A program made the position numbers and the translations under genes. The notes beneath the pieces are model-generated. The model ran no database searches, had not been told where the DNA came from, and worked only from the letters and a program-made list of their open reading frames with translations. Of a stretch of DNA of 31,985 bases, positions 1 to 31,985 are shown in pieces. Positions within the stretch are counted from its first letter, which is position 1, and each line of letters starts with the position of its first letter. The DNA is from a virus: the IMG/VR virus record IMGVR_UViG_3300038566_000256, positions 1 through 31,985 of that record; one strand, given 5' to 3'.

Positions 1-91
1 GTTCACCTACACGCGCCGACCTGGCGAAATTTCTTCCCGATCAACGTTCAATTCGTGCGTTTGAAAAACTGTTTGAATTGATTCCCGATGA
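1..91. repeat. Terminal direct repeat, copy 1. Identical to 31895..31985 and best explained as the overlap of a circular or terminally redundant assembly.
   Basis: A base-by-base comparison of the first 91 nt with the last 91 nt of the window shows identity. Confidence 0.95.
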
Positions 92-1208
92 ACTTGGGAA
101 ACAAATCGAAGATGCGTTGATTCAAGCGGGAACCGCTGACGCGCGTTCACAACAAGCGGTTGATTTGCTTGCCAGCATCGCCGATTCGCTTGAAACCCTG
201 GTGAAAGCGCCGATGAAAGAAGCTGAAGATCAGATTCGTGTTTCTTACATCGATTTTGACATGAACCCGTCGGTCGTCGAAAAGAACGGGCGTATGTGGT
301 GGAATTCTGCTGAAAATTGTTTGAATATTGCTATTGGTGGATCGGTTCTTCAAGTTGGTTTTGAACAATACCTACGCGCCGAAAATGACACTGGCGCAAC
401 GATCACAAACGGTTCAGTTGTTGGATTCGCTGGTGTAAATGGTGAAATTAAAATCAGCAAATATATTGCCGACGGTTCGATTTCATCATTGTATTTTATC
501 GGCGTCGCTACGCAAGATTTCAGCAACGGCGAAATCGGTCAAGTCACGACATTCGGTAAAGTTCGCGGTTTGAATACTTCCAGTTGGTCAACCGGAACAA
601 TTCTTTATGCTTCACCGACAACAACCGGTGAACTAACAAACATAAGGCCGACGGCGCCAAATGAAGTGACTGTTGTCGCTGTTGTACTGGTTTCTGACAG
701 TACAAATGGCGAAATAATGGTTCGACCAACAATCCCGATCGGGCTTGATTACGGTTCATTTTCTGACACTACGATTCAGACTTTGGCGGCAACAAGCACC
801 GCGTACCCGATCAAGCATAACACGACCGATATTTCACACGGAATCACAGTTGAAAACGACGGGGGCGGGAATCCGACACAATTGACCGTTTCACAAGCTG
901 GTCTTTATAAAGTGTCGGTTTCGAACCAATATACATCGTCGAATTCCAGCCAAAAGGACGTTGAAACATGGTTGCGATTGAACGGTGTTGATATTGCGAA
1001 CACCAACAGTTATCAGACAATCGCGCACAACGGGGCGACAATAATTTTTTCGACAACATATATTGTATCGATGCAAGCAGGTGATTACCTTCAAGTTATG
1101 TGGGCGTGTGCAACCGACACCGCTGTTTCGATCAATAATATCGCCGCAACAGCCTATTCGCCGGCGGCGCCGTCTTGCATCACATCAATCGCACAAATTC
1201 AATTATAA
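1..1208 (+). CDS. Tail needle/fibre protein. It sits at the P22 gp26 position and has a coiled-coil N-terminal part and a beta-rich C-terminal knob. The true start is at 31882.
   Basis: The frame is open from position 3 and continuous with 31882. A helical segment (ELGKQIEDALIQAGTADARSQQAVDLLASIADSLETL) is followed by a long Ser/Thr/Gly/Asn-rich beta region. The C-terminal pattern (GLYKVSVSNQY...WLRLNGVDI...MQAGDYLQVMW) resembles TNF/C1q-like jelly-roll knobs. Confidence 0.7.
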   Translation, partial: SPTRADLAKFLPDQRSIRAFEKLFELIPDELGKQIEDALIQAGTADARSQQAVDLLASIADSLETLVKAPMKEAEDQIRVSYIDFDMNPSVVEKNGRMWWNSAENCLNIAIGGSVLQVGFEQYLRAENDTGATITNGSVVGFAGVNGEIKISKYIADGSISSLYFIGVATQDFSNGEIGQVTTFGKVRGLNTSSWSTGTILYASPTTTGELTNIRPTAPNEVTVVAVVLVSDSTNGEIMVRPTIPIGLDYGSFSDTTIQTLAATSTAYPIKHNTTDISHGITVENDGGGNPTQLTVSQAGLYKVSVSNQYTSSNSSQKDVETWLRLNGVDIANTNSYQTIAHNGATIIFSTTYIVSMQAGDYLQVMWACATDTAVSINNIAATAYSPAAPSCITSIAQIQL

Positions 1209-1218
1209 GGGGTATTTT

Positions 1219-1557
1219 ATGGCCGTTGAAGTTCTGAACATTATTCCGCGCAAGCAAGCCGAAAACACCCAAACAGGGCAATACACTTCTGACAATGCGA
1301 AAACCATCATCGACAAATTCACCGTCACCAATACGTCGGCGAACAACGTTGATTTCAGCGCGAACCTGGTTGCCAGCGGTGGTTCGCCAGGTGATTCGAA
1401 CCTTGTTATGAAGTCGCGAACAATTGCACCTGGCGAAACTTACACTTGCCCCGAACTGGTTGGTCAGGTGCTTGAATCGGGTGGTTTTATTAGTACGTTG
1501 GCTGGTGCGGCGTCATCGCTAACCATTAGCGCGACCGGACGTGTTATTACAAGTTGA
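1219..1557 (+). CDS. Hypothetical small beta-rich protein of 112 aa, probably virion- or tail-associated.
   Basis: The ATG at 1219 has an AAGGGG ribosome-binding site 6-12 nt upstream and lies 10 nt after the needle stop. I recognise no motif. Confidence 0.6.
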   Translation: MAVEVLNIIPRKQAENTQTGQYTSDNAKTIIDKFTVTNTSANNVDFSANLVASGGSPGDSNLVMKSRTIAPGETYTCPELVGQVLESGGFISTLAGAASSLTISATGRVITS

Positions 1558-1561
1558 TTTT

Positions 1562-1600
1562 TCGACAATTATCGTTCAAAATGATAATTGTCGAGTTTTG
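1562..1600 (+). terminator. Perfect 12-bp hairpin followed by a GTTTTG tail. Candidate intrinsic terminator or attenuator.
   Basis: The stem tcgacaattatc (1562-1573) pairs with gataattgtcga (1583-1594) around a 9-nt loop, followed by gttttg. The stem is AT-rich, so termination strength is uncertain. Confidence 0.45.
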
Positions 1601-1606
1601 TATAAT
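1601..1606 (+). promoter_or_regulatory. TATAAT -10-like hexamer directly after the hairpin and 48 nt upstream of the SET-domain ORF.
   Basis: The sequence reads gttttgTATAATtcgg. I found no convincing -35 at 16-18 nt spacing. Confidence 0.3.
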
Positions 1607-1653
1607 TCGGAAGCGACCGGCGGCTTCAATCCTTCATTATTGGAGAGAAGAAG

Positions 1654-2523
1654 TTGACGGCACTAATCAAAGAAAAACCAACAGCTATCGCGAAGCATGA
1701 CGGAATCGAACAGATCGAAGCCGCTATGTTGAACATGGAACAAGCCGATTGCCCTGTTGCCCATCACTTCGGGCCAGGTATTTACGTTCGCGAAGTCACC
1801 TTGCCGAAAGGCATTATTGCCGTCGGGCATTCCCAACGATTTGAACACCTGAACATCATGTTGACCGGTAAAGTTGCAATGGTCGACGGTGATCGCGTGC
1901 GTGTTCTTGAAGCCCCGATGATTTTCGTCGGCCAACCTGGTCGCAAAGTCGGTTATGTGATGGAAACGTGCGTTTGGCAAAACATTTATGCCACCGACGA
2001 AACCGACATCGACACATTGGAAGCGACGTTTCTTGATAAAAGCGACACCTGGCTTTCACACGAAGAAGATTTGAAGGTTTTTCGCCATGCGTCACATCAA
2101 GACGACCGCGACGACTTCTTTGCCATGTTGGGCGAAGTTGGGTTTGACCCCGAAACCGTTCGCCAACAATCCGAAAACGAACCCGATCAAATCCCGATGC
2201 CTTCCGAATGGGCGACCGCAACCAGTGTTCGCGAATCCGATATTGAAGGTCAGGGGTTATTTTTAAGTTGGCCGGTTCCGGCCGAAACCATTATTGCACC
2301 GGCACGAATCAACGGATTTCGCACCCCCGCCGGTCGATTTGTAAATCATGCCAAAAACCCGAATTGTAAATTTGTAAAAGTCGACAACGGCGACATTTAT
2401 TTGGTCGCAATCGCTAATATTCGCGGTTGTGCCGGTGGAACAAAGGGCGACGAATTAACCGTTGATTATCGTCAAGCGTTGTCGTTGTCTGGAATTGGAG
2501 AAAACAAACCATGTCAGGAATAG
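1654..2523 (+). CDS. Two-domain protein with an N-terminal cupin-like beta-barrel and a C-terminal SET-domain (lysine methyltransferase-like).
   Basis: A TTG start is preceded by a GGAGAG ribosome-binding site. The C-terminus has the SET motifs in the canonical order: GQGLF, RFVNHAKNPNC (compare NHSCxPN) and GDELTVDY (compare ELTxDY). The N-terminus (HHFGPGIYVREV..GHSQRFEHLNIMLTGKV) is cupin-like by eye. An acidic linker joins the two. Confidence 0.7.
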   Translation: MTALIKEKPTAIAKHDGIEQIEAAMLNMEQADCPVAHHFGPGIYVREVTLPKGIIAVGHSQRFEHLNIMLTGKVAMVDGDRVRVLEAPMIFVGQPGRKVGYVMETCVWQNIYATDETDIDTLEATFLDKSDTWLSHEEDLKVFRHASHQDDRDDFFAMLGEVGFDPETVRQQSENEPDQIPMPSEWATATSVRESDIEGQGLFLSWPVPAETIIAPARINGFRTPAGRFVNHAKNPNCKFVKVDNGDIYLVAIANIRGCAGGTKGDELTVDYRQALSLSGIGENKPCQE

Positions 2524-3161
2524 CAACCGCGATGGTTGGAAGCGCCGTTGTTGGTGGCTATATGTCCAGCAAAGCGCAAGAAGGGGCCGCCGAAACGGCC
2601 GCTGGCGCACAACAGGCGTCAACCGAAGCGTCGATTGCTGAACAGCGTCGTCAATTCGACGCAATGCAAGAATTGCTTGCACCTTATGTTGCCGCCGGCG
2701 AACCCGCCATTCAACAGATGGGTGTTTTGGCCGGTCTTGGTGCGCCAGGTGAACAGCAAGCGGCCATTGCCGCCATTGAACAATCACCATTGTTTCAAGC
2801 ACAAGTTCGCCAAGGTGAAGAAGCATTGCTTCAACAGGCTTCGGCCACCGGCGGTTTACGCGGGGGAAATATTCAAGCCGCGTTGGCACAATACCGGCCG
2901 CAAATGCTTCAACAGGCGCTCGAAACCCAATACAACCGATTGGCTGGTTTGGGTCAAATGGGTCAGGCTTCAGCCGCCGGACAAGCAGCCCAAGGAATGC
3001 AATCGGCGGCTGACATCGGCAACTTGCTTCAGCAATCAGGGCAAGCCCAAGCGCAAGCCGCGTTGGCTTCAGGGCAAGCCCAAGCGCAAATGTGGGGTAA
3101 TATTGCCGGAAGTATCGGCACCGTTGCCGGAATGTCAAAAGGCAGCTTCGGCAAATTTTAA
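2511..3161 (+). CDS. Internal virion/ejection protein candidate at the P22 gp7 position. Gln/Ala-rich.
   Basis: The ATG overlaps the end of the SET ORF by 13 nt. The call rests on low-complexity Q/A/G-rich sequence and on synteny with the P22 ejection-protein cluster. No specific motif was seen. Confidence 0.55.
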   Translation: MSGIATAMVGSAVVGGYMSSKAQEGAAETAAGAQQASTEASIAEQRRQFDAMQELLAPYVAAGEPAIQQMGVLAGLGAPGEQQAAIAAIEQSPLFQAQVRQGEEALLQQASATGGLRGGNIQAALAQYRPQMLQQALETQYNRLAGLGQMGQASAAGQAAQGMQSAADIGNLLQQSGQAQAQAALASGQAQAQMWGNIAGSIGTVAGMSKGSFGKF

Positions 3162-3175
3162 GGGGAACGCGAAAA

Positions 3176-4393
3176 ATGGCACTGGATTATTTAGCATATC
3201 AACAAAACGTTCGTTCCCCGCTTGAAATGGCAATGGCTGGTTATCAAACGGGCGTCAATTTGCGTCAACAGCGCGAAAAAGAAGCGGCGGCTGAACAACA
3301 AAAACTTCAAACCGCACAAATGCAAGCTGATCTTGCGTTGCTTGCGTCGAATCCAAACCCAACGGTTAATGATTACACCAATTTAATGTTGAAATATCCG
3401 ACGATGGCTGAAAATCTGAAAGCCCCGTTGGCACAATTGACCGAGCAACAATCTTCAGCGAAACGCGCTGAAGCATTGAACATTTTTGCCGCGCTTGATG
3501 CCGGTCAGACTGAAATTGCCGAATCATTGCTTCAGCGTCAGCTTGAAGCGGCGCAAAACACCGGTCGCCAAGCCGATGTTGATTCGGCGAATGCGTTGCT
3601 TCAGCTTGTTCGCACCAATCCAAACGCGGCCAAAACGTCGGCCGGCCTTTTCCTGGCGTCTTCAATGGGCGTCGACAAGTTCGGTGAAACTTGGACAAAA
3701 CTTCAATCGGAACAGCGCGAACGTCAGTTGTTGCCTGGTCAGCTTGAAAAGCAAGCGGCCGATCTTGGTTTGACCCAACAGCAAACGAAAGAAGCGTTGG
3801 CGCGAACCGACAAATTGGGCGCGGAAACGCAAAAATTGGCGCTTGAACTGAAGGCGATGGAAAACGGCGTTGTTGATCCGCAAAAAACGTTCAACATGGA
3901 AAATACATTACGCGGCGACTATCAAAAGCGCACAACCAGTTTGTCGGAAGGAACCCGCAACCTTGACATCATTCAGCAATCAGCCGGCGACAAAACAGGC
4001 GCTGGCGATATTGCGTTGATTACGTCGTTTATGAAGATGCTTGACCCTGGTTCCGTTGTTCGCGAAACCGAATTCGCCAGCGCACAAAACACCGCTGGTT
4101 TGGTTGGATCGCTGGAATCTTGGTTGAAGCGTCTTAACAGCGGCGAACTGTTGAAAGACGAACAGCGCAAGACCTTCGCCAACCTGGCGAAGAAATACAT
4201 GCAAGCCGCCGAACGCGAAGACAAGCGTGTTCGTGACGATCTTGGTTTTGTAATCAAGAGTTACAACCTGAACCCCGAAAACATTTTCGGTTCACGCGCC
4301 GGCGTCGGTGCGCCCGAAGACGAAACTGAACAAAAACCGGCCGCGTCGGCGCCAGGTTACATGAAATATACAACCCAAGGGGGCGCCCAATAA
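3176..4393 (+). CDS. Internal virion/ejection protein candidate at the P22 gp20 position. Coiled-coil rich.
   Basis: 405-aa ORF with long heptad-like Q/E/A/L stretches. It is tightly packed with its neighbours. Confidence 0.55.
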   Translation: MALDYLAYQQNVRSPLEMAMAGYQTGVNLRQQREKEAAAEQQKLQTAQMQADLALLASNPNPTVNDYTNLMLKYPTMAENLKAPLAQLTEQQSSAKRAEALNIFAALDAGQTEIAESLLQRQLEAAQNTGRQADVDSANALLQLVRTNPNAAKTSAGLFLASSMGVDKFGETWTKLQSEQRERQLLPGQLEKQAADLGLTQQQTKEALARTDKLGAETQKLALELKAMENGVVDPQKTFNMENTLRGDYQKRTTSLSEGTRNLDIIQQSAGDKTGAGDIALITSFMKMLDPGSVVRETEFASAQNTAGLVGSLESWLKRLNSGELLKDEQRKTFANLAKKYMQAAEREDKRVRDDLGFVIKSYNLNPENIFGSRAGVGAPEDETEQKPAASAPGYMKYTTQGGAQ

Positions 4394-6921
4394 TGGATGA
4401 ACAAACCATCAATGCCATTTATCAAGCGTATGTTTCCGGCGCAATGACGCCGGAAGATGCGGCTGAATACGAAGCTGACGTTCAATCAGGAAAAATGACG
4501 TTGCCGCAAGGGGCGACGCTTCAGCAAGAATCGGCACCGGTCGCGGCAACACCTGAATCACAAACAATTCAACCAGTGAACCAAAGTCAGGTTGAAACCG
4601 CGCCGATGCTGAACCAAGGTATTGTTGACGCGTATCAAAACGGTCAAATGACCCGCGACGACATGATGCAACTGGAACGAGACGTTGCTGAAGGTAAATG
4701 GTTGTTGCCTGAAGGCGTTCAACTTCAAACCACCAAATCGATGGGATTCTTTGAACGTGTCGGTGAAATGGTAACGGGTGAAGAACGAAGCACGCCAGAA
4801 ATCGAAGCGTTGCCTGATTGGGGTGGAATGCCCGAAATGAATTCGTTCAGCATGGCTAGCTTCAAATCGGCGCTTGGCACGTTGATCACTGATCCGGCCG
4901 AAACCGTTCAAATTCTGAAAGCGAACTTCCCTGGCATCGACGTTCGTCGTGATTCCAAAGGCAACTTCATTATGAAGTCGTCACTTGACGGTCAAGAATA
5001 TGCAATCAAACCAGGTTTCCGCGTGTCGGATATTCCGCGTGCGGGTTCCGGCATTGCTGCATTTACGCCAGCCGGTCGCGCTGTCACATTGCCTGGTCAA
5101 ATTGGTGGTGCGGCGGCGACGCAAGCGGTTATTGAAGGGTCGCAAGTTGCAACCGGCGGTGAATTCGACCCTGAACAAATTCCGTTGGCCGGTTTGGCTG
5201 GTGGGGGCGGCTATTTAGTCGGCAAAGGTCTTCAGGCTGGCGGTCAAACACTTGGGCGCGCATACGAACGTTTTATGCGCGCACCAAAACCGGCACCACG
5301 CGTTGAACCGACAATTGGTGTGACGCCAAAACAACCTTCGCCGATGGGCGCTATGCCTGAAGGCGCCGAAGCAATGACAACCGGTGAACTTGGTGCAACA
5401 GCACGAAAAGCCGCCGAAGGTGGCGTTGGTGCGACCCAAGCACAAAGGGTTCTTGCCGAACAAGCGATGCCTGATCCGAAAGTGATTGAAGCCGCGCAAC
5501 GATTGGGTGTTGATGAATACCTTCAGCCCGATCATGTGTCAACCAACCAGGCGTTTCGCGAACTTTCCCAAGCCGTGAAGTCGGTTCCTGGTTCACAAGC
5601 GCGAACCGCTGAATTGCAAGGTTATCAGGCGATCGGGCAACGCGCCGACGACATCATTGACGAATTGGGTGGTTTAACTGATTTAAGTCAAATTGACGCG
5701 ACGGTGAAAACCCGCTTGTCGCAAGTTCAAACCCAATTGGATGACGCCGCCGAAAAACTATACAAGCAAGTCAACGAAGCGATACCACCGAAGACCGATG
5801 CACCAGCCAACAACCTGATCACGTTCTTGGAACGTCAGGCCGACGAATTGGGCGGCGAAGAATTCTTTTCGGCACAAGAACGCGCTTTGTTGAAACAATT
5901 GCGACCGCGACCGGTTCTGAACGAAGCCGGCGAACAGATCGGTGAAGAAATGCCGACGTATGCGCGCCTTGATCGCATTCGCAAGGATTTAACGTCGGCG
6001 CGGGTGAAGGGCGAAGGCCCATTCAAAGACGCCAACAGCGGCATGATTAAGCGCCTGGAACGCGAATTGTTGAAAGACCAACAAACAATCGCTGACCAAA
6101 TGGGCGTTCTTGACACTTTCAATTTGGCACGCCAAACGGTTGCTATGCGAAAAGGTGTTGAAAGCGACATGGCATCGTTGTTCGGGAAGAACCTTGACCG
6201 AACCATTCTGAAGACGCTCGACACGTCAGTGAAGAAAATTCAAACCGGCGATGTCAGCGGTTTCGTGAACCTGGTGAAGGCAATTCCCGAAGATATTCGA
6301 AAAGACGTTGTTGCCAGTGGCTTGGCGTCGGCATTTGGGAAGAATGCACGAAACGGGCAATTGAACTTCACATCATACGCGAATTGGTACGAAGGTTTGT
6401 TGGCAAACAAAAAGGCACATGCGGCGTTGATGGCGAATTTGCCACCGGAAGCCCGAAAACGCCTTTCCGATCTTTATCGGGTGTCGAACGGTATTCGTCA
6501 GGCGTCCAAAGAACGCATCACAACCGGTCGCCTTCAGGTTGTCGCCGAAGAAATTCGCGGCGCAGATACGTTGCTTGGCAATATTTACGACACCGCCAAA
6601 CGCGCTTCAATGGGTGGTGCGGCTGAAGTAATCACCAGCGCCGTCGGGTTGCCAGGTGCCGGCCTTGCTTCAGGTATCACCGCCGCACTGGTGAAGGGTA
6701 AACCAAACGCAATGAAAGCGGCCGACGAACTGGTGACATCGCCCGAATTCATCGAAATGGCGAAATCGGGAAGCGAAGAAGCGGCCAAGAAATTTGTGAA
6801 GACACCTGTCTTCAAACGTTTTTATAATGCGATTGGGGGTGAACGCGCAATGTCGCTTCCAGAACAATGGGTTTTATCGGCGTTTCAAACTGAACGTCAA
6901 ATGACACGGGAGAGCGAATAA
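4393..6921 (+). CDS. Large internal virion/ejection protein candidate at the P22 gp16 position.
   Basis: 842-aa ORF. Its ATG overlaps the upstream stop in the sequence TAATG. The call rests on size and position before the tailspike. I saw no lysozyme or transglycosylase motif. Confidence 0.55.
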   Translation: MDEQTINAIYQAYVSGAMTPEDAAEYEADVQSGKMTLPQGATLQQESAPVAATPESQTIQPVNQSQVETAPMLNQGIVDAYQNGQMTRDDMMQLERDVAEGKWLLPEGVQLQTTKSMGFFERVGEMVTGEERSTPEIEALPDWGGMPEMNSFSMASFKSALGTLITDPAETVQILKANFPGIDVRRDSKGNFIMKSSLDGQEYAIKPGFRVSDIPRAGSGIAAFTPAGRAVTLPGQIGGAAATQAVIEGSQVATGGEFDPEQIPLAGLAGGGGYLVGKGLQAGGQTLGRAYERFMRAPKPAPRVEPTIGVTPKQPSPMGAMPEGAEAMTTGELGATARKAAEGGVGATQAQRVLAEQAMPDPKVIEAAQRLGVDEYLQPDHVSTNQAFRELSQAVKSVPGSQARTAELQGYQAIGQRADDIIDELGGLTDLSQIDATVKTRLSQVQTQLDDAAEKLYKQVNEAIPPKTDAPANNLITFLERQADELGGEEFFSAQERALLKQLRPRPVLNEAGEQIGEEMPTYARLDRIRKDLTSARVKGEGPFKDANSGMIKRLERELLKDQQTIADQMGVLDTFNLARQTVAMRKGVESDMASLFGKNLDRTILKTLDTSVKKIQTGDVSGFVNLVKAIPEDIRKDVVASGLASAFGKNARNGQLNFTSYANWYEGLLANKKAHAALMANLPPEARKRLSDLYRVSNGIRQASKERITTGRLQVVAEEIRGADTLLGNIYDTAKRASMGGAAEVITSAVGLPGAGLASGITAALVKGKPNAMKAADELVTSPEFIEMAKSGSEEAAKKFVKTPVFKRFYNAIGGERAMSLPEQWVLSAFQTERQMTRESE

Positions 6922-6922
6922 C

Positions 6923-9022
6923 ATGTCAGCCAATTCTTTATCGGTTCCATTTCCGATTTTCAATGATGTCGATGGTGATCCGCTCGACAACGGTTATATT
7001 TATATTGGTACGGCCAATCTTGACCCCGAAACAAACCCGATCCAAGTGTATTTTGATTCGGCGTTGACCGTACCAGCGCCGCAACCCATTCGAACTATAA
7101 ACGGGTTCCCGTCAAACAGTGGTGCGCCAGCGCGACTTTATGTTGACGCGGATGATTATTCGATGACTGTCCGAAACAAAAACGAGTCATTGATTTACAC
7201 GTCACTTTCTGACACTAAAAAAATACCAGCGGCGTCGATTAGCGGTCTTGTTTCTTCGCTTGTATCTTTTACGCAAGACGGTGTTGGCGCAACAAGTCGA
7301 ACGGTCGAAGGCAAACTTCGCGAAATTGTTTCTGTTCTTGATTTTGGGGCAGACCCGACAGGCGTGTTTGATTCAACTTCCGCTATTCAATCGGCAATTA
7401 ACACCGGAAAACGCGTATATCTTCCAGGTGGGACGTATAAAATCACTTCAACGTTTTCGTCAACAAGCGATTTGGTAATGTTTGGCGATGGTGATCAAAC
7501 CGTTATTGACGCATCCGATTCGTTATTTACAGGTGGCTATGTGATTGACGTTCAGGGTCAATTGACACAAGTTGAAGATTTAACAGGGTCGGTTTCAAAA
7601 GGTGGTTTGACACTAACTTCTGTATCAGCGTCGTCGTTGGTTTCCGATGATATTTTTGTAATTTACAATCCGACTGATAGCAGTTATTCACCTTGGCGCA
7701 CAAACTACCGCGAAGGTGAATTCTGTGAAGTGCGAACTGTCAGCGGAACAACGATCACTTTGAAGTCACCGCTTTATAGTGGCTATACGGCCGCGAACGT
7801 TGATGTTTACAAATTGACAAGCGGTGTTGTCGACTTGCAAGATTTCAAAATCATAGGTGATGTTTCGGTGGGGCTTGTGTTCGCCGAACATATTCGCAAA
7901 CCAATTATTAAAAATATCACCATGAGCCATTCGAATAATTCGTGCCTTTATCTGGCGCGTTGTGTTCAGGGTATTATTCATGGCTGCAACATCGACAACG
8001 AAGGTGATGGCGGTGACGATTATGGAATCAGCATCGGCAACAGCCAAAGCATGACAATTACAGATTGTAACGTTTACGCGGCGCGACATGCCACGGCAAC
8101 GGGCGGTGACGCTCAGGTTGGTTGTGTACCTTGCCGTGATATTCATTTCCGTGGCTGCATGTTACGCAACGATATTAGTCGCGGTACGCATTGCGCTGAT
8201 TTCCACGGCAACACTGAATTCAGCAGTTATGAAAATTGCACAATTTATCAGGGTTGTTCGTTGCAAGGTAAAAACAACGTGTTCCGTGGGTGTACCATTC
8301 ATAGTTTCTTAAATGGCCTTGTAATCTTAACAGCTGAACCGGTCGGGGGATCGCTTGGTATTGTTGATTGCGACATTTATTGTGGCGGTAATCCGAAATC
8401 GGTAGGACGTGGGATTTTCGATATAGGTGGTAACAGTTCTGTGTTGACGACAAACCTGACTGAAGACATTACGTTCTTTGCGGATAGTTGTCGCTTGTAC
8501 GCTGACGCGTTGACTTCTTCAAGTTACTTCTGCCGGATGCGTAACGAAGGGGCGACAGTTAAAACCAACGTGCGAATCACCGGATTGCAAGCAAACGTCA
8601 ATGACGCATTGGCTGTTTTGTTGTGCGGTGTTAGTTCCGGGACGGCAGCAGCGGATTTCATTGTTGTTGATGATATTAGTGGTTTTCCCGCCGGAACTTA
8701 TCTTGCATCTTTGTCAGGCGGCTATGAAGTATTGCCGTTGCGGATGATGGAACAGCGCGGAAGCGAATCGGTGACAACTAACACCGGATCGTCGACTGTT
8801 ACCGGAACGCCGGTCACATTCCATTATGCGTATCCGAAAACGCCAACTATAACATCAAGCCGGAATGATCGCGGGTATGCTGGAAATAGAATCGGAATTG
8901 CTTACGCAAGCGTTTCATCGGCGCTTGGTTTAACACCTTCAATTTCAGTGGACGATGCGACCAATTTTGCGGCGGCTGTTTCAGTCACGCTTGCTTGGTC
9001 AGCGGCGATCAGTGAGGTGTAA
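6923..9022 (+). CDS. Tailspike with a right-handed beta-helix (pectate-lyase-like) polysaccharide depolymerase domain.
   Basis: The N-terminal motif PFPIFNDVDGDPLDNGYIYIG...NPIQVYFD is typical of tail fibre/spike anchors. VLDFGADPTGVFDSTSAIQSAINTGKRVYLPGGTYKITS matches the pectate_lyase_3-type start of a beta-helix. Repetitive Cys/Gly/Asn-containing rungs follow. Confidence 0.8.
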   Translation: MSANSLSVPFPIFNDVDGDPLDNGYIYIGTANLDPETNPIQVYFDSALTVPAPQPIRTINGFPSNSGAPARLYVDADDYSMTVRNKNESLIYTSLSDTKKIPAASISGLVSSLVSFTQDGVGATSRTVEGKLREIVSVLDFGADPTGVFDSTSAIQSAINTGKRVYLPGGTYKITSTFSSTSDLVMFGDGDQTVIDASDSLFTGGYVIDVQGQLTQVEDLTGSVSKGGLTLTSVSASSLVSDDIFVIYNPTDSSYSPWRTNYREGEFCEVRTVSGTTITLKSPLYSGYTAANVDVYKLTSGVVDLQDFKIIGDVSVGLVFAEHIRKPIIKNITMSHSNNSCLYLARCVQGIIHGCNIDNEGDGGDDYGISIGNSQSMTITDCNVYAARHATATGGDAQVGCVPCRDIHFRGCMLRNDISRGTHCADFHGNTEFSSYENCTIYQGCSLQGKNNVFRGCTIHSFLNGLVILTAEPVGGSLGIVDCDIYCGGNPKSVGRGIFDIGGNSSVLTTNLTEDITFFADSCRLYADALTSSSYFCRMRNEGATVKTNVRITGLQANVNDALAVLLCGVSSGTAAADFIVVDDISGFPAGTYLASLSGGYEVLPLRMMEQRGSESVTTNTGSSTVTGTPVTFHYAYPKTPTITSSRNDRGYAGNRIGIAYASVSSALGLTPSISVDDATNFAAAVSVTLAWSAAISEV

Positions 9023-9029
9023 TTCAAAC

Positions 9030-9284
9030 ATGGATCAAACAATAATAAATTGGATTTTGGGTCTTTTCGGAATGATATTCGGTTTCATGCTGAAAACTGT
9101 TTGGCAAGCTGTAAAAGACCTTCAAACTTCAGATAAAGAACTTGTTGAAAAGGTGAATTCGATTGAAGTTCTTGTTGCCGGTCATTATGTAAAACAAGAC
9201 GAATTCAATCGATTATCCGACGCTATTTTCAAGAAACTTGATCGTATTGAAGAAAAATTGGATAAAAAAGAGGACAAAACATAA
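9030..9284 (+). CDS. Small membrane protein with an N-terminal transmembrane helix and a charged coiled coil. Lysis-associated candidate (holin, antiholin or i-spanin-like).
   Basis: The transmembrane segment is IINWILGLFGMIFGFML, followed by a K/E/D-rich helix. The gene lies directly upstream of the holin/endolysin pair. Confidence 0.45.
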   Translation: MDQTIINWILGLFGMIFGFMLKTVWQAVKDLQTSDKELVEKVNSIEVLVAGHYVKQDEFNRLSDAIFKKLDRIEEKLDKKEDKT

Positions 9285-9742
9285 TGTCATTTTGGGGAAG
9301 GCTATTTGGAACCGAAAAAGCCCTGGATGCCGTCATTGACGGTGTTTCCAGTGGTCTTGATAAATTGGTTTACACCGACGAAGAAAAGGCTGACGCGGCG
9401 GCAAAAGACCGATCTGAAGCCCGTCAAATGATTGTCGGCTGGATGGCTGCAACCCAAGGGCAAAACCTGGCGCGACGTTTGATCGCGCTTTCAATCACCG
9501 GTGTTTGGTTGTTGATGTATCTGATTTCAGTGTTGTGTTCGATGATTGCCGTTTTCACCAACGCCGATGGGGTCGTGACCGCTGAAAAAATCAGCGCGGT
9601 TGGTGATATTGCCAAAGCGTCAGCGATGGACATGAACCCCGCCGTGATGCTGATCTTGGCGTTTTATTTCGCCGCCCCGCACATGGGTGACATCGCCAAA
9701 GCCGTCACCGGTCGGTTCACACAATCAGTCAACAAGGGGTGA
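9284..9742 (+). CDS. Holin candidate, resembling the 3-TM GTA-type holins.
   Basis: The ATG overlaps the upstream stop (TAATG). An N-terminal amphipathic region is followed by hydrophobic segments (LIALSITGVWLLMYLISVLCSMIAVF and PAVMLILAFYFAAP). The gene lies immediately upstream of the endolysin. Confidence 0.55.
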   Translation: MSFWGRLFGTEKALDAVIDGVSSGLDKLVYTDEEKADAAAKDRSEARQMIVGWMAATQGQNLARRLIALSITGVWLLMYLISVLCSMIAVFTNADGVVTAEKISAVGDIAKASAMDMNPAVMLILAFYFAAPHMGDIAKAVTGRFTQSVNKG

Positions 9743-9745
9743 CAC

Positions 9746-10135
9746 ATGGCGTTCAAATTCAGTCAGCGTTCGCTTGATCGAATGGTGGGTGTTGATCAAC
9801 GGTTGGTTGATGTTGCGGCCAGGGCGTTAGAAATCAGCCCGATTGACTTCGGTATTCCCCAAGATGGTGGTATTCGCACTGACGACCGCCAATTCGAATT
9901 GTATTCAATGGGCAAAAGTAAGGCTGACGGCTACACCAAGAAAAGCCGCCACCAATCAGGCGATGCGCTTGACGTTTACGCGTATGTTGACGGGAAGGCG
10001 TCTTGGAAAAAAGAACACCTGGCAATCATCGCGGCCGCGATGCTGCAAGCCGCGATTGAATCGGGGGTGAAGGTCAAATGGGGTGGCCATTTCAAATCAT
10101 TTTACGACGCCCCGCATTTCGAACTTTTCAAATAA
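9746..10135 (+). CDS. Endolysin, an L-alanyl-D-glutamate peptidase of the M15 family (T5-type).
   Basis: The zinc-ligand pattern is SRHQSGDALDV ... DAPHFEL (H-x-D ... H). The size (129 aa) and the position after the holin fit. Confidence 0.8.
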   Translation: MAFKFSQRSLDRMVGVDQRLVDVAARALEISPIDFGIPQDGGIRTDDRQFELYSMGKSKADGYTKKSRHQSGDALDVYAYVDGKASWKKEHLAIIAAAMLQAAIESGVKVKWGGHFKSFYDAPHFELFK

Positions 10136-10146
10136 GGTGATAATAA

Positions 10147-10560
10147 ATGTGGGCGAACCATCCCGTTTATAAACAATATCGTGTGTCGAACAACGGCTTT
10201 GTCCGACACGTTAATTCGAAATCAAACAGGGCGACACGGGCCGATCGTTATGGTTATGAAAGACTGAACATTGGTTTTAATGGTGAACACAAGACTGTTT
10301 TTGTTCACCGACTTGTCGCCGAATGTTTTATTCCAAATCCTAAAAATTTGAAATCCATAAACCACATTGATGGCGACAAATTAAATAACAAGGTTGAAAA
10401 TTTGGAATGGATGACAATCGAAGACAACGTTAGTGACAGTTACAATCGACAACATTCGAAATGCAAACCAATTGAAATCGATGGTCGAAAATATAGAAGT
10501 TTGCGTGAAGCCGAACGCGAAACCGGAATTTCGCGTTTCGAATTGGCAAGGGGATATTGA
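10147..10560 (+). CDS. Free-standing HNH homing endonuclease (HNH_3 type) with a C-terminal helix-turn-helix-like DNA-binding tail.
   Basis: Motifs HRLVAECFIPNP...INHIDGDKLNNKVENLEW. The C-terminal RSLREAERETGISRFELARG looks like a NUMOD1/IENR1-type module. Confidence 0.8.
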   Translation: MWANHPVYKQYRVSNNGFVRHVNSKSNRATRADRYGYERLNIGFNGEHKTVFVHRLVAECFIPNPKNLKSINHIDGDKLNNKVENLEWMTIEDNVSDSYNRQHSKCKPIEIDGRKYRSLREAERETGISRFELARGY

Positions 10561-10563
10561 ACA

Positions 10564-10884
10564 CTAACGATCACCGCCAGAACCTTTAAGAACACCGCGT
10601 TTCGCGCGATCTTCCAGCTTTGTGATATTGTTTTCGGCGACTTCCGACAAATGAATGCCTTGTCGCTTCAATAACACCGCAAGATTCCAAAGCACGTCAC
10701 CGGCTTCAGAAATTACCTTTTCGCGATGACCTGGTTTCTCATCATCACCGCGCAACATTGGTTTCACGAACAGATCGGCCAGTTCGGCCGATTCAACCAT
10801 CAAACTGGCGGCGGGATAAAATTCATTCGTGAAAACAGACGTTTGTTCGGCCTTCAGTTGGTATTCGTCAAAGTTCATTGTCAT
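10564..10884 (-). CDS. mazG: MazG-like nucleoside triphosphate pyrophosphohydrolase.
   Basis: All-alpha NTP-PPase pattern: FDEYQ...ESAELADL...EAGDVLWNLAVLL...NITKLEDR. Confidence 0.8.
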   Translation of the reverse strand: MTMNFDEYQLKAEQTSVFTNEFYPAASLMVESAELADLFVKPMLRGDDEKPGHREKVISEAGDVLWNLAVLLKRQGIHLSEVAENNITKLEDRAKRGVLKGSGGDR

Positions 10885-11048
10885 TTTCCAAATAAGGGTT
10901 TTTGGCCTTCGTCAAGATACCACGGAATTTGAGTGTTGCAATCAGGGCAAATTTTCAATTGTAAGCTGGTCAACAACACCAATTTATCATTGCCGCATTT
11001 TGGGCAAATCTTAGTTGTTTGGCGTTCCGGTGTCACTGCTTTTGGCAT
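10881..11048 (-). CDS. Small zinc-ribbon protein of 55 aa, absent from the ORF track.
   Basis: Hand translation gives MPKAVTPERQTTKICPKCGNDKLVLLTSLQLKICPDCNTQIPWYLDEGQKPLFGK, with two CxxC pairs. Its stop overlaps the mazG start (ATGA) and its start overlaps the upstream ORF by 16 nt. Confidence 0.55.
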   Translation of the reverse strand: MPKAVTPERQTTKICPKCGNDKLVLLTSLQLKICPDCNTQIPWYLDEGQKPLFGK

Positions 11049-11245
11049 TGTTCTTCACCTTCGTATGGTGGCCAACCGACGCGCTCAGCTTTGGGAATAC
11101 CCTTTTCAGCGTCAGCGTTCCAAATAGCAACCATTTCACAATATTGTTGATTTTCGACTTTGGCGTCTTCGAAATCCATTGTTGACGCAATTGCGAAGAT
11201 CGCAAGCAACGCGATCATTGATAAGACTTTTTGCGAAGTTTTCAT
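11033..11245 (-). CDS. Small secreted or periplasmic protein of 70 aa with an N-terminal signal-peptide-like segment.
   Basis: MKTSQKVLSMIALLAIFAIAST is followed by a polar domain with two Cys. An AAAGG ribosome-binding site lies upstream, and the gene is the first one downstream of promoter-like site P1. Confidence 0.5.
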   Translation of the reverse strand: MKTSQKVLSMIALLAIFAIASTMDFEDAKVENQQYCEMVAIWNADAEKGIPKAERVGWPPYEGEEQCQKQ

Positions 11246-11286
11246 CGTTTAACCTTTAACCTTTAATTTTTAACGTTTATATAGTT

Positions 11287-11314
11287 ATTATACACACGTT
11301 TATTCTGTTTGCAA
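11287..11314 (-). promoter_or_regulatory. Sigma70-like promoter P1: -35 TTGCAA, 16-nt spacer, -10 TATAAT.
   Basis: On the minus strand the sequence reads TTGCAAacagaataaacgtgtgTATAAT. It shares the 15-mer TGTGTATAATAACTA with P2. Confidence 0.55.
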
Positions 11315-12655
11315 ATCTTTCTTCAAAGCATTGATCAAATTGCTTTGCGTTGCGTCTTTGTCGGCCAACACACGCATCACCCGTTCATCAAGGCAACCGT
11401 CGGCGACAATGTGAACGACCCGCACCGGCCGCGTTTGCCCTTGCCGGTGCAACCTGGCGTTGAACTGTTGATAAAGTTCAAGTGACCAGTTCAGGCCGAA
11501 CCAAACCGCCAGTGCGCCGCCTTTCTGCAAATTAAGACCGTGGCCGGCTGAAGCTGGATGGGCTAACAGCATCGGGATTTGGCCGGCGTTCCATTGGCGA
11601 ACAATGTCGGGGTTGTTGTCCAACACCACCGCGTCAGGGAACTTCGCTTTCAAGCGTTCCAGATCGGATTTGTAATTGTACGCGACCAGGATATTTTCGC
11701 CGCTGTTGTCTTCGACGATTTCAGCCAATGCGTCGATCTTGGCTTTGTGAACTTCTTTCCATCGCTTTGTTTCGTCGACATACATCGCGCCGTTGCACCA
11801 TTGCAACAATTTGTTGGCTAACACGGCGGCGGTCGACGCTTCGACGAATTCACCGTCTTCCAGTTCTATCAACAGTTCTTTTTCAAATTCCGCATAGGCT
11901 TTCAGGGTCGCCGGTGGCAACGCGATCTTTTCAACCAGGTCAATGCGTTCGGGCAATTCCAAATAATCTTCAGCCGTCATCGAAAGAACCTGGTGTTCAA
12001 TCAACTTGTGAATCGTTGCTTCAGCGCCTTCACGCGGTTCGAACTTATACCCCATATAGCCAGTGGCTTCGAAGAACCGTTTCTTGTAATTGGTCATTGT
12101 GCGCCCAAGCGATTGACCGAAATCAATCAAATACACTTGTGACCACAAATCCAACAGGCCGTTCGGTGCCGGCGTACCGGTCAGCAACACGGCGTAATTG
12201 GTCAAATGCAACACTGACTTCAATGCTTTGAACCGTTGTGATTTGGGTGATTTGAACGAACTTGATTCATCAATCACCACCATGTCGAACGGCCATTTGT
12301 TCTTGTAAAAATCCACCAGCCATTTGATGTTTTCACGATTGATCACATAAACGTCGGCGGTTCGACTCAATTGCGCGATTCGGTTGCGTTCGCTTCCGGT
12401 GCAAACCTGAACCTTCAGGTGACGAAGGTGACGCCAATTTTCGCTTTCCTGACGCCAAACCGTGTTTGCGACGCGCAACGGCGCAACGATCAAAACCTTT
12501 TCGACGGCAAGCGAATCTTGAAGGTCAGTGATCGCGGTCAATGTTGATGTCGTCTTGCCGGCGCCCATGAATAAAAACACACCGCAACGCTTCGTTTTCT
12601 TTATGAATTCAATCGTCTTTTCTTGATATGGGTGTAAATCAGTTCTATTTAACAT
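11300..12655 (-). CDS. SNF2/RAD54-family DNA-dependent ATPase/helicase.
   Basis: Motif I is LFMGAGKTT and motif II is VVIDESSSF. LLTGTPAPNGLLDLWSQ is the SNF2 signature. Motif VI is HRQGQTRPVRVVHIV. Confidence 0.85.
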   Translation of the reverse strand: MLNRTDLHPYQEKTIEFIKKTKRCGVFLFMGAGKTTSTLTAITDLQDSLAVEKVLIVAPLRVANTVWRQESENWRHLRHLKVQVCTGSERNRIAQLSRTADVYVINRENIKWLVDFYKNKWPFDMVVIDESSSFKSPKSQRFKALKSVLHLTNYAVLLTGTPAPNGLLDLWSQVYLIDFGQSLGRTMTNYKKRFFEATGYMGYKFEPREGAEATIHKLIEHQVLSMTAEDYLELPERIDLVEKIALPPATLKAYAEFEKELLIELEDGEFVEASTAAVLANKLLQWCNGAMYVDETKRWKEVHKAKIDALAEIVEDNSGENILVAYNYKSDLERLKAKFPDAVVLDNNPDIVRQWNAGQIPMLLAHPASAGHGLNLQKGGALAVWFGLNWSLELYQQFNARLHRQGQTRPVRVVHIVADGCLDERVMRVLADKDATQSNLINALKKDLQTE

Positions 12656-13115
12656 TGTGCCAATCCAATTCTTTTTCTTTGGTCAATCTGGCTTGAACGG
12701 CGTCTTCAAGATTTTTGAAATAACCAATATAAATTCGTTCGCCGTTATGTCGAATGCGCGCAATATAGCCGCCACATTTCATTTTATTGACGCCTGGTGT
12801 TCCGGTTTTATTTGTCGATCGTCTTTTTTGATTTCTAGCTTGTCTCGATTTTGAAGACCATTGAACGTTTGTTGGTTCGTAGTTTTTTGAAGAATCGATT
12901 CGATCAAGCGTGAAACCTTCGGGTCGATCCCCGATCGCTTTCAGATCATTGACGAAAACAACAAAGTCATCCCATTCTTTGCAAACGGAAATTCCGCATT
13001 CACCATAAAACTTGAAGTCTTTGTTGTTCGGGTTGTTGCACCGGTCACGCATATTTAACCATGTGCCATAAAGCGGGTGCTTCTTTCGTTCATAACCTTC
13101 AACGATTGTTTTCAT
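12645..13115 (-). CDS. Free-standing homing endonuclease with an HNH-like N-terminal domain and an AP2 DNA-binding domain.
   Basis: YGTWLNMRDRCNNPNNKDFKFYG...LDRIDSSKNYEPTNVQW is typical of phage HNH-like nucleases. The C-terminal GVNKMKCGGYIARIRHNGERIYIGYFKNLEDAVQA is AP2-like. Confidence 0.7.
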   Translation of the reverse strand: MKTIVEGYERKKHPLYGTWLNMRDRCNNPNNKDFKFYGECGISVCKEWDDFVVFVNDLKAIGDRPEGFTLDRIDSSKNYEPTNVQWSSKSRQARNQKRRSTNKTGTPGVNKMKCGGYIARIRHNGERIYIGYFKNLEDAVQARLTKEKELDWHNVK

Positions 13116-13166
13116 TTTGACTTTCCGTTTGGTAAATTACCCAAACAGCATATCACAATATTAAAT

Positions 13167-13466
13167 TTAACCACCATATTTTTTGACGTATTCTTCAACG
13201 TCACCAATACCGTAAAGCGTGAACACCTGACAACCAAGGTTTTTCAGCTTTGTTTGTTCGTGTTGTTGCAATTTGGTCAATTTCCCATAGGTGCGTTTCA
13301 ATTCAACAAAGTGAACCACGCCTTCAGGCCAAATCACAATTCGATCAGGGACACCGCGTTGATTTGGGCTGGTGAACTTTCGTGCCAACCCGCCGCGCGC
13401 CTGAACCATTCCAACCAGGCGTTTTTCAACTTGGCTTTCAAGCGCACCATTATTTATTTTTGACAT
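13167..13466 (-). CDS. VRR-NUC domain nuclease with a PD-(D/E)xK fold.
   Basis: Core motif GVPDRIVIWPEGVVHFVELK. The size is about 100 aa. The gene overlaps the polymerase stop by 13 nt. Confidence 0.75.
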   Translation of the reverse strand: MSKINNGALESQVEKRLVGMVQARGGLARKFTSPNQRGVPDRIVIWPEGVVHFVELKRTYGKLTKLQQHEQTKLKNLGCQVFTLYGIGDVEEYVKKYGG

Positions 13467-15253
13467 AATTCAAACCCCGTTTCTTTCAACAGCTTTTCGG
13501 CCGCTTCAATGTATCGACCGAAATCAACGTCGGTCGGAAACGATTTTGGCAAATCCATCAAAGGCTTTGCGCCGTCGGATTTCGGAACCTTGTTGTTGTT
13601 CTTTTTGTATTCGATTTGTTCTTCGGCTTCAACTTCGGTCGAATAGTAGAATCGAACCGCTTTGCCAAGATATTGATCGCGCCAAACCGCCCCGCCGTTG
13701 ACGCGGCGAACGGTCGCAAACTGACAAATATCGTCACATTTTCGAATCGTTTCTTCAATTGGCGTTCCGTTGGCGATGAACTTGGCGACCGCTTCGGGAA
13801 TGATTGGCATATCAGGGTTTTTCATCAAGCCCGTTGGCGCGAAAACGCCTTTCCCTTTGAACGATCGATCGGTTTTGACAGCGACATAGTTGTTCACGTC
13901 GCGGCTGGCCAAACGCAAATATTCGGTGCGTTCCAATTCATAAGACGTGTCAAGCATCCAATCGAACGCAACTTCACGAAGCGCCGAATCAAGCGACTTG
14001 TCGCAATAAGTCACAATGCCGTCGGTGTTGGCGCTGACAACATCAATTCCCCGCGCCTGAAGCCGTTCAATCAACATCAAAAGCGCCAATTGGCCGGTAA
14101 TGGTGGTTTGAATCAACAGTTCGGGCGAATATAGCGCCGACCATTTCGAACCCAACTTGCCGAATGACCCGTTCACACAAATCTTCAGGGTGTCGGCCGT
14201 GACTTTATCGCCGGCGCGTTTGGCTTCCAGGCGACGTTCGACAATGCTTTGATAAACCTTCAGGAATGGTTCGCCCATTGAATGCGGGGAAAGTTTTTGC
14301 TGAAGAATGATATTCGGATAATACGAAGCAACGTCATAGTCGGCCAATTGCATGTCGGTGTTTTCAACGTCGATGAACTGACGCTTTTCGCACGAATGCA
14401 AACCGCCGATGCCCATTTGAAACGCAACCCCGCCGACAATGATCGGTTCTTTCTTCAGCCAATCAGGCAGTTTCATCGCCCCATTGGCGCCAAGTTCAAA
14501 GTCAGTTTCAAGAATGCGTTCGAAGGTTTCACGCAACACCGGCGTTTCGAATTCGATGATTCCAGGGTCTTGGTAGTTGAAATAAACTTGGTCGATGTCG
14601 GGGCGATACGCTGTTTGGCCGGTGATTTTGGTGAATTCTGACTTGATCACCGCTTCGGCAATTTGCGCGTCGGATTTGCTTCGAAGGTCAATCCCGTATT
14701 GTTCCGACATCGAACGACGAAGTTGAACCTGGTCGGTCAGTTTATTGGACAATGCTTGGGTCACATCAAGGTCGTTTCCACAATACGCACGCAAAACGGC
14801 GGCGTCTTCGTCACTGATTATCGCGTCGGGTTCGATCGGCAAATCTTGCATCTTCTGAACACCCAATCGACCGCCATAAATTTTCAGTGACGCTTTGCCA
14901 GGTGCAACTTCAATCAAGTCGATGTGATCCCAAGTTCGGGGAATGTTGACGCCTTTGCTTTTCAACACTTGCCACGCCGGCAAGTTCGATTTGATGATTG
15001 CGTCGGAAAGGTCTTTGATCTGACTGTTGGTTTTGCCGGCGATGAACGCCCAAATGATTGGTAAATCATACGACAACCCGTTGAAGCTGATCGTCGTGTT
15101 TTTACGCATTAAGGCGGCGACTTTGCCGCGTTCGATGGTTGGTTCACTGTCATTGTGCATTTCAACAGTAACCAGCTTTCCGGTGCCAATCTGACGCGCG
15201 GCAAGCAAGAAGTAATTTCGGTACACTTCACAATCAATTATAACTTCACTCAT
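13454..15253 (-). CDS. Compact (599 aa) family-B-like DNA polymerase with a 3'-5' exonuclease domain.
   Basis: Exonuclease motifs: IDCEVY (ExoI), FNGLSYDLPII (ExoII) and YCGNDLDV (ExoIII). Polymerase motifs: DVASYYPNIIL (motif A, compare DxxSLYPS), KICVNGSFGKLG (motif B, compare KxxxNSxYG) and ANTDGIV (motif C, compare DTDS). Confidence 0.75.
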   Translation of the reverse strand: MSEVIIDCEVYRNYFLLAARQIGTGKLVTVEMHNDSEPTIERGKVAALMRKNTTISFNGLSYDLPIIWAFIAGKTNSQIKDLSDAIIKSNLPAWQVLKSKGVNIPRTWDHIDLIEVAPGKASLKIYGGRLGVQKMQDLPIEPDAIISDEDAAVLRAYCGNDLDVTQALSNKLTDQVQLRRSMSEQYGIDLRSKSDAQIAEAVIKSEFTKITGQTAYRPDIDQVYFNYQDPGIIEFETPVLRETFERILETDFELGANGAMKLPDWLKKEPIIVGGVAFQMGIGGLHSCEKRQFIDVENTDMQLADYDVASYYPNIILQQKLSPHSMGEPFLKVYQSIVERRLEAKRAGDKVTADTLKICVNGSFGKLGSKWSALYSPELLIQTTITGQLALLMLIERLQARGIDVVSANTDGIVTYCDKSLDSALREVAFDWMLDTSYELERTEYLRLASRDVNNYVAVKTDRSFKGKGVFAPTGLMKNPDMPIIPEAVAKFIANGTPIEETIRKCDDICQFATVRRVNGGAVWRDQYLGKAVRFYYSTEVEAEEQIEYKKNNNKVPKSDGAKPLMDLPKSFPTDVDFGRYIEAAEKLLKETGFELCQK

Positions 15254-15279
15254 AAAGGGGTGGCCTTTTTGTTGAGTTG

Positions 15280-15303
15280 AAAAAAGACGCCCCGAAGGGC
15301 GTC
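15280..15303 (-). terminator. Rho-independent terminator after the SSB-like gene.
   Basis: On the minus strand the sequence reads GACGCCCttcgGGGCGTCtttttt. The stem is 7 bp and GC-rich, with a tetraloop and a T6 tail. Confidence 0.75.
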
Positions 15304-15320
15304 ACGAATATTGTAAAATT

Positions 15321-15857
15321 TTAGTTGAAGAAATCGTCGTCTTCACTTCCATCATCGTCAAACGCGTCGAAATCGTCTTGCGATGCGGATTCGCCATCGG
15401 CAAACGGTTCACCGTCTTTGAAGAACTGAACACCCAACAGGTTGGCATTGATGCGTTTGCCAAAGCCGTTGTTCTGAACCCAAAGTTCAACAACCGCGTT
15501 CACATAACAACCAGCATAAAGACGTTCGTCGTCTTCAGTCAGCGGCGTGCGATCACGGTCAATGATTAGTGGGCGTTTATTGTTGGAAGCCTTGAATGAC
15601 ATGTGTCCGGCATAACCAGCATAATCGAAATCGTCACCGTCTTTCAGACAAATGCGATCAGCCGACAGCTTGGCACCTTTCAAATCGTCTTTGATGCGCT
15701 TGGAAATCGCCGCTTTCAATTCTTTGATCGCGTCAGCGTGCTTTTCTTTGTCCAACAGAAAAGTCGCTTCATACTTGGTTTCGGAACCTTCGAAGACCGC
15801 TTTGCGGAACAATGACGGGAAAGAAAGACGAACGTTTTGAAGTTTGATTTTAGCCAT
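15321..15857 (-). CDS. DUF2815-like phage single-stranded DNA-binding protein with an acidic C-terminal tail.
   Basis: The start MAKIKLQNVRLSFPSLF is preceded by an AAGGTG ribosome-binding site. The C-terminus DDFDAFDDDGSEDDDFFN is SSB-tail-like. The longer track ORF (to 15968) reads through promoter P2 and lacks a ribosome-binding site. Confidence 0.7.
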   Translation of the reverse strand: MAKIKLQNVRLSFPSLFRKAVFEGSETKYEATFLLDKEKHADAIKELKAAISKRIKDDLKGAKLSADRICLKDGDDFDYAGYAGHMSFKASNNKRPLIIDRDRTPLTEDDERLYAGCYVNAVVELWVQNNGFGKRINANLLGVQFFKDGEPFADGESASQDDFDAFDDDGSEDDDFFN

Positions 15858-15918
15858 TTGATTTTCACCTTTTGGTTTTGAATGTTTACGTTTATGTCGG
15901 ATCGGTTCGACATTAGTT

Positions 15919-15946
15919 ATTATACACAAGAAAACCCGACAAACAA
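15919..15946 (-). promoter_or_regulatory. Sigma70-like promoter P2: -35 TTGTTT, 16-nt spacer, -10 TATAAT.
   Basis: On the minus strand the sequence reads TTGTTTgtcgggttttcttgtgTATAAT. The 15-mer TGTGTATAATAACTA is identical to the one in P1. Confidence 0.55.
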
Positions 15947-15948
15947 GC

Positions 15949-16179
15949 CTATTTCGAAAATTCGTCATATGCTATTTTGCAAACCTTGGCGGGTTGCGGT
16001 GCCGAAATCAGGGTGTCGAATACACCTTGCGCGGCGGTGTTATCGGCGGGGAACTTCTTTCGATATTTCCGCGCCATACGCTTGATTTGTTTGTCAGGTT
16101 TGTCGCATAGGTACGCCGCCAAGGTCATGTTCAAAACACATTGCCAAAGCGGCGACGCTTCATCGATCACTTTGACCAT
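15949..16179 (-). CDS. Hypothetical protein of 76 aa.
   Basis: The ORF starts 2 nt after the thyX stop. No motif recognised. Confidence 0.45.
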   Translation of the reverse strand: MVKVIDEASPLWQCVLNMTLAAYLCDKPDKQIKRMARKYRKKFPADNTAAQGVFDTLISAPQPAKVCKIAYDEFSK

Positions 16180-16181
16180 TC

Positions 16182-16793
16182 TTACAACCGCTCTTTGAAC
16201 GCACTGGCGGCTACTGGCACAATTGGTTCGATCAAGGTCAACATTGCTTCAGCATACACGCGGATTTCATATTGTGCATGCGGGTGAAGGCGTTCGGCCA
16301 GGAACCTGAACAGGTTGTGAAGGTTCATCGTTGCAAACATGTGTGAATAGGTGCCGACCGGCAACACTGAACGCGCCAATTCGCGGGGCATTCCCATTTG
16401 AATCAATGTTTCGTATGTTCGAAAAGACCGTTCGTTGTTTTCAACAATCGCGTCACGCATCGCGTCAACCAGTGATTTTTCACCGTCGGGTAATTGTTCA
16501 TATTCTTCGCGGGTCATTGGGTCGCGCATTTGCTTGTTGTCTTTGTTCTGTTTACCAATCAAATGAGCTTCAGGCACATAAAATTCTTCAGGTAATGGGC
16601 GATAACGTGCCGAAAGTTCGTTGTATGATTGTGTGCGGTGGCGATGCCACTGGCGAAACACGAAGATCGGCGCCTTCACGTCGAAAGTGAATGTGACCGA
16701 TTCGAACGGGGTGTTGTGGCCGTTCCGCATCAAATAGTTGACCAAGCGGGTGTCGCTTCCCTGGTCTTCGCCGGCGAACGAAGCCGTGATCAA
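16182..16793 (-). CDS. thyX: Flavin-dependent thymidylate synthase ThyX (body). The conserved N-terminal strand is encoded in another frame from the ATG at 16812.
   Basis: ThyX signature RHRTQSYNELSARY (RHRxxSxxxxSxR), with YLMRNGHNTPFESVTFTFDVKAPIFVFRQW upstream. MNKIDVLDHGFVR, a canonical ThyX N-terminus, is read from 16812 in a frame offset by one nucleotide. Confidence 0.8.
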   Translation of the reverse strand: MITASFAGEDQGSDTRLVNYLMRNGHNTPFESVTFTFDVKAPIFVFRQWHRHRTQSYNELSARYRPLPEEFYVPEAHLIGKQNKDNKQMRDPMTREEYEQLPDGEKSLVDAMRDAIVENNERSFRTYETLIQMGMPRELARSVLPVGTYSHMFATMNLHNLFRFLAERLHPHAQYEIRVYAEAMLTLIEPIVPVAASAFKERL

Positions 16794-16808
16794 GAACGTC
16801 GATTTTAT

Positions 16809-16943
16809 TCATTGTTCATTTCCCATTTTAAAATATTGATAGGCGCACCAAATCGCCACCAGCTTCAACGGCCAAACGGCAATCGGCGCGAAAATTCCAA
16901 AGATTAAAGCCGTCACGCACATGACGGCCCACACCGGATTCAT
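16809..16943 (-). CDS. Small hydrophobic membrane peptide of 44 aa, absent from the ORF track.
   Basis: Hand translation gives MNPVWAVMCVTALIFGIFAPIAVWPLKLVAIWCAYQYFKMGNEQ. Its start overlaps the DHH stop (ATGA) and its stop overlaps the ATG at 16812 (ATGA). Confidence 0.45.
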   Translation of the reverse strand: MNPVWAVMCVTALIFGIFAPIAVWPLKLVAIWCAYQYFKMGNEQ

Positions 16944-17785
16944 TGTTTCTTCACCGTAAAGCCGGCCGCGTGTTTGTGACCGCCGCCACCGAACTGTTCA
17001 GCGATTTTCGCCACGTCTTCACCACCTTCAACGCTTCGCAAGCTGCACGTCGTACCGTTCGGCCCTTGCCAATACACCATCGCAAACGGTTCGTCTTTGG
17101 CCATGATGCTGCCGGCGTCGCTGACCATGTTCGGCGATGTGTTCAGCATCGGCACATCGAAACCCGCCAATTCAGTTCGCATCACGCCGTTGTTGATCGC
17201 CGCTTTGACGTTCTTCATGTGCGCCCGATTGATGGCTTCACCCTGAAGAACAAACGCTTGATATTTCGCATCATCCTGGCACAACGCGTCAATGTCGTTC
17301 CAATTCTTGAAGGTCATGTCAAAGCTGGCCAGGTTGGCGCAAAAGTTTCGGGTGTTGGTTAATTCGAACGTCCAAAGATCGCGGTCTTGAACGTGCATCG
17401 TCATTAATGGGTGGGCTTCGGTTGGAAAAAAGTATTCCCAAGCCATCACGCACCCGCTTCGGTTCATATCAAACACGGCCGTGACGTTGTGCGGCAAATC
17501 GACCAGGTTTTCTTCGGCGCTTTGGTGGTGATCCAAAATCAGGATTGAATTCGCAACCTTCGCCATTCCAAGCAACACATCGCGCTTGAAGCTGAAGTCG
17601 ACCATGATGACATCGCGACCCAACACATGCGGCGGTTCTTGCCCATAACTGGCGGCGTGAAAATCAACCTTGTCGGCACCGAAACCAAAATGCTTTTTCA
17701 CAACCCAAGCGGCCGTGAAGCCGTCAAGACAATGGGCGTGATAAATGCAAAGGGGTTTTTGTTTGAAATCTAGTATTTTAGACAT
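16940..17785 (-). CDS. DHH/DHHA1-family phosphoesterase (RecJ-like or NrnA-like).
   Basis: Motifs IYHAHCLDGFTAAWV (DHH motif I region), ILILDHHQS (DHH) and GGGGHKHAAGF (the DHHA1 GGGH motif). Confidence 0.75.
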   Translation of the reverse strand: MSKILDFKQKPLCIYHAHCLDGFTAAWVVKKHFGFGADKVDFHAASYGQEPPHVLGRDVIMVDFSFKRDVLLGMAKVANSILILDHHQSAEENLVDLPHNVTAVFDMNRSGCVMAWEYFFPTEAHPLMTMHVQDRDLWTFELTNTRNFCANLASFDMTFKNWNDIDALCQDDAKYQAFVLQGEAINRAHMKNVKAAINNGVMRTELAGFDVPMLNTSPNMVSDAGSIMAKDEPFAMVYWQGPNGTTCSLRSVEGGEDVAKIAEQFGGGGHKHAAGFTVKKQ

Positions 17786-18894
17786 TAGTCGAAATCTTCC
17801 ATTGTAATGTTGATTGAAGGGCGCTTGTCGGATTCGGGAACCAACGTCGGGTTGCCGGTGCTGACGGCGATCAAATCTTGAATGTCTTTCGCCTTTGCTT
17901 TGCCCAATTTCTTTTCGGCTTGTGCGGGAGTGATGATCTTAGTCACGAACGCGTCGTCGTGTTCCATGCGTTCAAGCAAAGCAACACTGGCGTCAGCTTC
18001 GTTCGCCCAAGACCGCGTTGAACGACCGGCCACCAGCTTGTAACCTGGAAAACCTTCGCCGTCGGTCAGGCGTTGCTTGACCAAATCTTCAACCGCATCA
18101 AGCCACCCCATGATCAACTTTTTGTTGTCCAAAGCGGTTTTCAGGCCGTCTTCGTTCAGGCTTTCAAGCGGTTCGTCGAAGAATTGCATCACCGAATCGT
18201 CGGTCATTTTCTTCAGCGCGGGGCAAGTTGCTTTCGCTTTACACCACCGACATTGTGTTTCGCCAGGCACGCGCGGCGCTTCTTCAGCCAACGCTTCTTC
18301 GGCTTTGGCGCGAACTTCGTTGCCGAACTTCAGCAAGTCTTCGACGCTGACGCGCCATGTTTCAATGTGATCAAGACGCGGCTGAACAATGGTGATGTCA
18401 ACGTGCTTGATGTCATACAACCCTTCGGCGAACGAATACGCGCCCAAGGCGTAAAGCATCGCCTGACTGTTGTTTTCAGGTGACACCGGAACACCTTTGC
18501 CATATTTCAGATCGACAACGTGAAGCGTGTTTTTGTGGATCACAAGCGCGTCGCTGGTGCCGAAACCTTCGGGAACCCAATCGCTGAAGTCAATTTGCTG
18601 TTCGATCAGCTTTTCACCTGGCAAACTGTTCACGAAATCCCGATAAATGACGATTGAATCGACCATTTCTTGATCAACCGGAAAATCAGGGTATTCGGCG
18701 AACGCTTCGTTCAACCAATTTGATGGGTGCATATTTTGAAGCAATGATTGTTCGGCCAGTTCATGCGCGGCCGAACCTTCGTCGGCGAACTTGCTTCGTT
18801 GCTCTTTGATGCCTTCTTCAGCCTTCACCGAACCAGGGCAATTCAACCAACGTGAAGAACCGCTGGCGCTCAATTTTGCGTGTTGTTTAGTCAT
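17785..18894 (-). CDS. DUF2800-like PD-(D/E)xK exonuclease with Cas4-type cysteines.
   Basis: The N-terminal HAKLSASGSSRWLNCPGS is typical of DUF2800. VVDLKYGKG is the D/ExK core. The C-terminal cysteine cluster is CRWCKAKATCP. Confidence 0.75.
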   Translation of the reverse strand: MTKQHAKLSASGSSRWLNCPGSVKAEEGIKEQRSKFADEGSAAHELAEQSLLQNMHPSNWLNEAFAEYPDFPVDQEMVDSIVIYRDFVNSLPGEKLIEQQIDFSDWVPEGFGTSDALVIHKNTLHVVDLKYGKGVPVSPENNSQAMLYALGAYSFAEGLYDIKHVDITIVQPRLDHIETWRVSVEDLLKFGNEVRAKAEEALAEEAPRVPGETQCRWCKAKATCPALKKMTDDSVMQFFDEPLESLNEDGLKTALDNKKLIMGWLDAVEDLVKQRLTDGEGFPGYKLVAGRSTRSWANEADASVALLERMEHDDAFVTKIITPAQAEKKLGKAKAKDIQDLIAVSTGNPTLVPESDKRPSINITMEDFD

Positions 18895-18912
18895 TTTCGT
18901 TTATCCTTTCAA

Positions 18913-19149
18913 TTAAAGTGCGTCAGAAAGACACGCCCCGCACTCGGGGCATTCTTCCATTTTGTTCAACGCTTCAAGTTCTTCGACCTTTTCTTGAAGT
19001 TCTTCGATTTCAGCGTCTTTGGATTCAAAGTCAATGTCGATTGCGCGTCGACCCAATTCCATCAAACAACCGTCATCAGTTTCAGCATGACGCTGAAGTT
19101 CTTCGATTGATAAATTGCGAAGCGTCACTTCACTGAATGCGCTATTCAT
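18913..19149 (-). CDS. Hypothetical acidic coiled-coil protein with a C-terminal CPECGAC motif.
   Basis: The ATG at 19149 overlaps the upstream stop (gATGAATAG). A GTG at 19158 is an alternative start. Confidence 0.45.
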   Translation of the reverse strand: MNSAFSEVTLRNLSIEELQRHAETDDGCLMELGRRAIDIDFESKDAEIEELQEKVEELEALNKMEECPECGACLSDAL

Positions 19150-19582
19150 CGGAACCACCAGCCAATTTTTCGATTGCAGCCTTCAGTTCACCGGCCTTTT
19201 CGGCGGGAACGTCACCCATGAACTTGGCACCGGTGATTTCCTGAACCAAGTCTTTGATTTTGTCACGCAAATGACGTTTTTCGCGAACAATCCCCAACAC
19301 GAACCGTTGCAAGTCATCAATACTGACGGTTTCACCCTGGTCAACATTGGTTTCAGGTTCTTCGACGGTTTCAGGTTCAGCCGGTTTTTCGACCTTTTTC
19401 TTGGTCGCGCGCTTCTTTTTGGGTTCCGGCGTATCTTCAACAACTTCTTCAGCCGGTGCTTCGTCAGTAACAGACGCGGGGGTTTGTTTCAGCAACGCTT
19501 CGATGTTCTTGTTGAACACTTCAAGGTTCATGTTCAGATTGTCCAAACGTTCGTTCAGGATTTTCATTTCAGCTTCTAACAT
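19142..19582 (-). CDS. Hypothetical protein with an N-terminal coiled coil and a K/E/P-rich linker. It is the first gene of the leftward operon.
   Basis: The ATG at 19582 is preceded by GGAGA with an 8-nt spacer. The upstream ATG at 19600 lacks a ribosome-binding site. Confidence 0.5.
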   Translation of the reverse strand: MLEAEMKILNERLDNLNMNLEVFNKNIEALLKQTPASVTDEAPAEEVVEDTPEPKKKRATKKKVEKPAEPETVEEPETNVDQGETVSIDDLQRFVLGIVREKRHLRDKIKDLVQEITGAKFMGDVPAEKAGELKAAIEKLAGGSDE

Positions 19583-19617
19583 TGTATTTTCTCCGTTCAT
19601 CGTGTTAAGCTATGCTT

Positions 19618-19646
19618 AATATACACAACAAAACAACAGGGCGCAA
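19618..19646 (-). promoter_or_regulatory. Sigma70-like promoter P3 for the leftward early operon: -35 TTGCGC, 17-nt spacer, -10 TATATT.
   Basis: On the minus strand the sequence reads TTGCGCcctgttgttttgttgtgTATATT. It shares the TTGTGTATA core with P1 and P2 and lies in the divergent intergenic region. Confidence 0.45.
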
Positions 19647-19650
19647 CCCA

Positions 19651-19854
19651 ATGATTGAAGAAATAATTGAACACTTTGGCGGCAAAGCAAAGCTGGCCAA
19701 GGTGATGGGGGTTAGTCGAGCAGCCGTTTCGCAATGGATGACTGAAGGAATTCCGGCGGCGCGCGCGATTGAAATTGAAGCATTGACTGACGGGCGTTTT
19801 TTGGCGCGCGACATCGTAAACGTAAAAATGGAAGACTCAAATGATAGAAAATAA
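19651..19854 (+). CDS. Cro/YdaS-like helix-turn-helix transcriptional regulator.
   Basis: MIEEIIEHFGGKAKLAKVMGVSRAAVSQWMTEGIPAARAIEIEALTDGRF matches the YdaS/Cro-type HTH pattern. The track's start at 19612 adds an implausible N-terminal extension across the promoter region. Confidence 0.65.
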   Translation: MIEEIIEHFGGKAKLAKVMGVSRAAVSQWMTEGIPAARAIEIEALTDGRFLARDIVNVKMEDSNDRK

Positions 19855-22255
19855 ACCGATCACCCTTTCAACTGGCACCGATTTCGGCAAAGTCAAAAAG
19901 ACCGAAGCCACATGGGAAAAATTATCGGCCGGCCTGACGACACACAAGCAAGCCGACAAAAAAGGCGGTGCATACTTCGTCGGCGGCTATTTCAAAGGTG
20001 AACGCCGCAAAGAAGCCGACTTGGTTGCGATGACACTGTTGGCATTGGACATCGACAAATTGGACATGCCCGTTGAAGAAGTCGAATTGTCGCTGATTAT
20101 GGACATCGAAAACGCTTTTTGCGCCTATTCCACCTATTCACACGGCGTTGACGATAAAACATCGGTTCGGGTGGTGCTTCCGTTATCGCGCGAAGTGACG
20201 CCTGACGAATACCGCCAGCTTTCCAGGGCGTTCGGCGAAACCGTGTCGTTGTCGCTTGATGAATGTTCCTTCAAACCCAATCAGGCAATGTTCATGCCGA
20301 CTTGCCCTGACGTGTCGAACGCCTGGTCAATGATTCAAGGCGGCGCGCCGGTTGATGTTGATGAATATTTGAAGAACTTGCCGGTGGTTGTCGAAGATAA
20401 CGCTGACGGCGACGACCTTGAATCGATGCTGGCCGAACAGCCGCTTGACCTGGAACCTGAAGAAATCGACGCCTATTTGTTAGCCTATCCGGCCGACGGC
20501 TTGGAATATGACCAATGGTTGATGGTTGGTGCCGCGCTGAATCATCAATTCGGCGGTTCAAAAGCCGGTTTCGACACATGGGTTGACTGGTCGGCCAAGT
20601 CACCGAAGCACGATGACAGTCAAATGAAGATGAAATGGCGGTCATTCGGCAATTCAACCAAAGTCGTCACGTTCGCGTCGGTGATCTTTCACGTTCGTGA
20701 ATCCGGCGGCTTGGCTGTTGGTGGTGCTGGTGGCGAAACCCTTGAAGCGTTGTTGGAAGAAGCTGACACCATTGTTGCACTTGACCAATATCAGGATTTC
20801 AAAACCCGCATCGCCAAGATGCCCGACATCGTTCTTCAATCTGACCATCGCGCCATGTTGGCGGCACGCCTGGCGAAGTCTTTTGGCAAAGTTGAAGGGA
20901 TCACCAAAACCGACATCAAAGCCGCTTTGGCACATAAAAAGCGACACAAAGAAGCCGGCGACGCGCCCGAATGGCTTGAACCTTGGGTTTATGTCGAATC
21001 AACGTGTGAATTCCACAACAAAGAATTGCACTATGCCATCAAGCGCGAAGCCTTCAACGCGAAATTTGATCGCGAAATGGATTGCATCATTGCCGAAAAG
21101 TCAGCCGCGCAATTGGGTCTTGTTGATCATAAGATGCCAACCGTCGTCGACACAATGTTCTTTCCAGGTGCCGGCCAAATGTTCGAAAGCGACGGCAAAA
21201 CCATGTTGAATTCATTCGTGTCGCAAGGGATTCAGCCATGTCAATCGTTGGATAAAGACGGCCAAGCGTGCGTTGATGTCTTTTTGAAGCATGTTGAATT
21301 TACCATTGAAAGCCCAAAAGAACGCGAAATCTTGTTGGATTGGCTTTGCTATGTGGTGCAAAACCCTGGTCAACGCGTCAATTGGGCATTGTTGCTTCAG
21401 GGTGCGCAAGGCACCGGCAAAACCTATTTCGTGAACGTGCTTCAACAGGTGCTTGGCACCAACGTCAAAAACCTTGATCCAACATCAATCGCCGGCCGCT
21501 TTACCGGTTGGGCGCATGGTGCGCTTGTGAATGCGGTTGAAGAAATCCGCATTTCAGGCACCAATAAATATGAAGTGTTGGATCGCATGAAGCCGTTCAT
21601 CACCAATGACACGGTGATGATTGAAGAAAAAGGCCGTGATCACCGCACCGTTCCCAACTTCACCAGCTACTTCTTATTGACAAACCATGTTGACGCCATC
21701 CCGTTAATTGAAGGCGATCGTCGCTATTGCGTGCTGTTTTCCAGGGTGCAAAGCGAAGCGCAACTATACCGTGAACTTGGGGGTCGCGAAGGCGCTGAAG
21801 ATTATTTCGACACCTTGTTTGATTCTTTGGCACGTCGCCCCGATGCGTTGGCGTATTATCTGAAAACCCGCAAGCTGTCAGCCGGTTTCGTTGCATGGGG
21901 TCGGGCGCCCGACACGTCAGCGCGTGAAGCAATGATCAACATGGCAATCAGCCCCGAACGCGAAATGCTGGAAGACGCCATCACAATGCACGAATGCGAT
22001 GTGATTAATGAAAACGTGCTTGATGTCACCTGGTTGAATGAATTGTGCGAAATTGAAGGAACCCATTTGCCAAACGGTCGGGCAACATCGGCCATTTTGC
22101 TTGAAATGGGGTATCGAAGAATCAATGATCGAAAGATAAAAATCGCCAAAAATCGTAAGAATCATTACGTCTGGTTTGGGGCGCGGAACGACGAAAAATC
22201 AGCGCGTGACGCGGTGAAGAATTTTCACGATGGCGACGGGTTTGAAGGTCTTTGA
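19841..22255 (+). CDS. Bifunctional primase-polymerase, PriCT-2 domain and SF3 (D5/VirE-like) helicase.
   Basis: LLALDIDKLD is the prim-pol DxD motif. YDQWLMVGAALNHQFGG...WVDWSAKSPKHDDSQMKMKWRSF matches PriCT-2. The Walker A motif is LLQGAQGTGKTYF and the Walker B region is LVNAVEE. Confidence 0.8.
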   Translation: MIENKPITLSTGTDFGKVKKTEATWEKLSAGLTTHKQADKKGGAYFVGGYFKGERRKEADLVAMTLLALDIDKLDMPVEEVELSLIMDIENAFCAYSTYSHGVDDKTSVRVVLPLSREVTPDEYRQLSRAFGETVSLSLDECSFKPNQAMFMPTCPDVSNAWSMIQGGAPVDVDEYLKNLPVVVEDNADGDDLESMLAEQPLDLEPEEIDAYLLAYPADGLEYDQWLMVGAALNHQFGGSKAGFDTWVDWSAKSPKHDDSQMKMKWRSFGNSTKVVTFASVIFHVRESGGLAVGGAGGETLEALLEEADTIVALDQYQDFKTRIAKMPDIVLQSDHRAMLAARLAKSFGKVEGITKTDIKAALAHKKRHKEAGDAPEWLEPWVYVESTCEFHNKELHYAIKREAFNAKFDREMDCIIAEKSAAQLGLVDHKMPTVVDTMFFPGAGQMFESDGKTMLNSFVSQGIQPCQSLDKDGQACVDVFLKHVEFTIESPKEREILLDWLCYVVQNPGQRVNWALLLQGAQGTGKTYFVNVLQQVLGTNVKNLDPTSIAGRFTGWAHGALVNAVEEIRISGTNKYEVLDRMKPFITNDTVMIEEKGRDHRTVPNFTSYFLLTNHVDAIPLIEGDRRYCVLFSRVQSEAQLYRELGGREGAEDYFDTLFDSLARRPDALAYYLKTRKLSAGFVAWGRAPDTSAREAMINMAISPEREMLEDAITMHECDVINENVLDVTWLNELCEIEGTHLPNGRATSAILLEMGYRRINDRKIKIAKNRKNHYVWFGARNDEKSARDAVKNFHDGDGFEGL

Positions 22256-22260
22256 CGTTA

Positions 22261-22494
22261 TGGGGCGCAAAAATAGCGATTGGGGCGCAATGATTTTGAA
22301 CCGCGCCCCAAACCGCGCCCCACTCCAAACCCTTGATTTTCCTATATATTCTTATTATTTGGTGCTTGGTGTTTAATAAAAGTATAAATAAAGATCCAGT
22401 GAGGGTAAAAATAAGAAAATGGGTATTTATAAAAATTTCGTGACAAGCGTTGGCGATAGAAGGATTTTCCGCGCCCCTTGCGCACCGCGCCCCA
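22261..22494. repeat. Six copies of a 9-10-bp GGGGCGC(A/G)(A/G) motif flanking an AT-rich segment of about 140 bp. Candidate origin of replication, pac site or operator region.
   Basis: The forward form TGGGGCGCAA is at 22261 and 22281. The inverted form CCGCGCCCCA is at 22301, 22313 and 22485, and CCGCGCCCC is at 22469. The AT-rich core spans 22330-22460. The direct repeat AAACTTGTTTTT is at 22494 and 22522. Confidence 0.5.
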
Positions 22495-22557
22495 AACTTG
22501 TTTTTATACACAACAAGAGGTAAACTTGTTTTTGATGTTATTAAATGGGCTGGCACA

Positions 22558-22740
22558 ATGAGTCGACCGAAGATGAAAGACCGTGAAAAGGTCAAAGAAC
22601 GTGTGAACGTGTCGTTGCATCGACACATCAAAAAGAAGGCCGCGAAGATCGGCGGCGGGAACGTCAGTCGCGGAATTGAAATTGCTGTCGCCAACCTGGC
22701 GAAAGAACAAGAAGGTGAAAATGATGTCGCGCGCGCTTGA
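22558..22740 (+). CDS. Small ribbon-helix-helix-like DNA-binding protein of 60 aa.
   Basis: KERVNVSLHRHIKKKAAKIGGGNVSRGIEIAVANL fits a beta-strand plus two-helix RHH pattern. It is the first ORF after the intergenic region. Confidence 0.45.
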   Translation: MSRPKMKDREKVKERVNVSLHRHIKKKAAKIGGGNVSRGIEIAVANLAKEQEGENDVARA

Positions 22741-22948
22741 TCGTCAAGAAGGGGGCGGCCATTATAAAAATTTGCCAATTCAGCCCGTTGAATATTGCCA
22801 CAAGAACGGTTTGGGTTTTTGCGAATCGTCGGTGATCAAGTATGTCAGCCGGTGGAAAGACAAAAACGGCATTGAAGATTTGAAGAAAGCACGCCATTTC
22901 ATCGATTTGTTGATTGAAATGGAAACGGAAGGTGAAGCGCATGACTGA
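22721..22948 (+). CDS. DUF3310-like phage protein.
   Basis: QEGGGHYKNLPIQPVEYCHKNGLGFCESSVIKYVSRWKDKNGIEDLKKARHFIDLLI matches the DUF3310 pattern as I recall it. A GAAGGTG ribosome-binding site lies before the ATG at 22721. Confidence 0.6.
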   Translation: MMSRALDRQEGGGHYKNLPIQPVEYCHKNGLGFCESSVIKYVSRWKDKNGIEDLKKARHFIDLLIEMETEGEAHD

Positions 22949-23468
22949 AACCAAAAAGGCGCCGGCGAAACGAAAACCGGCCGCGAAGAAACCGGCGGTG
23001 GCCAAAGCTGCACCAAAGAAACGGGGTCGCCCGAAAGGTTCGGTCACATACAAACCCGAAACACATATTCCGAAAATACTTGCATGGATTAGCGACGGGA
23101 AAACCCTTCGTGATTATTGCCGGCAAACTGGTTGCCCGTCGTATGTGACGGTTTATGATTGGTTGGAATCAAATGAAGAATTTTCCAAACGCTTCGCGCG
23201 CGCACGCGATATTGGTCACGACGTGATTGCCCAAGAATGCCTTGAAATCGCCAACACGCCGGTTGAAGGTAAGCGTGTCAAGAAGACTGAAGACGGAATG
23301 GAAGTCGTCATTGAAGACGCTTTGGGTCATCGGAAACTTCAGATTGAAACGCGCCTGAAGCTGTTGGCCAAATGGAACCCCAAGAAGTACGGCGAAAAAA
23401 TCACCCATTCAGGTGACGCCGAAAACCCTGTTTCAGTGATCATTCGGGGCGACGATGCCAACCTTTGA
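22941..23468 (+). CDS. terS: Terminase small subunit.
   Basis: A basic N-terminus is followed by LRDYCRQTGCPSYVTVYDWLESNEEFSKRFARARD...RLKLLAKWNPKKYGEK, which is typical of Terminase_5-type small subunits. The gene lies immediately upstream of terL. Confidence 0.75.
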   Translation: MTETKKAPAKRKPAAKKPAVAKAAPKKRGRPKGSVTYKPETHIPKILAWISDGKTLRDYCRQTGCPSYVTVYDWLESNEEFSKRFARARDIGHDVIAQECLEIANTPVEGKRVKKTEDGMEVVIEDALGHRKLQIETRLKLLAKWNPKKYGEKITHSGDAENPVSVIIRGDDANL

Positions 23469-24783
23469 ATTCACGCCCAAGCAACTTGAAGCGCGGTCAA
23501 TGCTGGCGTCAGTGTTCCAATTCTTCATGTTGTTCGGGGGTTCGCGTTCCGGCAAAACCTTTCTGGCTGTTTATGCGATTGTGATCCGCGCTTTGAAGGC
23601 ATCGGGTTCACGCCATGCGATTCTTCGCTTTCGCTTCAACGCCGTGAAGGCGTCAATCATCTTCGACACCTTTCCGAAGGTGATGTCGATTTGTTTCCCT
23701 GGCACCAAATACGATTTGAACAAAACCGATTGGATTGTGACGTTCGACAATGGTTCGCAAATCTGGTTTGGCGGTTTGGATGACAAAGAACGCACTGAAA
23801 AGATTCTTGGCCAGGAATTCGCGACGATCTATCTGAACGAATGTTCGCAAATACCCTGGCGGTCAGTCGGCATTGTCATCACCCGATTGGCGCAAAATTG
23901 CAATCAAGACGACGGTGTTCCGCTGAAGTTGCGAATGCTGTTTGACTGCAACCCGCCTGACAAGAACCATTGGACGTTTAAAGTGTTCGTTCAACAGCTT
24001 GATCCTGACACCAAACAACCGTTGCCGAATCGCCATTTGTACGGGTCGATTCAAATGAACCCAACCGACAACCTGGCGAACTTGCCGGCATCGTATATCG
24101 AAACCCTGGAAGGTTTGCCGGCGCATTTGCGAAAGCGTTTCCTTGAAGGCGAATTCAAGGATGCCAACCCGAACGCCCTGTTCAGTGAAGCCGCGATTGA
24201 ACAATATCGGGTTGAAGATTCGGCTGATTTGCCTGATTTAGCGCGGGTGGTGGTTGGCGTTGACCCGTCGGGCGCTGATGATGATAACAGCGAAGGCAAT
24301 GACGCGATCGGGATTTATATCGCCGCCCTTGGTGTTGATGGTAATGCGTACCTGATCGAAGACGCCACAATCAAAGCGGGGCCAGGTACATGGGGGAAAA
24401 TGGCGGTGTCGGCGTATCATCGACACGACGCCGATGTGATGGTTGGTGAACAGAACTTCGGCGGGGCAATGGTGAAGTTTGTCATTCAAACCGCTGATCG
24501 CAATGTGAACTATAAGATTGTAAACGCTTCCAGGGGTAAGGTTCAGCGCGCGGAACCGTTTTCGCCGTTGTTTGAAGACGGTCGGGTTCGAATTGTTGGC
24601 CGTCAGATTGAACTTGAAGAAGAATTGGGCGGGTTTTCAACAAACGGCTACACCGGCGAAAAGTCACCGAACCGCGCTGACGCGGCGATTTGGTGTTTGG
24701 CTGAATTGTTCCCGTCGGTTGTTGGGAAGCGCAAGAAGCAGCAGAAAAAAGCAAATCCTTTGCCTTCTGCAAATAAATGGTAG
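23455..24783 (+). CDS. terL: Terminase large subunit.
   Basis: The Walker A motif is FGGSRSGKTF and the Walker B motif is ATIYLNECSQ. The C-terminal nuclease region is VVGVDPSGADD...MVGEQNFGG. Confidence 0.9.
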   Translation: MPTFEFTPKQLEARSMLASVFQFFMLFGGSRSGKTFLAVYAIVIRALKASGSRHAILRFRFNAVKASIIFDTFPKVMSICFPGTKYDLNKTDWIVTFDNGSQIWFGGLDDKERTEKILGQEFATIYLNECSQIPWRSVGIVITRLAQNCNQDDGVPLKLRMLFDCNPPDKNHWTFKVFVQQLDPDTKQPLPNRHLYGSIQMNPTDNLANLPASYIETLEGLPAHLRKRFLEGEFKDANPNALFSEAAIEQYRVEDSADLPDLARVVVGVDPSGADDDNSEGNDAIGIYIAALGVDGNAYLIEDATIKAGPGTWGKMAVSAYHRHDADVMVGEQNFGGAMVKFVIQTADRNVNYKIVNASRGKVQRAEPFSPLFEDGRVRIVGRQIELEEELGGFSTNGYTGEKSPNRADAAIWCLAELFPSVVGKRKKQQKKANPLPSANKW

Positions 24784-24816
24784 ATAATACAAAATGATTG
24801 ATTATATTTTGGGTTT

Positions 24817-26865
24817 ATGCTAATGGCGAAAACGAAGGAACAGCGTCTTGCCGAAGTTCACGCTGAAGCATTGTCTGAATTTGACGATATTCAGGCGGCG
24901 CAACGTGACGAACGGCTTCAATGTCTGAAAGACCGCCGTTTCTATTCTATCGCCGGCGCCCAATGGGAAGGTGATTTGGGCGATCAATTCGAAAACAAAC
25001 CCAAATTTGAAGTCAACAAGATTCACCTGGCGGTCATTCGTATCATCAACGAATATCGCAACAATCGCATCACCGTCGATTTCGTCAGCAAAGACGGTTC
25101 CGACGCTGACAAGCTGGCCGACACATGCGACGGCCTTTATCGTGCCGATGAACAAGACAGTGGTGCCGACGAAGCCTATGACAACGCGTTTGAAGAAGCG
25201 GTTGGTGGTGGTTTCGGTGCTTGGCGCCTTCGCGCTGACTATGAAGACGAAGATGACGATGAAAACGATCATCAACGCATTTGTATTGAACCGATTTATG
25301 ACGCCGACACGTCGGTGTTCTTTGACCTGAACGCCAAGCGCCAGGATAAAGCCGACGCGCGTTCGTGTTATGTACTGTCGGCCATGTCGCCGGCGGCATA
25401 CGAAGATGAATGGGGCGATGATCCGGCAAGCTGGCCGAAAGGCATTACCCAAACCGAATTCGACTGGTCATCACCTGACGTTGTTTATGTGGCCGAATAT
25501 TATCGCGTCGAATATAAACGCGAAACAATCCACATTTACAAAACCCTTGATGGTGCTGAAGAACGTTATTCCGACACCGATTTCGCCAACGACGATGAAC
25601 TTGAAGAAACCCTGATTGCTATTGGTGCAACCAAGACCGGCGAAAAGAAGGTTCGTCGGAAGAAGGTTCACAAATACATTCTTTCAGGCGGCAAAATACT
25701 GGAAGATTGCGGCATCATTGCCGGTTGTCACATTCCCATTGTGCCGATGTACGGCAAACGCTGGTTCATTGACAACGTTGAACGTTGCATGGGTCATGTT
25801 CGCCTTGCCAAAGACGCCCAACGCCTGAAGAACATGCAATTGTCGAAGTTGGGCGAAATCAGCGCGTTGTCAACTGTTGAAAAACCAATCTTGGCACCCG
25901 AACAAGTCGCCGGTCACGAAATCATGTGGTCTGAAGACAACTTAAAGAATTATCCTTATTTGCTGTTGAATCCGCTGACCGATGACAACGGCAACATCGT
26001 TTCGACCGCGCCGAACGCGTACACCAAGCCGCCGCAAATACCGCCAGCAATGGCCGCATTGCTTCAGATTACCGAACAAGACATCAAAGACTTGCTTGGC
26101 AATCAACAGGCCGGTGAAGAAATTGTTTCGAACATTTCTGGCAAGGCGATCGAACTGATTCAAAACAAGTTGGACATGCAAACATTTATCTACATGTCGA
26201 ACATGGCCAAGGCAATCAAGCGTTCGGGTGAAATCTGGCTTGGTATGGCCAAAGACCTGTTTGTTGAAGATGGTCGCAAAATGAAGGTTGTCAGCCGCGA
26301 CTATGAAACCGACATGATCGAATTGAATCGGCCGGCGCTGAACGCTGAAAGCGGCGAAACCGAATATGAAAACGATTTGAGCAAAGCCAAGTTCGACATC
26401 GCGGTTGATGTCGGCCCGTCTTCCAGTTCGAAGCGTGCCGCGACCGTTCGCGCCATCACTGGAATGATGGCTGTCACCCAAGACCCACAAACAATGACCG
26501 TTTTGACTTCAATGGCCATGATGAACATGGAAGGCGAAGGGTTGAATGATGTTCGCGGATTCTTCCGCAACAAACTGGTTCAAATGGGTGTTGTCGAACC
26601 GACTGAACAAGAAGCGTTGGAAATGGCACAAGCCGCGCAAAATGCGCCGACCGATCCGAACGCTGTTTATTTGCAATCAGCCGCCGAAAATGAACAGGCG
26701 AAGGCCGCGAAAGCGCGTGCCGATACGATTCTGACGATTGCAAAAGCTGAAGAAACACAAGCCAAGACCGCCGAAACAATTGCCGGCATCGATCGCGATG
26801 ACCGAGAACAGTTGTTGAAGACGGCCGAAGCGGTGCGAAAAGCGGGAACCGCCCAACCGCTATAA
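24817..26865 (+). CDS. Portal protein, P22-type.
   Basis: Segments align by eye with the P22 portal: GGGFGAWRLRADYEDE, DKADARSCYVLSAMS, IAGCHIPIVPMYG and VRLAKDAQRLKNM. Confidence 0.9.
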   Translation: MLMAKTKEQRLAEVHAEALSEFDDIQAAQRDERLQCLKDRRFYSIAGAQWEGDLGDQFENKPKFEVNKIHLAVIRIINEYRNNRITVDFVSKDGSDADKLADTCDGLYRADEQDSGADEAYDNAFEEAVGGGFGAWRLRADYEDEDDDENDHQRICIEPIYDADTSVFFDLNAKRQDKADARSCYVLSAMSPAAYEDEWGDDPASWPKGITQTEFDWSSPDVVYVAEYYRVEYKRETIHIYKTLDGAEERYSDTDFANDDELEETLIAIGATKTGEKKVRRKKVHKYILSGGKILEDCGIIAGCHIPIVPMYGKRWFIDNVERCMGHVRLAKDAQRLKNMQLSKLGEISALSTVEKPILAPEQVAGHEIMWSEDNLKNYPYLLLNPLTDDNGNIVSTAPNAYTKPPQIPPAMAALLQITEQDIKDLLGNQQAGEEIVSNISGKAIELIQNKLDMQTFIYMSNMAKAIKRSGEIWLGMAKDLFVEDGRKMKVVSRDYETDMIELNRPALNAESGETEYENDLSKAKFDIAVDVGPSSSSKRAATVRAITGMMAVTQDPQTMTVLTSMAMMNMEGEGLNDVRGFFRNKLVQMGVVEPTEQEALEMAQAAQNAPTDPNAVYLQSAAENEQAKAAKARADTILTIAKAEETQAKTAETIAGIDRDDREQLLKTAEAVRKAGTAQPL

Positions 26866-26899
26866 AGTAAGCGGGTGAGTTAGAAAATGGGGTTTTAAC

Positions 26900-27826
26900 A
26901 TGAACAAACAGGCAGTGAAGATCGAAGACGACGATTTTGAATTACCGGAAGACGTTAATTTGGACGCCGGCGAAGACGAAGAAGTTGAAGATGACATTGA
27001 AGAAACCGTCGAAGATGACGATGATTCGGTTGATTCTGAACACGATTCTGAAGACGACGATGATTCCGAAGAAGATGACGAAGGTGACGACGATGAAGTT
27101 GTTGTTTCGATCGATGGGGAATCGCCGACCCAAGACGATGATGACAAAAAGGCACCTGGTTGGGTGCGTGATTTACGGAAAAGTCATCGGGAAACGCAAC
27201 GCGAAAATCGCGAACTGAAAGCCAAGCTGGAAGCCTTGTCGGGCGGCGATCAAAAGCCGGTTGAATTGGGCAAAAAGCCGACGCTTGAAGATTGCGACTA
27301 TGACACCGAAGTGTTTGATCAGCGTCTTGCTGATTGGTATGAAAAGAAACGTGAACACGACGACGCGGAAGCCAAAGCGCAAGAAGACCAGCGCAAGGGC
27401 GAACAGGAATGGCAAAACAATCTTGACAGCTACACCAAGAAAAAGGCCGACCTGAAGGTCAAGGATTTTGACGACGCTGAAGCATTTGTTCAGGATAATT
27501 TCAGCCAAATGCAACAAGGCATGATGATTCAGGGGGCCGAAAACCCCGCGTTGGTGTTTTATGCGTTGGGTAAAAACCCGAAGAAAGCGAAGGAATTGTC
27601 AGGCATCAAAGACCCCGTGAAGTTCGCCTTTGCGGTTGCTAAATTGGAGACTCAATTGAAAGTAACAAATCGAAAGGCGGCGACAAAGCCGGAAAAGACT
27701 ATTCGCGGAAATGCGAAACCGTCGGGTTCGGTTGACTCAACGTTGGAGCGGTTGCGCGCTGAAGCTGAAAAAACCGGTGACTATTCAAAAGTTCGTCGGT
27801 ATAAACAGCAAAAACGCGCCGGCTAA
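26900..27826 (+). CDS. Scaffolding protein candidate with an extreme poly-acidic N-terminal tract.
   Basis: It lies between portal and coat, as P22 gp8 does. The C-terminal part is helical and charged. About 75 N-terminal residues are dominated by Asp/Glu. Confidence 0.65.
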   Translation: MNKQAVKIEDDDFELPEDVNLDAGEDEEVEDDIEETVEDDDDSVDSEHDSEDDDDSEEDDEGDDDEVVVSIDGESPTQDDDDKKAPGWVRDLRKSHRETQRENRELKAKLEALSGGDQKPVELGKKPTLEDCDYDTEVFDQRLADWYEKKREHDDAEAKAQEDQRKGEQEWQNNLDSYTKKKADLKVKDFDDAEAFVQDNFSQMQQGMMIQGAENPALVFYALGKNPKKAKELSGIKDPVKFAFAVAKLETQLKVTNRKAATKPEKTIRGNAKPSGSVDSTLERLRAEAEKTGDYSKVRRYKQQKRAG

Positions 27827-27856
27827 AAACTTTTTAAATTTTAGGAGAACACGAAA

Positions 27857-29134
27857 ATGGCAAACGCATTTTCTAAAGAAGAACGCGTCGCGTTCGAAGA
27901 TATTCTGGAAGGTTTCAACGACGCGTTGGTTCTTTCCAAAAACGTTTCGGTTTATCAGACTGAAGGCGAAACAATGGAGCGTGCAAACGACACCATTTGG
28001 CGCCCGATGCCTTACATTGCCGAATCCATTGACGGCGCGGCCGGCACTGACATTTCGGCCAGCTTCAAAGACATGACCCAACTGTCGGTTCCGGCATCAC
28101 TTGGTTTCAACAAGACTGTTCCTTGGTCGCTGAACGCGAAAGAACTTCGCGACATGCTTCAAGAAGGTCGTCTTGGTGATGCCGCGAAGCTGAAACTGGC
28201 TAGTGACGTGAACGTTGCTTTGATGAACGTTGCGGCGAATCAGGGTTCACTTGTTGTTGCCCGTTCAGCCGCCGCCGCCGGATTCGACGACGTTGCGGAA
28301 TGTGAAGCAATTATGAACGAAATCGGCGTGCCTGGTTACGATCGTTATGCTGCATTCTCAACCCGTGATTACAACGGTCTTGCAAGCAACCTGGCGGGTC
28401 GTCAGAACGTGACTGATCTTCCGAAAACCGCTTATCAGAAAGCGTATGTCGGTCAGATTGCTTCGTTCGACACCTTCAAATTGGATTACGCCAACCGCCT
28501 GACAGCCGCCGCCGGCACCACTGTCACCGTGAACGGTGCGAACCAGTACCACACGCCAGCCGCAACTTCGACCGCTGCAACCGGCGAAGTCAGCAACGTT
28601 GACAACCGTTATCAAAACCTGACTGTTGCCGTTGTTTCTGGCACCATCAAGGCGGGTGACTGTTTCACCATCGCTGGCGTGAACGCTGTTCACATGATCA
28701 CCAAGCAAGACACCGGTCAGTTGAAGACTTTCCGCGTGATTGAAATTGTTTCTGGTGGTGGTGGTTCTGGCGTGATCAAGATCAGCCCCGCGATCATTTC
28801 GAACGGTGGTGGCACTGACGCTGAAGCGCAATATCAGAATGTCACCGCAACACCGGCCAACGGTGCGGCGATCACTTGGCTGAACATTGCTGACGCTTAT
28901 GTGAACCCATTCTGGCAGAAAGACGCGCTGGAAATCTTGCCTGGTCGTTACGTTGTTGACCCAAGTTCAGGCGTTGCCGTTATGCGCGGCACCACTGACC
29001 AGGGCATCGAAGTTTGCATGACCAAGCAATACGACATCAATACCATGAAGCACAAGTATCGCCTTGATACTCTGTTTGGGGTTGTTTGTAAGAACCCTGA
29101 AATGGCCGGTATTGAACTGTTCAGCCAAACCTAA
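27857..29134 (+). CDS. Major capsid protein, P22 gp5-type coat.
   Basis: ERANDTIWRPMPYIAES compares with P22 RSSNTIWMPVEQES. VDNRYQNLTVAVVSGTIKAGDCFTIAGV compares with P22 [27 protein letters not shown]. A strong GGAG ribosome-binding site is present. Confidence 0.9.
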   Translation: MANAFSKEERVAFEDILEGFNDALVLSKNVSVYQTEGETMERANDTIWRPMPYIAESIDGAAGTDISASFKDMTQLSVPASLGFNKTVPWSLNAKELRDMLQEGRLGDAAKLKLASDVNVALMNVAANQGSLVVARSAAAAGFDDVAECEAIMNEIGVPGYDRYAAFSTRDYNGLASNLAGRQNVTDLPKTAYQKAYVGQIASFDTFKLDYANRLTAAAGTTVTVNGANQYHTPAATSTAATGEVSNVDNRYQNLTVAVVSGTIKAGDCFTIAGVNAVHMITKQDTGQLKTFRVIEIVSGGGGSGVIKISPAIISNGGGTDAEAQYQNVTATPANGAAITWLNIADAYVNPFWQKDALEILPGRYVVDPSSGVAVMRGTTDQGIEVCMTKQYDINTMKHKYRLDTLFGVVCKNPEMAGIELFSQT

Positions 29135-29145
29135 TCGGTGATTGA

Positions 29146-29175
29146 AAAAGGGGCGACCGAAGCCGCCCCTTTTTC
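29146..29175 (+). terminator. Rho-independent terminator after the coat gene, potentially bidirectional.
   Basis: The sequence reads aaaaGGGGCGaccgaagcCGCCCCtttttc. A GC-rich stem is flanked by A and T runs. Confidence 0.75.
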
Positions 29176-29201
29176 AAACCCATTGACAACAAGGTGAGAT
29201 A

Positions 29202-29495
29202 ATGAAAAATCCAACTATGCTTTATTGCCACCCTGGTAAACACAAAATTCACGGCGATCTTTTCGATTACACAATTGTTGGCGAAGAATCTGTTGAAGAT
29301 GCGCTGAAAGACGGTTGGCACAAAACCACTGTTGAAGCCAAACAAGCAACTGAAGCCGAAATTGACACTGATGGAAACGGTCGCGTGACCAAGAAAGAAA
29401 TCGTCGCTAAACTGAAAGAACTTGGCGTTGAATTTGATTCGCGTGCCAGCAAAGCGGAACTTGAAGAAGTTCTGAACGAACACTTGCAAGATTAA
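29202..29495 (+). CDS. Small protein with an EF-hand-like loop and a C-terminal HeH/SAP-like helix pair.
   Basis: DTDGNGRVTKKE fits the 12-residue EF-hand loop, with D1, D3, N5, G6, a hydrophobic residue at position 8 and E12. KELGVEFDSRASKAELEEVL resembles HeH/Rho-N-type motifs. Confidence 0.5.
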   Translation: MKNPTMLYCHPGKHKIHGDLFDYTIVGEESVEDALKDGWHKTTVEAKQATEAEIDTDGNGRVTKKEIVAKLKELGVEFDSRASKAELEEVLNEHLQD

Positions 29496-29503
29496 AGGGG
29501 CGA

Positions 29504-29989
29504 ATGATGTCTTGGACAAAGCGACAATTCGTTGAAGCTGCATTCGAAGAAATCGGGTTGGCCGCTTATGTTTATGACTTGCAACCCGAACAAATGAACA
29601 TGGCGTTGCGTCGCCTTGATTCAATGATGGCGACTTGGAACAACAAAGGTGTTCGCCTTGGTTATCCTTTACCATCAACCGCCGGTGGAAGCGATCTTGA
29701 TGAAGAATCGGGTGTTCCTGATTCAGCAAATCAAGCGGTCATTCTGAATTTGGCCATTCAATTGGCACCAGGGTTCGGCAAGGCCGTTTCGCCCGACACC
29801 AAACGCAACGCCAAAGACGCGTTGAACGGTTTGTTGATGATCAGCGCGAAGCCGCCTGAAATGCAATTACCTGGTTCAATGCCTTCGGGCGCTGGAAACA
29901 AACCGCATCGCGGCGATAGTCGTGAATTTTTGGAAGGCCCAAGCGATCCGCTGTTGGCGGGTGATGACGGCGTTCTTGATTTTAGTTAA
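29504..29989 (+). CDS. Head-to-tail adaptor, P22 gp4-like.
   Basis: FVEAAFEEIGL...PEQMNMALRRLDSMMATWNNKGV...NLAIQLAPGFG...LPGSMPSGAGNK parallels P22 gp4 (LVRAALRKLGV...MQDAVDDLEAMMAEW...NLACRIAPDYA...SRMPTGSGNS). Confidence 0.75.
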   Translation: MMSWTKRQFVEAAFEEIGLAAYVYDLQPEQMNMALRRLDSMMATWNNKGVRLGYPLPSTAGGSDLDEESGVPDSANQAVILNLAIQLAPGFGKAVSPDTKRNAKDALNGLLMISAKPPEMQLPGSMPSGAGNKPHRGDSREFLEGPSDPLLAGDDGVLDFS

Positions 29990-30000
29990 AGGGGGTTAAG

Positions 30001-30474
30001 ATGCCACAAATCAACCGACTTTCAGCCGTTGATTCGCTTCAGGGCGGCGACCTGGTTCCGATTTTCGACCAAAGCAACGGTGACGCGCGTAAAGCGGCGA
30101 TGTCAGTCTTGCAACAGTACATGCAAGATAATTTGACGTTTCCTTCTTTTACGGGCGTTCAGGAATACACAACCCAACGTTCGGCACCTTCAGCGACGGG
30201 ATTCAATGTCGCGATCACTGACGGGAGCGACAACATTCATTTGATTTTGACGCCGACCGCCGGATTTGCGACCGGAACAATCACGCTTCCCGCTGTTGCC
30301 AATTGTGTCGACAAACAACGTGTTCTTGTGAATTGTACGCAACAAGTTACCGCGTTGACGATTGACGGAAACGGCGCGACGGCTGTCACCGGCGAACCAA
30401 CTTCGCTTGGCGCTGACGATTTCTTCACGTTGAAGTATGATGCCCAAACATCAACTTGGTACCGTGTGGGGTAA
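30001..30474 (+). CDS. Hypothetical tail-associated protein with a fibre-type N-terminal motif.
   Basis: MPQINRLSAVDSLQGGDLVPIFDQSNGDARKAAMSVLQQY resembles the conserved N-termini of many phage tail fibres. The gene is inserted between the gp4-like and gp10-like genes. Confidence 0.5.
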   Translation: MPQINRLSAVDSLQGGDLVPIFDQSNGDARKAAMSVLQQYMQDNLTFPSFTGVQEYTTQRSAPSATGFNVAITDGSDNIHLILTPTAGFATGTITLPAVANCVDKQRVLVNCTQQVTALTIDGNGATAVTGEPTSLGADDFFTLKYDAQTSTWYRVG

Positions 30475-30477
30475 TTG

Positions 30478-31878
30478 ATGCAAATTCCAATTTTGAACGG
30501 CATTTTTACCGACGAAAATTCCGACTTTCGAACAAGCTATCCGCGAAACATGGTGCCGGTTCCAAAGCAACAGGGGATCAGCAACGGGTATTTGCGGCCG
30601 GCTGACGGTGTTGTTCAATTTGGTATTGGCCCTGGTGTTGATCGCGGTGCAATCAATTGGAATGGTGTTTGTTACCGTGTGATGGGGACAAAACTTGTTA
30701 GTGTGTCAGCAAACGGAACCGTGACAGTTCTTGGTGATGTAGGCGGGAACGTTCAAGTGACGATGGATTATTCGTTTGATCGTTTGGCCATTGCATCGAA
30801 CGGTAAGTTGTTTTATTGGAACGGATCGGCGTTGACCCAAGTTACAGACCACGATCTTGGAACGGTTGTTGATTTCACATGGGTTGACGGTTATTTCATG
30901 TCGACTGATGGTGAATTCTTGATTGTAACCGACCTGGCCAACCCAACTTCTGTAAATCCGTTAAAATATGGTTCGTCAGAAGCCGATCCCGACCCAATCA
31001 AAGCTGTTTTGAAAGTTCGCAACGAACCGCACGCGCTGAATCGTTACACTATCGAAGCCTTCGACAATATCGGGGGTTCGACTTTCCCATTTCAACGCAT
31101 TGACGGCGCGCAAATTCAAAAAGGGGTTGTTGGAACACATGCGTGTTGTGTTTATATGGATGCAATCGCGTTTCTTGGCGGTGGTCGAAACGAAGCACCG
31201 GCGATTTGGATTGGTTTAAATGGTTCAACAACAAAATTGTCGACTAGGGAAATTGATCAAATCTTGTTGGGGTATAGCGAAGACCAACTTTCAACTGTTG
31301 TTTTTGAAAAACACCTGGAAGGTGGTCTTGATCACCTTTATGTTCGTTTACCTGACCAAACTTTGGTTTATGATGGCGCGGCGTCACAAGCTGTTGGTGA
31401 ACCGATTTGGTTTGTTCTGACAACCAGTGTTGTGGGAAAAGCCCAACATCGTGTTTCAAACCGCGTTTGGTGCTATGACAAATGGATTGTTGGCGATCCG
31501 CAAAGTTCGGCAATTGGTTATCAGACCGATGAAGTTTCAAGTCATTGGGGTCAGGTGATTGGTTGGGATTTTGGAACCGGTATTGTTTACAACGAAGGAC
31601 GCGGGGCGATTGTTCACGAACTCGAATTGGTTGCGTTGACCGGTCGCGCGGCTTTCGGCGACGACCCAACGATTTGGACACAATATTCCATTGACGGCGA
31701 AACCTGGTCAATGGAAAAACCAATAAAAGCCGGAAAAACCGGCGAACGAAACAAACGATTGATTTGGCTTCAACAAGGTACGCTTCGAAATTGGCGTGTT
31801 CAGCGTTTTCGTGGCACTAGTGACGCGCATTTGTCAGCGATTCGCCTTGAAGCACGCATTGAACCAATGGCGGTTTAA
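30478..31878 (+). CDS. Tail hub / packaged-DNA stabilisation protein, P22 gp10-like.
   Basis: The size (466 aa) matches gp10. MQIPILNGIFTDENSDFRTSYPRNMVPVP...GYLRPADG parallels P22 gp10 (MPIQQLPMMKG...DYLPVNMLATP...GYLRSFPG). The ATG at 30478 is preferred over the TTG at 30475. Confidence 0.75.
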   Translation: MQIPILNGIFTDENSDFRTSYPRNMVPVPKQQGISNGYLRPADGVVQFGIGPGVDRGAINWNGVCYRVMGTKLVSVSANGTVTVLGDVGGNVQVTMDYSFDRLAIASNGKLFYWNGSALTQVTDHDLGTVVDFTWVDGYFMSTDGEFLIVTDLANPTSVNPLKYGSSEADPDPIKAVLKVRNEPHALNRYTIEAFDNIGGSTFPFQRIDGAQIQKGVVGTHACCVYMDAIAFLGGGRNEAPAIWIGLNGSTTKLSTREIDQILLGYSEDQLSTVVFEKHLEGGLDHLYVRLPDQTLVYDGAASQAVGEPIWFVLTTSVVGKAQHRVSNRVWCYDKWIVGDPQSSAIGYQTDEVSSHWGQVIGWDFGTGIVYNEGRGAIVHELELVALTGRAAFGDDPTIWTQYSIDGETWSMEKPIKAGKTGERNKRLIWLQQGTLRNWRVQRFRGTSDAHLSAIRLEARIEPMAV

Positions 31879-31881
31879 TTT

Positions 31882-31985
31882 ATGGCTGATCCGCGTTCAC
31901 CTACACGCGCCGACCTGGCGAAATTTCTTCCCGATCAACGTTCAATTCGTGCGTTTGAAAAACTGTTTGAATTGATTCCCGATGA
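31882..31985 (+). CDS. 5' end of the tail needle/fibre gene, which continues at position 1 across the circular junction.
   Basis: The ATG at 31882 lies 3 nt after the stop of the gp10-like gene. It reads MADPRSPTRADLAKFLPDQRSIRAFEKLFELIPDE and is in frame with ORF 78..1208 through the 91-nt repeat. The 'MADP' N-terminus and the position after gp10 match P22 gp26. Confidence 0.8.
   Translation, partial: MADPRSPTRADLAKFLPDQRSIRAFEKLFELIPD
31895..31985. repeat. Terminal direct repeat, copy 2. Identical to 1..91.
   Basis: Same comparison as for copy 1. The unique genome length is 31,894 bp. Confidence 0.95.

Follow-up and report, generated by a model that had tools for sequence, protein, structure and literature searches.

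The genome of the short-tailed phage analysed here carries, immediately ahead of its ejection-protein genes, a gene whose product (cupin-SET) consists of a cupin β-barrel fused to a minimal SET domain. Methyltransferases of the SET type count as textbook enzymes of chromatin; what they do in bacteria and phages is hardly known. NCBI already labels the copies in Acinetobacter prophages as SET methyltransferases, which makes the finding less novel than an earlier reading of the DNA (the sequence-only reading) had held; what is new is the fusion of a SET domain devoid of the SET-I subdomain to a podophage cupin module and its tie to the ejection genes. The same reading knew of no characterised phage SET protein in a virion or ejection module. 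Our full-text literature search bears this out, as it retrieved no study of the family, of a virion-associated phage SET protein or of the cupin module. The window, i.e. the whole stretch of 31,985 nucleotides under study, carries an exact 91-bp terminal direct repeat and is therefore a complete circular assembly of ~31.9 kb. The features discussed below are compiled in Table 1.

Table 1. Features of the cupin-SET gene and its surroundings in the window.
Feature	Coordinates	Strand	Basis
Conserved 113-aa ORF directly upstream of cupin-SET	1216..1557	+	ORF list
Hairpin, 16-bp perfect stem, then TTTTGTATAA	1561..1595	+	Terminator-like scan, fold
Shine-Dalgarno-like GGAGAG	1642..1647	+	Read directly from sequence
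Cupin-SET fusion gene (289 aa)	1654..2523	+	ORF list, Pfam, PHROG, AlphaFold2, Foldseek
Cupin β-barrel module, residues 29-118	1738..2007	+	Foldseek, hhalign, PHROG 12032 and 24280
Acidic helical connector, residues 119-187, net charge -13	2008..2214	+	AlphaFold2 model, residue composition
Minimal SET domain, residues 188-275, without SET-I and post-SET	2215..2478	+	Pfam, Foldseek, profile alignment
SET motif I, G199-Q-G201 (SAM-binding GxG)	2248..2256	+	Family alignment
SET motif III, R228-FVNHAKNPN237	2335..2364	+	Family alignment
Glycine-rich insert G258-C-A-G-G262, family-specific, before motif IV	2425..2439	+	Family alignment
SET motif IV, E267-LTVD-Y272	2452..2469	+	Family alignment
Coupling junction cupin-SET/gp7-like	2497..2523	+	Read from sequence and 68/74 related loci
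gp7-like ejection protein, 216 aa	2511..3161	+	Pfam P22_gp7 E=4.8e-11; PHROG 598 'DNA ejection' E=1e-36
Second ejection-cluster protein, 405 aa, gp20 position	3176..4393	+	Position; PHROG 13634 (function not annotated)
gp16-like ejection / DNA transfer protein, 842 aa	4393..6921	+	PHROG 770 E=1e-21, PHROG 6704
gp10-like tail hub (Phage_stabilise)	30475..31878	+	Profile matches; upstream across circular junction

The SET domain

Three motifs, GQGLF (residues 199-203), RFVNHAKNPNC (228-238) and GDELTVDY (265-272), had led the sequence-only reading to a SET domain at the C-terminus of the open reading frame. The frame and all three motifs are present, and the profile search and structural comparison suggested there as checks agree with the call. 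The Pfam SET profile (PF00856) matches cupin-SET with 27.5 bits, above the curated cut-off of 22.4 (E=4.5e-6), and also matches 66 of 72 family members, the best of them with E=4.7e-12, while NCBIfam contains no model matching cupin-SET. A profile built from the 72 family sequences aligns, among the sequences of solved structures, with the SET domain of MLL1 at E=4.4e-10 and with that of vSET at E=2.1e-6. The AlphaFold2 model, calculated with the family alignment as input, has a mean pLDDT of 92.8 and a pTM of 0.86, and a Foldseek search of the model against the PDB matched its C-terminal half to the SET domains of MLL1, ASH1L, EZH2 and SETD8 with a probability of 1.0; the match to MLL1 has 23% identity and an rmsd of 3.2-3.6 Å over 120-129 columns. 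The SET identity of the C-terminal half is thus far beyond chance.

In canonical SET enzymes the residues of the GxG, NH..PN and E..DY motifs bind SAM or participate in catalysis, and motif III, (R)FxNHxxxPN, also provides one strand of the pseudoknot. Among the 72 sequences, which are 33-52% identical to the query, motif I is conserved to 97% at G199 and 99% at G201, motif III to 99% at N231, 100% at H232 and 96% at both P236 and N237, and motif IV to 99% at E267, 93% at T269 and 100% at Y272, the latter occupying the position of the catalytic tyrosine. Conservation is equal for the two domains (0.57 and 0.56).

The closest relatives in sequence and structure are the MLL1/Trithorax-type SET domains (pdb-codes: 5f5e, 7u5v, 6u9m), with which motifs I, III and IV align. 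The alignment of the family profile with MLL1 is split into two blocks, residues 184-213 facing 16-46 and residues 220-273 facing 87-137, and the ~40 intervening MLL1 residues (47-86 of 5f5e_A), which comprise SET-I with its YxG motif, lie opposite ~6 positions of cupin-SET. The canonical order of the hallmarks claimed in the sequence-only reading is thereby upheld but not their canonical spacing, as ~34 residues of the SET-I region between the GxG and NH motifs are absent relative to MLL1. The position of EYAG, the YxG-containing motif II, reads APAR. Also unlike MLL1, cupin-SET is devoid of the Cys-rich post-SET zinc cluster, carries lysine or a variable residue in place of the first cysteine of NHSC, and contains the glycine-rich insert before motif IV (G258 97%, G261 94% and G262 92% conserved), which is absent from MLL1.

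The second point of reference is vSET of PBCV-1 (A612L, pdb-codes: 1n3j, 2g46, 3kma), likewise a viral minimal SET domain without pre-SET or post-SET, after which one GenBank relative of cupin-SET is annotated. Motif III of vSET is similar, being of the NHSxxPNA type. vSET is, however, a free-standing protein of 119 residues from a eukaryotic virus which methylates histone H3K27, whereas the SET core described here comprises only ~88 residues, has no SET-I, is fused to a cupin and operates in a host without histones.

Since the residues for SAM binding and catalysis hardly vary, we infer that the domain is probably an active SAM-dependent protein N-methyltransferase; because SET-I is missing, we go no further than this. 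In canonical SET enzymes SET-I forms one wall of the substrate groove, and catalysis without it may need another part of cupin-SET, or may be lost. The latter possibility leads to the alternative that the domain is a non-catalytic remnant, retained only for binding proteins or for structure within an assembly chaperone. The loss of SET-I, of the YxG motif and of post-SET, the existence of cupin-only relatives which function without any SET domain, and the failure of 6 of the 72 members to reach the Pfam E-value limit of 0.01 for SET would all fit a remnant. We nevertheless consider it unlikely because the motifs are conserved: retention of Asn-His, GxG and the catalytic tyrosine at 97-100%, despite overall identities of 33-52%, would be unexpected for a domain that merely binds.

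A search for homologues consisting of the SET domain only yielded just 13 short or split proteins and no new architectures. The two cases inspected turned out to be a truncation at a contig end and a split gene, and both still adjoin a gp7-like gene.

The cupin module and the helical connector

Foldseek relates the N-terminal half of the model to small cupins (4e2g, 3fjs, TM1459 and KdgF; probability 1.0), with a TM normalised to the target of 0.54-0.61 for 4e2g, 3fjs and TM1459 variants, so that model and structural comparison match both halves of the protein to known folds. Profile alignment of residues ~8-130 with ORF13 of Ralstonia phage RSK1 and gp43 of phage phiAp1 gave hhalign probabilities of 99.9 and 99.8, respectively. 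These two proteins, like those of Vibrio VvAW1 and Thalassomonas BA3, belong to a set of cupin-only podophage proteins (PHROG 12032/24280) that have no SET domain and which tblastn detects in ~55 cultured podophages of Vibrio, Ralstonia, Shewanella, Alteromonas and other hosts. They are usually annotated as 'short tail fiber' or 'tail fiber adhesin'. We found no evidence supporting a tail fiber assignment of the cupin module, and the label is doubtful because the gene position argues against it.

The sequence-only reading had described a His-containing cupin barrel. The fold is borne out, but the metal-binding histidine motif is partial and not conserved: motif 1 is reduced to G53-x5-H59-x-Q61, motif 2 has no histidine, and both H59 and Q61 are lost from the cupin-only homologues. 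The residues common to fusion and cupin-only proteins are Q30, F39, G42, R46, G58, G72, A87, P88, G96 and K98, and Pfam Cupin_2 is matched by only 4 of the 72 members. A role as a metalloenzyme was rejected, as the cupin-only homologues have not retained the His/Glu motifs. Since the canonical metal ligands are not conserved, we interpret the cupin as serving in binding or assembly and not as an enzyme. Whatever function the cupin has, the SET domain is an accessory to it, because many relatives lack SET altogether.

Between the two domains AlphaFold2 predicts helices at residues 119-126, 131-147, 149-162, 166-173 and 184-187. The segment had earlier been regarded as an acidic linker; it is indeed acidic, but residues 131-173 are modelled as three confident helices (pLDDT at least 94) rather than as a floppy tether. 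The high pTM of the model implies that the cupin and SET domains are held in a fixed arrangement.

Genomic context and coupling to the ejection genes

The genes for a gp4-like adaptor and the gp10-like tail hub are located upstream of cupin-SET across the circular junction and the ejection genes downstream of it, and the locus is therefore a P22-type morphogenesis module. It resides in a phage whose replication module is of the lytic type, with DNA polymerase, helicase, primase, exonuclease and a gp2.5-like single-strand binding protein. Three ejection-like ORFs had been noted downstream; the first and third are recognised by profile as gp7-like and gp16-like (the label of PHROG 770 being 'DNA transfer protein'), while for the ORF between them position is the sole basis for calling it gp20-like. 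A gene for a pectate-lyase-type tailspike comes after the gp16-like gene. The tail needle placed upstream in the sequence-only reading was a large ORF assigned by position, from which cupin-SET is separated by the 113-aa ORF; as a P22-type needle it was rejected, since no similarity to P22 gp26 was detected even with its N-terminus recovered across the junction. Of 80 viral loci, 59 have a relative of the 113-aa ORF upstream of the SET gene. A megablast search of GenBank phages with the first 9 kb as query gave no match.

Translation of cupin-SET starts from a TTG codon 6 nt behind GGAGAG, an assignment supported by the N-terminus being kept among the relatives. The 96-nt gap in front of the gene, which contains the hairpin, folds with a ΔG of -30 kcal/mol in total. 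The hairpin is a putative terminator-like element or, alternatively, an operator overlapping a TATAAT. A conserved upstream motif was considered as an RNA structure and rejected: since its consensus stem comprises only 4 bp with -3 kcal/mol, a DNA motif is the likelier reading. Rfam, applied to the whole window at gathering thresholds, gave no match.

At its 3′ end, cupin-SET overlaps the gp7-like ORF by 13 nt as previously described, the ATG of the latter lying at 2511 and the stop codon of the former at 2521-2523. A GGAG is present inside the 3′ end of cupin-SET at 2497-2500, and a GGAG also lies within the 3′ end of the fusion gene in related loci. Over 74 loci from all sources, each with a gp7-like ORF next door, stop and start overlap by 4 nt (ATGA) in 42, by 13 nt in 25 and by 1 nt in one, and the two genes are merely adjacent in the remaining six.

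The fusion corresponds to PHROG 34170 (E=9e-87), which has no annotated function. More than 1,100 relatives are present in one protein collection; a second one holds 277 clusters (at 50% identity) matching at E 1e-30 or better and 3,924 at 1e-3 or better. The family occurs on at least 493 IMG/VR contigs, and a genome scan with the single protein found 3 MAG contigs only. A survey of gene neighbourhoods, a further check suggested in the sequence-only reading, revealed the gp10-like gene upstream in 70 and the gp7-like gene downstream in 64 of 80 IMG/VR loci. The same arrangement is found in an Acinetobacter prophage, in Rhodoferax phage P26218 (gp30) and in Pseudoalteromonas phage PH1, whose gp49 is 27% identical and whose structural module is differently arranged. 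In both cupin-only loci that were read, RSK1 ORF13 and phiAp1 gp43, the latter from a T7-like phage of the Autographiviridae, the cupin gene occupies the same slot directly upstream of the first ejection or internal virion gene, with a 4-nt overlap. As the overlap recurs in the prophage, in P26218, in the distant PH1 and in cupin-only phages, coupling to the ejection gene is deeply rooted in the cupin family, whether or not a SET domain is attached.

These linkage data also bear on a scenario in which cupin-SET is directed at the host within the producing cell, being expressed late or from the prophage and remaining unpackaged, and methylates, for instance, a host factor for assembly or lysis. 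Copies in Acinetobacter prophages would suit such an enzyme, and its independent transcription is conceivable because of the hairpin and the possible promoter upstream of the gene. However, a free-standing host-takeover gene would not be expected to keep so strictly to one position and to be coupled in translation to the gp7-like gene in phages that are only distantly related, and cupin-SET has no match among the PADLOC defence and anti-defence models. We therefore regard this scenario as improbable, more so than any other weighed here.

The slot in front of the ejection genes

The sequence-only reading placed the gene roughly where P22 has gp14. The placement is right, both genes following the tail hub or needle and directly preceding a gp7-type ejection gene, but homology is not supported: as a homologue of gp14 (DUF2824), cupin-SET was rejected on a BLASTP E-value of 68 and hhalign probabilities of 0.1% and 0.3%. 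In T7, gp13 occupies the corresponding slot behind tail tube B and directly in front of the internal core genes; here too homology (PF11090) was rejected, at an hhalign probability of 0.2%. The gp7, gp20 and gp16 families likewise show no match to cupin-SET, which is matched only by SET and cupin PHROGs.

Our full-text literature search found no paper on the function of P22 gp14. A model of the gp14 family (pLDDT 89.7) is predicted to adopt a GNAT fold, with Foldseek matches to SpeG and other acetyltransferases; for SpeG the TM normalised to the query is 0.70-0.75 and the probability 1.0. gp14 therefore differs from cupin-SET, with its cupin and SET folds, in architecture as well. A GNAT assignment of T7 gp13 was rejected, since its acetyltransferase matches are insignificant. 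On the basis of the models, the pre-ejection slot would hold an amine-modifying enzyme fold in two unrelated solutions, which we take as a lead; it does not prove that the two share a function. The many phages with a cupin-only protein at this place show that the slot can do without a transferase. One might extend the lead to amine modification as a general, overlooked step of the podophage ejection apparatus, in which the enzymes modify ejection proteins or, if co-packaged and injected, host proteins; we think it unlikely that the idea holds in this generality.

A possible role in virion morphogenesis

We tentatively favour a scenario in which cupin-SET is a late-made, active methyltransferase tethered to the ejection-protein assembly, although we would put it at somewhat less than an even chance. 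The protein would be produced late, at the same time as the ejection proteins, and its amount would stand in a fixed ratio to that of the gp7-like protein. As a docking or assembly factor, the cupin module would bring the enzyme to the ejection-protein assembly line, and the SET domain would methylate an internal or portal-proximal virion protein of the phage during morphogenesis instead of acting as a free cytoplasmic enzyme. The gene is found in a late-operon position. The compact globular fold, unlike that of the low-complexity ejection neighbours, is consistent with a function in assembly, and the predicted GNAT fold of P22 gp14 indicates that the pre-ejection slot can hold an enzyme-like fold.

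The target of the SET domain can only be surmised to be a virion protein. The gp7-like protein as a universal lysine substrate was rejected because an alignment of 68 non-redundant gp7-like proteins from neighbouring genes contains no conserved lysine column (none exceeds 59%; the median lysine content is 2.3%) and because the gp7-like protein of one SET-positive locus (L068) has no lysine at all.

The sequence-only reading had proposed a packaged or injected methyltransferase acting on host nucleoid or defence proteins or on the virion's own proteins. In the injected version, the enzyme would enter the capsid with the ejection proteins, be expelled into the cell at infection and methylate host proteins, for example nucleoid-associated, defence or envelope proteins. 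An enzyme made late can indeed reach a new host only inside the virion, the gene lies within the ejection-protein cluster and is coupled to it, and the annotation of T7 gp13, which occupies the equivalent slot, is that of an internal virion protein. Precedents are vSET, which PBCV-1 packages in its virions, and the injected phage enzymes T4 Alt and P1 DarB. The secreted SET effectors RomA/LegAS4 of Legionella and NUE of Chlamydia enter eukaryotic cells by type III/IV secretion. These effectors, Alt and DarB share with the injection hypothesis the concept of a modifying enzyme delivered by a translocation machine; in contrast to cupin-SET, RomA/LegAS4 and NUE are delivered into eukaryotic cells, and Alt and DarB are unrelated enzymes. 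The compact barrel plus SET with its confidently predicted interdomain packing is, however, unlike the Ala/Gln/Gly-rich ejection proteins, and the protein would have to unfold for passage through the tail channel. Moreover, cupin-SET shows no homology to T7 gp13, and our literature search found no proteomic report for any family member. We thus prefer modification at the assembly stage and consider injection rather unlikely, while rating it above the remnant and the producing-cell scenarios. If the enzyme proves to be active and injected, it would be the first case of a bacteriophage injecting a protein methyltransferase.

The family is widespread, extending over hundreds of environmental phage genomes and Acinetobacter prophages, and is tied to the genes of the DNA-injection channel. 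If nothing is methylated, it still provides a useful marker, and the widespread label 'short tail fiber' needs to be corrected. The predicted GNAT fold of P22 gp14 offers a testable hypothesis for a gene of a model phage. Should virions carry methyl-lysine, this would reveal that the ejectosome is modified post-translationally or else that the phage injects an effector of a new kind, and the family would also test whether a SET domain works without SET-I.

Positional counterpart in P22 and possible variant forms of the fusion

The slot of the cupin-SET gene, which encodes a cupin barrel fused to a minimal SET domain, is occupied in P22 by gene 14 (Table). The two genes are positional counterparts. 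The fold predicted for the P22 gp14 family is that of a GNAT N-acetyltransferase (pLDDT 89.7 for the family model). Foldseek matched this model to SpeG and other acetyltransferases with TM-scores of 0.70–0.75 and a probability of 1.0; our literature search found no paper discussing the role of gp14.

Two relatives, as recorded, depart from the usual form of the fusion protein. P0129, a metagenomic representative of 545 aa, carries a 284-residue N-terminal extension ahead of the cupin-SET part; on visual inspection this extension resembles a glycosyltransferase (…VVVDNGSHPD…). The protein may represent a genuine fusion of three domains or an artefact of gene calling. At locus L008 of a JGI contig (4501–5392), two overlapping ORFs, one of 155 aa and a SET ORF of 150 aa, take the place of the single fusion gene; they still lie directly 5′ of the gene in the gp7 position with a 13-nt overlap, the latter gene having no recorded Pfam hit. 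The split is due either to a frameshift or an error, or the fusion occurs here naturally as two genes.

The podophage homologues of the N-terminal module that lack a SET domain are often annotated as “short tail fiber protein” or “tail fiber adhesin” (PHROG 12032/24280) in Vibrio, Ralstonia, Shewanella and Alteromonas podophage records. The label is supported neither by the fold nor by the constant location of the gene before the ejection genes; it looks like a misannotation that has propagated.

Ejection proteins

Lysine is strikingly scarce in the ejection proteins resembling P22 gp7 (median 2.3% over window 2511–3161 and the gp7-like genes of 68 related loci) and is completely absent from those of RSK1 and locus L068. 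Residues 123–279 of the gp16-like protein partially match a “transglycosylase” PHROG (E = 1e-10), and on the basis of this similarity the protein may carry a cell-wall-degrading segment.

Genome ends and putative mobile elements

An exact 91-bp terminal direct repeat (1–91 and 31895–31985) identifies the window as a complete circular assembly with ca. 31,894 bp of unique sequence and 48.8% GC. The same cupin-SET protein is also recorded on a 31,993-bp JGI contig. The ORF listed as 78–1208 truly starts across the circular junction, at the ATG at 31882, and encodes 406 aa beginning with MADPRSPTRADL. Sequence comparison detected no similarity of this product to P22 gp26, and its sole match, to Phage_cement_2, is sub-threshold.

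The window contains two HNH endonuclease genes. One comes after the endolysin gene, and the second sits between the genes for the helicase (11300–12655) and the DNA polymerase (13454–15253), a placement that suggests mobile homing-type insertions.

Coordinates of the features discussed
Feature	Sequence	Position	Strand	Remark
P22 gene 14	NC_002371 (locus L002)	8911–9366		Pfam DUF2824
406-aa ORF	window	31882–31894 joined to 1–1208		tail-needle position, after gp10-like hub
Upstream gap	window	1558–1653
16-bp hairpin	window	1561–1595		in upstream gap
gp16-like protein	window	4393–6921		842 aa
HNH endonuclease gene	window	10147–10560	+
HNH endonuclease gene	window	12645–13115	-

The gap upstream of the cupin-SET gene

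Many relatives (loci L016–L058 and others) possess a gap of 85–120 nt 5′ of the cupin-SET gene, which contains, besides a long palindrome, the conserved dyad-like motif GCTGAG-N~15-CCAGCAGC(TC), the site being located ca. 25–60 nt 5′ of the fusion gene. In one large group of relatives, a promoter-like pair, TTTACA-N18-TAGTAT, was additionally read by eye. In the window, these elements are replaced by the 16-bp hairpin, TTTTGTATAAT and a small GAAGC-N8-GCTTC hairpin. As RNAalifold supports only 4 bp, the upstream-gap element is likely to be a regulatory site at the DNA level and to mark a separate transcription unit.
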